DNA of 60,172 nucleotides, from assembly GCA_938003715.1 (NCBI GenBank), contig CALKYK010000517.1, positions 1-60,172 of the forward strand, given 5' to 3'. The position numbers and the translations under genes are program-made. Every line of letters begins with the position of its first letter. Position 1 is the stretch's first letter. The notes beneath the pieces are model-generated. The model did no database searches. It saw only the letters and a program-made list of their open reading frames with translations, and had not been told where the DNA came from. The DNA is from an uncultured Gammaproteobacteria bacterium (GTDB lineage Bacteria > Pseudomonadota > Gammaproteobacteria > Steroidobacterales > Woeseiaceae). Shown here one piece after another: positions 1 to 60,172 of this stretch.

Positions 1-72
1 TACGATGCCGCCGCGATGATCCAGCGCATCAGGGAGATGCTGGAGCACCCGGCGACGATTTTCATCGACTGA
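1..72 (+). CDS. 3' end of a gene truncated by the window edge; tail resembles the C-terminus of a 2-oxoacid dehydrogenase E2 acyltransferase
   Basis: Frame 1 reads YDAAAMIQRIREMLEHPATIFID then TGA at 70-72. The tail is reminiscent of E2 catalytic-domain C-termini, but only 23 codons are visible. Confidence 0.35.
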   Translation, partial: YDAAAMIQRIREMLEHPATIFID

Positions 73-259
73 GCCACTCGACGCGGACGGATTGTCACGC
101 CGCTGTAACGAAACGGAACCATTGTCGGGCGACCGAGAACTACGCTGCCATTTGGTGCACGAACGGCCGTCGCTCGCATCGATCTGGTGCAGGTTGCGGC
201 GGGCGTTTTCCCGGCCGCAATCCTGCGTTGCCAAGTGATTGTTTGTTATGGACAAATTA

Positions 260-278
260 GCAGCCTTGCTCAGGCTGC
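260..278. promoter_or_regulatory. Perfect 7-bp inverted repeat GCAGCCT-N5-AGGCTGC upstream of the LysR gene; possible operator
   Basis: Read directly from the sequence, about 95 bp upstream of the ATG at 374. No T-run follows, so it is not a terminator. Function is a guess. Confidence 0.2.
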
Positions 279-373
279 AATTGGTACGAATCCTGCAAAC
301 GGGAATGATAGGTGTCGATTGACGGCACCGCGACCTGATCTGGACAACCGGCAGGAAATGCCCCGAAATCGAA

Positions 374-1270
374 ATGAACACGCATCGCCGACCCGCGTCA
401 CTCCGCGCGCTGCGAACCTTTTGCGTCGCTGCCCGGCACCAGAACTTTCGCAAGGCCGCGGAACACCTGCACATCACCGCGTCCGCCGTCAGCCACCAGG
501 TCAAGTCGCTCGAGGATGAACTCGGGCAGCGCCTGTTCGAGCGCGCAAACGGCACGCTCAAGCTGAATGACACTGGCCGTTCGCTCTATCGCAAGCTCGA
601 TCCGCTCATCGACGACATCGACAGTATCGTGGCGAAGCATCGCGACGCCGAACTCGGCGGCACGCTGCGTATATCCGTGCAGCCGTTCCTGGCGAGCGAA
701 CTGTTCGTGCCGCAGCTTCGCGAGTTCATCGACGAACACCCGGAGTTCGACATTCGCATCGATACCAGCGACGAAACCTGGGACGTGCATCCCGAACACG
801 CCGACGTATCGATACGCCTGTTCGCCAGCCCGCCGAAGAACCTGTCGTCCGACCTGCTGATCCCGCTTCGGCTCGTCGCGGCCGTGGCGCCGGAAGTGAA
901 GGAACGGCTGAAGGTCGGCAAGAACCGCGGTCTCGACGCAATCACGCTCATCGTGCACGACACGCGTGCGGACGGCTGGCGTGAGTGGCAACGCGTCTCC
1001 GGTGTCCGCCTGCCCGAACCGGCGAGCGTCCTCCGGCTCGATTCGATGATCGCGGTTGCAAGGGCGGCGGAGCGCGGTATGGGCGCCGCCCTCGTTCCCG
1101 TGCCGATGAGCTGCGCATGGTTCGAGTCCGGCAGTCTCGTGCCGTTGACCGACGACGTGGTCGACACCGGCGATGCTTACTACTTCGTATGTGACAGGGA
1201 TGTTGCAGGCAAGAAGATCGTCAGTGAGCTTCGTGCGTGGGTGTTACACAACATGACCGCAGCGGCATGA
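374..1270 (+). CDS. LysR-family transcriptional regulator
   Basis: 298 aa. N-terminal wHTH LRALRTFCVAARHQNFRKAAEHLHITASAVSHQVKSLEDELGQRLFER, followed by a LysR substrate-binding-type C-terminal domain. Confidence 0.9.
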   Translation: MNTHRRPASLRALRTFCVAARHQNFRKAAEHLHITASAVSHQVKSLEDELGQRLFERANGTLKLNDTGRSLYRKLDPLIDDIDSIVAKHRDAELGGTLRISVQPFLASELFVPQLREFIDEHPEFDIRIDTSDETWDVHPEHADVSIRLFASPPKNLSSDLLIPLRLVAAVAPEVKERLKVGKNRGLDAITLIVHDTRADGWREWQRVSGVRLPEPASVLRLDSMIAVARAAERGMGAALVPVPMSCAWFESGSLVPLTDDVVDTGDAYYFVCDRDVAGKKIVSELRAWVLHNMTAAA

Positions 1271-1380
1271 AAATTATTCACGACCCCGTGCAGTTTTTTT
1301 CGTTTGTCGGTTGCGCCGCCCCCCCCTAGAGTTTTATTGCGACAACGAATTGTCGATGTTGCTTGGGAGGAGACAAGGAA

Positions 1381-1914
1381 ATGAACATGCAAGTACACGA
1401 AACCGCTGCCGGTCCGGGCAGGTTCCGTTCAATTTTGATCGTGGCAGCCTGCCTGATGTCCGGTGCAGTGTGGGCGCACGACACGAATCCGCCGCTGGAG
1501 ATGTCGGTCGTCATCGACCAGGCGTCATTCGGCCGTACGATCAAGAACGGCGCCTACGATGCCGCGATCGAAAAGCTGACTTCGCCGAACCGGCCGGTAC
1601 GCTACCGTATCTTCGACGAGATCAATCTTTGCGTCGCCTATACGAAGACGAAGCGGCTCGAACAGGCACGCCTGACCTGTGACTCGGCGCTGGAACTCGT
1701 CAGGGCGAAGCTGGCGAAAGCCGTCGACAGTGTCGACCAGGCGAAGCTTGCCCGCTTCGAAGCGCTGGCGCTGTCGAATCGAGGCGTGCTTCGAATCGCA
1801 ACCGGCGAGTACGACGCCGCACAACGGGATTTTCAGAGCGCGCTCGCTGCTTCGAAGTCGATTTCGGCGCCGCGCAACAACCTCGCGTACCTGTCGGCGC
1901 GCAACGTGAACTGA
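1381..1914 (+). CDS. Secreted hypothetical protein, helical/TPR-like
   Basis: ORF 1363-1914. ATG at 1381 follows GGAGGA at 1366-1371. Signal-peptide-like RFRSILIVAACLMSGAVWAHD. Ala/Leu-rich helical repeats. No family recognised. Confidence 0.6.
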   Translation: MNMQVHETAAGPGRFRSILIVAACLMSGAVWAHDTNPPLEMSVVIDQASFGRTIKNGAYDAAIEKLTSPNRPVRYRIFDEINLCVAYTKTKRLEQARLTCDSALELVRAKLAKAVDSVDQAKLARFEALALSNRGVLRIATGEYDAAQRDFQSALAASKSISAPRNNLAYLSARNVN

Positions 1915-1983
1915 AACGCCCTGCACTCCGATCGTCGGACACCCCCCTGAACGCATGATTTTGCGCGTTCGACGATCGCCTTG

Positions 1984-2014
1984 ACGGCCCACGTTCGCGT
2001 GGGCCGTTTTTTTT
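1984..2014 (+). terminator. Rho-independent terminator
   Basis: ACGGCCCACG-TTCG-CGTGGGCCGT followed by an 8-T run, about 70 nt after the stop at 1914. Confidence 0.75.
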
Positions 2015-2064
2015 GCATGCGTGATTCCCTATAGTTAGCGCATTCCAATAACAAGAGACTCGCC

Positions 2065-3450
2065 GTGGTCAATCCCAGTTCGCCCGAAACCTGGTCCGGC
2101 CGCATGGCCTTCGTGCTCGCCTCGATCGGTGCTGCCGTCGGCCTCGGCAACATCTGGAAGTTTCCGTACACGCTGGGATCGAGCGGCGGCAGCGCCTTCG
2201 TACTGGTCTACATCACGGCGATCCTTCTGATCGCGACGCCGATCATGCTCGCCGAGATGATCATCGGCCGCCACGCGCGGCGCAGCGCCCCGACGGCGCT
2301 GCGTGTGCTGGCCACCGAGCGCGGCAATAGCGGCAAGTGGTCGTTCGTCGGCTGGATGGGCCTGTTCGCGCTGTTCCTGGTCCTGAGTTTCTACAGCGTG
2401 ATCGCCGGCTGGACCGCGGCGTACCTGGTCAAGGCGGCGTCGGGCTCCATGAGCGGGCTGTCGCCTGCCGAAGTCGGGCAGGACTTCGGTAATTTCCTGG
2501 CCGATCCGCGACCGATGACGATGTGGCATTTCCTGTTCACCGCGGTCACCGTATTCATCGTGTCGCGCGGTGTCAGCGGAGGGCTCGAGCGGGTCGTGCG
2601 CGTGCTGATGCCGGCGCTGTTCGTCACACTGATCGGCCTGTGCATCAACTCGGCGAGCGTCGGCGACTTTTCGGCGGCCATCGGCTTCCTGTCCACGGCC
2701 GACCTGGCGACACTTCCGCCGGTCGTCGTCCTCGCCGCAGCCGGGCACGCGTTCTTTTCCGTGAACGTCGGCGTCGGCGCGGTGCTCACCTATTCCGCCT
2801 ACCTGCCGAAGGACGTCAACCTGTTCCGTTCCGCGATCACGATATCGCTCGGCGACACGCTGGTCGCACTGCTGGCCGGGCTCGCCATTTTCCCGATCGT
2901 GTTCGCGAACAACCTCAATCCCGGCGAGGGCCCGGGCCTGATCTTCGTCACTTTGTCGACCGCGTTCGCGCAGATGCCGGGCGGTTCGATTGTCGGCACC
3001 GCGTTTTTCGTCATGCTGATTTTCGCCGCGCTGACCTCGTCGATCTCGATGCTGGAAACGATGACGGCACGTCTGCTCGAGATGCGTGGCATGACGCGCA
3101 CGAAGGCGGCGAGCCTGATTGGCGGCGGCACGTTCCTGACCGGGCTCATCACGGTCCTGTCCTTCTCGAGCTGGTCCGACGTGCACCTGCTCGGCATGTA
3201 CGAGACTTTCGCCGGCAAGACGCCGTTCGACCTGATCGACTACCTGGTTTCGAACGTCATGATGCCGATCGGCGGCGTCCTGTACGCGCTGTTCGCGGGC
3301 TGGTGGCTGGCAAAGGAAACGTCGGTCGAGGAACTCGGCGTCGGCGACGGTACGCTGTACAAGCTGTGGCTGCTGCTCGCACGCATCATCGCGCCGCTCT
3401 TCATCGCCGTCGTGTTCGTCTACGGCCTGGGGCTCATCGACATCGGCTGA
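2065..3450 (+). CDS. Sodium-dependent transporter, neurotransmitter:sodium symporter (NSS/SNF) family
   Basis: 461 aa, polytopic. N-terminal NSS signature WSGRMAFVLASIGAAVGLGNIWKFPY. GTG start at 2065 is assumed. Confidence 0.9.
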   Translation: MVNPSSPETWSGRMAFVLASIGAAVGLGNIWKFPYTLGSSGGSAFVLVYITAILLIATPIMLAEMIIGRHARRSAPTALRVLATERGNSGKWSFVGWMGLFALFLVLSFYSVIAGWTAAYLVKAASGSMSGLSPAEVGQDFGNFLADPRPMTMWHFLFTAVTVFIVSRGVSGGLERVVRVLMPALFVTLIGLCINSASVGDFSAAIGFLSTADLATLPPVVVLAAAGHAFFSVNVGVGAVLTYSAYLPKDVNLFRSAITISLGDTLVALLAGLAIFPIVFANNLNPGEGPGLIFVTLSTAFAQMPGGSIVGTAFFVMLIFAALTSSISMLETMTARLLEMRGMTRTKAASLIGGGTFLTGLITVLSFSSWSDVHLLGMYETFAGKTPFDLIDYLVSNVMMPIGGVLYALFAGWWLAKETSVEELGVGDGTLYKLWLLLARIIAPLFIAVVFVYGLGLIDIG

Positions 3451-3615
3451 GCGAGCGGCCCGCCAGCGCTCCTTGTTTAGCAGGCGGAAAAATTCGTAGC
3501 GCGACCTGACTTTCGGCGCAGACCTGTTGTCCTGCCTAAAGATTTGACCGTCGCGGTCGTTAACCGGGGTAACGGGCAAGAAGCCCGGGTGCCGGTGCGA
3601 CAGCGACGAAATTCC

Positions 3616-5451
3616 ATGACAGCCGACGTAAGCGACAGGATAGGCCGTTACGAGGTGATCGAATCCCTCGGCAAGGGCTCGCAGGGTGCTGTCTACCTGG
3701 CTCGCGATCCAACCCTCGATCGCTACGTCGCGGTCAAGATTCTGTTCAACCGCGACGAGGACCTGGCGAACCGCAGCGCCGACGGCACGCCGCTCGAGGC
3801 CCGCGCGTCCAGCAAGCTCAAGCACCGCAATATCGTCCCAATCTACGACGCGGGTGAAAGTGACGCGGGCATCTACCTGGTCTTCGAATACGTCGAGGGC
3901 AACACCTTCGCCGAAGTGCTCGCAGCCTGCGGGCCGTACTCGGTCGAGGCGGCGGTTCCGCTGATCGCAGCCATTCTTGACGGCATGGCGGCGGCGCACG
4001 ATGCGGACGTGCTGCACCTCGACCTGTCGCCGCGCAACATCCTGCTCGACGACAACGAAGTGCCGAGGATCATGGATTTCGGCCTGGCGCAGTTCGCCGG
4101 CCACGTGCCGGAAATCGGCGAGTACGTGACAGGGACCCTGCGCTACATGGCGCCGGAACACTTCCTCGGCGAAACGCTCGGCAAGTACACGGACGTCTTC
4201 GCGCTCGGCAGCACGTTCTACGAGCTCGTCACCGGCGAACGCGCGATGGACGGCATGACGCTGGAGGATATCCAGTACCAGATCGTCAAAGGCGGCGTCG
4301 ACCTGGCGCCCCTGAAACAGATGCCGCATGGCGAGGCGTTCGGCCGCTTCCTCGCCGGCGCATTCGAGAAGGATCCGAACGGGCGCTATGCCGACTGCGC
4401 GACGATGAACGAGGCGTTTCGCCTGTTCGCCAACGAGGCGGGGTTGTCGGACAAGCTCGATGCCGCCGGGGCGAAACACTCCACGATCGAGTTCCTGCTG
4501 ACGCGCATGCAGCGGAAACAGGATTTTCCCGCCATCTCGAGCACGCTCTCCGACATCAATCGCCTTACGGGCGACGACAATGTCGCATCCGCCGACAAGC
4601 TGGCAAACGTGATCCTGCGCGACATGGCGCTGACCAGCAAATTGCTGAAGCTCGTCAATTCGGCGTTCTACGGCGCGCGCAACAACGAGGTGACGAGCAT
4701 CTCCGAGGCCGTCGTGTTCTTAGGCGTCGAGAAAGTGCGCATGGTGGCGAACAGCCTGGCCCTCTTCGGCCATCTCAAGGGAGACTCGGCCAAGCTCAAG
4801 GACTCGATGACGAAGTCCTTCCTCGCCGGGCTGATCGCGCGTCACCTCGCGCAGCGCGCGGAGCTGAAATCTGCCGAGGAAGCGTTCATCTGCGGCATGT
4901 GCCAGAACCTGGGCGAGAATCTCGTGATCTACTACTTCCCCGATGCCCATGACGACATCGCGGAACTGCTCGACGGCAAAAAGCTGGGCAAACCGGCGGC
5001 GTCGCGCGGCGTGCTCGGTGTCAGCTTTGCCGAACTCGGCGCCGAGGTCGCAAAAATCTGGAACCTGCCCGAACCGATTATCGATGCAATCCGCGGCATG
5101 CCGCCGGGCCAGGTATTCGCCCCGAACAACGAGGACGAGCAGCTCCGCGACTGCGCGGTCTTTGCAAACGAGCTCTGTGACACCTTCCGCAGCGGCGACG
5201 CGCGGCAGATTCGTATCGTCGTCGGCGCACTGGTAGAGCGTTACAGGCCGAGCATCGGTATCGACGCCGACTACGTACTGAAGCTGATGGCGGCAGGCTA
5301 CGAAAAACTGAAAGCCTACGCGCCGGTATTCGAGATCAACGTTTCGTCGAGCCGCTATTGCAGCGGCGTCGAAAACTGGATCGAGTACGAACTCGCCAAC
5401 CGGCCGGCCGCGAGCGGCGCAGAACAGCAGACGGCATCGGTCGCAAGCTGA
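3616..5451 (+). CDS. Hanks-type Ser/Thr protein kinase fused to a C-terminal HDOD domain
   Basis: Kinase motifs GKGSQGAVY, AVK, HLDLSPRNILLD, DFGLA, YMAPE. C-terminal DFPAISSTLSDINRL...LANVILRDMALTSKLLKLVNSAFYG is HDOD-like. ATG at 3616 preferred over TTG at 3544. Confidence 0.85.
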   Translation: MTADVSDRIGRYEVIESLGKGSQGAVYLARDPTLDRYVAVKILFNRDEDLANRSADGTPLEARASSKLKHRNIVPIYDAGESDAGIYLVFEYVEGNTFAEVLAACGPYSVEAAVPLIAAILDGMAAAHDADVLHLDLSPRNILLDDNEVPRIMDFGLAQFAGHVPEIGEYVTGTLRYMAPEHFLGETLGKYTDVFALGSTFYELVTGERAMDGMTLEDIQYQIVKGGVDLAPLKQMPHGEAFGRFLAGAFEKDPNGRYADCATMNEAFRLFANEAGLSDKLDAAGAKHSTIEFLLTRMQRKQDFPAISSTLSDINRLTGDDNVASADKLANVILRDMALTSKLLKLVNSAFYGARNNEVTSISEAVVFLGVEKVRMVANSLALFGHLKGDSAKLKDSMTKSFLAGLIARHLAQRAELKSAEEAFICGMCQNLGENLVIYYFPDAHDDIAELLDGKKLGKPAASRGVLGVSFAELGAEVAKIWNLPEPIIDAIRGMPPGQVFAPNNEDEQLRDCAVFANELCDTFRSGDARQIRIVVGALVERYRPSIGIDADYVLKLMAAGYEKLKAYAPVFEINVSSSRYCSGVENWIEYELANRPAASGAEQQTASVAS

Positions 5452-5469
5452 CAGGGGATCGCGGCCGCT

Positions 5470-5829
5470 TCAGTGCCCGCCCAGCAGGAACATCGCCAGT
5501 ACGAATGAAACCGCGATGGTCAGCGCGACCGGGACCAGCAGCAGGTGCAGGTACCAGAACCGTTTCGGCGTCATGGCGAGCGCGTAAAACAGGGACGTGC
5601 TCGCAACGGCGCCAGCTGCGATCGTCGCAGTGACCGCAACGCCAGCGGGCAACTCGAGCATGCCGGGTCCGAAAAACCCGGCGACCGGCAGAATGGCCAG
5701 CGCAGCCCAGCCGTGCACCGAGGCGAGGAGCCGCCGACCGGCCGACAGCGCCGACAAACACAGGAAATAGGCGATCGTCGCAAGTCCTGCGGTGGCAATC
5801 AGGAACTTGCCGTAGGCATTGATATCCAT
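5470..5829 (-). CDS. Small integral membrane protein (about 4 TM), function unknown
   Basis: 119 aa, strongly hydrophobic, and the last gene of the minus-strand operon. No family recognised. Confidence 0.55.
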   Translation of the reverse strand: MDINAYGKFLIATAGLATIAYFLCLSALSAGRRLLASVHGWAALAILPVAGFFGPGMLELPAGVAVTATIAAGAVASTSLFYALAMTPKRFWYLHLLLVPVALTIAVSFVLAMFLLGGH

Positions 5830-5850
5830 ACGCGCGGTCGGACGCTGCGC

Positions 5851-7329
5851 CTAGAAGAACCATCCCGGCGGAGCCGAGACGCTGTGCGGCTCCATGAACT
5901 CGTTCAAGCCCTCGTAGCCCAGCACACGACCCACGCCACTCTGCTTGAAGCCGCCGAACGGGCCGCGATAGTCCTGCGCCATGGGCCCGTGACCATTGAT
6001 GTAGGTGTAGCCCGCCTCGAGCCTGCGCGCGATCGTTAGTGCACGGTCGCGATCCGCCGTCCAGACCGACGAGCACAGACCGTACTCCGTGTCGTTCGCC
6101 AGCCGCACCGCCTCGTCCTCGTCGTCGAAAGGCAGGATCGGCACGACGGGGCCGAACTGCTCCTCGCGCACGATGCGCGCATCCGGCGCGCAATTTGTGA
6201 CCACGGTGGGGCGCTGGAAGTAGCCCTCCCGATAAGTATTCTCGTCGGGCGCCCGGCCGAGCTCGGTCACGGTGGCGCCGCTATCGCGCGCATCGTCGAT
6301 CAGGTCGCGTACGACATTCAGCTGGCGCTCGTTGTTCAGCGGGCCCATCGTCACGGTCGGGTCGAGGCCGTCGCCGACGACGATGCGGTCCGGCCGCTCC
6401 CGGAACCGCTCGACGAATTCGTCGTAGCGGGACCGGTGCACGTAGATGCGCTTGACCGCCATGCAGATCTGTCCCGCGGTCATGTAGGTGCCGTTGACGA
6501 AGCTGTCGATGGCGTCGTCGCCGAGTTCTGCGTCCTCGAGCACCAGCGCGGCATCGTTGCCGCCGAGTTCGAGCGTGATCGCCTTCAGCGTATCCGCCGC
6601 GACTTTCATGATGTGCTTGCCTGCCTTGATGCTGCCGGTGAAGCTAATCTTGCGCACCAGCGGATGGCTGATCAGCTCGTCGCCGAGCTCGGACGGCGGG
6701 CTCGCGATCACGTTGATGACGCCGCGCGGCAGCCCGTCGGCCAGCACCTTCAGCAATTGCATCGGTGCCAGCGGCGCCTGCTCGGCGATCTTGATGACGA
6801 CCGTGTTGCCGGTCATCAGGGCCGGCGGCATCTTCACGCCGAGCAGCGAGATCGGCCAGTTCCACGGCACGATCTGCGAGGCGACGCCACGCGGCTGGCG
6901 GAATACGATCGTGTCCCGCGGCGGCGCCCTGTACTGCCGCTCTTCGGCCAGCCATGCCGCCTGCTCGACCGGCCAGCGGAAGCGGTCGCCGAAGCGGGAG
7001 AATTCGATGGCCGACTCCGCAAGGATCTTGCCGTGCTCGCGCGTGAACAGCCGCACCAGCGCATCGAGTCGTTCCTGGTCCTCGTTGAGCGGCGCGATTG
7101 CCTCCGTCAGCATCGCCGCACGTTCGTCATAGCTCAGCGCTGACCAGGCCGGAAATGCGTGATGAGCGGCCTCGATCGCCGCCCGGGCGTCCTCGCGGTT
7201 TGCCAATGCGGCTTTGCCAACGACCTCACCCGGATGCGCAGGATTGACGACATCGTAGGTGCGGCCGCCGCTTGCCGGGCGCCATTCGCCGTCGATGATG
7301 TTCTGCACTTCGACGAGTTCGTCGCTCAT
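5851..7329 (-). CDS. NAD(P)-dependent aldehyde dehydrogenase
   Basis: 492 aa. ALDH hallmarks PWNWP, FTGS, LELGGND, GQICMA, EEQFGPV. Confidence 0.9.
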   Translation of the reverse strand: MSDELVEVQNIIDGEWRPASGGRTYDVVNPAHPGEVVGKAALANREDARAAIEAAHHAFPAWSALSYDERAAMLTEAIAPLNEDQERLDALVRLFTREHGKILAESAIEFSRFGDRFRWPVEQAAWLAEERQYRAPPRDTIVFRQPRGVASQIVPWNWPISLLGVKMPPALMTGNTVVIKIAEQAPLAPMQLLKVLADGLPRGVINVIASPPSELGDELISHPLVRKISFTGSIKAGKHIMKVAADTLKAITLELGGNDAALVLEDAELGDDAIDSFVNGTYMTAGQICMAVKRIYVHRSRYDEFVERFRERPDRIVVGDGLDPTVTMGPLNNERQLNVVRDLIDDARDSGATVTELGRAPDENTYREGYFQRPTVVTNCAPDARIVREEQFGPVVPILPFDDEDEAVRLANDTEYGLCSSVWTADRDRALTIARRLEAGYTYINGHGPMAQDYRGPFGGFKQSGVGRVLGYEGLNEFMEPHSVSAPPGWFF

Positions 7330-7339
7330 GTCCCGGGCT

Positions 7340-7978
7340 TCAGTCGGTCGGGCGCGGAATGTCCGACACTTTCTTCGGCACGTCGTAACCGCGCTGCACC
7401 GCGGGGCGATCCGCGATGTCCAGATACCAGCGGCGTACCGCCGGATAGTCGTTCATGTCCACGTCCTGCCACTGCCAGCGCGACACCCACGGCCACGCGG
7501 CGATGTCGGCAATGGAATAGTCGTTGCCGCCTAGGTATGCCGAATTCTCGAGCCGCCTGTCCATGACGCCGTACAGGCGATTCGCTTCCTTGCCATAACG
7601 CTCGCTCGCGTACTTCGACTTGTCGGGTTTGAAATGCACGAAATGATGCGCCTGACCGAGCATCGGGCCGAGACCGCCCATCTGGAACATCAGCCATTCG
7701 AGAACGCGCATGCGCTCGAACCGTGCCGTGGGCAGCAGCGTTCCCGTCTTCTCGGCCAGGTAAATCAGGATGGCGCCGGACTCCATCAGGGAAAAGTTTT
7801 CGTCGCGGTCGACGATGGCGGGGATCTTGTTGTTCGGGCTGATCTTCAGGAAGTCCGGCTCGAACTGCTCGCCGTTCGTGATGTCGATCGGGTGCACCTC
7901 GTACGCCAGGCCGACCTCCTCGAGCATGATGGAGGCCTTGCGGCCGTTCGGCGTCGTCCAGGTGTAGAGGTCGATCAT
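7340..7978 (-). CDS. yfcG: Nu-class glutathione S-transferase (YfcG-like)
   Basis: 212 aa. Near-colinear with E. coli YfcG as I recall it (MIDLY..TPNG.K....EE......H.ID...GEQF.P.FL.ISPNNKIPAIVD; GGLGPMLGQ.HHF). Its ATG overlaps the upstream stop (ATGA). Confidence 0.8.
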   Translation of the reverse strand: MIDLYTWTTPNGRKASIMLEEVGLAYEVHPIDITNGEQFEPDFLKISPNNKIPAIVDRDENFSLMESGAILIYLAEKTGTLLPTARFERMRVLEWLMFQMGGLGPMLGQAHHFVHFKPDKSKYASERYGKEANRLYGVMDRRLENSAYLGGNDYSIADIAAWPWVSRWQWQDVDMNDYPAVRRWYLDIADRPAVQRGYDVPKKVSDIPRPTD

Positions 7979-8742
7979 CAGAGCCGGAGCGCGCCGTCGA
8001 TGTCGAAGCAGCGGCCGCTGACGTAGTCGTTCTCGAAAATGAACTGCACCGTTTGCGCAATTTCGTCAGGATCGCCGATGCGCCTGAGCGGAATGTTCGC
8101 GGTCAGCTTCTCGCGCGCCTCCGGTTTCATCGCCATGACCATCTCGGTGCCGATGAAGCCCGGCGCGATCGCTGCTGCACGCAGCCCGTAGCGCGCGAAC
8201 TCCTTCGCCCAGACCACGGCCATCGCGGCGACGCCGGCTTTCGACGCAGAATAGTTGAGCTGCCCCATGTTGCCGTAGCGAGAGATCGACGAGATGTTGA
8301 TGATGCAGCCCCTGCACTCGAGGTCGATCATCTTCTTCGCCGCCTCGCGGCCGCACAGGAATACGCCGGTGAGGTTCACGTCGATGACGGCCTGCCACTG
8401 TTCCATCGTCATCTTCGACACGAACTCGCCGTCCTTGTACTTGAGCGTCAGCGCATCGCGCGTGATGCCGGCGTTGTTGACGAGGCCGTGCAGTGCGCCG
8501 AATTCCTTTGCAATGGAATCGAACAGTGACTCGACCGCGTCTTCTTTTGCAACGTTGCATTCGTAGGTGCGGACCTCGCCGGCACCGGCGCTCTGGCAGG
8601 CATTCTTCGTTGCGGCGAGCGCGTCCCCGTCGAGATCCACCAGCGCCAGCCGGCTGCCTTGTGCCGCCAGCCGCGTGCCCATCGCGGCGCCGAGGCCGCG
8701 ACCGCCGCCCGTGATGACGATCGTCTTGTCTTTCAGTTCCAT
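7978..8742 (-). CDS. Short-chain dehydrogenase/reductase (FabG-like)
   Basis: 254 aa. TGGGRGLG Rossmann motif, NNAGI, and a S...YxxxK catalytic pattern (YSASK). Confidence 0.9.
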   Translation of the reverse strand: MELKDKTIVITGGGRGLGAAMGTRLAAQGSRLALVDLDGDALAATKNACQSAGAGEVRTYECNVAKEDAVESLFDSIAKEFGALHGLVNNAGITRDALTLKYKDGEFVSKMTMEQWQAVIDVNLTGVFLCGREAAKKMIDLECRGCIINISSISRYGNMGQLNYSASKAGVAAMAVVWAKEFARYGLRAAAIAPGFIGTEMVMAMKPEAREKLTANIPLRRIGDPDEIAQTVQFIFENDYVSGRCFDIDGALRL

Positions 8743-8757
8743 GTCGTCCTGTTCCCG

Positions 8758-10095
8758 CTAACGGATGTGCAGCCGGTACGCGATCAGCCCGCCCACGGCC
8801 ATCGGTACCGCAAAGATGTAAAAGTTCGCCGACATGTCGAGCCCGGCAGCGATCAGGTAGCCGGCGACCATCGGGCCGATGACGGCGCCCGAACGCCCGA
8901 GACCAATCGCCCAGCCGATGCCGGTGCTGCGAATTTCCGTCGGGTAGGACTTCGCCGCGGCACCGTAGAGCCCGGTGAACCCGCCCTGCTGCAGGACGCC
9001 GACGATGAATATGATCCACATCAGCAACGAAAGCTCGTTCGGCGCGGATGCAAACACGACCATGCCGATCGCGGACGTGCCGGACAGGACGAAGATCAGG
9101 TTCGTCAATTTGAATTTCGTCGACAGGAAACCGAGCAGGTAGATGCCGATGACGCCGCCGAGATTGAAAAGGAAAAATGCGCGCCGTCCTACCGCCGGCT
9201 CGTAACCCGATGCGTCCATCAGGTTGGGTATCCAGCTCATCAGGAAGTACAGCGTTGAGAAACAGAGGAAGAACGCGGTCCACAGGGTCAGGGTCACGCG
9301 CCGGTGCTCGGGTGCGACGAGCTTCAGCATGACCGTGATGACGCTCTCCTTCTGCTGCGGCTTCGCCACCTCGACGTCCGGCATCACGAGCAGCGTGTCT
9401 TTTTTCAGCTTGCGCAGGATCATGTTGACGCGCTCCAGCGCATCGTGGGGCCGTCGTTCGAAGAGATACTTGAGCGACTCGGGTATCAGGAGCCAGGCAA
9501 CGAGACCCATGGAAAGCGTCAGCGCGCCGCCGAACCAGAACATCCCGCGCCAGCCGTACTCCGGCATGATGAAACCCGCAACGACCGACGTCATCATCGC
9601 CCCCAGCGGATAACCGGAAGTGACCGCAGCGACGGACAGCGCCCGGTACTTGTCCGGGCTGTATTCCGCGGCCAGCGTGGCCTGGCAGGCCAGCATCGCG
9701 CCGGCGCCGAGACCGGAGATGAAGCGGAGCACGATGAATTCGGCGAGCGTCGTCGCGTTCGCGGTGAACAGGATCGACACACCGACCAGCGTGATGCTGA
9801 TGATGATCAGCTTGCGGCGGCCGATAATGTCGGAAACGGGCGCGAGAAACATCGCGCCGGCCATCATGCCGGCGAGGGCGAATCCGAAACTCCAGCCGAG
9901 TCTGTCCGGGGTCAGCGCGAGTTCTGCTGCGACCGGCGTCGCGACGACCGCCATTGCCGTGATGTCGAAGCCGTCGAGCATGTTGAAGAACAGGCACAGG
10001 AATACGACCAGCAGCTGCTGCGCACTGACCTCGCCGTTGTCGATGACGTCGTGAACGAGGGCCTCGCTGCTGACCGCCTGCGGGTGTGCTGACAT
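8758..10095 (-). CDS. MFS transporter, aromatic acid:H+ symporter (AAHS, PcaK-like) family
   Basis: 445 aa, 12-TM pattern. FFNMLDGFDITAMAVV and DIIGRRK motifs are typical of AAHS/MFS_1. Confidence 0.85.
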   Translation of the reverse strand: MSAHPQAVSSEALVHDVIDNGEVSAQQLLVVFLCLFFNMLDGFDITAMAVVATPVAAELALTPDRLGWSFGFALAGMMAGAMFLAPVSDIIGRRKLIIISITLVGVSILFTANATTLAEFIVLRFISGLGAGAMLACQATLAAEYSPDKYRALSVAAVTSGYPLGAMMTSVVAGFIMPEYGWRGMFWFGGALTLSMGLVAWLLIPESLKYLFERRPHDALERVNMILRKLKKDTLLVMPDVEVAKPQQKESVITVMLKLVAPEHRRVTLTLWTAFFLCFSTLYFLMSWIPNLMDASGYEPAVGRRAFFLFNLGGVIGIYLLGFLSTKFKLTNLIFVLSGTSAIGMVVFASAPNELSLLMWIIFIVGVLQQGGFTGLYGAAAKSYPTEIRSTGIGWAIGLGRSGAVIGPMVAGYLIAAGLDMSANFYIFAVPMAVGGLIAYRLHIR

Positions 10096-10215
10096 CGGGT
10101 GTACTCCGTCGGGACGCGTTGGCCGCGTTTATCGTTGCGCGCTAAAGGTATCAGGTTTGCGCCGGGCCGTCCGGCGGCAGCTGACGCTGCGGGTGACGAC
10201 CGGCCCGCGCTGCGG

Positions 10216-10995
10216 TCAGCCGGCCGCGCCGGATCGCTCGAGCAGGTGCGCGTGCAGGCCACCGTCGACCGGGATGTTGGCGCCGCGAATCCAGTTGCTC
10301 GAATCCGACACCAGGAACGCGACGACCGGCGCGATATCGCCGGTCTGCCCCATGCGCTCCGTCAGTGCGATATGCGACTCGGCGCGGTCGCCGAAAGAAA
10401 CGATGAAATCGTCCAGTATCGGCGTCTCGACCGGCCCCGGGCAGACGCTGTTCATGCGCATGCCGCACTCGATGAAATACTGCGATTCCCTGATCGTCCA
10501 GTAGCAGACGATCTCCTTGGAGAACACGTAGGACTTTGCGGCGACGGCGCCGTGCTTCTGCACCATCTCGCCGAGGTTGTCGAACGTCGCGCGGTCGACG
10601 AAGTCGCGGACGGCGGCGATATTGCCCTTCCAGCCGGCACCGGCCAGCGATGAGACGTTGACGATGGACGCGCCGGGGTTCATGCGCTCGATCATCTCGT
10701 TCGTAAAGGTCATCAGGCCGAGCGCGTTCACGGCCAGCACCTCTTCCGGCGGCGCGGTCGGCGGCACGCCGGCGACGTTGCACAGACCGTCGATGCCCGG
10801 CCCTACGTCCCGTACGGCCGCAACGATGGAACGCGGATCGGTGAGGTCGGCCTCGATGCGACGGTCGACCTTGCCGCCGATCGGCACGCGATCGACGCCA
10901 ATGACCGTGGCGCCGTGCTTTTTCAGCTCGCTGACGCACGCCGCGCCGATGCCCGAAGCGGCACCCGTCACGATGACGGTCTTGTTTTTCAGCAT
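10216..10995 (-). CDS. SDR-family oxidoreductase (coniferyl-alcohol / 3-alpha-hydroxysteroid dehydrogenase-like subgroup)
   Basis: 259 aa. TGAASGIGAA, GATVIGVD, IDGLCNVAGVP, NIPVDGGL. The subgroup assignment is from memory of CalA/HsdA-type sequences. Confidence 0.8.
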   Translation of the reverse strand: MLKNKTVIVTGAASGIGAACVSELKKHGATVIGVDRVPIGGKVDRRIEADLTDPRSIVAAVRDVGPGIDGLCNVAGVPPTAPPEEVLAVNALGLMTFTNEMIERMNPGASIVNVSSLAGAGWKGNIAAVRDFVDRATFDNLGEMVQKHGAVAAKSYVFSKEIVCYWTIRESQYFIECGMRMNSVCPGPVETPILDDFIVSFGDRAESHIALTERMGQTGDIAPVVAFLVSDSSNWIRGANIPVDGGLHAHLLERSGAAG

Positions 10996-11017
10996 TGCGA
11001 CACGGACCGTCGCTGCA

Positions 11018-13420
11018 TCAGAACGTGTTCACCTCTAGCGTCTGGTGCGATTGCGGCCGGCGCGCAACGGCGTTGATGATCATGTCCGGCACGACCGGCG
11101 TGCGATTGAAGTACACGCCGCCCAGCGCGTCGGAAATCGCGCACAGGAGCGCCGCCGCCGCGCAGCCCATCAACGGTTCGCCAATGCCCTTGGCGCCGAT
11201 CGGATTCTGCGGGTCAGGCATGTCGACGGCGGCGACCTGCGTTACCGGCGGCACGTCGAGATAGGACGGCGGTTTCGCCTGGTACAGCCCGGTGTTGGCT
11301 GGCAGTCCGTACTGGCGGTCGTAGACGATGCGCTCGAACAGTGCCAGCCCGATGCCCATCACGCCACCACCGCGGATCTGGTTTGCAAGACCCAGCGGAT
11401 GGATGACGGTGCCGCAATCCGCCGTTGCGTGATAGTCGAGGATCTCTACGTGGCCGGTCTCGGTGTCTAGTTCGATCATCATGTACCCGACCGCGAGCGC
11501 CGGCACGACGCCGTTCTTTTCGTAGTTGTCCTTCGCGACGCCGACGAGCCCGGACCCGGCGACGGCGGTGGCGGACGCTTTCGTCAGGAAGAAGACGTCT
11601 TCCGGCAGCGCCTCGCCGGAAAACTTGCCGCCGATCTCGATCGCGCGCTGCGCCACTTCGGCGTACGTCATGCCGCGAGCCGGCACCGCTTTCGAGTAGA
11701 CGCGCCGGCCGTCAATGTCGTAATCCGCTGCATCGCCGCCGAAATCGATGGCGGCGATTTCGAGCATCTTGTTCTTCAGGTCCATGGCGGCCGCATGGTT
11801 CGAACGCGTCATCGTGTATGACGTGTTGCTGCCGAACTGGCCGATGTTCCACGGCAGGTGCTTGCGGCTGTCGCCGCGATGTATGACGCACTGCTCCCAC
11901 TCGCACTGCAGCACCTCCGCGACGACCCGCGACGTGCCCGCGTAGGAATAGGTGCCGAGGTTGCCGACCCCGGAGTGTATGTGCACGAGGCCGTCTGGCG
12001 TCAGGCGAACGAGGCCGTCGAAACCGTTGAAGCCGCCGGAATGGTAGGCCTGCCCGGTGCCGACCCCGATCACTTTCGAGCCGTTGCGCTCGCCGCTGCG
12101 CTGGATTTTTTCTTCCCAGCCGAATTCGCGCGCGCCAATGTCGTAGGCCTCGCGCAGGTACGAACTCGTGATCGGTCCCTGCTCGTCGCTGTAGGTCGCG
12201 TTCATGCCCGGCGCATTGACGCGGCGGATCTCGACGCGATCGATCTCCAGTGCGCGAGCCGCCTTGTCGAGCAGCGGCTCGACCGCCATCGCAATCTGGT
12301 TCTGGCCCGGACCGCGCTGGGCGCCCGCCGGCACCGTGTTCGTCAGCACCGGCACGCCGCGAAAGCGCATCGCTTCCGGCTGGTAGACGAGCGAGACCGC
12401 GTCGGCGGCGGCAGTGTAATCGGGGAAGCCGGTCTTCGGACCGTTTTGCTGCACGATGTAGAGATCGGTCGCGACGATGCGCCCTGTGTCGTCGAAACCC
12501 ATCCGGATGCGGCCCTGGAAACCGGCGCGCGCCGAACCCCAGAAATATTCCTGCTCGCGCGATGCGCGCATCAGCACCGGCCGGCCGACTTTCTTCGACA
12601 GGAACGCGGGAATCAGCATCGCCGCGTAGGCGGAGCCCTTCGAACCGAAACCGCCGCCACAGTACTCGGCGATGAAGACGACGTCCGTGGGATCGATGCC
12701 GAGCATGCCGGCGAGCTGCGGAATCGCGAACGACTGGCTCTGGCAGGAGCCGTGCACGAAACACTTGCCGTTCTCCCAGTAGCACATGGAGCTTCGCGGC
12801 TCCATGCTGTGATGCGAATTGGCCGCGGTGACGAAGGTCTCGTCGAGAATGATCGTTGCCTTGTCGAAGCCCGCCTCGACGTCGCCGTAGGACCAGTCGA
12901 CCATGGGCTTGCCGGTCATCGGCAGTTCGTCCGCGCCGGTGCCGAACTCCGCGTCACTCCACTTCACTTCCTGCATCGGGATGCCGCGGCTCGCCGTGTT
13001 TCCGCCCTCGCGCGCGTTCGGCCCCGTCGGGCGCAGGCTGTCGAGCGGATCGGTGACGAACGGCAGCGGCTCGAGATCGACGCGGATCTTTTCGAGCGCG
13101 AGCGCGCAAAGCTCCTCGGATTCGGCGGCGACGGCGACGATCGGCTCGCCGACATAGGACGGCTCGGCGCTCAGCAGAACCTCCGCGGCGTCTTCCGGCG
13201 GCGGCACGTCGTCCGGCGTCAGAACCCCGTGCACACCGTCCATCGCGAGCGCCGCGCTTGCGTCGATGTGTCTCAAGCGCGCGTGCGGCATCGGGCTGCC
13301 GAGCACCTTGCAGAACAGCATGCCGTCGACGCGGAAGTCCTCGGCATAGCGGGCCTGGCCGGTGACCTTGCCGAAAATGTCCGGCGGCGTGAAATCCTTG
13401 CCGATGTGCTTGTAGGCCAT
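11018..13420 (-). CDS. Xanthine dehydrogenase / aldehyde oxidase family molybdopterin-binding (large) subunit
   Basis: 800 aa. N-terminal KVTGQARYAEDF...LGSPMPHARL pattern and C-terminal GIGEP are typical of Ald_Xan_dh_C/C2 proteins. Confidence 0.9.
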   Translation of the reverse strand: MAYKHIGKDFTPPDIFGKVTGQARYAEDFRVDGMLFCKVLGSPMPHARLRHIDASAALAMDGVHGVLTPDDVPPPEDAAEVLLSAEPSYVGEPIVAVAAESEELCALALEKIRVDLEPLPFVTDPLDSLRPTGPNAREGGNTASRGIPMQEVKWSDAEFGTGADELPMTGKPMVDWSYGDVEAGFDKATIILDETFVTAANSHHSMEPRSSMCYWENGKCFVHGSCQSQSFAIPQLAGMLGIDPTDVVFIAEYCGGGFGSKGSAYAAMLIPAFLSKKVGRPVLMRASREQEYFWGSARAGFQGRIRMGFDDTGRIVATDLYIVQQNGPKTGFPDYTAAADAVSLVYQPEAMRFRGVPVLTNTVPAGAQRGPGQNQIAMAVEPLLDKAARALEIDRVEIRRVNAPGMNATYSDEQGPITSSYLREAYDIGAREFGWEEKIQRSGERNGSKVIGVGTGQAYHSGGFNGFDGLVRLTPDGLVHIHSGVGNLGTYSYAGTSRVVAEVLQCEWEQCVIHRGDSRKHLPWNIGQFGSNTSYTMTRSNHAAAMDLKNKMLEIAAIDFGGDAADYDIDGRRVYSKAVPARGMTYAEVAQRAIEIGGKFSGEALPEDVFFLTKASATAVAGSGLVGVAKDNYEKNGVVPALAVGYMMIELDTETGHVEILDYHATADCGTVIHPLGLANQIRGGGVMGIGLALFERIVYDRQYGLPANTGLYQAKPPSYLDVPPVTQVAAVDMPDPQNPIGAKGIGEPLMGCAAAALLCAISDALGGVYFNRTPVVPDMIINAVARRPQSHQTLEVNTF

Positions 13421-13576
13421 GCAGCGCTCCCCGGCGGATCGGTTTCTGCCTGTAAATATAGTCCCTGGACCCGTGGAATCCTACCGGGTCGCGGTCCGCA
13501 GAGCGGTCAGGCGGACGCCGGGTCACGGCGCCCTGTGTTCAAATGCACGGCAGTACCTGGCCTCCGGAGGACGCTG

Positions 13577-15289
13577 ATGAACACACCGAACGCAGTATCG
13601 CTTCGCCGCCGCTCGTTTCTGGCCTGGTGCGGCGGCGCGGGACTCGGATCGACTTTGTTCCCGGGCGCGCTGTGGGCACGGAGCGAGGGCGGTGAGCGCG
13701 AGATCACGATCGAGATGATCGCGCACGCTGCGGCGCTGGCCGGCCTCGAATTCAGCGAGGCGGACCGGCAGCAGATGCTTGACGGCATTCGCGCCAATCT
13801 CGAAAGCTTCGAGGCCATTCGTGCACTCGACATCGACCAGCACGTCCCGCCGCCGCTGTACTTCAACCCGGCCGTGCCGGGCCAGACGTTTTTCGTGCGC
13901 CGCGAACCGTTTCGTCCCGGCGCACGAGAGGCGGTTACGCGACCGCGCGATCTCGACGAGGTCGCGTTCTGGCCGGTGACGAAGATTTCGACGCTGATCG
14001 AAACGCAGCAGGTCACATCCACCGAGCTGACGCGCCTGTACATCGACCGGATCCGTCGCTACGACCCGGTGCTGAAAAGCGTGATCACGCTGACCGAACC
14101 GCTGGCGCTCGAACAGGCCGCGCGCGCCGACGAAGAAATCGCGGCCGGCAATTATCGCGGGCCGCTGCACGGCATCCCGTGGGGCGCGAAGGACTTGCTC
14201 GCGACGCGCGGCTACCGCACGACCTGGGGCTTTGCCGCCTACCGGGACCAGGTGATCGACATGGATGCGACCGTCGTCCGGCGACTCGCCGACGCCGGCG
14301 CCGTCCTGATCGCGAAGCTTTCGACCGGCGAGATCGCGCGCGGCGACACCTGGTTCGGCGGCCAGACCAGGAATCCGTGGAAGCCGGACGAAAGTTCCGG
14401 CGGCTCGTCTGCGGGACCGGGCGCGGCGACGGCGGCGGGGCTGGTCGGTTTCTCGATCGGCACGGACACGACCGGTTCGATACTCGGGCCGTCGCGCACC
14501 TGCGGCATCACCGGGCTGCGCCCGACGTTCGGCCGGGTCAGCCGGCACGGCGTGATGCCGGTGTGCTGGAGCCTCGACAAGGTCGGGCCGATGTGCCGCT
14601 CGGCGGAGGACTGCGCAATCGTCTTCGACGCGATTGCCGGGCCCGACAACCAGGACCTTGCCGTGGTCGACATGCCGTTCAACTGGGACGGCAACCGGGG
14701 TGTCGAAGACCTGAACGTCGCTTATCTCGCGTCGGCATTCGAACGCGAGACGGACGGCGACGTCGAGTTCGCGCGGCTGGCGAACGATCGCGCGACACTC
14801 GAGACGCTTCGCAACCTCGGCGTCGCGCTGACGCCGATCGAACTGCCCGAGCATTCCGACATGGACGCGCTGCAGATGCTGCTCGTCGACGAGGCGGCGG
14901 CGTTCGACGAGCTGGTGCACAACGGCGACATCGAGCTGTTCCGCACCGACATCGACGAACCGGAGGACATGCTGATGCGCATCGCGCGCCTGCATCCCGC
15001 GGTCGAGTACCTGCAGATCCAGCGCCGGCGCATGCTGCTGATGCAAAACTTTGCGCAGGCACTCAAGGGCTTCGACATTCTCGTTGCGCCGTTTTCGGGC
15101 AGCAGCGTGCAGAGCGCGACGAGCCTGACCGGGCACCCCTCGGTCGCGGTGCAGAACGGCTTCGACAACGAGGGCAAGCCGACCGGCATCCAGTTCATCG
15201 GCAATCTGTACGGGGAGGCGGAAGCGCTGACGCTGGCGCGCGTTTACGAGGCGTCAACGGGATACGGCGAGCAGCACCCGGTCCTGTGA
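13577..15289 (+). CDS. Tat-exported amidase (amidase-signature family)
   Basis: The true start is internal to ORF 11858-15289: ATG at 13577 after GGAGGA at 13565-13570. Twin-arginine signal SLRRRSFLAW. AS signature GGSSAGPGAATAAGLVGFSIGTDTTGSI. Confidence 0.9.
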   Translation: MNTPNAVSLRRRSFLAWCGGAGLGSTLFPGALWARSEGGEREITIEMIAHAAALAGLEFSEADRQQMLDGIRANLESFEAIRALDIDQHVPPPLYFNPAVPGQTFFVRREPFRPGAREAVTRPRDLDEVAFWPVTKISTLIETQQVTSTELTRLYIDRIRRYDPVLKSVITLTEPLALEQAARADEEIAAGNYRGPLHGIPWGAKDLLATRGYRTTWGFAAYRDQVIDMDATVVRRLADAGAVLIAKLSTGEIARGDTWFGGQTRNPWKPDESSGGSSAGPGAATAAGLVGFSIGTDTTGSILGPSRTCGITGLRPTFGRVSRHGVMPVCWSLDKVGPMCRSAEDCAIVFDAIAGPDNQDLAVVDMPFNWDGNRGVEDLNVAYLASAFERETDGDVEFARLANDRATLETLRNLGVALTPIELPEHSDMDALQMLLVDEAAAFDELVHNGDIELFRTDIDEPEDMLMRIARLHPAVEYLQIQRRRMLLMQNFAQALKGFDILVAPFSGSSVQSATSLTGHPSVAVQNGFDNEGKPTGIQFIGNLYGEAEALTLARVYEASTGYGEQHPVL

Positions 15290-15332
15290 CAGGCCGGCTC
15301 GGTGCGCACGACGACGCGCATCGGCCGGCAGG

Positions 15333-16337
15333 TCAGCCGACTTCGTAGAGCTCCCCCTGGATCGGGAAATCGATGTCTCTTAGTTTGCGCGGGCGCAGTT
15401 CCGTCGAAATGCTCTCGAAGATGCGTCGCGCGACCATTTGCAGGTCGGACTGGCCCGAGAATGCGCCGACGAGTTTCTCCGCCTGTTTTTCGTCGATGAC
15501 CCCGAAATCGGCGATGTACTGGATGTACGCCTCGACTTCGCCGTGGGCCGGCAGCATGAATACCGCCTTGCCCCGGTCGTAGATACCATCGAGCCAGCTC
15601 TCGTCCAGGTCGTTGACCCGTTCCAGGGCGGCGTCGTGCCAGGCGTGCAGTTCCTGAAGTTTCGTCTCGACGTACGCTTCGCGGATCTGCGAGTCCTTGT
15701 ACTTCTTGTCGCCGGCATCGGCGGTCGCCTTGAATTCCTCGAACGTCATGCCGCCTCGCCGGCAACGCCACACCATGTCCTTGCGATACGCGTCTTCGAA
15801 GTGGTCACGATAGTTCGAATCGTTGACGAGCTTGCCTTCCTCCTCGCCGACCTCCTCGACGACCGCCCTGATCAGCGCGGGCACCCGAGCATCCTTCATG
15901 TACAGCTTCCTCGTTTCGGGGCGCGTGTCGATCGTTTCCCCGAGCGGCGCATTCGTTACGTCGACTTCCCGGTCGCTTTCCTTTGACTGAAAACTGATGT
16001 CGACCCAGTTGCCGGCCAGTGGATGAAAGTAGAGAGTCGCGGTTAGAGGCGGCTTGAACGCGCTCTGAACCATTACGCCTTCCATTTCGACGATCGAGTA
16101 GGCCTTGCCGATATCGAATCCGCTCTGCTTCAGTTCCTCGAGGTATTTCGCCGCCTCGCCTTTTTCGATCCAGTCCGGTGCAAAGTCTTCATTCAAGTGG
16201 ACCTGCAACGGTTCGTGACCCTGCCTGGCCTGGTCGATCATCTTGCCGTAGCGGATTCGGACGTAGGCAAAAAACGCGATGATGAGGAGGATGATCGTGA
16301 CGACTACGCCGCCGACGATCTGCAGGAAGGTCAACAT
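15333..16337 (-). CDS. N-terminally membrane-anchored hypothetical protein
   Basis: 334 aa. One N-terminal TM helix (IVGGVVVTIILLIIAFFAYV) followed by an acidic soluble domain. No family recognised. Confidence 0.6.
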   Translation of the reverse strand: MLTFLQIVGGVVVTIILLIIAFFAYVRIRYGKMIDQARQGHEPLQVHLNEDFAPDWIEKGEAAKYLEELKQSGFDIGKAYSIVEMEGVMVQSAFKPPLTATLYFHPLAGNWVDISFQSKESDREVDVTNAPLGETIDTRPETRKLYMKDARVPALIRAVVEEVGEEEGKLVNDSNYRDHFEDAYRKDMVWRCRRGGMTFEEFKATADAGDKKYKDSQIREAYVETKLQELHAWHDAALERVNDLDESWLDGIYDRGKAVFMLPAHGEVEAYIQYIADFGVIDEKQAEKLVGAFSGQSDLQMVARRIFESISTELRPRKLRDIDFPIQGELYEVG

Positions 16338-16431
16338 TGCCTACGCACCAAGCTACTGATAGCAAGAAAAATCTAGCACAGCCTCGCGGTCACGCCTGAG
16401 ATTCGAGTCACAGTCTGCCGGCCGTTGCGCG

Positions 16432-17319
16432 CTACAGCGCCGCGTTCTCGCCCTCGTCGTCTTCTTCGACCGTGCGGTACTTGTCCAGCAGTGCAAATAG
16501 TATTGCTGCGGTTTCGGCGTCCGGCTGCCCGCTCCAGTCTGACGGGCGGTAATGCATCTGGAAGGCACGAAGCGCAAAGCGCGTCTGTACATCCAGTTCG
16601 CCGGTAGCCTCGACGGCGTAACCATATGCATTCAGCGCCGCCTGCAGCTGTTCCATCGTCGGCGGTTGCTCGTCGATGCGCTGCCGGTGCAGGGCCACGG
16701 TCTCGTCGTCGAACCACGGACCGATGCCGTGCTCGTGCAGCAGCCGCCACGGAAACTTCGGTCCAGGGTCGACCTTGCGGTCCGGGGCGATGTCCGCGTG
16801 GCCGACGACGTCGACCGGATCGATACCGGGATAGCGTTCGAGAATGTCGGTGACGAGTGCGATGACGAGTTCGATTTGTTCCGGATCGAAGTCGTGAAAC
16901 ACGCAGACCTGGTTTTCGGGCGTGTTCGGCTCGAGCCCCTCGACGACATCCGTGCAGCGCGATGTGTTGACGATCTCGATCCCGATAGAGCGATCGTTCA
17001 GCGCCTCCTCGCCGGCCCAGTAGCTGGTGCCGGCATGCCACGCGCGCTCGTGCTCGGGTACGAGGCGGTGCACCGCCAGTCGACGGCGAGGATACGTTGC
17101 GTCGCCGTTTTCCGGCACGAGGTAGTGCACGCTGACCGGGTTCGCGGACGGCTGCGTCAGGAGCCGCATCGATTCCGCATAGTTCTCGCTGGTGAAATGC
17201 AGCACCAGGTAGTCGACGCGGCTGCCGTAATTCGCCGACGGCGCGTCGACGAAACGCAGCCCGCCGCAGCCTGCAACAGAGAGCAGCACCAGAACGAGGG
17301 TCGACCGATGTGTCGTCAT
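16432..17319 (-). CDS. amiD: N-acetylmuramoyl-L-alanine amidase lipoprotein (AmiD-like) with C-terminal peptidoglycan-binding domain
   Basis: 295 aa. Lipobox LSVAGC. Amidase_2 motifs HFT...AWHAG...IGIE. C-terminal PG_binding_1-like LQAALNAYGY...LRAFQ. Confidence 0.8.
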   Translation of the reverse strand: MTTHRSTLVLVLLSVAGCGGLRFVDAPSANYGSRVDYLVLHFTSENYAESMRLLTQPSANPVSVHYLVPENGDATYPRRRLAVHRLVPEHERAWHAGTSYWAGEEALNDRSIGIEIVNTSRCTDVVEGLEPNTPENQVCVFHDFDPEQIELVIALVTDILERYPGIDPVDVVGHADIAPDRKVDPGPKFPWRLLHEHGIGPWFDDETVALHRQRIDEQPPTMEQLQAALNAYGYAVEATGELDVQTRFALRAFQMHYRPSDWSGQPDAETAAILFALLDKYRTVEEDDEGENAAL

Positions 17320-17323
17320 TCGT

Positions 17324-18808
17324 TCAGACCTCCACTTTCCTGCCGCGCAGCGCCAGCGCGAAGCACGTCAACGAGCCGATCGGGAACAGCCACGGCCACG
17401 CGAGCAGTGGCTCCGAGAAGTCGCCGCCGACGACCGGGTTCAGGATCTCCGGCTCGTTGATCAGCAGCACAACCGCGACACTGGCGATGACCGCCTTGCC
17501 CACGCCGCGCACCCGGTAGCGTGGTGCCGCCATGCTGAGCAGGAAGATGCCGAGCATCGGACCGTAGGTGTAGGTCGTCATCGAAAATGCGAGATTGACG
17601 AGATCGAGCTCGCTGGCCGAAAACTGCCAGGCCATGAATGCCAGCACCCCACCCCAGAAGATGACGAAGATGCGCGACAGCTTCAGAAGCCGTGTCTCGT
17701 CCGCGTCCGGTTCGACGAACGGCTGGTAGAACATCTGCAGCGACGTTTGCGAGAGTGCGGCGAGGATCGAGTCGAGACTCGAAATTGCCGCGCTCAGGAT
17801 GCCGGCGATGAGCAGACCCTTCAGACCGGTCGGAATCTCCGAGATGATGAATGCCGGGAACACGCGATCGCCCCGCTCCTCGACCAGCGGCGCCAGCGCT
17901 TCCGGCAGCGGCTGAAACTGGTAGAACGCGAACAGCCCGAGCCCGACGAATGTCATCAGCACCGGCACCGCTTCACCCAGCGTGCTCCAGAGCACGGCTT
18001 TCTGCGCTTCGCGGCGGTTCGGGCAGCACAGCAGTCTCTGCACGAACAGGTGATCGGTGCCGTATACCGCGACGTTCTGGAACGGCATCGCGATCAGCGC
18101 GGCCCAGAACGTGAAGGCGATGCGCGGGTCGGTGCTGAAATCGAACGTCTGGAACTTGTCGGCCGCCTGCCCGGCCGCCATCAGCGTCTCCCAGCCGTCG
18201 GGCAGGCCGCCGGCGACGAATACCAGGGCCGCTGCGCCGCCGGCAACCAGGATGAAGAACTGCACGAAGTCGGTCCAGATGACGGCAGCGATGCCGCCCA
18301 TCCACGTCCACAGCACGGCGAACGCCGCAATCAGCGCGATGCTCTCGGTCAGGCTCCAGCCTGTAATCAGTTCGAGCACCAGCGCGGTAGCGTAAACGCG
18401 AACGCCCTGCGCAAGAATGCCGCCCAGGAAAAACAGGCCGGCCGTCACACGCCCCACGATGTCGCCGAGGCGATCCGACATGTACTCGTAGGGGCTGTAG
18501 AACTCCTTTTCGTAGTACAGCGGCACGAGGTAGACGGCAACGATAATGCGCGCAATCACGCCGCCGATGGCGAGCTGCAGGTAGGTGAAATTCCCGTCGG
18601 CCGCGAACACGAGCGCCGGCACGCCGATGAACGTAACGGCGCTGATCGTCGTCGCGATCGTCGACGCCGTAACCGCGTACCAGGGCACGCTGCGCCCGCC
18701 CAGGAAAAAGTCGCGCGTCGACTTCTGCCGGCCTTTCAGGTGGTGGCCCACGATCGTCGTGCCGATGATGTAGGCAGCGACGATGGCCCAGTCGACGTAG
18801 CCGAACAC
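17324..18808 (-). CDS. Sodium:solute symporter (SSS) family transporter
   Basis: 494 aa, polytopic. N-terminal FFLGGRSVPWYAVTASTIATTISAVTFIGVP is typical of SSS. Confidence 0.85.
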   Translation of the reverse strand: MFGYVDWAIVAAYIIGTTIVGHHLKGRQKSTRDFFLGGRSVPWYAVTASTIATTISAVTFIGVPALVFAADGNFTYLQLAIGGVIARIIVAVYLVPLYYEKEFYSPYEYMSDRLGDIVGRVTAGLFFLGGILAQGVRVYATALVLELITGWSLTESIALIAAFAVLWTWMGGIAAVIWTDFVQFFILVAGGAAALVFVAGGLPDGWETLMAAGQAADKFQTFDFSTDPRIAFTFWAALIAMPFQNVAVYGTDHLFVQRLLCCPNRREAQKAVLWSTLGEAVPVLMTFVGLGLFAFYQFQPLPEALAPLVEERGDRVFPAFIISEIPTGLKGLLIAGILSAAISSLDSILAALSQTSLQMFYQPFVEPDADETRLLKLSRIFVIFWGGVLAFMAWQFSASELDLVNLAFSMTTYTYGPMLGIFLLSMAAPRYRVRGVGKAVIASVAVVLLINEPEILNPVVGGDFSEPLLAWPWLFPIGSLTCFALALRGRKVEV

Positions 18809-18813
18809 GCGCT

Positions 18814-19608
18814 CTACTCCGCCACCACGGTGCGCCCGGCACCGTCGCCCGGGTACACGCGCCGGTTCGCGCCGGGATACGCGTAGCCGTTGATGAACAC
18901 GCGCCGGTACGACTGCGTCGTGTTCTCGAAACTCGCGTGCGCGGTATACGGCCCGAAGAACAGCGTGTCCCCCGGTTCCGCAGTAATCGTGACGGCGTCT
19001 TCCTCGCGAAACTGCGGCGGTCGCTTCAGCACCGCGTCCGGCTTGTCGTAGTCATGGTCACCGAAATCGACGCGACCCCACTTCGAGCTACCGGGAATGA
19101 ACTGCAGCGGCCCCGATTCCGGCGTCATCTCGTCGATGACGATCAGTGTCTGTACGAAACTGCCCGTGCCGTTCATGTCGCGCCAGGTGCCTGCGCCCTT
19201 GTCGCGATGCTGGATGTCCTGGTGCCAGCCGAAGATGACGCCGTCGCCCGGCCGCTTGAAATGCGCCTGCGACAGGAGCTGCTGCATTTCCCGGCTGCCG
19301 AGCAGCTGCGAACTGGGCACCGTGAGGCGCGGATCCTCGCCGATCGCGAGCAGATACTGCTGCGACCCTCCGGCCCAGACGACTCGCTTGATGACCTTCT
19401 GCCCGCGATGGCTGCCGAGCACGAAATGTGAGCCGTTGACCGGCCCGGTGACCTCCAGGCTGTCCGCAAGCTTCTCGAGAGCGTCGAAACATTCGCGCAT
19501 GCGCTCGATTTCGTCGCGGTCGAACAGTGCCCTGCGTTCGATCCATCCGGTGTCGAAGAATCGCCGGATCTCGTCCGCGTCCAGCCGCGCGTGCGCTTTC
19601 CCTGTCAT
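18814..19608 (-). CDS. Phytanoyl-CoA dioxygenase (PhyH) family Fe(II)/2OG oxygenase
   Basis: ORF 18814-19665. WHQDIQH and HASFEN iron-ligand pattern. Start is uncertain: ATGs at 19665, 19638 and 19608. Confidence 0.8.
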   Translation of the reverse strand: MTGKAHARLDADEIRRFFDTGWIERRALFDRDEIERMRECFDALEKLADSLEVTGPVNGSHFVLGSHRGQKVIKRVVWAGGSQQYLLAIGEDPRLTVPSSQLLGSREMQQLLSQAHFKRPGDGVIFGWHQDIQHRDKGAGTWRDMNGTGSFVQTLIVIDEMTPESGPLQFIPGSSKWGRVDFGDHDYDKPDAVLKRPPQFREEDAVTITAEPGDTLFFGPYTAHASFENTTQSYRRVFINGYAYPGANRRVYPGDGAGRTVVAE

Positions 19609-19791
19609 TCCCGGGTTGTCACCCAAGGTTGGCGACATGTCAAGAACGGGCTGACGACGCGGCATCCCGTCGCAACAGAGTCTCCGTCAGCCTTGAATAC
19701 GTGTTTTCAACAGCATGGGAAGGATTCGTGCGCATACCGACGGCCCGGGCCGACCCATAAACTCGGTCCCTGATCATTGCTGGAGCCCGCC

Positions 19792-20316
19792 ATGAGCCGT
19801 CCGAGATTCGCCGTTATCCCGTTTGTCATGCTGCTGCTTGCGGCCTGTGGAACCCTCCCGGGTGTCAACACCGAGGTGTCGTACTGCTGCAGCCCGTCGG
19901 CCGAGCGGGTCCATACATATCGTGTCGAATTCGAGGGCATGCCGGAATTCCTAAAACCGATGCTGCGTGATGAGGCCAGCATCGTCCTGGCGGCCAAAGG
20001 CTTCGAGTACACCGAGCAGGAAGCCGACGCCGTCCTCCTCATGCAGTTCATCAATACACCACTCACGAACCAGGAAGCCGAACAGTACGCCGCCTGGGGC
20101 ACAATCGAACCGGGTGGCGAAGCGCATTTCATTGCTGAGGTACGAATGCGCATGACCGAAAGCGTAACCGGCGAGCAGCTCTTATCGGGCAGCATGCGAC
20201 GTGTGCACAGTATCTTCGAGGGTTCGTACATGCACGAGGCGCCGGCCAGGGCGGCTATGCGTCTGGCATTTCAGCGCCTGTTCGCCGAACTCGCGCCGGG
20301 CACTATATCCGATTGA
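19792..20316 (+). CDS. Hypothetical lipoprotein
   Basis: MSRPRFAVIPFVMLLLAAC lipobox. About 174 aa. No family recognised with confidence. Confidence 0.6.
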   Translation: MSRPRFAVIPFVMLLLAACGTLPGVNTEVSYCCSPSAERVHTYRVEFEGMPEFLKPMLRDEASIVLAAKGFEYTEQEADAVLLMQFINTPLTNQEAEQYAAWGTIEPGGEAHFIAEVRMRMTESVTGEQLLSGSMRRVHSIFEGSYMHEAPARAAMRLAFQRLFAELAPGTISD

Positions 20317-20579
20317 CCGACGTCGACGTCTGAAAGCACGAGGCCCCACCGACGCCCGTTCGAATGTCATTCTCTTGCTCCCGCCGATGCTCAACGGTGG
20401 ATACGCCACGTTAATTCTGAAAGTATGCGCTTACGATGCTTTTCTTAAGTATTTTCGAGGTTAGCCGGCCTCCATTCCATTGCCGGGCTCGTGCGATCGC
20501 GATCGATCTCCGCTAATCTCGGGTTACGGCCCGGAACCGATCTTCGGACAAGAACAAGCACACCAGAGGAGACCGAATC

Positions 20580-21017
20580 GTGCTCGACGAGAACAAACCA
20601 CCCGGCGCCCCGACGACGTCCATACAGCCGGCGCCGGTCCGGACGACGACCGTGACAACGCGCACCAGTATTCCGGAGCACCTTGAAAAAGACGAGACCT
20701 CCGCAACGGGAACGGTCATCGCGACGGACATGGTTTTTACCGGCGATCTCAACTCGGGCGAAAAGGTCCGGATAGACGGCACGGTCGAAGGCTCGATCGG
20801 TCGCGATATCCAGAGCGTCGTCGTTGGCAAGCGCGGCGGGGTAAAAGCGACGATCTGCGCGGCCAACGTTACGATCGAAGGACGCGTCGACGGCGATATT
20901 CACGGTGACAAGCTGGTCGAACTTAAAAGCACCGCCGTCGTACTGGGCAACGTGTACTGTTCGTGCATCCAGATCGAATCGGGTGCGAACCTGAACGGCA
21001 CGGTCACGATGGTTTAG
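20580..21017 (+). CDS. Bactofilin-family cytoskeletal protein
   Basis: 145 aa. GTG start after AGAGGAGA. Beta-helical repeat pattern G.L.S...V.IDG.VEG.I......VVG..G.V.A.I.A..V.IEG.V.G.I. Confidence 0.85.
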   Translation: MLDENKPPGAPTTSIQPAPVRTTTVTTRTSIPEHLEKDETSATGTVIATDMVFTGDLNSGEKVRIDGTVEGSIGRDIQSVVVGKRGGVKATICAANVTIEGRVDGDIHGDKLVELKSTAVVLGNVYCSCIQIESGANLNGTVTMV

Positions 21018-21027
21018 GCGAACCCGC

Positions 21028-22005
21028 TCAGTCCGACAACGTCCCGAGATCAAATCGCGATTCGACCGGTTTCGAATCCGGCCAGTTCGTGCGCCACACC
21101 TCCCTGGAGACGTCACCCACGTGAACCGGCGCACGCGTGAATCCCGGGCGGGGATCGCGCAGCGGTTCGACGACGGTGTCATAGCGGGGTACGACGAAGT
21201 ACGGAAAACTGTATCGCTCCGCGCCGGTCTTGTTGATGACCTTGTGCGGCGTCGATACGAAATAGCCCCCGGACCACAGTTCGAGCAGGTCACCGGTATT
21301 GACAACCAGTGCATCCGGTGGCGCCTGCACGGCAAGCCACTGGCCGGTCGTATGCGGTTTCAGCATCAGGCCGCCGACGTAGTCCGGCGCCAGTATCGTC
21401 AATACGTCGGTGTCCTTGTGCGGATGGATGCCGAAACCCTTGTCGTTGACACTCTGCGGCGGGTAGTGCAGCAGCGTCATGTTCGTCAGCGGCTTGTCGA
21501 AGTGAGCCAGAAACCAGGCCGGTTCCACGTCGAGAATCACGGCCATGGCCTCGAGCAGGGCGGTGGCTACCGCGTCACACGCTTGCCAGTACGCGAGCGT
21601 AGCCGGCCGCAGGTCTGCTGGCGAAGGTGGCCAGCGGTTCGGCCCGTACAGGTCGCATTCGTCCCGTATCGGGTCGTCGATATCGACCTCGAGGTGCAGC
21701 TTGTAGCCCTCGTAATTGTCGGCGCCGCCGCCACCCGTGTTCGGGCTGAAGAAACCGGTCGGAATATAGCCGCGATAGTTGTCGCGCGTAATCGAATCGC
21801 GAAGTTTCTGCTGGCGCGGCCGGCTGAAGTAGGCAACCACTGCGTTGCGCATGTTCGCGATCGTCTGCGCATCGATGCCGTGCCCGGTGACGTACATGAA
21901 GCCGACGTCGCGGCAGGCCGCTTCGATGCCGCCGACCGCCTTCGTACTGCGGTGTGCACTGCCCGCACGCAGTTCGCTGATGTCGACCAGGGGCAGATCC
22001 TGCAT
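21028..22005 (-). CDS. 2OG-Fe(II) oxygenase (isopenicillin N synthase-like family)
   Basis: 325 aa. N-terminal LPLVDIS...GFMYVTGHGI (DIOX_N) and the HPHKDTD...STPHKV facial triad. Confidence 0.85.
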   Translation of the reverse strand: MQDLPLVDISELRAGSAHRSTKAVGGIEAACRDVGFMYVTGHGIDAQTIANMRNAVVAYFSRPRQQKLRDSITRDNYRGYIPTGFFSPNTGGGGADNYEGYKLHLEVDIDDPIRDECDLYGPNRWPPSPADLRPATLAYWQACDAVATALLEAMAVILDVEPAWFLAHFDKPLTNMTLLHYPPQSVNDKGFGIHPHKDTDVLTILAPDYVGGLMLKPHTTGQWLAVQAPPDALVVNTGDLLELWSGGYFVSTPHKVINKTGAERYSFPYFVVPRYDTVVEPLRDPRPGFTRAPVHVGDVSREVWRTNWPDSKPVESRFDLGTLSD

Positions 22006-22018
22006 TTGCTGTGCGCGG

Positions 22019-24112
22019 CTAGTCCGGGTCCAGGGTCAGGTGTGCCTGGCGAATGACATAGGCCTGTATCGCCTCCGCGTCCGCCGCCGACATGACGGTG
22101 TCGAACTTCGGCATGCCCCTGCCGAGGTAGGCGCCGTCGATGACGATCGCGTTCCACGTCTCGTGAGTCTCCGGACCTGCAAACCGGAGATCCGGAAACG
22201 AACCGTTACCGATCGTATCGTAGCCGTGACACCAGCTGCAGCGATCGAAATAGAGTACACGGCCGTGCTCCAGGATTTCGGCCGAAGCGGTGGTATCGGC
22301 AATGTCGGGGAACGGGTGGTCGGTGATCGTCGCGTCGGGCAATTCTGCGTCGCTGCCGAGCTTGTAGGTCAGTACGCGACCGACGGCATCGAGAAACGGG
22401 TTTGGCCCCGGATCGCCGGCGAACGAGCCGAGGCTGCCACCCCAGCCGCCGACGACCGTGACGTACTGTTCGCCGCCGACCGCGTAGGTAACGGGTGCCG
22501 CCTGGATCCCGGTTCCCGCATGCGCAGACCAGAGCTTTGCACCGTCATCGGCGCGATAGGCGGCGAACTCGCCCAGCGCGTCGCCCTGGAATACGAGGTT
22601 GCCGGCCGTCGACAACAGTCCCGCGTTCCAGCCGTCGCCGCCTTCGATGCGAAATGCTTCGGCCTTGCGCACCGGGTCCCAGGCGGAGACGCGCGCCGAG
22701 ACGTACGGGTGCGTCGCCACCTCCTCCGCCGGGACGTCGGCCACTGTCTTCCAGTCGATCGCGGTATTCAGGTGGCCATCGACGAAACGGAACTCCGCGG
22801 GCGTCGCGTACGGTTCGGACGTACCGATGACGGGAATGTAGACGAATCCGGTCCGCGGGCTGTAGCTCATCGGGTGCCAGTTGTGCCCGCCCCACGCACC
22901 GGGAAAGATGACCTGCATCGCGGCCTCGTAGCGCGCACCGGGTACTTCCACCGGCCGCCCCGTCCGCACGTCGACGTGCGTCGCCCAGTTGAGTGCCACG
23001 TAGGGCGCCGCGGAGATCAGCGTGCCGTCACGGCGGTCGATGACGTAGAAGAATCCATTCTTCGGCGCCTGCATCAGCACTTTGCGCGGCTCGCCGCCGA
23101 TTTCGAGGTCGGCGAGAATCATGTGCTGGGTCGCCGTGTAGTCCCACGTCTCGCCGGGCGTTGTCTGATAGTGCCAGCGATAGGCGCCGTCGTCGGGGTC
23201 GAGTGCGAGGATCGACGCGAGGAACAGGTTATCGCCGCCGCCAGGACTGCGGACTTCGCGGTTCCAGGGAGAGCCGTTGCCGACGCCGACGTACAAAAGG
23301 TCGAGCTCCGGGTCGTAGGCAAACGAATCCCATGCCGTTCCGCCGCCCCCGTATGTCCACCACTCGCCGGTCCACGTTTCGGCCGCCATGCGCATTGCGT
23401 CCGACTCGAATCCGTCGGCCGGATTGCCGGGCACGGTCCAGGTGCGCCAGATCTTCTCCCCGGTTTCGGCGTCGTAGGCCGTCACGTATCCGCGCACACC
23501 GTATTCGGCGCCGCCGTTGCCAATGATGACCTTGCCTTTGACGACTCGCGGTGCGCCGGTGATCGTGTACGGCGGTGTGCGATCTATCGTGTCGGCTTTC
23601 CATTCGACGGAGCCGGTCTCGCGATCGAGTGCGACCAGGTAGCCGTCGAAGGTCGCGACGTAAATCTTGTCGCCCCAGGCAGCGACGCCCCGATTCGGCA
23701 CGTCGCAGCACGCATACGCACCCCAGGCGCGCGGCGTCTGCGGATCGTACTGCCACAGCAATTCGCCGGTGACCGCATCGAGCGCGTAAACGACCGCCCA
23801 GGCGGCGGTGACGTAGATGACTCCGTCGATGACGAGCGGCGTCGCTTCCATCGATCGATTGGTTTCGATATCGAAGTACCAGGCGAGACCGAGGTCGGCG
23901 ACGTTGCCGTCGTTGATTGCCGCGAGCGGACTGAAGCGCTGCTCGTCGTAGGTCCGGCCATGCGACAGCCAGTTGTGCGGTTCCGTTTCGGCGTTTACGA
24001 GACGCTGGTCTGTTACGAGCGCACCGGCAGCGGATTCCGGCACATCGCGACTGCAGCCGGCGACCGCGAGCAACAGTATGAGGGTGTAAAACAGGGACGA
24101 CGAACAGCGCAT
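22019..24112 (-). CDS. PQQ-dependent quinohemoprotein alcohol dehydrogenase lipoprotein (type II, C-terminal cytochrome c domain)
   Basis: 697 aa. Lipobox LAVAGC. PQQ-propeller W-motifs (NWLSHGRTYDEQRFSPL). C-terminal haem site CSWCHG. Confidence 0.9.
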   Translation of the reverse strand: MRCSSSLFYTLILLLAVAGCSRDVPESAAGALVTDQRLVNAETEPHNWLSHGRTYDEQRFSPLAAINDGNVADLGLAWYFDIETNRSMEATPLVIDGVIYVTAAWAVVYALDAVTGELLWQYDPQTPRAWGAYACCDVPNRGVAAWGDKIYVATFDGYLVALDRETGSVEWKADTIDRTPPYTITGAPRVVKGKVIIGNGGAEYGVRGYVTAYDAETGEKIWRTWTVPGNPADGFESDAMRMAAETWTGEWWTYGGGGTAWDSFAYDPELDLLYVGVGNGSPWNREVRSPGGGDNLFLASILALDPDDGAYRWHYQTTPGETWDYTATQHMILADLEIGGEPRKVLMQAPKNGFFYVIDRRDGTLISAAPYVALNWATHVDVRTGRPVEVPGARYEAAMQVIFPGAWGGHNWHPMSYSPRTGFVYIPVIGTSEPYATPAEFRFVDGHLNTAIDWKTVADVPAEEVATHPYVSARVSAWDPVRKAEAFRIEGGDGWNAGLLSTAGNLVFQGDALGEFAAYRADDGAKLWSAHAGTGIQAAPVTYAVGGEQYVTVVGGWGGSLGSFAGDPGPNPFLDAVGRVLTYKLGSDAELPDATITDHPFPDIADTTASAEILEHGRVLYFDRCSWCHGYDTIGNGSFPDLRFAGPETHETWNAIVIDGAYLGRGMPKFDTVMSAADAEAIQAYVIRQAHLTLDPD

Positions 24113-24127
24113 GACGGATACCTCCGA

Positions 24128-24454
24128 TCAAGCCGCCGACTTGGAGAATACATTGATGATGAGGACGCCGGCGACGATCAGTGTAATGCCGGCAACGGCT
24201 GCAAAGTCGAGGCGCTGATCGAAGAGCACGAGGCCGGCCAGCGTAATCAGTGCGACGCCGGCGCCCGACCAGATCGCATAGGCGACGCCGACCGGTATCG
24301 TCTTCAATACGAACGACAGCGCGAAGAACGCCGTCGCGTAACCGACAATGACGATGACGCTCGGCCAGAGCTGCGTGAATTGCTCCGATGCTTTCAGGGC
24401 GCTCGTGGCGATGACTTCGGCAAGGATCGATATCGACAGGTAGAGGTAGCCCAT
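24128..24454 (-). CDS. emrE: SMR-family multidrug efflux protein (EmrE-like)
   Basis: Internal ATG at 24454 of ORF 24128-24574. 108 aa, colinear with EmrE, including AEV (Glu14 equivalent) and AYAIWSG. Confidence 0.85.
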   Translation of the reverse strand: MGYLYLSISILAEVIATSALKASEQFTQLWPSVIVIVGYATAFFALSFVLKTIPVGVAYAIWSGAGVALITLAGLVLFDQRLDFAAVAGITLIVAGVLIINVFSKSAA

Positions 24455-24476
24455 GATGAGTGCCTGCGTTCGGTAG

Positions 24477-25868
24477 TTAATGCTGCTCCGCTTGTGCCGG
24501 ATCGAGACCGAGATGCCGCGCGGCGATGGTGAAGACGTCCGCCTGGCGCATGTATTCCGGAAACGCGTCCACACCCGGCCCGCTCGCGTACACCGGCACC
24601 TGCACGCCGGAATGCTCTTCCCAGTCGGGCGAGTCGTTCGTTGCGTAGTTGATGCCCATGACGCCGCCCTCTGGTGTCACGAGGCGGATGAAGCGGCCCG
24701 GGCTCGCGTACTCCTGCGGTGCGAGCTCGCTGGTTTCCGGGACGATATGCGCTGCATGTCCGTGGTCGGCGGTGACGATCACCAGCGTTTCGGGATGTTC
24801 CTGCTGGTACGCAAGCGCGACGGCCAGGGCCTCGTCGAGCTGGCCGGTTTCACCAATGTGTCCGCACGCTTTCCAGTAGTGCGCCTGGTCATCTATGGAC
24901 GCGGACTCGACCATCAGCACGAAACCGCCGTCGTCATCGTGAAAACGAAGCGCCGCATCGGTCATTTCCGCGAGCGTGGGCATGCCCGCGAACCCGGGTT
25001 CGTCCTCGCAGGTGACGGGCGCCGGCCAGCGCACCTTGCCGTCCGTCTTCTGCACCTATTCGGCGACGGCCCCGTTCGTTCCGCGCAGGCGCACCGGCAT
25101 GATGCGCGGAGAGAACAGTCCCATCACGCGCGCGTGTGTATCGACGCTTGCCAATTCGCTCTTGTCGGTGAGTATCGTGAAGCCGCGCTCGCGCGCAGTG
25201 TCGAGCAGCGTTCGTTCATCGTCGGCCTCGACCTTTTGCGCGAAGTCCTCGTAGCCGCCGCCGAGCACGATGTCGACTTGTGATGCGACGATCTGCTCGG
25301 CCGTCGAGCCGCGACCGCCGACGGCGACGAAGTCCTTGGAACAATCGGTAGAGTATTGCGGGTGCGTCTCGTCCTCCTCGACCATGTTGCGCGGGCTCTG
25401 GCAGTAGCGCTGGTCGATGTGCGCGACGAACGCCGCGGGCGTCGCATCGGTGACCCGGGTCGTCGAGACGATGCCGGTCTGCAGGCCGGCTGCGCTCGCC
25501 AGTTCCATGATCGTGACCAGGTTCTCGTCCGTATTGGCAGCGGTGCTGACGCGGCCGATACTCGTGACGACACCGGTGGCGAGAGTTGTGGCGCCGCTTG
25601 CCGAATCCCCGACGTAAACCGGCACGGATGGATCGTGTTCCGCAACGGTCTGCACCTGCGCGACACCGCGGTACGGCATGCCGTCCATCACCAGCTGCCC
25701 GTCGCTGCCGACGAGGTAGTTCCTGGCCATCGTGATCTGCTGGTCGTCCATGCCGTCGCCGATGATCAGGATCAGCTTCCGCGCGGCGCCATCGGCCGGG
25801 GTTCGGTCGGGCGGCGAACCGCAGGCCGCGATGCAAAGAATTGCGAGCAACGCCGCAACAGCTCTCAC
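24477..25868 (-). pseudogene. PhoA-family alkaline phosphatase lipoprotein interrupted by one in-frame TAG
   Basis: ORFs 25056-25868 and 24477-25055 are contiguous in the same frame and are separated only by TAG (plus-strand CTA at 25056-25058). Together they are colinear with PhoA: DSASGATT active site upstream, TADHGHA downstream. Lipobox IAAC. The GTG start overlaps the upstream stop. Confidence 0.8.
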
Positions 25869-27331
25869 GGCAGGCAGTCCACGCGGTCGTAGCTCAACCG
25901 GCTCATCTCGTCCGTCTGCGGGCGCCGGTACCCGTACAGCACCTCGGTTCGCGCCTCGATACTCGCGAGAAGCGCATTGCCGAGGCGCAGCCCGTCGAGC
26001 CCGCGGCGCGTGCTGTAGTCCGTGAGGTATGCCGCGGCGAGATCTTCCTTGCCGGCCTCGAACAGCGCCTCTGCCGTATCCGCCACGGATGCCTGCTCGG
26101 CGATCAGCCGGTCCTCGAACGCGGTCAGCGCTTCGGTGACTTCGGGCAGGAATTTCTCCGGGTGGTCACAGGTGAAGTACATCAGGCGCTTGAACGTGCG
26201 GCCGGCAAACTCGGTCGCTTCCTGGATCTGCCAGTCCTCGGTGACGAAGCGCGTCGCCTCGCCTTTCGTCAGGTAGCGGTGCTTGCCGAACTGCGGCGCG
26301 ATCGTCTGAACGCCGATGCGATAGGGAATGAACGGCGAAGTGACGGATCCCGTCGGCGCGACCCACAGGAGGTTCATTTCCGGCCGGCCGCGATCCCTGA
26401 GTTCCGCCACCTGGCCGTAACCGGTGGAGTCTTTCGAGATGCGCGGATCGCGCACGGCGTTCAACATGTCGCGCAAACCGATCGGCGCTGCCGCGCGCAG
26501 TTCGGCTTCCATCGCGCTTCTCGGGTATCGTTCCTCGTCGACGCCGTAGATTCGTGTGACGTTGAACGGCTCGCCGGCGTCCGGATCGAACCAGCCCTGC
26601 TCCACGGCGAAGCTGATGAAGTTCGCCGAACCCATGTAGTCGTCGCGTTCGTGAAAGTCCAGCGGGATCTCGTGGATGTAGCCGGGGTAGGACATGCGCA
26701 CGTCGTCGGGACCGAGCCGCTCGGCGATCCAGAGCCCCTTGCCGCCGGCAAAGTTCAGAAGCACCCAGCCTTCGTTCTCGTCGGCGAACATGTGCGAGTT
26801 GCCGCCGTAGGTCGAGTAGCCGAATTCGTCGATAAGCTGGCCGACGATTTCCGCCGCCTCCCGCGCGCTGCGCGCACGCTCCATGACGATGCGCGACAGG
26901 TCGCTGTACTGCGGGCCGGTCTGCGGATTCGGCGTCATTTCGATGAGTTCCGGGCGCGACGGCGACCATACGTCGCGCGCCGCAACGTTGTGCTCGTTCA
27001 ATCCACCGTTCGTCAGCGGCGGCGGCAAGCCCCGGTACTCGGAATAGTTCATTGTCAGGTAGCGATACGTGTGCCGCACCTGCGGAATTTCGGTGAGGTA
27101 CCCGGGCATGAACGCTTCTTCGGTGACGCCGACCTTGATAGTCGCCCCGGCCGGATGATCTTTGGCCGGGACGATTTCCAGCCAGTGACTCGACACTTCG
27201 TCGCCCGAACCGCCGATCAGCACGCTGCCGTTCGCGGTCAGGTTCTTGCCGACGTAGATCGCGTAGCTGGCCATGGCACTGCCCGCTGCGAGCAGCGCGG
27301 CCAGCAGGAAAAGGCTTCGGATGAGTCGCAT
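25865..27331 (-). CDS. Secreted peptidase C69 (dipeptidase)-family homolog, Ser at the nucleophile position
   Basis: ATG at 27331 within ORF 25865-27490. Signal peptide ...AAGSAMA. Mature SYAIYVGKNLTANGS aligns with C69 CT(T/S)ILVGK..S.DGS. GLNEHNVAA and SAREAAEIVGQLIDEFGY...FADENEGWVL match the family. Confidence 0.7.
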   Translation of the reverse strand: MRLIRSLFLLAALLAAGSAMASYAIYVGKNLTANGSVLIGGSGDEVSSHWLEIVPAKDHPAGATIKVGVTEEAFMPGYLTEIPQVRHTYRYLTMNYSEYRGLPPPLTNGGLNEHNVAARDVWSPSRPELIEMTPNPQTGPQYSDLSRIVMERARSAREAAEIVGQLIDEFGYSTYGGNSHMFADENEGWVLLNFAGGKGLWIAERLGPDDVRMSYPGYIHEIPLDFHERDDYMGSANFISFAVEQGWFDPDAGEPFNVTRIYGVDEERYPRSAMEAELRAAAPIGLRDMLNAVRDPRISKDSTGYGQVAELRDRGRPEMNLLWVAPTGSVTSPFIPYRIGVQTIAPQFGKHRYLTKGEATRFVTEDWQIQEATEFAGRTFKRLMYFTCDHPEKFLPEVTEALTAFEDRLIAEQASVADTAEALFEAGKEDLAAAYLTDYSTRRGLDGLRLGNALLASIEARTEVLYGYRRPQTDEMSRLSYDRVDCLP

Positions 27332-27519
27332 GCGGTGTCTCGCCGATTCGTTTCGGAGCTCGTTTTTGTCTGTCGTTGCAGCGCCGGCGCGTAGCGGGCA
27401 CAGCATAGCACCGACCGGAACGAGCATGGCATCGCGCTTCGGCAAAAGACATATAATGAAACGACCTGCGCGGCGCCGGACAACAGCCACGAACCGAAGG
27501 GCGCGCTGTCAATGACGAC

Positions 27520-29319
27520 ATGTTACTGAGAACGGCAAAAATTGCGGTTGCGGCCGCACTGGTCCTGTTGCTGCTGCCCGGTACGGCAGCCGCGGACCGC
27601 GCGCAGTTAAAGCGCGAGCGGCTGTACAGCGCAGCCCCTGCGCTGCCGGTCGCAAACAGGCACTTCCTGCCGGAGGGCGAATCCGCGCCCGCGCTGCATC
27701 GTTTTTCCGGCGTGCTGCTCATACCGGAACACGCAATGCAGAGCGAACCGCCATCGATCCGCCCTGCCGAAGTCAACGGCAAGCGTACGCAGCTTTTTCC
27801 TGCCGTCGAACTGCGTTTCGAATCGCATGACGGCCATCTCGTCCCCGCCGATCGCGGCATTCTCCGCGGCACCGGCGACAGCTACTGGCAAATCCAGGTC
27901 GAGCCCGGGCGAGTGTGGTCGGAAACCGGCGACGGAGGCCTGTCGCGGGCGTCGTTCCCGTTCCTCCTCACCAACGAGTTCGAAAACGAGACCTACAACG
28001 GCGTCGCCACGTTCCTGTACGACGACGAAACCGTATCGCAGCTCCGCTACCAGGTTGTGCAGCAGCTGGCGCCGTTTGTTGTGCAGACGCGATACGTTGC
28101 GGCGGCGCAGGTTGCGGTGGAGTACGAACGCGCGGCCGTCGTTGACCGGGAACTGATCGAAGCTTTCACACGCGAGCTCGAGGACCGCCTCGTGTGGCGG
28201 GACTGGTCGGAGTTGCAGCGCGGGTTCGGCGTCGACTTGCTTGCAGATTTCGATTCGGGCATCGAGCCGCAGCTTGTCGCCGCCAGCGGCCTCGTCATCG
28301 ACGGCGAGGTATACGTGCGATCCATGAATACCCCGTACGGGGCATTCCCGTACCCGCGCCAGATGCGCCACGGCGTCTGGTCCGTAACCAAGACCGCGGC
28401 GGGACTGGTTACGCTGCTGCGCATGGCGCAGAAGTACGGCGACGAGATTCTGGACTACCGGATTCGCGACTACGTGGACGTTTCGGCGGATCACGACGGG
28501 TGGCGGGACGTGACGTTCCGGCATGCAATGAGCATGGCGACCGGCATCGGCACCGGCACGCTGAACGTCGAGCCGAACATCATCGGCGTCGGCGATGCGA
28601 GCAACCCGGCCAACAACGCCGGCTTCGACGACTACATGCGCTGGTACTTTGCGCCGACGGCGGCTGAAAAACTGGCTCACGTCTTCGAGGTGCCGAGTTA
28701 TCCCTGGGGCCCGGGCGTTCACGCCCGTTACCGCGACCGCGACATTTTCACGCTGTCGGCCGCACTCGCCGCACTGTACCGGCAGCGGGAAGGGTCGGAC
28801 GCGAGCATTTGGCAGATGATGATGGACGAGGTATACCGGCCGATCGGCATCCATCATTTACCGAAGCTGCACACGCAGGAAGCCGACGGCGGCGGCATCC
28901 CGCTGCTTGCCTGGGGTCTGTACGTCACGATCGACGACATCGCGAAGATCGCGATGCTGTTGCAGAACGGTGGCGCCCACGACGACGTGCAATTGCTCAG
29001 CCGCGCCGGCGTGGCGGAGGCGATGTACGAGAACGGCGTCGTCGGCCTGCCGACCGGCGAGTCGAACGAATTCGGGCCCAAGAGCTACCACCTGTCGCTG
29101 TGGCACGAGAACTATCGCACCGAGGCAGGCAATGTTTATACGGCGCCACGCATGTCGGGCTACGGCGGCAACATCGTGCAGATGATGCCGAACGGAATGA
29201 TCGGTTTTCGCTTCGGCACCGGCGGCGACCGGCCGCTGGAGCAGATGACTGTCGTCGCGGACAAAATGCGCCCGTTCGACGACTTCGGGAAAACGCAGCG
29301 CCGACTAACAGCCAGGTAA
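27520..29319 (+). CDS. Secreted serine hydrolase, beta-lactamase/transpeptidase fold, with an N-terminal domain of unknown function
   Basis: 599 aa. Signal peptide. S-x-x-K motif WSVTKTAAG at about residue 290. Confidence 0.75.
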
Positions 29320-29344
29320 TCTATTTCGACTTCGAGGGACGCCA

Positions 29345-29665
29345 ATGCAACTATCGACCACGCCCAGCCTGGAAGGCATGAAAATCAATCGCTACTACGG
29401 CGTCGTCACCGGCGAAGCAATCCTCGGCGCGAACATCTTTCGCGATTTTTTTGCCAGCATCCGCGACATCGTCGGCGGGCGGTCCGCCGCATACGAGAAA
29501 GAACTGGCGAAGGCGAGGGAAATAGCATTCGAAGAGATGTCGCAGAAAGCCTCGGAAATGGGAGCCAATGCGATCGTCGGCATCGACATCGATTACGAGA
29601 CGGTCGGCGCCGACGGCGGCATGCTGATGGTCAGCGTCAGCGGTACGGCCGTGTCCGCGAGCTGA
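29345..29665 (+). CDS. ybjQ: YbjQ/UPF0145 family protein
   Basis: 106 aa. [40 protein letters not shown]...A...[13 protein letters not shown]. Confidence 0.85.
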
Positions 29666-29672
29666 CGGAGAT

Positions 29673-30446
29673 TCAGCCCGGTCGACGCGCGCGGCAGTAT
29701 CCTTGCCGCATTTCGCCCTTTTCACACACCACGACCATCGCCCGCCAGTTCTCGACGAAGTAGTCGGCGTCCTTCTGCCCGAGCGCCTCGACCATGCGCG
29801 GATACATTTCGCCCCTCATCAGTTCGTACTCGCGGCGCACCTCGGCGCGGTACCAGTCGGACGCATCCACGACCTGTACTTCAGTGAAGCCGCAGCTCTC
29901 GAAATGCTGCCGGTACTCATCGAGTGTCTGCAGGGCATAGGTGAGCCCTTCCATCTTGAACCAGTAGTGCATGTCGTCGGAAAGCTCGGCATCCGACTTC
30001 GTCCAGTCGTAGCAGGAAAGCCAGCCGCCCGGCACGAGTACGCGGTAACACTCGTTGAATACTGCGGCCTTGTCCTCGACCTGGGTGACGGCGCCGGAGG
30101 TCAGCACGAAATCGAAGGACTCGTCGGGAAAGTCGAGCGGACCGGCCTCGACCGTGAGGAACCGGCAGCGGTCAGACAGGCCCTTTTTCGCCGCGGCGGC
30201 ATTGGCGCGCTCGACCAGCGGCGTCTCGAGGTCGATGCCGGTGACTTCGAGGCCCCAGTTCGTTGCCATCTCGAATGCCGGGCCGCCGATGCCGCAGCCG
30301 ATATCGAGCGCTTTCTTGCCGTGCGTATCGAATCCCTCGAGCATTTTCGCCACATTGCCGGGCCCGCCGGGCGCCATGTAGCCCTCGCCCCAGATCAGCT
30401 CGAGCATCGTGATCAGCGCATCGTGGTACTCGTTGTCGTGACTCAT
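29673..30446 (-). CDS. SAM-dependent methyltransferase, phosphoethanolamine N-methyltransferase (PMT/PEAMT)-like
   Basis: ATG at 30446 within ORF 29673-30560. 257 aa. WGEGYMAPGG...ALDIGCGIGGPAFEMA...VTGIDL, plus a C-terminal tail colinear with the plant PEAMT second domain and Plasmodium PMT as I recall them. Confidence 0.75.
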   Translation of the reverse strand: MSHDNEYHDALITMLELIWGEGYMAPGGPGNVAKMLEGFDTHGKKALDIGCGIGGPAFEMATNWGLEVTGIDLETPLVERANAAAAKKGLSDRCRFLTVEAGPLDFPDESFDFVLTSGAVTQVEDKAAVFNECYRVLVPGGWLSCYDWTKSDAELSDDMHYWFKMEGLTYALQTLDEYRQHFESCGFTEVQVVDASDWYRAEVRREYELMRGEMYPRMVEALGQKDADYFVENWRAMVVVCEKGEMRQGYCRARRPG

Positions 30447-30471
30447 TGGCGCGGTGATTCGGAGCGTCCGG

Positions 30472-31374
30472 CTAGCGCATTTCGCCGGTCGCCAGCCAAT
30501 GCGCGCAGTCGGCACCGAGTTCTTCTTCGGCGCGACGCTCGTACTCCGAGACGTCGTCATCGGTCAACAGGTCGCGCCAGCGTCCGTTGACACCTTTGTG
30601 AATGAACGTTTCCGCGCCGCCGTCCCAGAACGCGCCACCGAGCGGAACGCTTTTTGTCGAGTTCTTTTTCATGTAATCGAAACTGCAGTGCAAGAGGATA
30701 TCGGCCCACTTGTCCTCATTGACCGGTATCTCGAGAAATTCCGCGATGCGCCTTATTTCCCCGGGCATGTCTTTCTTCAGATTCGAGAAATGGACCAGCT
30801 CAACATTCGGCAATTCGCGAATGGACCACCACGAGCGAATGTTTTCCCAGAACGACCACCACGGGTAGCCGTCCTTGTCCAGCCAGTCGCGGAAGTACTG
30901 CACGATCGATTCGGTTGGCGGCGGCATCGGCGGTCCGACTCTGCCCGGCGTGTTGTTGAGCGCGTCATACCAGGTGTCGTTCGCGTTGGCATGATGGTTG
31001 TACAGGCTCCATACGACGTCGCGGCCGTCCCGGGCGATGTACAGATACTTCGCTTTCGGCGAAAACACGAGTGCATCGACGGGGAGGTGAGTTTTCAGGA
31101 ACCGGCGGTGCGTCTGTGCCTCGACGAGCGGAAGCTTCACCTCTTTCGGCGGCACGCGAAGGTCCAGCCATGGCGACATTTCCGCGGTCTCGAGACCTTC
31201 CGCACCGTCGAACAGCAGCTGCGCGATGATCTGCTGCATCCAGGTCGTGCCTGATTTCGCGTAGGTCGCCACGATGATGTCGTCATCGCGAAATTCCAGG
31301 TCGTCCCAGATCGTCGAATCGAAATGATGGCTGTGCAGGTCGCGAGTCTTCTTCGGAAATGCTGCGGCGCACAT
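30472..31374 (-). CDS. PAPS-dependent sulfotransferase (cytosolic SULT-type, Sulfotransfer_1)
   Basis: 300 aa. 5'-PSB loop YAKSGTTWMQQI and 3'-PB motif RDGRDVVWSLYNH. Confidence 0.85.
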   Translation of the reverse strand: MCAAAFPKKTRDLHSHHFDSTIWDDLEFRDDDIIVATYAKSGTTWMQQIIAQLLFDGAEGLETAEMSPWLDLRVPPKEVKLPLVEAQTHRRFLKTHLPVDALVFSPKAKYLYIARDGRDVVWSLYNHHANANDTWYDALNNTPGRVGPPMPPPTESIVQYFRDWLDKDGYPWWSFWENIRSWWSIRELPNVELVHFSNLKKDMPGEIRRIAEFLEIPVNEDKWADILLHCSFDYMKKNSTKSVPLGGAFWDGGAETFIHKGVNGRWRDLLTDDDVSEYERRAEEELGADCAHWLATGEMR

Positions 31375-31464
31375 TGTTGTTCTCCTTGTCGGCGCGTCGA
31401 CGATGGTGGCGAGCCCATCACGTTAGAATAGGCATCATAAGCGGCACAAGGCGACGGGGGAACC

Positions 31465-31797
31465 GTGTTCCACATGCTCACCTGTTTCAATCTCAGGGAC
31501 GGCGTCACGATCGACGAATTTCGGGCCGCCCTGAACGCGTTTCACGAGCATCTCGTCGAGGGCGCATTCGTCCACGCCACGGGCCCTGTCGGCCAGCGGC
31601 AACGGCACGAAGTGATGGACACGGACGACGAACGCGACCACGAGTATTTTTTCATCATGACGTTTCGCGATCGCGCGCAGTGCGATCGCGCCGTCGAGTA
31701 CATTTATCGGCACGACGAACCGGCCGAATCGATTCATCACCGGGTCTACGAGAAGATCGCCGATCCCGTGTTCATCTGCTGGGAGGATGTCGAATGA
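31465..31797 (+). CDS. Small hypothetical protein (ferredoxin-like/Dabb-like guess)
   Basis: 110 aa ORF, with GTG at 31465 or ATG at 31474 after a GGGGGA stretch. No family recognised with confidence. Confidence 0.55.
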   Translation: MFHMLTCFNLRDGVTIDEFRAALNAFHEHLVEGAFVHATGPVGQRQRHEVMDTDDERDHEYFFIMTFRDRAQCDRAVEYIYRHDEPAESIHHRVYEKIADPVFICWEDVE

Positions 31798-31998
31798 CAA
31801 ATAGGAATCACGTCCGATAGTCACTACTGACAAGGCGCATACGAACGCCACCTGGTCCGCCGGTAGAGAGTGTCAATTAATTTTGGCGCGATGCGCCGCG
31901 ACCCTGCATTACACGCGAACCGAAATGATTCCGGTCCCGCGGCAATTCGCGCCCGGCGAGCCGCATGGCCCGCCGGACAAGAATCTCATTGTCGGGCC

Positions 31999-32748
31999 TC
32001 AAAAGCTGATGTCGGGGCGATAACGAAGTATGCGCAGATCGCTAGCCAGCGTCATCTCTCGCGCCGGCATTACAAGTGCCGAATATTCCTCGTCGCTCAG
32101 GTAATTCAACGCCCCGCGCGGTCGCTGCAAGGCCGCCCAGTTTTCAAGACGCGCAGCGACCACCCAGGTAGTGGCATTGCCTCCATAGACCTGGTGGTTG
32201 AATGAGACCCCTTTGGCGCCACCTTTCTTCAGTGCAGGCACGAGCTTGTCCGCAACCCAGGTGTGATATTCACCCATGTGCGTTGGCTTGACCGTCGTAG
32301 TGCGCAGCAGCAAAAGGTCCGGTTCGCTTCCTTCCTCAGGCGATATCGTCCACTCGCGATGACTGCGCAGGATGGTTCGCTCGCTCGATTCCGTGACATC
32401 GAGAATCGCAGCAACCCACTCCGCCCAGTCGTCCTCGTTCATCACGGGCTCGTTCGGTTCATCCAGCTCGGCGAGATCGTCTACCGGCGCAACGATGTGG
32501 AAGGTCGCCAGATCTCCGCGAATTTCCTGCCATACCCCGCGACCCGGCCTGCCGTCCGCCTTCAGCGCCTCTGATAACTGAATCTGCAGCCGTACAAAGT
32601 CGTTGACGCGGCCCGGCTTGACATGCACTTCCCGGACCTGAATCCAGGTGCGCTCGACTTCCTGTGCGATGCTGATCGCCGGCATTGCCAGCGCGATTGA
32701 GATGAGCATACCGGCGACGGCCGGAATCCCGTTTCGATGAATGGTCAT
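31999..32748 (-). CDS. Secreted hypothetical protein
   Basis: ATG at 32748 after GGGGAG. Signal peptide MTIHRNGIPAVAGMLISIALAMPAISIAQE. 249 aa. No family recognised. Confidence 0.6.
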   Translation of the reverse strand: MTIHRNGIPAVAGMLISIALAMPAISIAQEVERTWIQVREVHVKPGRVNDFVRLQIQLSEALKADGRPGRGVWQEIRGDLATFHIVAPVDDLAELDEPNEPVMNEDDWAEWVAAILDVTESSERTILRSHREWTISPEEGSEPDLLLLRTTTVKPTHMGEYHTWVADKLVPALKKGGAKGVSFNHQVYGGNATTWVVAARLENWAALQRPRGALNYLSDEEYSALVMPAREMTLASDLRILRYRPDISF

Positions 32749-32960
32749 GGCTTGCTCCCCGATTTTATTCTTGCCTAAAGAGCGGTTTTCAGGCGTGCCC
32801 ATTCAGTGTAGTAGCTCGAATCGTGATCGGGCGGTAAACCGTCCGGATCGGAAACAATTACGGCGCCTGAACTAGACTGTTAACAGCCCAGCAATCAGCA
32901 GGGACCGTCCAGGATCAGTATTCACTAATGATCGGGGAACGGTCTGCTCCGGAGGACAGC

Positions 32961-33497
32961 ATGCAATCACAGAACCTGAACGACTGGCTGCAGATCGTAG
33001 GGGCAGCCGGAATCATCGCGTCGCTGATATTCGTTGGCATGCAGCTCAGGCAGACGCAGAAAATCGCCATTGCCGCTCAATACCAGGCACGACATGAATC
33101 CTCGCTGGAGAACCTGCGAGCACACCTGCACAGCGGCGAAGTACTGAGAATCAGGGGCACTTTCATTTCCGAATCGGTCGCGAGCGACCCGGAAATTGAC
33201 GAGGTGCCCAAAGCGCTGACATTGGAATTACCGATCGAAATTGTTGCCGCTTATCAGCTGCTCAGTGAAATGAACAAGAAAACAGCCGACAATCTCTACT
33301 ACCAGTACCAGTCCGGATTTCTGTCCGACGAAGCCTGGAACGCCTTTCGTGCCGAACTAAAAGCCTTACTCTCTCAATCCGGGCCGCCCGGATCGATACT
33401 GCGATTCGACATCGAGCATTATCCCGACCAGTTCCGGGAATCTTTCCACGAATTGCTGATTCAGATCATTGCCGAAATCGACGCCGATTCCGCCTGA
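32961..33497 (+). CDS. Membrane-anchored hypothetical protein
   Basis: ATG at 32961 within ORF 32928-33497. One N-terminal TM helix (WLQIVGAAGIIASLIFVGM). No family recognised. Confidence 0.5.
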   Translation: MQSQNLNDWLQIVGAAGIIASLIFVGMQLRQTQKIAIAAQYQARHESSLENLRAHLHSGEVLRIRGTFISESVASDPEIDEVPKALTLELPIEIVAAYQLLSEMNKKTADNLYYQYQSGFLSDEAWNAFRAELKALLSQSGPPGSILRFDIEHYPDQFRESFHELLIQIIAEIDADSA

Positions 33498-33554
33498 TCT
33501 GGCGACGCGGCGTGTATTGATTCGGCCGTAGGCGCCTCGCAAGGACGGAAGGCG

Positions 33555-36500
33555 TCAGTTCGTTCGCGGCATCGGGTCCTCGTCCCAGAACCACAGCGGC
33601 GCGAGCGGCACTTGTTCCGGCCAGACCTGGTCCATCGTATCGGCGTCGTAAAGCCGGCCGTTCTGCATCACTCGGTCGATCGCGTTCGTGTTGCGGATGT
33701 CGTCCAGCGGATTCGCATCGAGGATCACAAGGTCGGCGAACTTGCCGGTTTCGAGACTGCCGATCTCGTCCTGCCGGCCGATGATGATCGCGCCATTCGC
33801 GGTGGCCGCGCGCAGCACCTCCATCGGCGCCAGGCCGCCGGATGCCAGTGCCCACAGCTCCCAGTGATAACCCAGGCCCTGGAACTGGCCGTGGCTGCCG
33901 ATGCCGACCAGGCCGCCGGCGCGCACGATCTTCGCCGCCTCCGCTGCGGTGCGATCGAACGCATGTTCTTCCGGACGGAACCACTGCCGCCGCTGCGTCT
34001 TCGTATCGACGACGAAATGCGGCATGAAGCGTCGCACCTTGGCATCGTCGTGGGGATTCTCCTGCGTGAAGAAATACTCTTCCGCCCACGGCCCGCCGTA
34101 GAGCACGAGCAAAGTCGGCGTGTACGTCGATCCCGAGCGCGCGACGAACTCGACGACGTCCCTGTAGAGCGGAATCAGCGGGAAGGAATGTTCCGTACCC
34201 CAGAACCCGTCCTGGACCTGCGTCAGGTCGAGTTTCATGTCGAGGCCACCTTCGGTCGTCGGCATCATGCCGAGCTCCTTCGACGCCTGGATCACGTGCT
34301 GGCGCTGCTTGCGGTTGCCCGACAGGTAGGCCTTGATGTTCCGCGTCCGGTAATGGTCGCGGTACTTCTTCAGCACGCCGACCGCCTGCTCCTTCGACTG
34401 GAACTCGTTGTTCGAGAACACGCCGGGGCCGGTCGAAAACGCGCGCAGGCCGGTCATCTGCCCGGTATCGATCAGGTCCTGGTAGGCGAACTGGTCGTTC
34501 GTCGAGGTCTGCACGTCGAGCCCCGCCGTCACGCCGTACGCGACGTTCGCGAGAAACGCCCAGTGCCCCGGATCGAGTATGCCGCGACGAATCTCGAACC
34601 AGTGCGCGTGGGTATCGATGTACCCGGGCACGATCGTCTTGCCGCTGACGTCGATCACCTCCGCGCCGTCCGGCGGCACGATCGAACCTGACGCACCAAT
34701 ATCGGCGATGCGATTGTTTTCAACCAGGAGATCGCCGGACTCGATCACCTCATCACCGTTCATCGTGACCAGGCGCGCACCACGCAACAGCACAGCGCCC
34801 TGCGGCACGTCGCGCGGCATTTCGACAACCACTTCGAACGACTCGTACTTCGGCGGCTCGGGCGTTTCCTCTTCTTCCTCGCCCGCCTCGTCGTCGCCGT
34901 TCTCCTCGCCGTTTTCTTCCTTCTTTTCCTCCTCGAACGACACGCTGTCGAAGTCCTGGCGGAAAAACGTCGAGCCGACCGCCCAGGTCATCGTTCGTCC
35001 GTCTTCGGTCCAGTCGAAATAGTCAGCGCCGATATCCGTCAGCTTCTTGCTGGGCACCGCGGGATTCGACACGTCGACGGTCTGCGCTTCGCGACTGAGC
35101 TGCGGCACGGCGACGACGTGCAGCTGGTTGCCGACGTGCGCCAGTGCCCAGCCGCCGCCGGGGCGCATACGCACTTCGTTCGCGGCAACCGCTTCTTCGG
35201 CGGCGAATATGCCGGGCCCCTTGACCTGCACGTGCATGCGCCGGTCGCTGCCGTCGAGGCGCATCGAGAGCAGGCCCGCCTGCGAATAGAGATAGACCCG
35301 TTCGTCATCTCCCGCGAAATGCGGCACGCCGAGCGCATTTGCGTGGGCAACGAGCTCGATCGCGCCGCCATCGGCGGATACCTTAACCAGGTCCATCGCC
35401 GGCGCGCGCGCATTATCGAAAAACTGGTGCAGCCGCGCGTAGGTGCTGCCGCGCAGCGCGACGACCGTGTCGCCGTCCGGCGTGAAGACGGGATCGGTGT
35501 AGAACGCCGCTTCCCGCGTCAGCCTTTCCGGACGGCCGCGCCCGTTGCTGCGCACCTTCCAGATGTGCCCGCCGTCGCTGCTCCAGGTCACGTATGTCAC
35601 CCAGCGACCGTCCGGCGACCAGCTCGGCTGGAACGCCGGCGTGTCGTCCGTAACGAGGCGCGTCGGCGTTCCGGACGGAAGCGTCATCCGGTACAGGTGC
35701 GTCAGTGCCGAGAAAACGACCGCGCTGCCGTCAGGCGCCTGGCGCGGTGTCTGGATGATGCGCGCCCGTACCGGCCCGTCATCTGTCGTCTGGCTCTGCC
35801 CCAGCAGCGGGCCTATTGGCGCCGCAACCTTCGCATTGAACGGGATGACGGCGGCGCTGCCGTCGGCAAGACTGACGCGCTGGATCTTGCCGTCGAATGT
35901 CGTGACGATGGCTGCCCCGTCCGGCGTGAACGCGTAGGGCGGCAGCAGATCGCGGCTGAACAACGCTTCCTGGTCGTCACGCTGCACCGGGTAAGTCAGC
36001 CAGCGATCTGCCCCGGTTTCCAGGTCGCGAACGCGAAAGCCGGTCTTTGCGTCATGGCGCGTTGCGTACACGAGGTGCCGCCCGTCCGGGGAAATCTCCG
36101 GGCGTATCGCGCTGCCCTGCGCCTGCACGACTGTATCCTCGGTGCCCTCGGTGAGGTCGCGGCGTACCACCTGCCACAGCGGGAACTGCACGTTGTAGCC
36201 GAAGCCGCCCTGCTTTTGCGCGTAGTAGAGATACTTGCCGTCACGTGACGCGGTCACGCCGACCGCATTGTGCCGCTGGTCGTTCGGCGTCTCCGGCGTC
36301 GGCTTCGCCTTGGTGACCTGGATGCCGGATCCGCCCTGTACGTGATACATCCAGATCTCGTGCGTGCGCAGGCCCCAGTTCGATTTCGAGACGAACACGT
36401 ACTGCCCGTCGGCCGAGAACTCCGGAGAAAGGAACGTGCCTTTGGTTTCCTTGCTGAGCTTTTTCGGCTCGCTGCCGTCCGCGTTTGCGATCCAGAGGTT

Positions 36501-36866
36501 TTCCGAACCGTCGCGATCGGAAAGGAACGCGATCATCGAGGCGTCGGGGGAATACGCCGGCTGCGATTCGAACGCGATACCGGTCAGCAACGGTGTGGCT
36601 TCGCCGCCGCTGGCCGGCAGCGTGTAAATGTCGCCCAGCAGTTCGAAAATGATCGTCTGCCCGTCGGGCGACAGGTCCAGCGACAGCCACGTGCCTTCGT
36701 CCGTTTCGAATTCGACCGTGCGCTCGGGCTCGAGCGGCAGGCCTTCGTCTTTCTTGTCTTCCGCTCCGTCGGCGATGTCAGTGTCTGATTGAGCTAGCGC
36801 CTGTCCGGAAATCGATCCCGCCAGCACGATGCCGAGCGAACAGATCGCCATAGACGACGTAATCAT
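33555..36866 (-). CDS. Secreted TolB-like beta-propeller / amidohydrolase fusion protein
   Basis: ATG at 36866 (or 36851) within ORF 33555-37184. Signal peptide. PD40/TolB-like repeats (YSPDASMIAFLSDRDGSENLW). Acidic linker EEEKKEENGEENGDDEAGEEEEE. C-terminal metal-dependent amidohydrolase (PGYIDTHAHW). Confidence 0.85.
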   Translation of the reverse strand: MITSSMAICSLGIVLAGSISGQALAQSDTDIADGAEDKKDEGLPLEPERTVEFETDEGTWLSLDLSPDGQTIIFELLGDIYTLPASGGEATPLLTGIAFESQPAYSPDASMIAFLSDRDGSENLWIANADGSEPKKLSKETKGTFLSPEFSADGQYVFVSKSNWGLRTHEIWMYHVQGGSGIQVTKAKPTPETPNDQRHNAVGVTASRDGKYLYYAQKQGGFGYNVQFPLWQVVRRDLTEGTEDTVVQAQGSAIRPEISPDGRHLVYATRHDAKTGFRVRDLETGADRWLTYPVQRDDQEALFSRDLLPPYAFTPDGAAIVTTFDGKIQRVSLADGSAAVIPFNAKVAAPIGPLLGQSQTTDDGPVRARIIQTPRQAPDGSAVVFSALTHLYRMTLPSGTPTRLVTDDTPAFQPSWSPDGRWVTYVTWSSDGGHIWKVRSNGRGRPERLTREAAFYTDPVFTPDGDTVVALRGSTYARLHQFFDNARAPAMDLVKVSADGGAIELVAHANALGVPHFAGDDERVYLYSQAGLLSMRLDGSDRRMHVQVKGPGIFAAEEAVAANEVRMRPGGGWALAHVGNQLHVVAVPQLSREAQTVDVSNPAVPSKKLTDIGADYFDWTEDGRTMTWAVGSTFFRQDFDSVSFEEEKKEENGEENGDDEAGEEEEETPEPPKYESFEVVVEMPRDVPQGAVLLRGARLVTMNGDEVIESGDLLVENNRIADIGASGSIVPPDGAEVIDVSGKTIVPGYIDTHAHWFEIRRGILDPGHWAFLANVAYGVTAGLDVQTSTNDQFAYQDLIDTGQMTGLRAFSTGPGVFSNNEFQSKEQAVGVLKKYRDHYRTRNIKAYLSGNRKQRQHVIQASKELGMMPTTEGGLDMKLDLTQVQDGFWGTEHSFPLIPLYRDVVEFVARSGSTYTPTLLVLYGGPWAEEYFFTQENPHDDAKVRRFMPHFVVDTKTQRRQWFRPEEHAFDRTAAEAAKIVRAGGLVGIGSHGQFQGLGYHWELWALASGGLAPMEVLRAATANGAIIIGRQDEIGSLETGKFADLVILDANPLDDIRNTNAIDRVMQNGRLYDADTMDQVWPEQVPLAPLWFWDEDPMPRTN

Positions 36867-37132
36867 TGACTTGTTCAACTGAGTCTCCCCGTAGGCTGGA
36901 TTTTTTTGATTCGCCGCGCCTGGCGCCGAAGTATATCGGCTCGTGGCAGCGATCATTATTGACCCTATTGGACCACAGATTTCCCGGCAACGTCGCAGCC
37001 AGCTACTAAGCTCAATATATGACGGGCAGCCAACGGTTTTCCGTCCTGGTAGCAGCGCATTTTCTTCCGCGCTCCACCGGCCACGCGCTGGCTGTTCGAC
37101 CCCAATAATCGAAAACAACGAGGGATAGAACA

Positions 37133-37765
37133 GTGAAAAAACTGATATGCGTCGGCTTGTTGCCGATATTGACTGTAACAGCACAGGCTGTCATTGCTGA
37201 TGACGACCCGAGAGTCTTCCAGACTGCCGAGATCCAGGCATCAATGAATCCTCCGATGTCCGGAATTTTTACGACCGCCGAAGGCGCCGCGTGGCTCAAG
37301 CGATCAGAGAATCGCATTGACGGGCGTGTGATGGCCAAGGTGGATACAGCGAACGAGCCATATTCGATCTGGTGGGTCGGATTCAACAACCGCGCCGGCT
37401 GCGGCGAATCCTGTGGGCCCGAGGACCTCGCTGTCGGAGGCGTGGCCGCAGATGTCGCCATTTTCAACGCGTCGGGTGCAATCAGCGCCGCGACTGGCGA
37501 ACCCGGGGAAGGCGGTGTGATCAACGTCGACGTTTCGGTCATTGGAGGCGAAGGACCGAGCCACGGGTCCCAGGACCCGCCGTGCCCGGCGCCCTTCTGC
37601 ATGCCGGATCGCGGACTAAGGGAAGACAATGGTCTTTGCGCCGAGATCCACATCGATATCAATCGACACGAGTTCAATGGCGACTGGGTATTCGAGCTGA
37701 CCTATCCGGAAGCGCCGCAGGCGTTTGCTATCTTTCCGCCGGCCGAAGATTGCGACCACCACTGA
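37133..37765 (+). CDS. Secreted hypothetical Cys-containing protein
   Basis: 210 aa. GTG start. Signal peptide KKLICVGLLPILTVTAQA. No family recognised. Confidence 0.55.
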   Translation: MKKLICVGLLPILTVTAQAVIADDDPRVFQTAEIQASMNPPMSGIFTTAEGAAWLKRSENRIDGRVMAKVDTANEPYSIWWVGFNNRAGCGESCGPEDLAVGGVAADVAIFNASGAISAATGEPGEGGVINVDVSVIGGEGPSHGSQDPPCPAPFCMPDRGLREDNGLCAEIHIDINRHEFNGDWVFELTYPEAPQAFAIFPPAEDCDHH

Positions 37766-37796
37766 GCAACGCCGGCGCGCCGAAGCGTGACAGGGA

Positions 37797-37823
37797 GCCC
37801 CGTCGAACGGCGGGGCTTTTCTC
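37797..37823. terminator. Possible terminator hairpin between convergent genes
   Basis: GCCCCG-N8-CGGGGC followed by TTTT. It lies between the stop at 37765 and the minus-strand stop at 37822-37824. The stem is short. Confidence 0.35.
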
Positions 37824-39459
37824 AGTTTGCCGGCAATGAAGTCACCCGCTCCGGTCGCGCAGGACCTCTGACCCACACGCCCGGCCGCTCGCCGGTCAGC
37901 GCGCCCGCCTTGATCACGAAACGGCCATTGATCATCACGTGCTCGATGCCGACGGGATAACGGTGCGGGTCCGTGTAGGTCGCCATGTCGCGGACTTCCT
38001 CCGCGTCGAACACGGTGATGTCGGCGTATGCGCCCTCGACGATGCGGCCGCGCTCTTTCTGGTTGTACTGGTCGGCGGGCATCGAGGTCATTTTTTTAAT
38101 CGCTTCCTCGAGCGTAAGGACACCGAGTTCGCGCACGTACCTCGCGAGCACACGCGGGAACGCGCCGTAGCTGCGCGGATGCGGGTAGCCGTCGCCCCAG
38201 GCGACCGGATCGCCGTCGGTTTCGATCATCGCGAGCGGGTGCTGCATGATGCGGATGACGTCGTCCTCGTTCATCGCGTGATAGATCGCGGAGAAGCCGC
38301 CTTTTAACTGCAGCTCGATGACGAGATCTATACCCGTCTCCAGACTGTTCGGCAGGCCGCGATCGGCGGCCATGTCCGCGAGCGTCCTGCCGTTGTAAGA
38401 CTCGTCGGATCGCAGCACACGAATCTGGATGCGGCTCAGGTCACCGCCGGTGCGGTCGTTCATGAAGATCTCGCGCATGTCCTCCCTGATCTGCGGCAGG
38501 AGTTCGGGGTCGGTCACGCGCTTCGCGAATTCCTCCGGGCCGCCGGCCAGCACCCACTGCGGGAACAGGATCGCGGACGACGTGCTCGACGCCGTGTACG
38601 GGTACAGGTCGTGCACGATGTCGATGCCGCGCTCGCGCGCCTCGTCGATCAGCGCGAGGCTCTGCTCCGACCAGCCCCACTGCGCGACGCCGGCCGCCTT
38701 GTGGTGGTTGATGTGCGCAGGGATATCCGCTTCTTCTGCAATGCGTATCGTCTCGTTCACGGAATCGAGCAGCCCGGTCGCCTCGTTGCGCATGTGCGTG
38801 ACGTAAATACCACCGTACGCCGACGCAACTTTTGCCAGCTCGATGACTTCCTCGGTCTCCGCGTAGTTCGCCGGCACGTACAGCAGCCCCGTCGAAAGTC
38901 CGAGCGCGCCCTGCTTCATCGTTTCCTCGACCAGGTCGCGCATCGCCTGCAGCTCGTCGGAATCCGGCGCGCGGTTTTCGAGCCCCAGCACCTGCTTGCG
39001 GGTCCAGGTGTGGCCGGCGAAGAAGCCGACGTTCGGCGCAACCTCCAGCGACGACGCGTACTCGTCGAGCGGCCACGGCTGGTCGCCGCTGTGCAGCCCC
39101 GCGATGATCGTCGTGATGCCCTGGCGCGTGAAATTCTCGGCCAGCGGGTGCTCGTGAATCGTGGTCTGGATGTGCGCGTGGTTGTCGATGAATCCGGGTG
39201 CGACGATCAGGCCGCTGACGTCGACGACCTCCGCCGCCTCGTCCTCCGGCAGCGGCTCGGACGAGACCGCGATGATGCGGTCGCCCTTGATGCCGATGCT
39301 GGCGTTGAAGCGCGCATTGCCGAGCCCGTCGACGACTGTGCCGTTCTGCAGTACGACGTCGAACGGCTTGCCGCTGTCGGCGCCGTCCGCTTCCGGTACC
39401 GGCGCACGTCCGCAGGCTGCGAGGACGAATAGCGCGGCAAAAAGCGTGATTCTATTCAT
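37822..39459 (-). CDS. N-acyl-D-amino-acid deacylase (D-aminoacylase) family lipoprotein
   Basis: ATG at 39459 internal to ORF 37822-40998. Lipobox LAAC. FDVVLQNGTVVDG...GDRI and PGFIDNHAHI are typical of Amidohydro_3 D-aminoacylases. Confidence 0.85.
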   Translation of the reverse strand: MNRITLFAALFVLAACGRAPVPEADGADSGKPFDVVLQNGTVVDGLGNARFNASIGIKGDRIIAVSSEPLPEDEAAEVVDVSGLIVAPGFIDNHAHIQTTIHEHPLAENFTRQGITTIIAGLHSGDQPWPLDEYASSLEVAPNVGFFAGHTWTRKQVLGLENRAPDSDELQAMRDLVEETMKQGALGLSTGLLYVPANYAETEEVIELAKVASAYGGIYVTHMRNEATGLLDSVNETIRIAEEADIPAHINHHKAAGVAQWGWSEQSLALIDEARERGIDIVHDLYPYTASSTSSAILFPQWVLAGGPEEFAKRVTDPELLPQIREDMREIFMNDRTGGDLSRIQIRVLRSDESYNGRTLADMAADRGLPNSLETGIDLVIELQLKGGFSAIYHAMNEDDVIRIMQHPLAMIETDGDPVAWGDGYPHPRSYGAFPRVLARYVRELGVLTLEEAIKKMTSMPADQYNQKERGRIVEGAYADITVFDAEEVRDMATYTDPHRYPVGIEHVMINGRFVIKAGALTGERPGVWVRGPARPERVTSLPAN

Positions 39460-39470
39460 GATGCACTCCA

Positions 39471-40998
39471 TCAAAGCGGGTCGATTTCGTCCAGGTCGGC
39501 GGTCATCAACACGCCGGTCAGCTCCGTCATCGTGAGCGCCTGGTTCCGGAACAGCTCTCTGTTCCAGCGCTCGATGCCGGCGGCGGTGGACCAGTAGTGC
39601 CCGAGAAAGCCGCGTCTCGCAGTTCACGTTGTCGTCCTTGCCGAGCGTCACCACGCCGACGCCCCACCACACCTGTTGAAGACCGCCGTTGATCCCCGGC
39701 CGCTCGGGTGCGACGACCTGCACGCGTTCCCAGCCGTAGCGTTTCGCGGCTGCGATCGCCGCGTCGATCAGGACCGGGTTGTTTCGTGACCAGAGATAGG
39801 ACTGCTCGGCCAGCCCGACCGGTTCGACCCTGCCGTCGACCTCCCGGTAGTCCATTTCACCCAGGTGCTCTGCCTGAACGACCGCGACGAGCGGCGCTTT
39901 GGCCTCCGGGTTCCGGTGCAGCCAGCTGACATCGGTCGCCGCGCCTTCCATGCCCGGGTAGTAATGCCGGTTGTCCAGGAACACGGTCAGCGTGCGAGGC
40001 CGGTGTTGCTGCGGGATATGGGAGAAATACTTGACGATCGCGAGCAGGCCGAGCGCGCCGTTGTCCTGCGTGATCGACGGGCCGTCGGTGTGGTTGATGA
40101 GCAGGATCTGCTCGTCTTCGGGCGTACCGTAATTGCGCCCGGGGAGATACGCGATCGTCTGGTAAGCCTCGGCTTCCTCGATCGTCGCTTTCAGGGTCAG
40201 GGTCGCGGTCCTGCCGGACATCGCGTCCTCGATAACCTTGTCGCCGTCTTCGCGGCTCAGGATCACGCCCGGCGACTCGTGCAGCGGCGGCACGCCAAAC
40301 GTGTACAGGCCCTCGGTCCGTTCGAACGCCATGTCGTAGACGATGACGTGGCCCGCCGCCTTGCCGTCGACCGCGATCTGCCACAGCCGCTGGTTCAGCT
40401 GCCACCAGATGTCGAACGTGAAACTGAATTCCGGCGGCACGTATTCGTAGAGGTCCCAGTACGTATCGTCGTTCGCCCGCCACTCGTAGTCGTTGAACGT
40501 GTAGTTCCGGATGTAGTTGTCGTCGTAGGGCGGCAGCGGGTGGGGCCGGGTCGGGATCACGACGATCTGTCCCTCGATGGAGTCGGGCGGATCGTCGTGA
40601 TCGTAGTAGACGAGCTCCGCCGTAATGCCGTTGTTGGCCGACACGCCCGAGTTTGCCGCGTAGTGCGCGACCCGCACCGGTTCGCCGTCTGAAACCAGCG
40701 TCCAGGACTTCGGGTCGTCGCCCGTGTCCCAGCGCTCGAAGGTCCATGCATTGCGTTGCAGGTCGACGACGCCGTATTCCAGCAGTTTTTCCTCCAGGAA
40801 CCGCACGTAATTGTTCCATTCGGGGCTGCCGGTGATCGCCGGCAGGTTCGCGTCCTTGACCCGTGCCCATTCGTTAGCTTCTTCCGCCGTGACGGTCCAC
40901 GCCGGGTCGAGGTTCGTGAAACGGTCGGCGTAGGGATTGCCGGAATCGCTGCAGGCCGTGAGGACCGCGGCGACCGCGACGATTGCGGTCTTGTTCAT
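39471..40998 (-). pseudogene. Hypothetical lipoprotein gene with a frameshift near its 3' end
   Basis: Lipobox LTAC at the N-terminus. Protein-like sequence runs to ...GVVTLGKDDNVNCE at about 39616. That frame then becomes Arg-rich nonsense and runs into the next gene. A second frame reads RGFLGHYWSTAAGIERWNRELFRNQALTMTELTGVLMTADLDEIDPL then TGA at 39471-39473. Confidence 0.65.
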
Positions 40999-41009
40999 TT
41001 TGTTGTCCC

Positions 41010-42158
41010 TCAGGCCGTGAGGTCGGGCGTGTTGCCGGGTGCGAGCTCCGCTTGCGGCGCTGTGCGATAGGTTTTCGGTTTTTTTCTCAGTATCCGGTAA
41101 ATCTCTTTAAAAGGTGTCACCAGGTTGTCACGCAGGGTCGTGTACTCGGCCTGGTCCTTCGCCTGCAGCCCCCACGGCGTCGCCTCGTCTTTTTCCGCGA
41201 TGTAGATCGTGCCCATCATCCGGTCCCAGATGCTGGTGACGAGCCCCAGGTTCGTGTCCCAGTGTTTTTCGAGATAGCTGTGATGCGTGTGGTGCATGCC
41301 CGGGCTTTGCAACCACAGCTCCAGCCAGCGCGGGTAGCGGAACGAGACGTGGTAGTGGCGGAAGTTGCCGTTCAGCGCGTACAGCACCGAGAAGATGCCG
41401 ACGTTCAGAATCGTGATTTGCGTGATGTTGCCGTTGAACACCCAGGCGAAGATGCCGCCGGACAGCGACAGGCCGACCGCCGGGCCCAGCGCCCAGATCC
41501 AGCCGGCGATGAAGTGTTCGCGCGGGCGCGTCCACGGAGTCAGCACCTGCGCCGAGTGATGCACCTTGTGGATCGCCCAGCCGATCTCGGTCTTGTGCAT
41601 CATGTAGTGGGTCCAGTAGAAGATCATGTCGACAATAAGGATCGACACCAGGCCGTAAAAGAGCCGCCACGGGATCGTCGGATCCAGGTTCGGGCTGGCG
41701 CCGAACGCCGCCTGCATGAACGCGATCGTATTCGTCTCGACGAACGGCGCGACGGCGCCCAGGAACAGCACGAACCAGATCGGCATCATCGCGCGGTCGA
41801 GGATCAGCAGGCCGATGTCGACGCGCGCCGACTGGTGCTTGTATATCGCTTTCGGCGCGATGTAGTCGAATACGTTTTTCGCCTGCATCTCCGCACCGTC
41901 GGGACCCTTCGCTCCGCGGCCCTTGCGGAAGTAGTAGAAGCCCGCGGCCATCAGCGCGGTGAGCGTAAGCAGTTCCCAGGACAGGGACGAGAACGGCGAG
42001 CCGGGCAGCAGCGCATCCCAGACCGCTTCCGCGACCTGGTTCGCCATGTCGGAAAACGGCCCGAGAATTTCCTCGGACTTCTCCCTGACGCCCGATTCCT
42101 CGAGGAACCTTTTGACGTCCTCCTTGAAAGGGCTTTCCGGTGATATCACGTCCGCCAT
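41010..42158 (-). CDS. Fatty acid hydroxylase / sterol desaturase superfamily membrane protein
   Basis: 382 aa. His boxes WTHYMMH, HKVHHS and HHTHHS, with several TM helices. Confidence 0.85.
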   Translation of the reverse strand: MADVISPESPFKEDVKRFLEESGVREKSEEILGPFSDMANQVAEAVWDALLPGSPFSSLSWELLTLTALMAAGFYYFRKGRGAKGPDGAEMQAKNVFDYIAPKAIYKHQSARVDIGLLILDRAMMPIWFVLFLGAVAPFVETNTIAFMQAAFGASPNLDPTIPWRLFYGLVSILIVDMIFYWTHYMMHKTEIGWAIHKVHHSAQVLTPWTRPREHFIAGWIWALGPAVGLSLSGGIFAWVFNGNITQITILNVGIFSVLYALNGNFRHYHVSFRYPRWLELWLQSPGMHHTHHSYLEKHWDTNLGLVTSIWDRMMGTIYIAEKDEATPWGLQAKDQAEYTTLRDNLVTPFKEIYRILRKKPKTYRTAPQAELAPGNTPDLTA

Positions 42159-42248
42159 CGTTCGGCGCTCGCAAGAATTGTTGCCGTCGCAATGATGTAC
42201 ACCAGGCCCGCAACCCGGTCAATCGGCGCCGCGGTAAGGCGTTGTTTC

Positions 42249-43013
42249 CTACTGGCGAAAGCCCGGGTCGAGGCGCTCCGCGAGACGCAGGAGTGCCGGC
42301 CACTCGTAGCGACCGTGCGCGAATGCCTCCGACTGTTTCGCCGCGCGCTCGCAGACCTCGGCCGGCGGCAGGTTCAATGCGCGGCCGGTCGCCAGTGCCC
42401 TGAGCTGCACGTCGCAGGCGCGCTCGAGGTAATAAAAGCCCATGAACGCCTCGCCGACGGTCGCGCCGCAGGTCAGGAGGCCGTGATTGCGCAGGATCAT
42501 CGCGTTGCGGTCGCCGAGGCTTGCTGCGAGCCGCTTGCGCTCGTCGGTGTCGACGGACAGGCCCTCGAAAGGATGACTCGCGACCCGGTTGAAGAACGGC
42601 ATCGCGTCGATCACGGTCGGCAGCAAGCCCTCCTCCAGCGCCGCGACCGCCATGCCGGCGTCGGTGTGCACGTGCATGATGCAGTGCACGTCCGGACGCG
42701 CGGCGTGAATCGCGCTGTGGATGACGAAGCCGGTGCGATTGACCGGCTCTTCCGTTTCGGCATTGCCCGGGTCGATCACGTTGCCGTCGATGTCGACCGT
42801 GACCAGGTTCGACGCCGTTACCTCGTCGAAGCACAACCCGAAGCGGTTGATCAGGAACCGCCCCGTCCCCGGCACCTTGGCGGTGATGTGCCCCCAGACG
42901 ATGTCGGAGAAGCCGAAGTGATCGGCGATGCGGTAGCAGGCGGCGAGTTCGACCCGCGCCTGCCATTCGGCTTCGGTGTAACGTGCCTTGCCGGTTTCGC
43001 CCCGCAGTGCCAT
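42249..43013 (-). CDS. Class II aldolase / adducin-family protein
   Basis: 254 aa. GHITAKVPG, IHSAIH and HVHT metal-ligand pattern. Confidence 0.85.
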   Translation of the reverse strand: MALRGETGKARYTEAEWQARVELAACYRIADHFGFSDIVWGHITAKVPGTGRFLINRFGLCFDEVTASNLVTVDIDGNVIDPGNAETEEPVNRTGFVIHSAIHAARPDVHCIMHVHTDAGMAVAALEEGLLPTVIDAMPFFNRVASHPFEGLSVDTDERKRLAASLGDRNAMILRNHGLLTCGATVGEAFMGFYYLERACDVQLRALATGRALNLPPAEVCERAAKQSEAFAHGRYEWPALLRLAERLDPGFRQ

Positions 43014-43177
43014 TGCCTCGTCCTGTCGCTTTCGGCGCCCGGCCGCATTTCATAACCTGCGACGCGGCGCGCGGGTAAATGCATCCCGTGCACAAATGGT
43101 ACAAACTTGAACCCGTCGCGGCCACGGCTCCAAGCCCGCCCGACGATCTCGGCAATACCGACAGGGGGTGTGACGAC

Positions 43178-44722
43178 ATGGCGCGACGTTCCGGCGGACG
43201 GCAGGCACGTCATGCCCTGCGCAGCGCCCCGCTCAGCGAGGAGATCAAGCCGGTACACCCCGGCGAACGGGGCGGCCGCTACCGGCCGCTGACCGACGGC
43301 GACATCGCCGCGATCGACGCCAACGTGTTTCGCATCCTGGGAGAGGTCGGCTTCAACGACGCGACGCCGCATTGCATTGAGACCTGCACCGCCGCCGGCG
43401 CCGTGCTCGGCGACGACGGCAGGCTGCGCATGCCGCGCGCGATCGTCGAGAAGGCAATCGCGACCGCGGATCACAACCTCACGTTATACGCGCAGGATCC
43501 GAAGTACGACCTCGACCTGTCCGGTTCACGCGTGCACTTCTCGACGGCGGGCGCGGCCGTCATGATCGCCGACACCGCGACGAACTCGTACCGCGAATCG
43601 ACCGCGAAGGACCTGTACGAGATGGCGCGCATCGCGAGCGCCTGCGAACACATCCACATGTTCCAGCGCACCTGCGTTTTGCGCGACATCGAAGACAACT
43701 ACGAGATGGACCTCAACACGACCTACTGCTGCGTCGCCGGCACGACGAAGCACGTCGGTGCGAGCTGGACGCATTACACGCACCTCGAGAAGACGCTGGA
43801 AATGCTGCACGTGATCGCCGGCGGTGAAGACGCCTGGCGGGCACGCCCGTTCGTCAGCCAGTCGAACTGCTTCGTCGTGCCGCCAATGAAGTTCGCGCAG
43901 GACGCGCTCGAGTGCCTGCGCGTGGCGGTCGAAGGCGGCATGCCGGTACTGCTGTTGTCCGCGGGCCAGGCGGGTGCCACGACGCCCGCATGCCTGGCCG
44001 GCACCGTGTCGCAGGCCTGGGCGGAATGCCTGGGCGGACTCGTCTACGTGCAGGCGATCAAGCCCGGCGCGCCGGCGATACTCGGCGCCTGGCCGTTCGT
44101 CTCGGATTTACGCACCGGCGCGATGAGCGGTGGCTCGCCCGAGCAGGGGCTGATCTCGTCCGCCTGCGCGCAGATGGGCCTGCACTACGACCTGCCGTTC
44201 GGCACCGCTTGCGGCATGACCGATTCCAAGATGCCCGACTACCAGGCCGGCGCGGAACGCGCGCTGACGCTGGTCGGCCCCGCGCTGGCCGGCGCCAACC
44301 TGATCTACGAGTCGGCGGGCATGTACGCGAGCCTGCTCGGCACCTGCCCGGAAAGCCTGCTGATGGACAACGACGTGCTCGGCGCGACGCTCCGGATGAC
44401 GCGCGGCATCGAGGTGAACGAGGAAACGCTCAGCTTCGACAACATCAAGGAAGTGTGCGAACGGGGCGAAGGGCATTACCTGGGATCGGACCGCACGCTG
44501 AAAGTGATGCAGAGCGAGTACATCTACCCCGAGTTCAGCGACCGCACCAGCCCCACCGTCTGGGCCGACGCCGGCAAGCCCGTGATGCTCGAGCTTGCCA
44601 AGCTGAAACGCGACGAGTTACTCGCAGCACCGCACCCGAAACACATCAGCGACGAAGTCGACGCCGAGGTGCGCAAGCGATTCCCGATCCGCCTGGCGGC
44701 GGAGGCCGCAGGGCGAAGTTAG
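43178..44722 (+). CDS. Trimethylamine methyltransferase (MttB) superfamily protein, non-pyrrolysine type (quaternary-amine methyltransferase candidate)
   Basis: ATG at 43178 after AGGGGG. 514 aa with no internal TAG. N-terminal RRSGGRQARHALR...PL.D.DI..ID.....ILGEVGF and overall length match MttB-family proteins. Confidence 0.8.
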   Translation: MARRSGGRQARHALRSAPLSEEIKPVHPGERGGRYRPLTDGDIAAIDANVFRILGEVGFNDATPHCIETCTAAGAVLGDDGRLRMPRAIVEKAIATADHNLTLYAQDPKYDLDLSGSRVHFSTAGAAVMIADTATNSYRESTAKDLYEMARIASACEHIHMFQRTCVLRDIEDNYEMDLNTTYCCVAGTTKHVGASWTHYTHLEKTLEMLHVIAGGEDAWRARPFVSQSNCFVVPPMKFAQDALECLRVAVEGGMPVLLLSAGQAGATTPACLAGTVSQAWAECLGGLVYVQAIKPGAPAILGAWPFVSDLRTGAMSGGSPEQGLISSACAQMGLHYDLPFGTACGMTDSKMPDYQAGAERALTLVGPALAGANLIYESAGMYASLLGTCPESLLMDNDVLGATLRMTRGIEVNEETLSFDNIKEVCERGEGHYLGSDRTLKVMQSEYIYPEFSDRTSPTVWADAGKPVMLELAKLKRDELLAAPHPKHISDEVDAEVRKRFPIRLAAEAAGRS

Positions 44723-44777
44723 GCAGTCGCCCGCATTCCTATCCCCTCGTGATTGCGCGCCCTCGTCCCCACCCCCT

Positions 44778-44854
44778 GTCATTGCGAGCGAAGCGAAGCA
44801 ATCCACAAACGCCGCATGGTTTGCCGCGTCGGCCTTCGGCCTCCTCGCAATGAC
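44778..44854. repeat. REP-like palindromic element, copy 1
   Basis: Terminal 11-bp inverted repeat GTCATTGCGAG (44778-44788) / CTCGCAATGAC (44844-44854) with imperfect internal pairing. It is the widespread element whose spurious translations read ...CFASLAMT / ...PRND..., as seen in track ORFs 44618-44884(-) and 44753-44935(+). Confidence 0.7.
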
Positions 44855-45024
44855 CGGATCGCTTGGCCGACGACACGCCGTCACGCGCCGACCGATTCAA
44901 TTGCGACCGTACGTACTCGATATACCCGAATTTGAAAGTCGACTTTTTGCGCAAATAGGCTGGATTCAGTTTTCCAGGCACAAAAAATTGGCCAAAAGGT
45001 CTGTCACTATTGAGACGAAAGTGA

Positions 45025-45060
45025 CAAAAAAATGTCGATTCTTCGGAGAGAAATCGACAT
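45025..45060 (-). terminator. Terminator-like hairpin oriented on the minus strand in the AT-rich rhs leader
   Basis: ATGTCGATT (45032-45040) / AATCGACAT (45052-45060) form a perfect 9-bp stem with an 11-nt loop. On the minus strand the stem is followed by 7 T (plus-strand A-run 45026-45031). The stem is weak (3 GC pairs). Confidence 0.3.
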
Positions 45061-45325
45061 GTTGAATCTGATCGGCAACAGATCACTTTAGTCACATTCC
45101 GCTGCGAACGAAAATTCGCATTCGGATTCATGTTTCCGAGATCCGATAAACAGACAGTTACTCCGCAGTCGCTGGAAAGCATCTTAAGTTTTGGTTATCG
45201 GTTCGCGCGAATCGGACCGTAAAAAAACTGGAACGATTTGCCCAACTTGAATCTGTGCTTTCTTGACCAGACAAAGCCAATCGACTACCCCTGTCCATAG
45301 TCACATATGCGATTGGGTTATATCG

Positions 45326-48300
45326 ATGGACAGAACAAGTTGGGGCTGGCCGTTTGCTGACCGGAGTCGAGCGTCGGACATCGGCTCGCAAAAGAAGCGA
45401 TTTCAAAATCGACTTTCGTTTTTCCTTTCCGCGCTGATTTTGCCGGGCGTTACGTTCGGTCAAAGCAGCGTCGGCATCGAATACGATCACCTGACCCGCC
45501 AGGGCGTCGATGAACGCCTGCAGTCGGACGGTGCAGACCTGCTGGGCGACCAGATCGACCTCAATACTGGGTCCGTCGTCTTCTCGCACACCGACGTATC
45601 CATTCCCGGAAACTTCGATCTCGAGGTGGCGATTCGACGCACGCGGTCGCTGGGAGAGCGGTACGTCAATGACCACGATTTTGCGGACTGGGAATTGCTG
45701 GTCCCGCGTATTACGACAATCGTCGCGCAGCCGAGGTTCAGCGGCAATCTCGAACCGGCGGACTGGAAGACGAATAACGACCGATGCAATTCGGTCAACG
45801 TACTGGGCCCTGTCACAATCTCCGAAGACCCCTACTGGGTGCCTAATATCTTCGATCCTCGTGAAGACACGCCGGACATGTATATCGTCGAGGATTACGA
45901 GTACTCCAACGGCGTTCTCCTTGAGATTCCCGGGCAGGGATCGCGCCAGATACTCGACATCGGCCCGCAAAACCAGTGGCCCGACGACCCGGGCAATCCG
46001 ACGACGAAGGTTACAACGGACAACTGGTATTTCACGTGTATCGACGAAACCGACCCCGAGGCACCCACGGCGGGTGGTGAAGGATTTGTCGGGACTGCTC
46101 CGAACGGAGACAAATTCACGTTCAACAAACTGATCTACCGAACGACGCCGAAGATGAACGTGGCCAACACGTATCTCGAGCGAAGCACGGCAATCATGCT
46201 CGCGACGAAGGTCGTGGATGTCGATGGCAATGAGGTTACCTATTCGTATCTAGCGAACGGCAGCCTCGACAGCATCGCCTCGAGCGACGGCCGAACAATC
46301 GATGTCGAGTACACGAATGGCCTGATCAGCAAAGTCATCGCAAACCAGGGCTCTCCCGACGAACGCGAATGGGACTACGCGTACAACAGCGGGCCCAGTA
46401 TCGCAACGACTCTGCAGACGGTGACGTTGCCCGATTCCCGCCAATGGACATTCGACCTGAATCAAATGGACGTTATGGCGGACCCGAAATACGACTGCAC
46501 CAAGGCTCCGTATACGGTTTCATTGACGCATCCAAACGGTGCCACAGGCAGTTTCACCTTTTCCGAGACACGCCACCTCAAAGGCAACACCAACGGCAAG
46601 GATGCAACTTCGCTAAGTTGCTTGGGCGGCCCCAAGATCGAGCAGCCTTACTTCGATGCCATGTCGCTCACGCAAAAGACACTTTCAGGCACGAACTATC
46701 CCGATGCAACCTGGACGTACACCTATTCCGGCTATACCGGCGGCACCGTACCGAGCATCAAGTGGACGGAAATGATCGATCCGCTGGGCCACAAGACCCG
46801 CCAGGAGTTCGATCGCGGATCGAGTTTCGAAGGCATGATGCTGAAGAACGAGCGCTTCGAAACCTCGGGCAGTGGCAGCCCATCGCAAACAATAGACCAG
46901 ACGTACCTGATCGAAAGCAGCGTCGGCTCGACCTTTTTGCAGAACACGAACCAGGACAAGCTGCACAAGCCCCGTCGCGAGGATACGACCACGAACACCC
47001 GCGGCACCGATGTGCACACCACGGTGATCGAGTACAACACGACGCAGTCCTCGACCGATTACAGCCATGGCTTTCCGACGAAGATTACGCGGTCAAACAA
47101 TTACTCGGGCATGCCGGCACGCTACGTGGACCGCACCTACGCCCACGATCGCGACGACTGGGTACTCGGACTGGTCGCTACCCTGAGTCGCAACGGGTAA
47201 CTTTTCGATACGCTCGTCTACGATTCCGTCGGACACCTTACCGAGCATCACCGCTTCGGCAGCCTTTTCCGCAAGGCCGGTTACCATGTGACAAGCGGCC
47301 AGAAGGGCGCACTCGCCTGGGTCGAGGATGCGCTTGCGATGCCACGGCGCATCAGCTTCGACAACTACAAACGCGGCCTGCCCGAGCTCATCACCCGCGC
47401 GGACCAATCGACACTGTCGCGCGTCGTCGACGACAACGGCTGGGTCACTTCCGAAACCGACGGCAACGGCGTCACCGTTACCTACGACTACACCGACGCA
47501 GGCTGGCTCAAGACCATCGACCGGCCGAGCGTGCCGGACGCCTGGTCCGATACGACGATCACGTATTCGTCGCTCGGCAACGGAATCGTGCAAACGTCCA
47601 CCCGCGGTACAACCAAGGTAACGACATCGTATGACAGCCTGGCCCGGCCATATCTCGTCAAAACGGAGCCGACGAACGGCGACGGTACGACCAGCTATGT
47701 CGCCACTGACTATGACGCGCTCAGCCAGGTAATCTTTACTTCGTTTCCTGTCGAGTCGCTGCCGCCTCCTCCCACTCCGCTTGACGGAACGTTCACAACC
47801 TACGATTCCCTGGGACGAAAGCTGGTCGAAACAGAAAACGTGGCTCCAAATGCGACCACAAGTTACGTTTACGAAGCCAACCATCGAACAAAGGTAACGG
47901 ATCCCGAGAACAGGATCACATATCACGACTTCCACGCGTTCGGCGACCCCGACGATGCCGAGCTGCATCACATCTACCAGCCGCACAACGGGTCGGCCAT
48001 CAGCACCTGGATGTACCGCAACGATTACGGGCAGACCACGCGCATCCGGCAGCACGGCTTCCATGGCACCGAAGAGCTGGACTATTCGCACTACTTCTAC
48101 ATGGATGCGCAGGAGCGAGTCTGCCGCATGTCGACGCCTGAAGGCGGGCACACCGTTTACCAGTACAACGCCGCCTACGAGATGATCGCCTATGCCAAGG
48201 GTGTCGACGGCAGTACGACGAGCTGCGTAACGCCTGCCGGAAGCAGCAGAGTCGCGCTGGAATACGACGACCTGGGCCGGCTCGAAAAAACGCTGTTCGA

Positions 48301-50212
48301 CGACGCCGATACGCCGGACATCATCCGGTCGTATGACGGCAACGGAAATCTCCTGACCGTCGATCGGGACGCTGCCAGCCCGGCGAACGACGTCGAGTTG
48401 ACATATACGTACGACTCGGCGAACAACATCAGGAGTGAAGAACTGGTAATCGATGGCCGCACGTACACGCTGGGCTACGACTACCACTCGGACGGGCATC
48501 TTGAGCAGCGCACCTATCCCGGTAATGTCGTCATCGACTACACGCTCAACGGGCTCGGCCAGCCGAAGACCGTCCAGAACGGCAGCACCGTGTATGTCAG
48601 CAATGCCGTGTACCACGCCAACGGCAGCCTGGAATCGGCGACCTACGGCAACGGCCATTCCCTGATCAACACCTGGACGCCACGGCAGCAGCTCGACCGC
48701 AACTACATTCACGACGGCGGTACGAACGTCGCCGTCGATCTCGACTACGGCTACAACGCCCGCGGCCAGGTCACAAGCATCACCGACGGTGTGGATGCCG
48801 GCAACAATCGCGTCTACGGCTACGATGACGTCGGGCGCCTGGAGACGGCCAGCGGCCCCTGGGGCAGCGGCAGCTTCGACATCGACCCGCTCGGCAACAT
48901 CCGCTCCAAGACCCTCGGTTCGGTCACGGATACGATCAGCTACGATGCGATCACCAACCGCGCCTCATCGCATACCCGCAGCGGCCAGTCGGCGAGGACC
49001 ATCCAGTACAACGAGACGCTCGATCGCGGCAACGTCACCGATCTCGGCGGCATGGCCTTTTCCTACGACTATTCCGACCAGCCGGTGGCACAGACCGGCA
49101 GCGTAGCCGCGGACTATCGCTACGACGGCAACAGGCGCCGCGCCTACCAGGACCTCGACGGCAAGGAGATCTACTCCTTCTACGATGCCGCGGGCGCGCT
49201 GGTGCACCGGGACGACGATACCGCCGGTGAGGCGACGAATTACATCGCCGCGGCCGGCACGGTCCTCCGGCTGGAAGACGCCGGCACCGGCTATGCGATT
49301 GGGGAGTACACCTTCTCCGATCACCTCGGCTCGCCGCTAGCGGCGACCGGGTCCACCGCACCCGTCACCTGGCGGGAACGCTACAAGCCGTTCGGCGAAA
49401 AGATCACCGACCCGGCAGAGAATCGCGACGAGCCGGGATTCACGAGCCATGTGCAGGACGATGCTACCGGCCTCACCTACATGCAGGCGCGGTTCTACGA
49501 CCCGATGCTGGGACGGTTTTTGAGTATTGATCCGGTTGGCTTTTCACCAGAGAAGCCGTATATGTTTAATCGTTACTCATATGTAGGCAATGATCCTATA
49601 AATTTAGTCGATCCTTTTGGCATGTATGGCTCCTGCGCCGAATTTCGGGATGCTGGCAACACTCAACAGTCTTGTGCCGAAATTGAAGGAATTACGGGTG
49701 TTCCGTTTGATGACGAGCGTGAGCTTGCGCAGGCAGCCGGCAATGCACTGAATGCGCTGTCAGCCGCTGACAAGAATGAATGGGGAATCGCGTTTTCCAG
49801 AAACGAAGACGGTAACTTGACAGCATCGGTGGCTATCAGTGGTTCGTTAGATCCTGATGGAATTGCTTCGGGTGATCCCGCCGGAATTACGATGTCCACG
49901 CTGCTAGACGGAGTCGATAATCCTGTCGGAGACGGCCATACTCATGGCCTCCAAGCCGCCGAGCAATTGCAAGTAGAAAGCCCCGATGATATTAGACTTG
50001 CTCACCAAAAAGCCTATAACGGGCGGCGAAAAGGTGGCGATGGCAAGTTTAACTCCTACGTATATACTGCATCAGGACGGGCTCACCTCATCCGAGGTGA
50101 TTCTTTTCGCCATCCTTTTTCACGAAATCCAACCTCGACCGACATATACCGAGCCACAGATCCATCTGTTGTCCAGCGAGACGTTTTTCGGGTGAGTAGA
50201 ATATTGCCGTAA
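45326..50212 (+). pseudogene. RHS/YD-repeat polymorphic toxin with Sec-type signal peptide; reading frame interrupted by one in-frame TAA
   Basis: ORFs 45263-47200 and 47288-50212 are in the same frame. 47201-47287 is open and protein-like (LFDTLVYDSVGHLTEHHRF...). Many YD repeats are present (VTYDYTDAGWL, YGYDDVGRL, YTYDSANN...). The RHS core end reads YMQARFYDPMLGRFLSIDP...NDPINLVDPFGM. The N-terminus has KKRFQNRLSFFLSALILPGVTFGQ. Confidence 0.85.
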
Positions 50213-50247
50213 CTGATTGCTTTTGTGCCAATGAATACAAAACGACT

Positions 50248-50706
50248 ATGTGCATAAGAAATTATTCGACTATTGCGACTATTCTGGCGCTCGCGCATTT
50301 GGCCAGCTGCGCGGAACAATCGACTGTGCAGGATAATTCCGTACCAATGGACCCGGATAAATTTTTCACGCTGGCGTGGACAGATGCAAGCTTGGAAAGT
50401 CATTCTTTGTCGTATCCGGGATACAAATGGTGCTGCACCATTTTTTCTGACGAACACCGTGCCGTTAAATCTGTGGTTGCCCACATGGTAGTCAATGGTC
50501 TGGGCAATCTCGATGAGTATGGGTTCGTCGTTGGCCAAACATCATCTTTATACATAGTGGATGCAGCGCCACGATTTTTTGATTGTGGCGACTCCCCGAA
50601 CATCTGTGACGGGAGTTTTCCTTACTTCACTAAGACGTCAAAGGCGTATACCTACATTCTCGATAGGGAATCAGCTGTCGTGATCGAATACTATCCGCAG
50701 ATTTGA
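50248..50706 (+). CDS. Candidate cognate immunity protein (small lipoprotein)
   Basis: 152 aa ORF starting 35 nt after the rhs stop. Low GC like the toxin tip. Lipobox ILALAHLASC. No obvious RBS and no family recognised. The immunity role is inferred from position only. Confidence 0.5.
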   Translation: MCIRNYSTIATILALAHLASCAEQSTVQDNSVPMDPDKFFTLAWTDASLESHSLSYPGYKWCCTIFSDEHRAVKSVVAHMVVNGLGNLDEYGFVVGQTSSLYIVDAAPRFFDCGDSPNICDGSFPYFTKTSKAYTYILDRESAVVIEYYPQI

Positions 50707-50857
50707 CAAACACGCAGCGGAACCGTGGTAGTGAATGATGTGATTGAGGAACTCCGGTAGCGAGTAGTATTGAAAAGATTAGCCGGTTAGTCTCCATTTC
50801 ACGAACATGATTACGGGTCGACTAAATTACGGAATCTCTGATTTTTACAGGTGATTT

Positions 50858-51220
50858 ATGATCGAGAGATTAATCAAACTAGTAGTCTGTCACCTCATTT
50901 TCTTACTGAACACAGCGATTGCCTGCGACAAACCAATGTCAGTCACGATTCCTGACGGCAATTCGGCCATCCCTCGACAAATGGTTGCGGTTCAGGACGA
51001 GATTCGCAACTACGTGGCGGAGATGGGCGAGTATCTCGAGTGCGTCGCCACGGAGAAGAAACGCTCGCAGCGAGACATCGCGAACCTCACTTCCGAGCTT
51101 CGGCAGTTGCGGCAGGATCAGCTGGACGAGGAATACAACGCCGCCATTGACGAGATGGAGCAGGTCGTTCTGCTGCACAATCGCGAAGCGAAGAAGTTCA
51201 GGGAGAGGGACCGAACGTAG
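50858..51220 (+). CDS. Small hypothetical lipoprotein with a coiled-coil-like C-terminal half
   Basis: 120 aa. AGGTGA sits 5 nt before the ATG. Lipobox NTAIAC. Charged heptad-like LRQLRQDQLDEEYNAAIDEMEQ. Confidence 0.55.
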   Translation: MIERLIKLVVCHLIFLLNTAIACDKPMSVTIPDGNSAIPRQMVAVQDEIRNYVAEMGEYLECVATEKKRSQRDIANLTSELRQLRQDQLDEEYNAAIDEMEQVVLLHNREAKKFRERDRT

Positions 51221-51221
51221 G

Positions 51222-51277
51222 TCGAAGCAACTGTTGCGATGGATTGCTTCGTCGGCCTTCGGCCTCCTCGCAATGAC
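51222..51277. repeat. REP-like element, copy 2 (partial), same orientation as copy 1
   Basis: 51250-51277 is identical to 44827-44854 (CGTCGGCCTTCGGCCTCCTCGCAATGAC). 51239-51277 versus 44816-44854 is 36/39 identical. It also contains the hairpin CGAAGCAA-N13-TTGCTTCG directly after the stop at 51220. Confidence 0.7.
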
Positions 51278-51285
51278 GGGACAGA

Positions 51286-52485
51286 TTATCCGGACGCGAG
51301 TCGCGCGTTTTCCGCCGCGACCTGTCCCTGCGGCGGAGCTTCGTCGAGCGAGGTCACCGGCACGAGGCGCCGCACCATCGCGTGGAAGCGTAGCAGCGTG
51401 TTTTCCTCCGCCGAGAACGGGCCCGGGCGGTAGCCCGTAGTGCGCAGCCCCTTGTGCACGAGCTCGTAGAGCGTGCTGTCGTGGTCGTGGACCGGCTCGT
51501 TGATCGCGATGTTGAGTTCGCGCAGCCGCTCTTCTTCCTTCGTCGGGTTCGGATGGCCGTAGTACGCGGCACGCACCAGGGTCCGGTCGTGGCTCAACGG
51601 GATCAGTTGGAAGATATCCAGCATCTCGGGATACAGGTCGATACCGAGGTTGCCGGCGACGCCGAACTGCACCCACTGTCCCTTGATCTCGCCCGGCACG
51701 CGCTTGTTCGCAAAGTGAAATTTCTCCTGGTACTCGCGCTCGATGTCGACGCTCGACGGCCTGTCCTTCAGTTCGAACACGCCGTAGTTTGCGCCGTTAC
51801 CCAGGTGCTCGCCGATGTCGGTCACCTCGAGCAGGCGAAACAGGCCGGGATGGCCGACCGGAATGTGATAGTTCTCGAGGTAGTTGTCCCACGCCACCTT
51901 CCAGTTAACGGTCCATTCCTGGAACGATTCCTCGCGGAAGCACACGTAGTTCGCGACGTCGTACATCTCGAAGTACTGCGCGGAGTGCGCAACGGTCTCG
52001 GCCACCGTCGGCCCGTCGCCTCTTACGTTCACGAACACGAGACCGTGGAACACCTCGAGCGAGATTTCGTGCATGCCGTAGTCGGCGCGGCTGAAGTCGT
52101 CGAAGTCCTCCTCCTGCGGCACGCCGAGCAGCTTGCCGTCGAGCCTGTAGGTCCAGCCGTGATACGGGCACTTCACGACGCCGCGGCAGCTGCCCTTGCC
52201 TTCGAGCAGGCGCGAGCCGCGGTGCCGGCAGACGTTGAGGAACGCGCGTAGCTCGTCGTCCTTGCCGCGCAGGACCACGACGTTGTCGCGCCCTATCGAT
52301 GCGGTCATGTAGTCGCCGGCCGATATCACTTCGTTGACGTGGCCGACGAACTGCCAGCGGCGCAGGAAGAACGCGTCGTACTCGAGCTCGAAAAGCTCCG
52401 GGTTCAGGTAGGTCCACGGCGCAAGCGGCGAGCCGCCGTCAACCGCCGGTCCGTAGTGCGCCTTTTTTTCTGCCGTTTCGTTCAC
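51286..52485 (-). CDS. Rieske [2Fe-2S] non-haem iron oxygenase, alpha subunit (GbcA/CntA/Stc2-like quaternary-amine monooxygenase candidate)
   Basis: 399 aa. Rieske motif CRHRGSRLLEGKGSCRGVVKCPYHGW. Substrate is guessed from genomic context only. Confidence 0.85.
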   Translation of the reverse strand: MNETAEKKAHYGPAVDGGSPLAPWTYLNPELFELEYDAFFLRRWQFVGHVNEVISAGDYMTASIGRDNVVVLRGKDDELRAFLNVCRHRGSRLLEGKGSCRGVVKCPYHGWTYRLDGKLLGVPQEEDFDDFSRADYGMHEISLEVFHGLVFVNVRGDGPTVAETVAHSAQYFEMYDVANYVCFREESFQEWTVNWKVAWDNYLENYHIPVGHPGLFRLLEVTDIGEHLGNGANYGVFELKDRPSSVDIEREYQEKFHFANKRVPGEIKGQWVQFGVAGNLGIDLYPEMLDIFQLIPLSHDRTLVRAAYYGHPNPTKEEERLRELNIAINEPVHDHDSTLYELVHKGLRTTGYRPGPFSAEENTLLRFHAMVRRLVPVTSLDEAPPQGQVAAENARLASG

Positions 52486-52530
52486 GACTGCGGATTCGAA
52501 TCGCTTATATAAAGAGTACAGATCATACGC

Positions 52531-54975
52531 TCAGGATCTGATCTTCAGGTTCTTCGGGTCATACTGTGGCTGCAGCGACGCTTTTGCGGCAAACCGCTCT
52601 GTTGCCACTTCGATCTCGTATTGACCGTCGAGCGCTGCGTTTGCATCGGCTTTGGGTTCGACCGTTACATAGCCGAGCCCGATGCAGCCGCCGAGCGTGT
52701 GCCCATACGCGCCCGAGGTAACGTGGCCGACGAGTTCACCGTCGCGCCAGATCGGCTCGTTGTGATAGACAAGCGGTTCCGGATCCTCGAGCAGGAACTG
52801 CAGCATCCGGCGCGAGACGCCCCTTTTCTTCTGCTGTAGCAGCGCATCGCGGCCGATGAAGCCGCCTTGCTTGTCGAACTTCACGACGAAACTCAAGCCC
52901 GCCTCGAGCGGCGTGTCCTCGTCGGTGATGTCGTGGCTCCAGTGGCGATAGGCTTTTTCGATGCGCAGCGAGTTCAGCGCATGATAGCCCGCGTGCGCGA
53001 GATCGAATTGCTTCCCAGTCTCGACGATCTCGTCGTACACGCCCTGCATGAACTCGGACGGCACGTAAAGCTCCCAGCCGAGTTCGCCGACGAACGTGAT
53101 GCGAGAGGCGCGGACGTAGCCGTAACCCAACTCGATTTCTCGGCTGGTCGCGAACGGGAACACGTCGTTGCTCATGTCGGCCGGCGTCAGCGACTGCAGC
53201 AGCTCGCGCGAGCGCGGGCCCATGATCGAGATGACGCCGAATGCGGATGTGACGTTCGTCAAAACGCAGTGCGCGTCATCGGGAATGTGCGACTTCAGCC
53301 AGTGCAAGTCGCGCGTCTCCGTTTCGGCCGCGGTGACGATGAAGAATGTATTCTCATCGAGGCGGGTCACGGTGAGGTCGGCTTCGATGCCGCCGCGCTC
53401 ATTCAGCCACTGCGTGTAGACGAGCCGACCGGGCGCGACGTCGACGTCGTTCGCGCACACGCGGTTCAGCACGCGTAATGCGTCGCGGCCCTCGAGCCTG
53501 AACTTGGCGAACGAGGACTGATCGAACAGCCCGACGTTCTCGCGCACCGCGCGATGCTCGGCCGCCGAGTGCTCGAACCAGTTCTGCCGGCCGTAGCTGT
53601 ATTGATACCGCGGTTCCACTCCTTTCGGCGCGTACCAGTTCGGCCGCTCCCAGCCGAAGGCCTCGCCGTGGCAGGAACCGGCGGCGACGAGCCGGTCGTG
53701 GATCGGCGACCTGCGCACGCCGCGCGAGGTTTGGTACTGGCGGTACGGGAAGTGCGTCGCGTAAAGAAGTCCCAGCGACTCGCTGACCCGCTCGCGCAGG
53801 TACTTGCGGTTGCCCTGGAACGGGAAGCTGCGCCGCACGTCGACTTCCCACAGGTCGACCGGCGGGTGCCCGTCGCGCAGCCACTCGGCCATGACCTTGC
53901 CGATGCCGCCAGCGGACTGCAGGCCGATCGAGTTGAGCCCGGCCGACACGTAGCAGTTGTCGAGCTCCGGCGCCTTGCCGATGTGGTAGCGCACGTCTGG
54001 CGTGAAACTCTCCGGACCGCAGAAGAAACGCTGGATGCCGGCGTCCTGCAATGCCGGCAGGCGCGCCATCGCGTCGTTCAGCACCGGCTCGAAGTGCTCG
54101 AAGTCGCCGGCGATCTCGTCGAAGCAGAAGTCCTCGGCGATGCCGTCCATGCCCCACGGCCGTGCGTGCGGCTCGAACGCCCCGACCAGCAGCTTGCCGG
54201 CGTCGTACTTGTAATAGGTGCACGCGTCGTAGTCGCGCAGCACCGGCAGCTCCGGGGTCAGTCCGTCGACGCCCTCGAACAGCACATAATAGTGCTCGCA
54301 GGCGTGCAGCGGGATGTTGACGCCAATCGATGCCGCGAGATCGCGCGACCACATGCCGGCGCAGATGACCACCTGCTTTGCAGCGATGTCGCCGTCCGCG
54401 GTGCGCACGCCGGTGACCCTGCGCCCGTCGTGCTGGATCTCCGTCACCTTCGTGTCCTGAAAGATTGCTGCGCCGCCGGCGCGCGCGCCTTTCGCCAGCG
54501 CCTGCGTGATGTCGACCGCGTTCGCGTAGCCGTCGGACGGGATGTGGATGCCGCCGTGCAGGTCACCCGTCTCGATCAGCGGATAGAGCCGCGCAATGTC
54601 ACCAGTGTCGATCACGTTGACCTCGAGCCCGAACACCTTCGCCATCGACGCGCTGCGCTTCAGCTCCTCGTAGCGTTCGGCGGTGGCGGCGATCGAGATC
54701 GAGCCGCACTGCCGGTAGCCGGTCGCCTGGCCCGTCTCGTCTTCGAGCCCCCGGTACAGCTCGCTCGTGTAGCGCGCGAGCTTTGTCATGTTGATCGACG
54801 TGCGCAGCTGGCCGACGAGGCCGGCCGCGTGCCAGGTCGTACCGCTGGTGAGCTGCTGCCGCTCGAGCAGCACGACGTCCTCGAAGCCGAGCTTCGTGAG
54901 GTGATACGCGATCGAGCAGCCGATCACGCCGCCGCCGACGATCACGACCTGCGCGTTTTTCGGCAGCTCGGCCAC
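52531..54975 (-). CDS. Dimethylglycine/sarcosine dehydrogenase family protein (FAD oxidoreductase fused to GcvT-like folate-binding domain)
   Basis: 814 aa. N-terminal VVIVGGGVIGCSIAYHL. The C-terminal aminomethyltransferase-like domains and the length are typical of DMGDH/SARDH. Confidence 0.9.
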   Translation of the reverse strand: MAELPKNAQVVIVGGGVIGCSIAYHLTKLGFEDVVLLERQQLTSGTTWHAAGLVGQLRTSINMTKLARYTSELYRGLEDETGQATGYRQCGSISIAATAERYEELKRSASMAKVFGLEVNVIDTGDIARLYPLIETGDLHGGIHIPSDGYANAVDITQALAKGARAGGAAIFQDTKVTEIQHDGRRVTGVRTADGDIAAKQVVICAGMWSRDLAASIGVNIPLHACEHYYVLFEGVDGLTPELPVLRDYDACTYYKYDAGKLLVGAFEPHARPWGMDGIAEDFCFDEIAGDFEHFEPVLNDAMARLPALQDAGIQRFFCGPESFTPDVRYHIGKAPELDNCYVSAGLNSIGLQSAGGIGKVMAEWLRDGHPPVDLWEVDVRRSFPFQGNRKYLRERVSESLGLLYATHFPYRQYQTSRGVRRSPIHDRLVAAGSCHGEAFGWERPNWYAPKGVEPRYQYSYGRQNWFEHSAAEHRAVRENVGLFDQSSFAKFRLEGRDALRVLNRVCANDVDVAPGRLVYTQWLNERGGIEADLTVTRLDENTFFIVTAAETETRDLHWLKSHIPDDAHCVLTNVTSAFGVISIMGPRSRELLQSLTPADMSNDVFPFATSREIELGYGYVRASRITFVGELGWELYVPSEFMQGVYDEIVETGKQFDLAHAGYHALNSLRIEKAYRHWSHDITDEDTPLEAGLSFVVKFDKQGGFIGRDALLQQKKRGVSRRMLQFLLEDPEPLVYHNEPIWRDGELVGHVTSGAYGHTLGGCIGLGYVTVEPKADANAALDGQYEIEVATERFAAKASLQPQYDPKNLKIRS

Positions 54976-54979
54976 GGGC

Positions 54980-57403
54980 TCAGGCGCGCAGGCGCTCGTT
55001 GTGCGGATCGTAGGCCGGGTCTTTCAGCACGACGGCCCGGCAGCGTTCGCCGTTGAGGCCGATGGATAGTTCGTTGCCCGGCTTCGCCTTGCCCGGCGGC
55101 ACGTAGCCCATGCCGAGGCTCTTCTGCACCGCGTGCCCGTAGCCGCCGGAGGTCGTGATGCCGATGCAGCGCTCGCCGTAGAAAATCGGCTCGGCGCCGC
55201 GCACGTCGGTGTCGGTCGCGTCCACCTCGAAATAGATGAGCTGAAACCTACGCTCATCGTCTTTCTGTGCAAGCGTCGCGTCGCGGCCGACGAAGTCGTC
55301 CTTGTCGAGTTTCAGAAAGCGCTGCATGTCCGCGTCGATCATCGTCACTTCGTTCGTCAGCTCGGCGCCCCAGCCGCGATACGCCTTCTCGATGCGCAGG
55401 CTGTTCACCGCATAGAGGCCGAAGTCGGCGATGCCGTGTGCCTCGCCCGCTTTCCACACCGCGTCGTACAGCGTTTCGTGATCCTGCATGCGCGGATGCA
55501 GCTCCCAGCCGAGTTCGCCGACGTAGTTGACGCGCAGCGCGCGCACCGGAACGCCAGCGATCTCGATTTCCTGCCCGGTCAGCCACGGGAATGCCGTGTT
55601 GTCGAGCGGTGCGTCTGTCAGCGACGAAAGCACGTCCCGTGATCGCGGCCCGGCCAGCACCAGCACGCCGCGCTCGTCGGTGACGTTGTCGACCTTGACG
55701 TCCTCGCCGTCGTTACGGCCCTGCAGAAGATGATCGAGGTCGCGCAGCTCGGCGCCGGCCGCGGACAGCAGGTAGTAACGGTCCTCCGCGAACCGCGTCA
55801 CCGTCACTTCGCCTGCGATGCGGCCGTTCTTCGACAGGAAATGCGCGAGCACGATGCGTCCGTCCCTGCCCGGCACCTTGTTTGCCAGCAGGCGATCGAG
55901 GAACGCGCGCGCGTTCGGCCCGCTGACGTCGTACTTCGCAAAGCCGGAAAGATCCAGCACGCCGACGCGTTCACGAACGGCGATGCATTCGTCGCGCACG
56001 ACGTCGAACACGTTATTGCGGCGGAACCTGTAGTCCTCGGCGCGGCCGTCCGGCGAAAACCATTTCGGCCGCTCCCAGCCAAACGTCTCCGTATACACGC
56101 AGCCCTTCGCTTTCAGCTTTTCGTACAGCGGGCTCGTGCGCTGCGGCCGACCCGCCGGCAATTCTTCGCCCGGCAGCGGCGTGAAATAGGTGCGCCCGTA
56201 GTCCTGGAAGCCTTTCGCGTGCATGTAGTCGTCGTCGGCAAACGAACCGAAACGGCGCGGATCGAAGCCGGTCATGTTGATTTCCGAATCGCCGTGCAGC
56301 ATCCACTGCGCGAGGTACTTGCCGCAGCCGGCGCCCTGCGCGATGCCGAACGACGAGCCGCAGCACAGCCAGAAGTTCTTCAGGCCGGCGGCGGGCCCGA
56401 GCAGCGGCGGGCCGTCCGCCGAGTGCGGGATCGCGCCGTTGACGACGCGCTTGATGCCGGCCTCCTCGACGACCGGCATGCGCTCCAGCGCGCGGCCGAG
56501 CCACGGCATCAGCCGTTCGAGGTCGTCGGGAAACAGCTCGCTGTCCGACTCCCACGGCGGGTAGCCGTTCGGCGCCCAGGCTTCGGCCAGGTTTTCGTGT
56601 TCGTAGATGCCGATCAGTCCCGACTTCTGCTCCTGGCGGATGTAGGACGACGCGTACGGATCGCGCATCACCGGGATTTCGCCGTCGCGCTCGACGAATT
56701 CCGGCACCGGGCCGGTGACGACGTACTGGTGCTGCATGTTGCAGATCGGCAGGTCGCTGCCGACCATCTGCGAAACCCGGCGCGCGAAACTGCCGGCCGC
56801 GTTGACGACGACTTCGCAGACGACGTTGCCCTTGTCGGTCTCCACCTCCCATTCACCGGAGGGCAGAGCGCGGATGTTCGTCACCAGCGTGTTTTTCTGA
56901 ATCGTCGCGCCCATGTTCGTCGCGCCACGGGCCATCGCGTTCGTCAGGCCGGCCGGGTCCGCGTGGCCGTCGTCCAGCGTCCAGGCACCGGCGAGCACGC
57001 CGGTCGTGTCGAAAAACGGGTTGATCTGTTTGATCTTCTCCGCGTCGATGATCTCGACGCGAAAGCCGACGTCGTCCGCGATGCCCTTCAAATAACGGAA
57101 CCAGTCCAGGTCCTTCTCGTCCAGCGCGATCCTGATGCCGCCGGATGCATGCCAGCTCACGTACTGGCCGGTCAGTTCTTCGAGCTGCGGGTACAGCCAG
57201 TTGCTGTAGGCGTGGATCTTCGCCAGGTTGTAGTTGCCGACCAGGCTCGGGCACTGGCCGGCCGCGTGCCAGGTCGATCCCGAGGTCAGCTCGCCCTTCT
57301 CGATCAGCAGCACGTCCTTCGCGCCGTCTTCCATGAGGTGATACAGGAGGCCCACGCCCATGATGCCACCGCCGACGATGACGATTTCTGCGTGCGTTTT
57401 TAT
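54980..57403 (-). CDS. Second dimethylglycine/sarcosine dehydrogenase family paralog; start codon apparently ATA
   Basis: The track ORF starts at ATG 57361, which lies inside the FAD-binding motif. The upstream in-frame sequence IKTHAEIVIVGGGIMG completes it. No ATG/GTG/TTG lies between the stop at 57437-57439 and 57361. AGGAGA-N5-ATA occurs at 57401-57414. Confidence 0.8.
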   Translation of the reverse strand: MKTHAEIVIVGGGIMGVGLLYHLMEDGAKDVLLIEKGELTSGSTWHAAGQCPSLVGNYNLAKIHAYSNWLYPQLEELTGQYVSWHASGGIRIALDEKDLDWFRYLKGIADDVGFRVEIIDAEKIKQINPFFDTTGVLAGAWTLDDGHADPAGLTNAMARGATNMGATIQKNTLVTNIRALPSGEWEVETDKGNVVCEVVVNAAGSFARRVSQMVGSDLPICNMQHQYVVTGPVPEFVERDGEIPVMRDPYASSYIRQEQKSGLIGIYEHENLAEAWAPNGYPPWESDSELFPDDLERLMPWLGRALERMPVVEEAGIKRVVNGAIPHSADGPPLLGPAAGLKNFWLCCGSSFGIAQGAGCGKYLAQWMLHGDSEINMTGFDPRRFGSFADDDYMHAKGFQDYGRTYFTPLPGEELPAGRPQRTSPLYEKLKAKGCVYTETFGWERPKWFSPDGRAEDYRFRRNNVFDVVRDECIAVRERVGVLDLSGFAKYDVSGPNARAFLDRLLANKVPGRDGRIVLAHFLSKNGRIAGEVTVTRFAEDRYYLLSAAGAELRDLDHLLQGRNDGEDVKVDNVTDERGVLVLAGPRSRDVLSSLTDAPLDNTAFPWLTGQEIEIAGVPVRALRVNYVGELGWELHPRMQDHETLYDAVWKAGEAHGIADFGLYAVNSLRIEKAYRGWGAELTNEVTMIDADMQRFLKLDKDDFVGRDATLAQKDDERRFQLIYFEVDATDTDVRGAEPIFYGERCIGITTSGGYGHAVQKSLGMGYVPPGKAKPGNELSIGLNGERCRAVVLKDPAYDPHNERLRA

Positions 57404-57753
57404 TTTCTTCTCCTGCTCGCGGCGCGTCCGGGCAGGCTAACGGACCGGCTCCGCCGCCGTCAAAGTCCCTGCACAGTGTGGATCGACAGCGCCCGGGTCT
57501 TTGACTAAGCTCGGATAAACGCTGCTGCCCGATACGGCCATGCATTCACACCCGACTTACAAGAAGACCCTGGAGTGGTGGCCGCCGCCACCGAACCGGT
57601 AACCGCTATCGTCATCGGCGCGGAGACCTGCCTGCAGAGCCCGGCTCTCCGACCTTGTCGCACATCGTGACCTGCCGGCACGACCCCTGCCGCCGATGCC
57701 CATAATCAGCCAGTCCACGCGGGGCGGGAATCGCTCCGTACCGAGGTGACGCA

Positions 57754-58665
57754 ATGCCGTTGAACATGAACCGAGAAGTCTTCATCACCTGTCCCGTGAC
57801 CGGGTCGGGCGGCACGCAGGACCGCTCGCCGCACGTGCCGCGCAGCCCGAAACAGATCGCCGAATCCGCGATCGAGGCGGCGAAGGCGGGTGCGGCCATC
57901 GTGCACTGCCATGTTCGCGACCCTGAAACCGGCAAGGCCTCGCGCAAGGTGGAATATTACAAGGAGGTCACCGAGCGCATCCGCGATTCGGACACCGACG
58001 TCGTGATCAACCTGACCGCCGGCATGGGCGGCGACCTCGTCACCGGCCCGCCCGAGAAGCCGCTGCCGCTCGACGAAAAAGGTACCGACATGGCGAGCGC
58101 CGAGGAACGCTGCGAGCACGTGCGCGTTTGCCGGCCCGAAATCTGCACCCTGGACTGCGGCACGATGAACTTCGCCGAGGCCGACTACGTGATGATGAAC
58201 ACGCCCGGCATGCTGCGGGCGATGGCGCAGCTGATGAAGGACTACGGCGCACGCGTCGAGATCGAGGCCTTCGAGACGGGGCACCTGTGGTTTGCGAAAC
58301 AGCTCGTTGAAGAGGGCCTCATCGAGGAACCGGTCATGGTGCAGCTCTGCATGGGCATACCCTGGGGCGCGCCGGACGACCTCAACACGTTCATGGCCAT
58401 GGTCAACAACATTCCCGACGACTGGATTTTCTCCGCGTTCTCACTGGGCCGTAACGAGATGCCGTTCGCCGCTGCAGCCATCCTGGCTGGCGGCAACGTC
58501 CGCGTCGGCCTCGAAGACAACCTGTATCTGGAGAAAGGCGTGCTCGCGACGAACGCGCAGCTCGTCGAGCGTGCGGTTCGCATCGTCACCGACATGGGCG
58601 CGAAGGTGATCGGCCCGGACGAGGTGCGCAAGAAACTGAAGGTCGAGAAGCGCGCACCGGCATGA
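57754..58665 (+). CDS. BKACE-family (3-keto-5-aminohexanoate cleavage, DUF849) enzyme; dehydrocarnitine cleavage enzyme candidate
   Basis: 303 aa. FITCPVTGSGG...SPKQIAESAIEAAKAGAAIVHCHVRDPETG is typical of BKACE. It is translationally coupled (ATGA) to the carnitine dehydrogenase gene. Confidence 0.85.
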   Translation: MPLNMNREVFITCPVTGSGGTQDRSPHVPRSPKQIAESAIEAAKAGAAIVHCHVRDPETGKASRKVEYYKEVTERIRDSDTDVVINLTAGMGGDLVTGPPEKPLPLDEKGTDMASAEERCEHVRVCRPEICTLDCGTMNFAEADYVMMNTPGMLRAMAQLMKDYGARVEIEAFETGHLWFAKQLVEEGLIEEPVMVQLCMGIPWGAPDDLNTFMAMVNNIPDDWIFSAFSLGRNEMPFAAAAILAGGNVRVGLEDNLYLEKGVLATNAQLVERAVRIVTDMGAKVIGPDEVRKKLKVEKRAPA

Positions 58666-60161
58666 CCGCGGCAGCGCAGCGCGCCGCGATTATCGGCGGC
58701 GGCGTGATCGGCGGCGGCTGGGCCGCACGATTCCTGCTCAACGGCTGGGACGTCGTCGTGCACGACCCGCACCCGCGCGCTGCCGAGCTTATCGATGCCG
58801 TGCTCGAGAACGCGCGCGCTGCCTTTCCCGCACTCGCCGACGTCGAGCTCCCGGCCGAAGGTGCGCTAACGTTTGCGGACTCCCCCGCCGCCGCGGTCGA
58901 CGGCGCCGACTGGATACAGGAAAGCGTGCCCGAGGACCTTGCGCTCAAGCACACGGTGATCGCGGCGATCGAGGAAGGCGCCGACGAGCAAGCGATCATC
59001 GCGTCGTCGACGTCGGGCTTCAAACCGTCCGAACTGCAGCAGCGCGCGAAACATCCTGAGCGCGTCATCGTGGCGCATCCGTTCAACCCGGTGTACCTGC
59101 TGCCGCTCGCCGAAGTCGTCTGCGGCGACGCGGTGCCGGAAGAAACGCGGAAGAAAGCCTGCGACGTTCTGGAGTCGATCGGCATGCGGCCGCTCGTCGT
59201 GCAGAAGCAGATAGACGCGCACATCGCCGACCGTTTTCTCGAAGCGGTGTGGCGCGAGGCGCTGTGGCTCGTCAACGACGAGGTCGCGACGACGGAAGAG
59301 ATCGACGAGGCGATCCGCATGGGCTTCGGCCTGCGCTGGGCGCAGATGGGCCTGTTCGAAACCTATCGCCTCGCCGGCGGCGAGGCCGGGATGCGGCACT
59401 TCATCGCGCAGTTCGGTCCGTGCCTCAAATGGCCGTGGACGAAACTCACCGACGTGCCGGAGCTGACCGACGAGCTGATCGATCGCATCGCGTCGCAATC
59501 GGATGCGCAGTCGGGCGGGCACTCGATACGGGAGCTGGAGCGCATCCGCGACCGGAACCTGGTCGGCATCCTGCGCTCGCTGAAAGAGCGCGACTGGGGC
59601 GCGGGTGCGGTACTGAACGCGTACGACCGGCGCCGCACGACAACCGACGGCGCATGGCCTTCGAACATCCCGACCGATGCGCCACTGCGAATCCTCGATC
59701 GCGTCGTGCTGCCGGGCTGGATCGACTACAACGGTCACATGACCGAGTTCCGCTACACGCAGGTGTTCAGCGACAGCTGCGACCGGATGCTGCTGATGCT
59801 CGGCATGGACCCAGACTACGTCGCGAACACGGGCGCCTGGTACACGGCCGAGACGCACACGATGCAGGTCGACGAGATCGGCGTGAACGAACGCATCTAC
59901 ACGACCCTGCAGGTGCTCATGAGCGACACGAAGCGGCTGCACGTTTTTTTCCGGCTGCACGCTGCGGACGACGATCGCCTGCGGGCGACCTGCGAGGCGA
60001 TGTACCTGCACGTCGGCAAGCAGTCAGGACGTGTCTGCGACGCAGAGCCCGACATGGTCGCGAAGGCGAAGCGGATCGCGGACGCGCACGCGGACCTGCC
60101 GGTGCCCGATGCGGTCGGCCGCCACGTCGGGCAGCGCCAAAAAGAAGGAAAGGCAACATGA
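58662..60161 (+). CDS. lcdH: L-carnitine dehydrogenase, long form with a C-terminal thioesterase-like domain
   Basis: 499 aa. Residues 1-320 are near-colinear with Pseudomonas LcdH/CdhC as I recall it (HPFNPVYLLPL.EVV, GMRPL.V.K.....IADR.LEA.WREAL.LVND.VATT.EID.AIR.G.GLRW, GMRHF.AQFGP). A hotdog-like tail of about 170 aa follows. Confidence 0.9.
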   Translation: MTAAAQRAAIIGGGVIGGGWAARFLLNGWDVVVHDPHPRAAELIDAVLENARAAFPALADVELPAEGALTFADSPAAAVDGADWIQESVPEDLALKHTVIAAIEEGADEQAIIASSTSGFKPSELQQRAKHPERVIVAHPFNPVYLLPLAEVVCGDAVPEETRKKACDVLESIGMRPLVVQKQIDAHIADRFLEAVWREALWLVNDEVATTEEIDEAIRMGFGLRWAQMGLFETYRLAGGEAGMRHFIAQFGPCLKWPWTKLTDVPELTDELIDRIASQSDAQSGGHSIRELERIRDRNLVGILRSLKERDWGAGAVLNAYDRRRTTTDGAWPSNIPTDAPLRILDRVVLPGWIDYNGHMTEFRYTQVFSDSCDRMLLMLGMDPDYVANTGAWYTAETHTMQVDEIGVNERIYTTLQVLMSDTKRLHVFFRLHAADDDRLRATCEAMYLHVGKQSGRVCDAEPDMVAKAKRIADAHADLPVPDAVGRHVGQRQKEGKAT

Positions 60162-60172
60162 ATTTCGGAATG
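60158..60172 (+). CDS. 5' end of a downstream gene truncated by the window edge
   Basis: ATG at 60158 overlaps the lcdH stop (ATGA). Only MNFGM is visible. Confidence 0.2.

Follow-up and report, generated by a model that had tools for sequence, protein, structure and literature searches.

The window, that is, the whole 60,172-nucleotide stretch of DNA that was analysed, derives from an uncultured gammaproteobacterium related to Woeseiaceae. An mttB-like (non-pyrrolysine) methyltransferase gene (43,079-44,722, + strand; PF06253, E 3.6e-111) reads rightward on the left of the locus, and a Rieske oxygenase alpha-subunit gene (51,286-52,485, - strand; PF00355 and PF00848) reads leftward on the right, followed by two DMGDH-type genes, one BKACE gene and one 3HCDH (carnitine dehydrogenase-type) gene. 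Both genes next to the locus are of native composition, and domain searches agree with the original prediction of an mttB-like gene on one side and a Rieske gene, two DMGDH/SARDH paralogs, a BKACE enzyme and carnitine dehydrogenase on the other. The locus is flanked by two betaine/carnitine-breakdown genes.

Between these convergent, functionally related genes lies a foreign block of 6.4 kb (44,858-51,238), whose predicted lower GC content is borne out by windowed profiles: GC is 0.558 against 0.635 +/- 0.013 in other 6.4-kb windows (z -5.8), the tetranucleotide distance reaches z 12.3, and GC3 ranges from 0.44 to 0.78 across the island genes compared with 0.87 in the flanking genes. The block begins with an AT-rich leader close to the 470 bp foreseen (44,858-45,325, + strand; GC 0.46), in which a 9-bp palindrome (45,032-45,040 and 45,052-45,060) but no sigma-70-like site was found, and continues with an rhs gene and two small genes, sm1 and sm2, encoding predicted lipoproteins. 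As had been noted from the sequence, there is no integrase or transposase in the block: domain searches detected neither of these, nor any other recombinase domain, in any island ORF, and there is no integrase elsewhere in the window.

Comparison with 80 related loci supports the view that the block is accessory. It is missing from all 80, while mttB is kept in every one and the convergent dmgdh genes (dmgdh1 and dmgdh2) in nearly all; most relatives have mttB directly against dmgdh1, some with a corrinoid-protein gene after mttB. The Rieske gene is itself variable, occurring at the same position in only 3 of the 80, and an empty site of the kind that had been anticipated, with mttB and the Rieske gene separated by a single REP copy, was not found among them; a REP arm follows mttB in one locus only (L007). 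Other relatives carry different cargo at the same spot: a Gabija-like OLD-ATPase and UvrD pair, a type ISP methyltransferase, an AAA-ATPase/PD-(D/E)XK protein with an NYN protein, or a racemase. The region 3' of mttB is a recurrently variable intergenic site. The absence of the block from loci that keep mttB facing dmgdh1 and dmgdh2, its strongly deviating composition and the other cargo held at the same spot together indicate that it was inserted. The explanation that we favour as a whole, and consider probable, sees the block as a stand-alone Rhs polymorphic-toxin module gained by horizontal transfer. As an island it is of an ordinary kind, and its rare part is the toxin tip.

Border repeats

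The left border is formed by a complete hairpin pair (44,775-44,857; RNA fold -37.4 kcal/mol) with an 11-bp perfect outer stem, whose arms are GTCATTGCGAG (44,778-44,788) and CTCGCAATGAC (44,844-44,854) and which includes a 27-nt core at 44,828-44,854. At the right border (51,239-51,280) there is a half unit, consisting of the right arm only, with its core at 51,251-51,277 and its end 6-9 nt short of the Rieske stop codon. The exact 27-mer, found in the same orientation at 44,828 and 51,251, has only these two copies in the window, where shuffled sequences lead one to expect none; similarity between the borders stretches to 54 nt at 83% identity and does not extend beyond the repeat unit. The proposal that the borders coincide with two same-orientation copies of a REP-like repeat therefore holds for the shared 27-mer, but the copies are unequal, the left being a complete pair and the right a half unit.

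The repeat is not an att site specific to this island, as it belongs to a family spread over many phyla. More than 120 unrelated metagenome contigs, of soil, sediment and gut origin, contain the exact 25-mer core, often within a hairpin pair and sometimes in many copies per contig. No Rfam family matches the repeat, and no quotation of its sequence was found in the literature searched. It resembles REP/BIME elements in being a short, GC-rich, imperfect palindrome located between genes, after convergent genes, as pairs or single arms, and in its association with rearrangement junctions. Classical REPs, however, are specific to a species or genus, whereas the exact 25-mer is present in contigs ranging in GC from 0.34 to 0.74 and coming from very different habitats. 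The repeat may be an element, mobile or structured, that is conserved across phyla and has so far gone undescribed.

A site-specific mobile element with the two copies as its attL and attR, and with its integrase elsewhere or lost, is very unlikely. Exact 27-28-nt cores do lie in the same orientation right at the composition borders, and in the Logan assembly contigs break at both copies, leaving the island as a separate contig of 6,444 bp. These breaks are accounted for by the generic nature of the repeat, and the occurrence of its core in so many unrelated contigs, the end of the likeness at the repeat unit and the lack of an integrase in both island and window all speak against att sites. 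Neither a recombinase domain nor island-specific att repeats were found; both are features of integrase-mobilised genomic islands, which often lie at a tRNA gene. Instead of being recognised by a dedicated integrase, the border repeats are likely to have been a substrate for the recombination event by which the island arrived, or to be one for an event that could remove it.

The Rhs shell, its in-frame stop and its export

The prediction that the block encodes an Rhs toxin is confirmed by matches to PF05593 (E 6.5e-14), in keeping with a YD-repeat cocoon, and to TIGR03696 (78 bits against a cut-off of 32.5; residues 728-808), which ends at ...NDPINLVDPFGM and defines a DPxG-type boundary. A model of the N-terminal 440 aa (pLDDT 76) has as its closest solved fold the cocoon of a T6SS Rhs protein (7pq5, E 1.9e-7). 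The Rhs protein has 245 relatives at E <= 1e-20; most of the 120 listed are encoded by one ORF each, of about 1,500-1,700 aa, and their C-terminal toxins vary. The closest (P0001, 58% identity) carries a different C-terminal toxin, so that a shared shell is combined with differing toxins, and homologous lipoprotein genes follow the toxin type of the present locus in three loci, as expected for a variable toxin with its immunity gene.

The single 4.9-kb rhs gene originally described is in fact split by an in-frame TAA (47,198-47,200, + strand), which divides a protein of roughly 1,628 aa into a 624-aa N-terminal fragment (45,326-47,200, + strand), comprising a Sec-type signal peptide (about aa 1-47) and the start of the cocoon, and a second ORF of 957-974 aa without a signal peptide. 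The remainder of the shell (47,201-49,624, + strand) contains YD repeats and the Rhs-associated core (49,382-49,624). In an alignment with 20 relatives, which runs on at both sides of the stop, the TAA stands opposite Lys (motif NG-K-LFD), sometimes Arg, Thr or Val, and the nonsense change was most simply AAA to TAA at 47,198. The gene is probably a pseudogene, though still a member of its family, and immunity is most likely all that the locus now provides.

A functional toxin gene, in which the TAA either stems from an error of assembly or consensus calling or is one allele, be it the rarer or the commoner, of a mixed population whose other cells have an intact 1,628-aa gene, is an unlikely alternative reading of these data, although several observations agree with it. 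Apart from the one codon, the rhs frame has no interruption over its 4.9 kb and can be aligned with relatives over its full length, which also means that any inactivation was very recent. The population is mixed nearby: the window and the ENA contig differ by a cluster of SNPs in the Rieske gene, and a second sample contains the toxin-sm1-sm2 stretch in a variant of 98.3% identity. Against this, three assemblies (the window, ENA at about 14x coverage, and Logan), possibly made from the same or sister read sets, are identical over the whole island, TAA included, and the protein collection holds no intact version, its best match being the 58%-identical one.

It is extremely improbable that the split is functional, with two polypeptides forming one cocoon as TcB and TcC of Tc toxins do. 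The Tc cocoon is indeed made of two chains, the fold matches include Tc BC components, and gene callers, which give the 624-aa product in two assemblies, place a downstream start at GTG 47,288 or ATG 47,339. Yet the stop takes the place of one conserved codon, and neither an inserted linker nor a ribosome-binding site nor an adjacent start accompanies it; in-frame translation could begin again only 29-46 codons on, at the cost of conserved shell residues; the C-terminal piece has no signal peptide while the N-terminal piece would be exported; and a break at this point occurs in none of the 20 aligned relatives, single full-length ORFs being the rule among the 120 listed.

The N-terminus shows a basic n-region, a hydrophobic core and a small-residue cleavage site, AxA-Q in relatives, so that by these sequence features a cleavable signal peptide would directly precede the RHS region. 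Domain searches found no PAAR/DUF4150 domain in the Rhs protein, and neither T6SS, VgrG and Eag chaperone genes, within the 60-kb window or beside three relatives, nor a conserved secretion partner adjoining the relatives was found. The conserved hydrophobic segment and AxA-Q sites, the invariant cysteines of the N-terminal shell, the absence of PAAR and the lack of a neighbouring secretion partner point to a Sec route, and the T6SS link for which a search had been suggested is not indicated. The protein belongs to a stand-alone class built as signal peptide, Rhs cocoon and C-terminal toxin.

It shares with the T6SS effectors of Photorhabdus laumondii (Rhs/Tre23, 7pq5) and Pseudomonas protegens (RhsA, 7q97) the YD-repeat cocoon fold, a Rhs-associated core with DPxG before a variable toxin, an immunity gene immediately 3' and a toxin/immunity cassette with GC below that of the shell. 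It differs from them in having a Sec signal peptide in place of a PAAR or VgrG-binding module, in lacking T6SS, VgrG or Eag genes nearby, and in the stop that interrupts the gene. WapA of Bacillus subtilis carries tRNase toxins, and the immunity proteins against them are cytoplasmic. The order of signal peptide, YD/RHS region and polymorphic toxin, followed by an immunity gene, is the same in WapA and in the signal-peptide "T2SS" RHS toxins, a class that Zhang et al. (2012) labelled as Sec/T2SS-exported (PMC3482391). Compared with WapA, the host here is a diderm gammaproteobacterium, and an outer-membrane step would be needed.

The toxin tip and its lipoprotein neighbours

The C-terminal toxin (49,625-50,212, + strand; 195 aa, GC3 0.44) is JAB/JAMM-like, with the motif E52...H105-T-H107...S-x-x-D. 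It is rare: in a collection of 1.84 billion representative proteins, its true relatives number about 8. Across the 8-member family E52, a proline, H105 and H107 are invariant and SxxD is present in most; the HxH element is HTH or HSH in 6 of 8 and HKH or HVH in the others. The residues E, H[ST]H, S and D are those of the Tox-JAB-2 pattern (PMC3482391). At Pfam E <= 10 the toxin matches nothing but DUF4329 (PF14220), at 15.6 bits (E 0.016), below the gathering cut-off of 28.6; weak DUF4329 matches occur in 3 of the 8 family members (best E 4.6e-4), Prok-JAB is matched at E 0.008, and a profile-to-sequence match to a DUF4329-type toxin covers 33 columns only, at 63% probability. The toxin model is of moderate quality (pLDDT 64.6), and its top matches in the PDB are CSN5, Rpn11-type proteins, CSN6, a bacterial Ubl-deubiquitinase and deaminases (E >= 0.02, TM about 0.26); its viral fold matches include JAB, MPN and RadC proteins (Foldseek E >= 0.0016), with Xanthomonas phage Xop411 p25 among the leaders. 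From its conserved residues and these weak matches we infer a JAB/JAMM-type zinc hydrolase related to Tox-JAB-2/DUF4329, an assignment that lies below every curated or significance threshold.

Tox-JAB-2/DUF4329 domains have a deaminase-like alpha+beta fold of the JAB/MPN kind, which the toxin may share, and likewise occupy the C-terminus of proteobacterial RHS proteins, and the phage likeness of the toxin has its parallel in the 2012 survey, where Xanthomonas phages such as OP1 carry Tox-JAB-2 (PMC3482391). Their immunity proteins are Imm-NTF2-2 or CdiI-like, whereas here a lipoprotein follows. The Tox-JAB-1/Imm65 pairs also combine lipoprotein immunity with a toxin of JAB type that is borne by an RHS protein with a signal peptide (PMC3482391), but they are confined to Bacteroidetes and have an NxxxE motif; by Pfam models and by its gammaproteobacterial host the present pair falls outside them, and it is the lipoprotein nature of the immunity protein alone that is shared.

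Both small genes bear lipoboxes, as predicted. Sm1 (50,248-50,706, + strand; 152 aa, LASC) starts 36 nt 3' of the toxin, and by BLASTP it is related to the lipoprotein that directly follows the same toxin type in locus L088 (24% identity over 153 aa, E 6.5e-8), which is in turn related to that of locus L087 (E 5e-14); identities among the three loci are 24-27%. Sm1 has otherwise no detectable relatives and no match in Pfam at E <= 10 or in NCBIfam, the Imm-NTF2-2 partner of Tox-JAB-2 included. Since homologous lipoproteins stand directly after the same toxin type in three independent loci, sm1 is a candidate for the cognate immunity protein. Sm2 (50,858-51,220, + strand; 120 aa, AIAC), called in two assemblies, has a helical, charged C-terminal part and no relatives, forming a singleton cluster.

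GC switches at about 49,425-49,575, inside the Rhs core, and the toxin and sm1 have a GC much below that of the shell. This switch, together with the different toxin of P0001, suggests that recombination within the conserved core probably brought in the toxin-plus-sm1 cassette by exchange.

Model for toxin action

The data presented above have led us to propose a model whereby the precursor of roughly 1,628 aa, bearing a Sec signal peptide, would be exported to the periplasm, its YD-repeat shell enclosing the 195-aa toxin and the Rhs-associated core presumably cutting after DPFGM. The toxin, as a JAB/JAMM-type zinc hydrolase, would then act in the envelope of a neighbouring cell, and the sm1 lipoprotein would block it in the periplasm as its cognate immunity protein. 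In the present gene, the nonsense change cuts off the first 624 aa, signal peptide included, from the remaining shell and the toxin, and probably leaves the toxin gene disabled.

Immunity by a lipoprotein points to a periplasmic target. That the toxin instead hits nucleic acid in the cytoplasm, with sm1 intercepting it in transit or not being its immunity protein, is doubtful. Toxin JAB clades are argued to lack the ubiquitin-tail tunnel and may be RadC-like nucleases (PMC3482391), RadC-like proteins are among the viral fold matches, and Salmonella DUF4329 Rhs toxins are listed with cytoplasmic CdiI-type immunity proteins. Lipoprotein partners, however, lie directly 3' in three loci of the clade and also downstream of the DUF4329-type toxin of P0003; two conserved cysteines near the toxin N-terminus suggest a disulfide and an oxidising compartment; and a translocation domain is not evident in the 195-aa toxin. 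No enzymatic activity has been reported for any Tox-JAB toxin in the literature searched.

We advance only tentatively a further reading, in which the C-terminal domain and sm1 might form a rare, previously unclassified toxin-immunity pair whose toxin is a periplasmic JAB/JAMM metallohydrolase delivered by a Sec-dependent, T6SS-independent Rhs cocoon. If this is true, the toxin could be, for example, an isopeptidase or amidase acting on peptidoglycan cross-links or on the lipoprotein-peptidoglycan link, in contrast to the nuclease role predicted for Tox-JAB domains. The nuclease prediction of the 2012 survey, which fits a periplasmic immunity protein poorly, speaks against the model proposed here.

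Composition of the island and its border repeats

The block at 44,858-51,238 is a genuine Rhs toxin-immunity island, acquired by horizontal transfer and lying in a hotspot; its general type is known. Rhs toxin-immunity modules of unusual composition are common accessory DNA; noteworthy here are a rare, putatively JAB-type toxin with candidate lipoprotein immunity, a T6SS-independent signal-peptide Rhs class to which the protein belongs, and a junction repeat that crosses phyla. The gene layout around the block was borne out, with an mttB-like gene to the left (43,079-44,722, + strand; PF06253, E 3.6e-111), a Rieske oxygenase gene identified by domain match to the right (51,286-52,485, − strand) and, beyond it, catabolic genes: two DMGDH-type, a BKACE, a 3-hydroxyacyl-CoA/carnitine dehydrogenase-type and an acyl-CoA dehydrogenase gene. 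The deviating composition claimed for the block was confirmed when GC and tetranucleotide profiles were computed: island GC is 0.558 against 0.635 ± 0.013 elsewhere (z −5.8; 204 windows of equal length), and the tetranucleotide distance has a z of 12.3. GC3 is 0.87 in mttB, the Rieske gene and dmgdh1; within the island the Rhs shell has 0.73-0.78, the toxin domain 0.44, and sm1 and sm2, the two small lipoprotein genes 3' of rhs, 0.51 and 0.72. The composition changes sharply at ~44,860 and ~51,230, and these edges coincide with two same-orientation repeat copies, where the original prediction had placed REP-like repeats. It had also described the block as free of integrase and transposase genes, and indeed such domains were found in none of the island ORFs. 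Outside the island the genes of the window are metabolic and transport genes only, and tblastn of the window found no other rhs fragments or orphan toxin cassettes.

The two border copies share an exact 27-nt core, GTCGGCCTTCGGCCTCCTCGCAATGAC, which occurs in the window only at 44,828 and 51,251 (shuffled sequences are expected to hold none), and they extend to 54 nt at 83% identity. The left repeat (44,775-44,857) is a full hairpin pair with an 11-bp perfect outer stem, and the right repeat (51,239-51,280) is a half unit. The repeat is generic and not an att site of the island, because unrelated metagenome contigs, more than 120 of them, hold its exact 25-mer core; they stem from soil, sediment and gut samples and have GC contents of 0.34-0.74. 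The conserved unit of ~36 nt reads (A/G)GATTGC(C/T)NCGT-CGGCCTTCGGCCTC-CTCGCAATGAC; an inverted arm, GTCATTGCGAG..., lies at most 130 nt upstream in 60 of the 125 copies among the matches listed, and some contigs bear many arms. No Rfam family matched the border repeat, and a literature search for its sequence returned only unrelated primer matches and no paper quoting it. The border repeats could have mediated insertion of the island, and recombination between the two direct copies would excise it precisely. The segment 44,825-51,268 is identical to a separate 6,444-bp Logan contig (run SRR7515933), and Logan contigs are broken inside both repeat copies; such breaks are expected for a multi-copy repeat and do not by themselves prove an empty-site variant.

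Within the AT-rich leader, an inverted repeat with perfect 9-bp arms, ATGTCGATT ... AATCGACAT, and an 11-nt loop occupies 45,032-45,060, ~270 bp upstream of the rhs start, and could be an operator or a terminator remnant. A regulatory RNA in the leader or repeats was considered and rejected: an Rfam scan of the island at E ≤ 1 showed none there, a promoter scan gave no sites in the leader, and there was no enrichment of terminator-like sites. A minus-strand ORF at 44,739-45,182 (147 aa) was treated as spurious, having no family match and being called by neither gene caller. To the left of the island, Rfam PYLIS_3, the mttB pyrrolysine insertion sequence, matched 44,216-44,315 (+ strand; 47.5 bits against a gathering score of 38). 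This match falls within the mttB-like ORF, which has no in-frame TAG, and probably reflects coding conservation in a non-pyrrolysine MttB paralogue, not a functional recoding signal.

The post-mttB site in relatives

A scan of the MttB protein against one genome per species yielded 80 loci at 73-82% identity, from Woeseiaceae, Halieaceae/Luminiphilus, 'Azophilus' and other gammaproteobacteria. Rhs, sm1 and sm2 sequence was found in none of them, in keeping with the claim that the block is accessory. In nearly all loci long enough to judge, mttB faces dmgdh1 and dmgdh2; in the closest (L001, 82%) the mttB-dmgdh1 gap is only ~35 bp. The Rieske gene is variable at this position, being present only in loci L005, L007 and L014, and the predicted empty site, with mttB and the Rieske gene separated by a single REP copy, was not found among the 80 loci. 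Exact-protein look-ups for a genome of the same species matched only the source population (ENA ERZ869942, Logan SRR7515933).

Accessory and conflict genes have landed repeatedly at the position after mttB, as relatives hold differing cargo there. The cargo is intergenic, following either mttB or mttB and a corrinoid-protein gene. It comprises an OLD-type AAA_15 ATPase and a UvrD helicase, a Gabija-like pair, in L043 (13,829-17,719); a type ISP methyltransferase in L074 (11,704-15,150) and L078; and, in L035 (12,283-18,656), an AAA-ATPase/PD-(D/E)XK protein, an NYN/OST-HTH protein and two proteins without domain match. In this lineage the post-mttB hotspot takes up toxin, Gabija-like and restriction-modification genes, and its junctions are marked by the repeat that crosses phyla. 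A gene for a B12-binding corrinoid protein lies directly 3' of mttB in L004, L006, L009, L013, L017, L020, L034, L043, L053 and L068; the window and its two closest relatives, L001 and L002, have none after mttB.

In L005 (9,767-10,456) an intact Asp/Glu racemase gene has mttB on one side and the Rieske gene on the other. In L007 (11,598-11,821) the racemase gene is reduced to its 3' part, with the deletion junction immediately at a GGTCATTGCGAG arm, the only part of the repeat present, 45 nt past mttB. At the post-mttB site the racemase deletion is the second rearrangement to be marked by the repeat.

The window is 99.9% identical to the 590-kb ENA metagenome contig ERZ869942 NODE_4. Within the Rieske gene, a patch of 42 bp (51,448-51,489) carries 10 mismatches, altering 7 of 12 residues (window HDHDSTLYELVH, ENA NDEDRMLCERVQ); exact-protein look-ups returned no record of the window's Rieske protein, and the patch could reflect strain-level recombination, a paralogue-derived segment or an assembly chimera. 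At ~39,602-39,613, within a large Tricorn/amidohydrolase-type ORF, the window lacks ~35 bp relative to the ENA and Logan contigs, and the short overlapping alignment suggests a difference in tandem-repeat copy number.

The Rhs protein and its in-frame stop

The single 4.9-kb rhs gene of the original prediction did not hold up, as its frame is broken by an in-frame TAA at 47,198-47,200, present in all three assemblies (window, ENA and Logan). Joined across the stop, the product has ~1,628 aa, in which PF05593 marks YD repeats and TIGR03696 (78 bits) an Rhs-associated core ending in ...NDPINLVDPFGM at nt 49,624. There are 245 relatives at E ≤ 1e-20; of 120 listed, the majority are single ORFs of ~1,500-1,700 aa, and the best match has 58% identity. 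Those listed include marine alphaproteobacteria (Hyphomonas, Henriciella, Robiginitomaculum, Parvularcula, Hellea) and gammaproteobacteria (Pseudidiomarina, Rheinheimera, Glaciecola, Kangiellaceae), and bear diverse C-terminal domains, including HNH, colicin E5-like, Hint and DUF4329. In an alignment of 20 relatives, the TAA falls at a conserved position, mostly Lys, of the motif NG-K-LFD, and conservation persists on either side of it. Recoding of the stop as selenocysteine or pyrrolysine is excluded by the sequence itself, since the codon is TAA, neither TGA nor TAG. The simplest reading is a nonsense mutation of one base, with AAA to TAA as the simplest case. The next in-frame starts lie 29 and 46 codons past the TAA, and the resulting fragment would lack a signal peptide. 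Most likely the toxin gene was recently inactivated, and the island is probably dead.

The N-terminus consists of a basic segment, a hydrophobic core and an AxA-Q-type cleavage site, shared by the window protein and most of the 20 aligned relatives. In a model of residues 1-440 (pLDDT 76), residues 1-69 are disordered and are followed by a cocoon fold matching solved Rhs, Tc and teneurin cocoons (7pq5, E 1.9e-7); several N-terminal shell cysteines are invariant. No delivery domain beyond the signal peptide was seen in the Rhs protein, and there was no PAAR match. It belongs to the signal-peptide RHS class, which Zhang et al. 2012 (PMC3482391) list as 'T2SS'. Three relatives were inspected in their own genomes; each has a small gene downstream of rhs, and no conserved secretion partner was found. 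Signal-peptide Rhs proteins without PAAR are common in marine alpha- and gammaproteobacteria, and to leave a diderm cell they would also need an outer-membrane step.

GC drops from ~0.65 to ~0.45 between 49,425 and 49,575, within the conserved Rhs core and just ahead of the toxin boundary, and the closest shell relative bears an unrelated C-terminal toxin. This pattern is typical of toxin-immunity cassettes exchanged through recombination within the core.

The toxin domain and candidate immunity genes

The toxin domain comprises the 195 residues after DPFGM (49,625-50,209) and is rare: among 1.84 billion representative proteins, searched exhaustively with HMMER, there were 14 matches at E ≤ 0.001, of which ~8 are genuine, several of these being short orphan cassettes that start inside the Rhs core. 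In the family alignment E52, P100, H105 and H107 are invariant, the histidines taking the form H[TSKV]H, usually with SxxD next, and the N-terminal region holds two conserved cysteines. The residue pattern reads as JAMM/MPN+ and is exactly that listed for Tox-JAB-2 (DUF4329) in PMC3482391. Direct matches are weak: PF14220 scores E 0.016 and 15.6 bits against a cut-off of 28.6, and matches 3 of 8 family members (best E 4.6e-4); Prok-JAB scores E 0.008; and a profile match to the DUF4329-type toxin of P0003, an Rhs relative, spans only 33 columns. An AlphaFold model from five sequences (pLDDT 64.6, pTM 0.70) gave no significant structural match in the PDB or a viral set. The lists, none of whose entries is significant, are topped by MPN/JAB proteins: in the PDB by CSN5, Rpn11-type subunits, CSN6, a bacterial Ubl-deubiquitinase and the related deaminase fold, and in the viral set by JAB, MPN and RadC proteins and Xanthomonas phage Xop411 p25. 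Because the motif fits while direct and structural matches stay weak, we regard the domain as a putative divergent JAB-type toxin, related to Tox-JAB-2 and not a member of PF14220.

The gene that follows, sm1 (50,248-50,706), has the lipobox LASC. A search of 5.8 billion protein clusters returned only sm1 itself, and its kinship was seen only by inspecting the genes downstream of toxin relatives. Those directly downstream of the toxin in L088 (164 aa) and L087 (175 aa) encode homologous lipoproteins: sm1 is 24% identical to that of L088 over 153 aa (E 6.5e-8), the latter matches that of L087 at E 5e-14, and CC and Y-x-x-x-R motifs are common to the three proteins. A lipoprotein also follows the DUF4329-type toxin of P0003. 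The conserved adjacency to the toxin in independent loci makes sm1 a candidate cognate immunity protein. Its lipoprotein nature, together with the conserved cysteines of the toxin, points to action in the periplasm, a reading at odds with the 2012 survey, which predicted Tox-JAB domains to be nucleases (PMC3482391). A literature search found no reported activity for any Tox-JAB toxin. A Tox-JAB clade with lipoprotein immunity and conserved cysteines leads to the testable prediction of a target in the cell envelope, and periplasmic JAB activity, if shown, would raise the significance of the island.

The second small gene, sm2 (50,858-51,220; lipobox AIAC), is a singleton cluster, with no significant Pfam, NCBIfam, PDB or plasmid match and no counterpart in the related loci. 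An orphan immunity gene is one possibility among others. One candidate role, that of a colicin-type release lipoprotein, was set aside, as sm2 is much longer than such proteins, and is further disfavoured by the absence of an equivalent third gene after the three relatives examined. A low-coverage contig from a second sample (ERZ869938) is 98.3% identical over the stretch it covers, from the toxin end through sm1 into the first part of sm2. Among the loci of toxin relatives, L087 (730-3,631) holds tandem orphan cassettes, an HExxH-type toxin and lipoprotein and then a JAB-type toxin and lipoprotein, and in L088 (743-2,261) and L089 the JAB-type cassette adjoins an rve-family transposase fragment.

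What the first reader, a model, noticed from the sequence alone, without database searches (positions are those of the whole stretch)
49625..50212. Rhs C-terminal tip: 195-aa low-GC toxin domain with a JAB/MPN-like metal site (DUF4329-like)
The polymorphic tip follows the core-terminating motif VDPFGM, which ends at 49624. GC drops about 100 bp before the motif (about 49510) and stays low through both downstream genes, which is the signature of C-terminal-tip displacement by recombination. The tip contains FDDERELAQAAGNALNALSAADKNEWGIAF (Glu codon 49778-49780), then GDGHTHG (49937-49945), then 11 residues, then ESPDD (49979-49990). This is an E...HxH...SxxD arrangement like JAMM/MPN metalloproteases but with non-canonical spacing (11 rather than 7). 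It ends with NSYVYTASGRAHLI. From memory this matches the uncharacterised DUF4329 family found at Rhs C-termini. I know of no established activity or cellular target for such tips.
Basis: partly seen in the sequence, partly recalled or inferred. Interest (0 to 1): 0.75.

Follow-up and report, generated by a model that had tools for sequence, protein, structure and literature searches.

The report
Rhs toxin tip, JAB-like, lipoprotein partner
The end of a large bacterial Rhs "toxin-delivery" protein carries a rare, divergent relative of the uncharacterised Tox-JAB-2/DUF4329 metal-enzyme toxins, and its conserved partner gene encodes a lipoprotein, which suggests these toxins attack the cell envelope rather than RNA or DNA as the literature assumes.

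Summary
A 195-aa tip (49625-50209) follows the Rhs core end ...DPVG-x22-DPFGM. GC3 falls from 0.83 to 0.33 at 49511.

The E52...H105-T-H107...S119-x-x-D122 pattern is not chance:
- E, H, H and D are invariant in all nine known relatives and in the E. coli K-12 RhsB tip, a bona fide DUF4329.
- The AlphaFold model (pLDDT 79) finds mostly JAB/MPN/RadC proteins.

Pfam DUF4329 is hit only below threshold (15.6 bits against a cut-off of 28.6). I therefore call it a distant sister of Tox-JAB-2, not a formal member. The subfamily is very rare, about 10 sequences among 1.8 billion representatives.

New here:
- The downstream ORF 50248-50706 is not called as a gene in the public record.
- It belongs to an undescribed 11-member family with lipobox-type signal peptides.
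- It sits next to this tip family in four independent loci.
- A fifth, more divergent tip has an unrelated lipoprotein partner.

With the acidic tips and the Sec signal peptides on the carrier Rhs proteins, this points to a periplasmic or envelope target. That is inferred, not shown.

The window's Rhs gene carries an in-frame TAA where an orthologue has Lys, so it may be inactive.

Verdict: new variant of a known, uncharacterised kind; moderate interest.

The parts
45326..47197 (+). N-terminal part of the Rhs gene. The start codon is uncertain (ATG 45326, or TTG 45263). It contains a Sec-type signal peptide ...RLSFFLSALILPGVTFG|QSS, a weak DUF6531 match, and YD repeats.
   Evidence: ORF list. 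Pfam DUF6531 E 0.0013. The orthologue in a Woeseiaceae MAG (76% identity over 1285 aa) has a clean signal peptide at the same place.
47198..47200 (+). In-frame TAA that splits the Rhs reading frame. It is a nonsense mutation or an assembly error.
   Evidence: The translation reads ...SRNG*LFDTLVYDSVGHL. The orthologue reads ...KRNGKLFDSFVYDAAGH without interruption. The same stop is in the public record.
47201..49510 (+). Rhs/YD-repeat shell and most of the Rhs-associated core. Host-like composition, GC3 about 0.8.
   Evidence: PF05593 RHS_repeat E 8.8e-14. TIGR03696 78 bits. GC3 values.
49511..49624 (+). Low-GC end of the Rhs core (GRFLSIDPVG...NDPINLVDPFGM). It holds the paired DPxG motifs of the autoproteolytic core end. 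It is the left part of the imported cassette.
   Evidence: GC3 0.34 against 0.83 just upstream. This is the only DPxG-x-DPxG match in the window. Orphan cassettes elsewhere start with the same short core end.
49625..50212 (+). Toxin tip, 195 aa plus stop. It is a divergent Tox-JAB-2/DUF4329-like JAB-fold domain.
Key codons:
- C4 49634-49636
- C17 49673-49675
- E52 49778-49780
- H105 49937-49939
- H107 49943-49945
- S119 49979-49981
- D122 49988-49990
- Y145 50057-50059
- G151 50075-50077
   Evidence: Pfam DUF4329 sub-threshold hit. Relatives. Invariant columns. AF2 model pLDDT 78.9, pTM 0.77. Foldseek hits to JAB/MPN/RadC.
50248..50706 (+). Cognate partner (immunity candidate), 152 aa. It has a signal peptide with the lipobox-like LASC (Cys21 = 50308-50310) and an invariant Cys-Cys (62-63 = 50431-50436). 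The predicted core is one helix plus four strands.
   Evidence: Homologous to the genes directly downstream of tip homologues: E 5e-9 and 0.007. The family has 11 members, all with an aligned Cys after a hydrophobic segment. No Pfam match. AF2 pLDDT 63.9. No significant fold match. Not called as a gene in the source record.
50858..51220 (+). Second downstream ORF, 120 aa. It has a lipoprotein-type signal (…LNTAIAC) and a charged helical C-terminal part. It lies inside the island, and its link to the tip is unproven. The low-GC block ends inside its first ~40 codons.
   Evidence: ORF list. PROSITE-like lipobox match. GC3 0.55 rising to 0.80-0.85 after about 50978. No family match.
44816..44869 (+). 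Left copy of a 54-nt direct repeat that brackets the whole 6.4-kb Rhs island.
   Evidence: the repeat finder family D1: 83% identity with a 32-nt exact core. The 24-mer occurs only twice in 60 kb, against 0 expected.
51239..51292 (+). Right copy of the 54-nt direct repeat bracketing the Rhs island.

Best explanation
The segment 49625-50209 is the toxin tip of a Sec-exported Rhs/YD polymorphic toxin.

How it arrived. The tip came as a low-GC cassette made of a core end, the tip and a partner gene. The cassette recombined into the conserved core end near 49511.

What the tip is. By analogy with studied Rhs proteins, the tip is enclosed in the YD shell and cut off at DPFGM by the core's aspartyl autoprotease. 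The freed domain has a JAB/MPN (deaminase-like) fold and a JAMM-type metal site. H105, H107 and D122 would hold a Zn2+. E52 would activate the water. S119 would help where it is present. The tip is a distant sister of Tox-JAB-2 (Pfam DUF4329).

The partner. The next gene, 50248-50706, encodes a lipoprotein and is the cognate immunity protein.

Site of action. Every partner found next to a tip of this family is a lipobox protein. The carrier Rhs proteins have Sec signal peptides. The tips are acidic. I therefore infer that the toxin works outside the cytoplasm, as a metal-dependent amidase or (iso)peptidase on an envelope substrate. Candidate substrates are peptidoglycan cross-links or the lipoprotein-peptidoglycan bond. 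It would not be a nuclease.

What is shown: the anatomy, motif conservation, the fold resemblance, the conserved toxin-partner synteny and the signal peptides.
What is inferred: metal binding, hydrolase activity, toxicity, immunity, the periplasmic site and the substrate.

In this genome the Rhs gene has an in-frame TAA, so the locus may no longer be delivered.
For: Rhs anatomy:
- RHS repeats match Pfam.
- TIGR03696 ends exactly at DPFGM.

Cassette import:
- GC3 steps from 0.83 to 0.33 at 49511.
- Homologues occur as orphan core-end + tip + partner cassettes next to transposase genes.

JAB relationship:
- DUF4329 is the only Pfam hit for the tip (E 0.016).
- Relatives P0003 and P0004 also hit it (best E 4.6e-4). 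P0013 hits Prok-JAB.
- hhalign of the family against the E. coli RhsB tip (a bona fide DUF4329, 137 bits) gives E 0.0015 over 105 columns. The Glu, HTH and SxxD are in register.
- E52, H105, H107, D122, Y145 and G151 are invariant in 10 sequences.
- In the AF2 model (pLDDT 78.9), HxH sits at the end of a strand and S/D at the start of the next helix.
- Foldseek PDB: about half of the top 12 are JAB/MPN enzymes (BubCD, BRCC36, bacterial Ubl-DUB, Rpn11, CSN5) and two are Npl4 MPN entries. The best is E 4.5e-3, prob 0.92.
- Foldseek viral: MPN, RadC and JAB proteins, plus Xop411 p25, which is DUF4329-like. E is as low as 1.9e-4.

Partner:
- It is homologous to the downstream genes in L001, L002/L003 and L007.
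- The 11-member family has an aligned lipobox-type Cys.
- The divergent tip P0013 has an unrelated partner with a canonical LLGC lipobox.

Envelope site:
- Sec signal peptides are seen on the window Rhs, on its orthologue and on P0013.
- Tip pI is 4.1-5.7 in 8 of 9 family members.
- No secretion-system genes are nearby.
- Zhang et al. noted that the immunity protein of Tox-JAB-1 is also a lipoprotein.
Against: - No profile hit reaches a curated threshold: 15.6 bits against 28.6.
- Foldseek E-values are marginal, TM-scores are about 0.3-0.4, and the hhalign probability is only 17%.
- Ser119 is replaced in 4 of 10 sequences.
- The model coordinates could not be inspected, so the geometry of the metal site is unverified.
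- Several lipoboxes are non-canonical (for example VMGC and MLGC, and H at -4 in the window).
- The partner has a weak n-region and no obvious Shine-Dalgarno sequence.
- A lipoprotein partner shows where the partner sits, not what the toxin cuts.
- Zhang et al. 2012 argued from RadC that toxin JAB domains could be nucleases.
- The Rhs gene is interrupted by TAA at 47198-47200, so the locus may be a decaying relic.
- Nothing here tests toxicity or immunity.
Confidence: 0.6

Rival explanations
1. The tip is a cytoplasm-acting nuclease or RNase built on the JAB/RadC scaffold. Zhang et al. 2012 proposed this for Tox-JAB domains, and later in-silico papers label DUF4329 an 'RNase'. On this reading the lipoprotein partner intercepts the toxin during transit or has another role.
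For: - Zhang et al. argue that toxin JAB domains lack the Ubl-tail tunnel and resemble RadC.
- RadC proteins are among the best viral fold matches: E 7e-4, TMt 0.52.
- Later papers call DUF4329 an RNase, with no experiment behind it.
Against: - All five toxin-adjacent partners have lipoprotein-type signal peptides. Immunity proteins of nuclease toxins are normally cytoplasmic (established knowledge).
- The tips are acidic, pI 4.1-5.7, which is unusual for nucleic-acid-binding toxins.
- No paper in the library reports an assay.
- A 2024 preprint states that the activity and substrate are still unknown.
Confidence: 0.15
2. The locus is a non-functional relic. The Rhs gene is a pseudogene because of the in-frame TAA, so the tip is no longer exported or delivered. 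Whatever the tip once did, it does nothing now in this organism.
For: - TAA at 47198-47200 sits where the 76%-identical orthologue has Lys and an open frame.
- The same stop is present in the public assembly.
- No start codon with a signal peptide follows the stop.
- The island is flanked by direct repeats and inserted among catabolic genes.
Against: - It is a single nonsense codon with no further frame damage over about 4.9 kb.
- The tip, the partner ORF and all catalytic residues are intact.
- A strain variant in a sibling sample has an identical tip 3' end.
- The stop could be an assembly error at about 14x coverage or a very recent mutation.
- This rival concerns present activity, not what the domain is.
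Confidence: 0.3
3. The JAB resemblance is superficial. The tip would be a different or new fold with another activity (for example a deaminase-fold enzyme or a non-enzymatic binder), and the E/HxH/D pattern would serve a structural role.
For: - All sequence-profile and structure matches are below conventional significance.
- Cytidine deaminases also appear in the fold list.
- PDB sequence searches find nothing.
Against: - Three independent lines agree: the Pfam hits, the Foldseek neighbours and the motif register with a bona fide DUF4329.
- The four invariant polar residues are exactly the JAMM metal and catalytic set.
- The deaminase signatures ([HC]xE and PCxxC) are absent from the sequence.
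Confidence: 0.07

Closest known systems
Tox-JAB-2 / Pfam DUF4329 (PF14220), for example the E. coli K-12 RhsB tip with its partner YhhH (Imm-NTF2-2, PF15631)
   Same: - It sits at the C-terminus of Rhs, straight after the DPxG[LM] core end.
- It has the same signature: E, H[ST]H, S, D.
- The gap between HxH and Ser is long: 11 residues here and 13 in RhsB.
- It shares the ...SY/F-x-x-x-[TP]SG... strand after the helix.
- It has Cys residues at its N-terminus.
- The activity is unknown in both.
   Different: - It scores only 15.6 bits against PF14220 (cut-off 28.6), while RhsB scores 137 bits.
- Pairwise BLASTP to RhsB is not significant.
- The partner is a lipoprotein of an undescribed family, not Imm-NTF2-2.
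- The carrier Rhs has a Sec signal peptide rather than a PAAR/T6SS context.
Tox-JAB-1 with Imm65 (Bacteroidetes Rhs toxins; Zhang et al. 2012)
   Same: Both are JAB-superfamily tips on Rhs proteins. In both, the immunity protein is a lipoprotein with a signal peptide and lipobox and with conserved Cys.
   Different: - Neither the tip nor the partner hits the corresponding Pfam models at E <= 1.
- The Tox-JAB-1 signature is NxxxE; this tip has N51-E52.
- Tox-JAB-1 is restricted to Bacteroidetes.
JAMM/MPN+ isopeptidases (Rpn11, CSN5, BRCC36, AMSH) and bacterial Ubl-system JAB proteases (BilC/BubCD type); RadC
   Same: They are the best structural neighbours of the model. They share the same set and order of metal and catalytic residues: Glu, HxH at a strand end, then Ser/Asp at a helix start.
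   Different: - The canonical spacing is HxH-x7-S-x2-D; here it is x11.
- The tip itself does not hit the JAB or Prok-JAB profiles.
- There is no ubiquitin-like partner in the locus.
- The protein is exported and acidic and has a lipoprotein inhibitor.
- The likely substrate is therefore not a Ubl conjugate.
Periplasm-acting polymorphic or T6SS effectors with exported immunity proteins (Tae/Tsi amidases, Tle/Tli lipases, colicin M/Cmi)
   Same: The logic is the same: an exported or lipoprotein immunity protein marks an envelope-targeting toxin (established knowledge).
   Different: The catalytic fold is unrelated. To my knowledge and in the searched literature, no JAB-fold member of this class has been demonstrated.

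Membership tests
Rhs/YD polymorphic toxin | RHS/YD repeats that form the shell | tested here: met
   PF05593 E 8.8e-14 with 4 stretches. The source record lists TEN_YD-shell.
Rhs/YD polymorphic toxin | Rhs-associated core domain ending in DPxG...DPxG[LM], followed by a variable tip | tested here: met
   TIGR03696 scores 78.1 bits (cut-off 32.5) and ends at residue 779, which is 49624. The motif is DPVG-x22-DPFGM.
Rhs/YD polymorphic toxin | Cognate immunity gene immediately downstream | tested here: inconclusive
   A conserved partner gene sits in 4 independent loci, and a different lipoprotein sits in a fifth. Protection itself was not tested.
Rhs/YD polymorphic toxin | Intact full-length reading frame | tested here: not met
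   In-frame TAA at 47198-47200. The orthologue has Lys there.
DUF4329 / Tox-JAB-2 | Match to PF14220 at or above the gathering score (28.6 bits) | tested here: not met
   Tip 15.6 bits. The full-length relatives score 19.4 bits (P0004) and 14.0 bits (P0003). The best E-value among the trimmed family members is 4.6e-4. The E. coli RhsB control scores 136.9 bits.
DUF4329 / Tox-JAB-2 | Signature residues E, H[ST]H, S, D (Zhang et al. 2012) | tested here: met
   E52, H105-T-H107, S119 and D122 are present. E, H, H and D are invariant; S is kept in 6 of 10. All are in register with RhsB.
DUF4329 / Tox-JAB-2 | Deaminase-like / JAB alpha+beta fold | tested here: met
   AF2 pLDDT 78.9. Foldseek neighbours are mostly JAB/MPN/RadC and include the DUF4329-like Xop411 p25. 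Scores are marginal: best E 1.9e-4 viral and 4.5e-3 PDB.
DUF4329 / Tox-JAB-2 | Imm-NTF2-2 (PF15631) immunity partner | tested here: not met
   Neither the partner nor any of its 10 homologues hits PF15631. The YhhH control scores 92 bits. The fold search finds no NTF2 match.
JAMM/MPN+ metalloprotease (Pfam JAB / Prok-JAB) | Canonical motif E...HxH-x7-S-x2-D | tested here: not met
   The residues are present, but the spacing is 11 instead of 7. The spacing varies from 11 to about 21 within the family.
JAMM/MPN+ metalloprotease (Pfam JAB / Prok-JAB) | Profile match to PF01398 or PF14464 | tested here: not met
   The tip has no hit at E <= 1. Only P0013 hits Prok-JAB, at E 0.008-0.08 and below the cut-off.
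JAMM/MPN+ metalloprotease (Pfam JAB / Prok-JAB) | Zn2+ binding and isopeptidase or amidase activity | not testable with these tools
   This needs metal analysis and enzyme assays.
Tox-JAB-1 / Imm65 | Profile match, NxxxE motif, Bacteroidetes origin | tested here: not met
   No Pfam hit other than DUF4329. The sequence has N51-E52, not NxxxE. The host is proteobacterial-like: the nearest Rhs orthologue is in a Woeseiaceae MAG. Only the lipoprotein nature of the partner is shared.

The most novel reading that the evidence does not exclude
JAB-fold polymorphic toxins as a whole would be periplasm-acting metallo-(iso)peptidases. That covers this subfamily, Tox-JAB-1 and possibly canonical Tox-JAB-2/DUF4329, which is widespread in Salmonella and E. 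coli Rhs effectors. They would cut amide bonds of the cell envelope, such as peptidoglycan cross-links or the Lpp-peptidoglycan link. This would be a new mechanistic class of envelope-targeting antibacterial effectors. The 'RNase/nuclease' label now carried in the literature would be wrong.
Probability: 0.3. Interest if true: 0.7.

Novelty: new variant of a known kind. Interest (0 to 1): 0.45.

Why it matters
Tox-JAB-2/DUF4329 tips sit on Rhs effectors in more than 150 Salmonella serotypes and many pathogenic E. coli (PMC10469887, PMC7216683). Yet their activity and target have never been measured. They are labelled 'RNase' by inference only.

This window provides three things:
- a very divergent sister lineage in which only the putative metal and catalytic residues survive, which pinpoints what to mutate;
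- a consistent and previously unnoticed clue to the site of action, namely lipoprotein partners and Sec-exported carriers;
- a new immunity-protein family that gene callers miss.

If the envelope-target reading is right, it adds a new enzyme fold to the set of periplasmic antibacterial effectors. It also corrects an annotation that is spreading through genome papers.

Tried and rejected
- Word-indexed homologue search with the tip alone found nothing.
- Exhaustive phmmer gave 14 hits at E <= 0.001. One is the window's own protein. I took seven as true relatives. I set aside six multi-stretch hits (P0002, P0006, P0008, P0009, P0010, P0014) as repeat or low-complexity matches. P0009 was inspected and is a tandem-repeat protein.
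- PDB sequence searches with the tip and with the family profile found nothing meaningful.
- NCBIfam gave no hit for the tip.
- PHROGs gave no consistent hit.
- tblastn against plasmids found no match.
- The genome-contig scan with the tip found no relative.
- hhalign of the family against Xop411 p25 was not significant: prob 0.6, with only helix 1 aligned.
- The viral-contig scan with p25 gave only near-identical phages, useless for a profile.
- The supplement of Zhang 2012 is not held, so no Tox-JAB-2 alignment could be taken from it.
- The partner protein has no Pfam match and no significant PDB fold match. A PepSY-like YpeB hit at E 1.8 is too weak to use.
- The deaminase reading was rejected because the [HC]xE and PCxxC motifs are absent.
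- Tox-JAB-1/Imm65 membership was rejected because there are no profile hits.
- A second orphan tip between the two downstream ORFs was looked for and not found.
- The promoter and terminator scan was uninformative.
It was redone with database homologues.
Full report

Yes. The + strand ORF 47288-50212 ends with ...RFLSIDPVGFSPEKPYMFNRYSYVGNDPINLVDPFGM. VDPFGM occupies 49607-49624. The remaining 195 codons (49625-50209, stop 50210-50212) are the tip.

The NCBIfam Rhs-associated core model TIGR03696 (78 bits) ends exactly on the Met of DPFGM. RHS repeats are found upstream.

- Glu 49778-49780;
- HTH 49937-49945;
- 11 residues;
- SPDD 49979-49990.

Two coordinate labels were loose. The ranges given for 'GDGHTHG' and 'ESPDD' cover only HTH and SPDD.

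GC3 in 30-codon blocks is 0.83-0.90 up to 49510 and 0.33-0.53 from 49511 on. The junction therefore lies 38 codons inside the conserved core end.

The low-GC block does not run through both downstream genes. In ORF 50858-51220, GC3 rises to 0.75-0.85 after about 50978.

The composite E...HxH...SxxD pattern arises in 0.6% of shuffles of the tip.

**2. Relatives**

The tip is nearly an orphan.
- The word-indexed search of 5.8 billion proteins found nothing.
- An exhaustive phmmer of 1.84 billion representatives gave 14 hits. One is the window's own protein. I took seven as genuine: P0003, P0004, P0005, P0007, P0011, P0012 and P0013.
- A profile search added P0015 and P0016.
- Context mining added one more tip, in L007.

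Most relatives are attached to Rhs core ends or are orphan core-end + tip cassettes. Some sit beside transposase genes.

In the alignment, E52, P100, H105 and H107 are invariant. With the E. coli K-12 RhsB tip added, E52, H105, H107, D122, Y145 and G151 are invariant. S119 is kept in 6 of 10 sequences.

**3. What family is it?**

Pfam gives one hit for the tip: DUF4329. The E-value is 0.016 and the score 15.6 bits, against a cut-off of 28.6. The match covers profile positions 2-100 of 116.

P0003 and P0004 also hit DUF4329 below threshold. P0013 hits Prok-JAB. The others hit nothing.

Zhang et al. 2012 (PMC3482391) equate DUF4329 with 'Tox-JAB-2'. They describe a deaminase-like fold with signature E, H[ST]H, S, D.

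As a positive control I fetched E. coli K-12 rhsB.
- Its tip scores 137 bits on PF14220.
- Its partner YhhH is Imm-NTF2-2.

hhalign of the family against the RhsB tip gives E 0.0015 over 105 columns, with a probability of only 17%. The Glu, HTH and SxxD are all in register. RhsB has 13 residues between HxH and Ser. The 'non-canonical' spacing is therefore a family trait.

The AlphaFold2 model built with 10 sequences has pLDDT 78.9 and pTM 0.77. It places HxH at the C-terminal end of strand 100-106. S119 and D122 sit at the start of helix 120-135. E52 sits just after helix 31-49.

Foldseek against the PDB returns BubCD, BRCC36, a bacterial Ubl-deubiquitinase, Rpn11, CSN5 and Npl4 MPN, followed by cytidine deaminases. 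The best hit is E 4.5e-3.

Foldseek against viral models returns MPN, 'proteasome subunit', RadC and JAB proteins. It also returns Xanthomonas phage Xop411 p25, which is itself a 23-bit DUF4329 match.

Each line is individually weak. Together they agree: the tip is a distant sister of Tox-JAB-2 within the JAB superfamily. It is not a member by Pfam's own threshold.

**4. The partner gene**

ORF 50248-50706 starts 36 nt after the tip's stop. It encodes MCIRNYSTIATILALAHLASC..., a signal peptide with a lipobox-like LASC.

The genes immediately downstream of the tip homologues in L002/L003 and L001 are homologous to it: BLASTP E 5e-9 and 0.007.

A profile search gives an 11-member family.
- A Cys is aligned after the hydrophobic segment (LMGC, LSGC, LLAC and similar).
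- A Cys-Cys pair is invariant.
- No member has a Pfam match.

L007 supplies a fourth toxin-partner pair. L008 and L010 carry orphan partner genes.

The most divergent tip, P0013, is followed by a lipoprotein with a canonical LLGC lipobox. Its mature part is not detectably related to the ORF 50248-50706 family.

So five of five toxin-adjacent partners are lipobox proteins. This holds even where the partner's sequence is not conserved.

The partner's model has pLDDT 63.9, with a confident core of one helix and four strands. It has no significant PDB neighbour.

The source record's gene calls skip this ORF.

**5. Carrier and context**

The Rhs reading frame runs from about 45326 to 50212 but contains TAA at 47198-47200.

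A Woeseiaceae MAG carries an orthologue that is 76% identical over 1285 aa. It has Lys at that codon, an open frame and a clean Sec signal peptide. The window protein has the equivalent signal segment. P0013 also starts with a Sec signal peptide.

No PAAR, VgrG or other secretion genes are present. The neighbours are methylamine, betaine and carnitine catabolic genes.

The whole 6.4-kb island is bracketed by a 54-nt direct repeat, at 44816-44869 and 51239-51292. These are the only two copies in the window.

The window corresponds to a 590-kb contig of ENA assembly ERZ869942. A sibling sample holds a 98.3%-identical variant of the tip 3' end and the partner.

**6. Mechanism**

Shown:
- the Rhs anatomy;
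- the imported cassette;
- the conserved E/H/H/D set;
- the JAB-like predicted fold;
- the conserved synteny with lipobox partners;
- the Sec signals;
- acidic tips, pI 4.1-5.7 in 8 of 9.

Inferred:
- The tip is released by the Rhs aspartyl autoprotease.
- It binds Zn through H105, H107 and D122.
- It acts as a hydrolase.
- Its immunity protein is periplasmic, so it acts in the envelope.

JAMM enzymes cut isopeptide bonds. The most economical substrate guess is therefore an envelope amide bond, such as a peptidoglycan cross-link or the Lpp-peptidoglycan link.

The main rival is the nuclease/RNase idea of Zhang et al., which later in-silico papers repeat. It fits exported partners and acidic tips poorly. 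I found no experimental test of either view.

**7. Verdict**

- The thing is a new, very rare variant of a known but uncharacterised toxin kind.
- It is paired with a new lipoprotein immunity family.
- In this genome it sits on an Rhs gene that carries a nonsense codon.

Interest is moderate. Its main value is the testable hint that JAB-type polymorphic toxins target the envelope.

Noticed in passing
window 47198-47200: An in-frame TAA splits the Rhs gene into ORFs of 645 and 974 aa in the same frame. A 76%-identical orthologue in a Woeseiaceae MAG (L005) has Lys there and an uninterrupted frame. The cause is likely a recent nonsense mutation or an assembly error.
   Followed up: yes
window 44816-44869 and 51239-51292: A 54-nt direct repeat (83% identity, 32-nt exact core) brackets the whole low-GC Rhs island of 6.4 kb. 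These are the only two copies in 60 kb. The left copy is part of a palindromic REP-like element (GTCATTGCGAG...CTCGCAATGAC, about 44775-44856). The island interrupts a methylamine/betaine catabolic gene cluster.
   Followed up: partly
window 50248-50706: The partner (immunity-candidate) ORF is not among the genes called in the public source record (ENA ERZ869942 NODE_4). It is called in a sibling sample (P0019). There a G-to-T change at 50686 shortens it by 6 residues, and residue 2 is Trp instead of Cys.
   Followed up: partly
window 50858-51220: The second downstream ORF (120 aa) has a lipoprotein-type signal (LNTAIAC) and a charged helical tail, with no family match. The low-GC block ends inside its first ~40 codons, so the right-hand recombination junction may lie within this gene. 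It could be the immunity gene left behind by a displaced earlier tip.
   Followed up: partly
window 51448-51489: Ten mismatches clustered in 42 bp separate the window from the public record's copy of the same contig (L017). The rest of the 5.9 kb compared is identical. The cluster lies inside the Rieske oxygenase gene on the minus strand. No explanation was found.
   Followed up: no
L016 8400-8783 (E. coli K-12 yhhH): YhhH is the Imm-NTF2-2 partner of the bona fide DUF4329 tip of RhsB. As annotated, it starts with a signal-peptide-like segment (KKILFRNCVIVSLFVFTYNTWA|Q) ahead of the Pfam domain (residues 60-127). If this is real, canonical Tox-JAB-2 immunity is also exported. An internal Met40 start would remove the segment.
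   Followed up: no
L019 1-6305: In the locus of P0013, a 1440-aa DUF6531 protein ends with a stop. One codon later, in the same frame, the 937-aa Rhs protein starts with its own Sec signal peptide. A lipoprotein (LLGC) unrelated in sequence to the window's partner follows. The sizes recall a split two-protein (TcB/TcC-like) arrangement.
   Followed up: partly
L002 2307-2615: Directly after the toxin-partner pair of P0015 there is another orphan Rhs core end plus a different tip (MNLYAYVGNDPVNLVDPRGLYGQGEGW...). An rve-type transposase gene lies upstream. This is a typical array of displaced tip cassettes.
   Followed up: no
L008 2250-2741; L010 2128-2673: Members of the partner family occur without an adjacent tip gene, as orphan immunity genes. 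In L010 the gene sits next to a secreted DUF4440 (NTF2-like) protein.
   Followed up: no
window 49634-49636 and 49673-49675: Every Rhs-attached tip of the family with its N-terminus intact has exactly two cysteines, both in the N-terminal ~20 residues (C4 and C17 in the window's tip). The model is very confident there (pLDDT above 90). This could be a disulfide, which would fit an extracytoplasmic life. E. coli RhsB also has an N-terminal Cys pair but with different spacing.
   Followed up: partly
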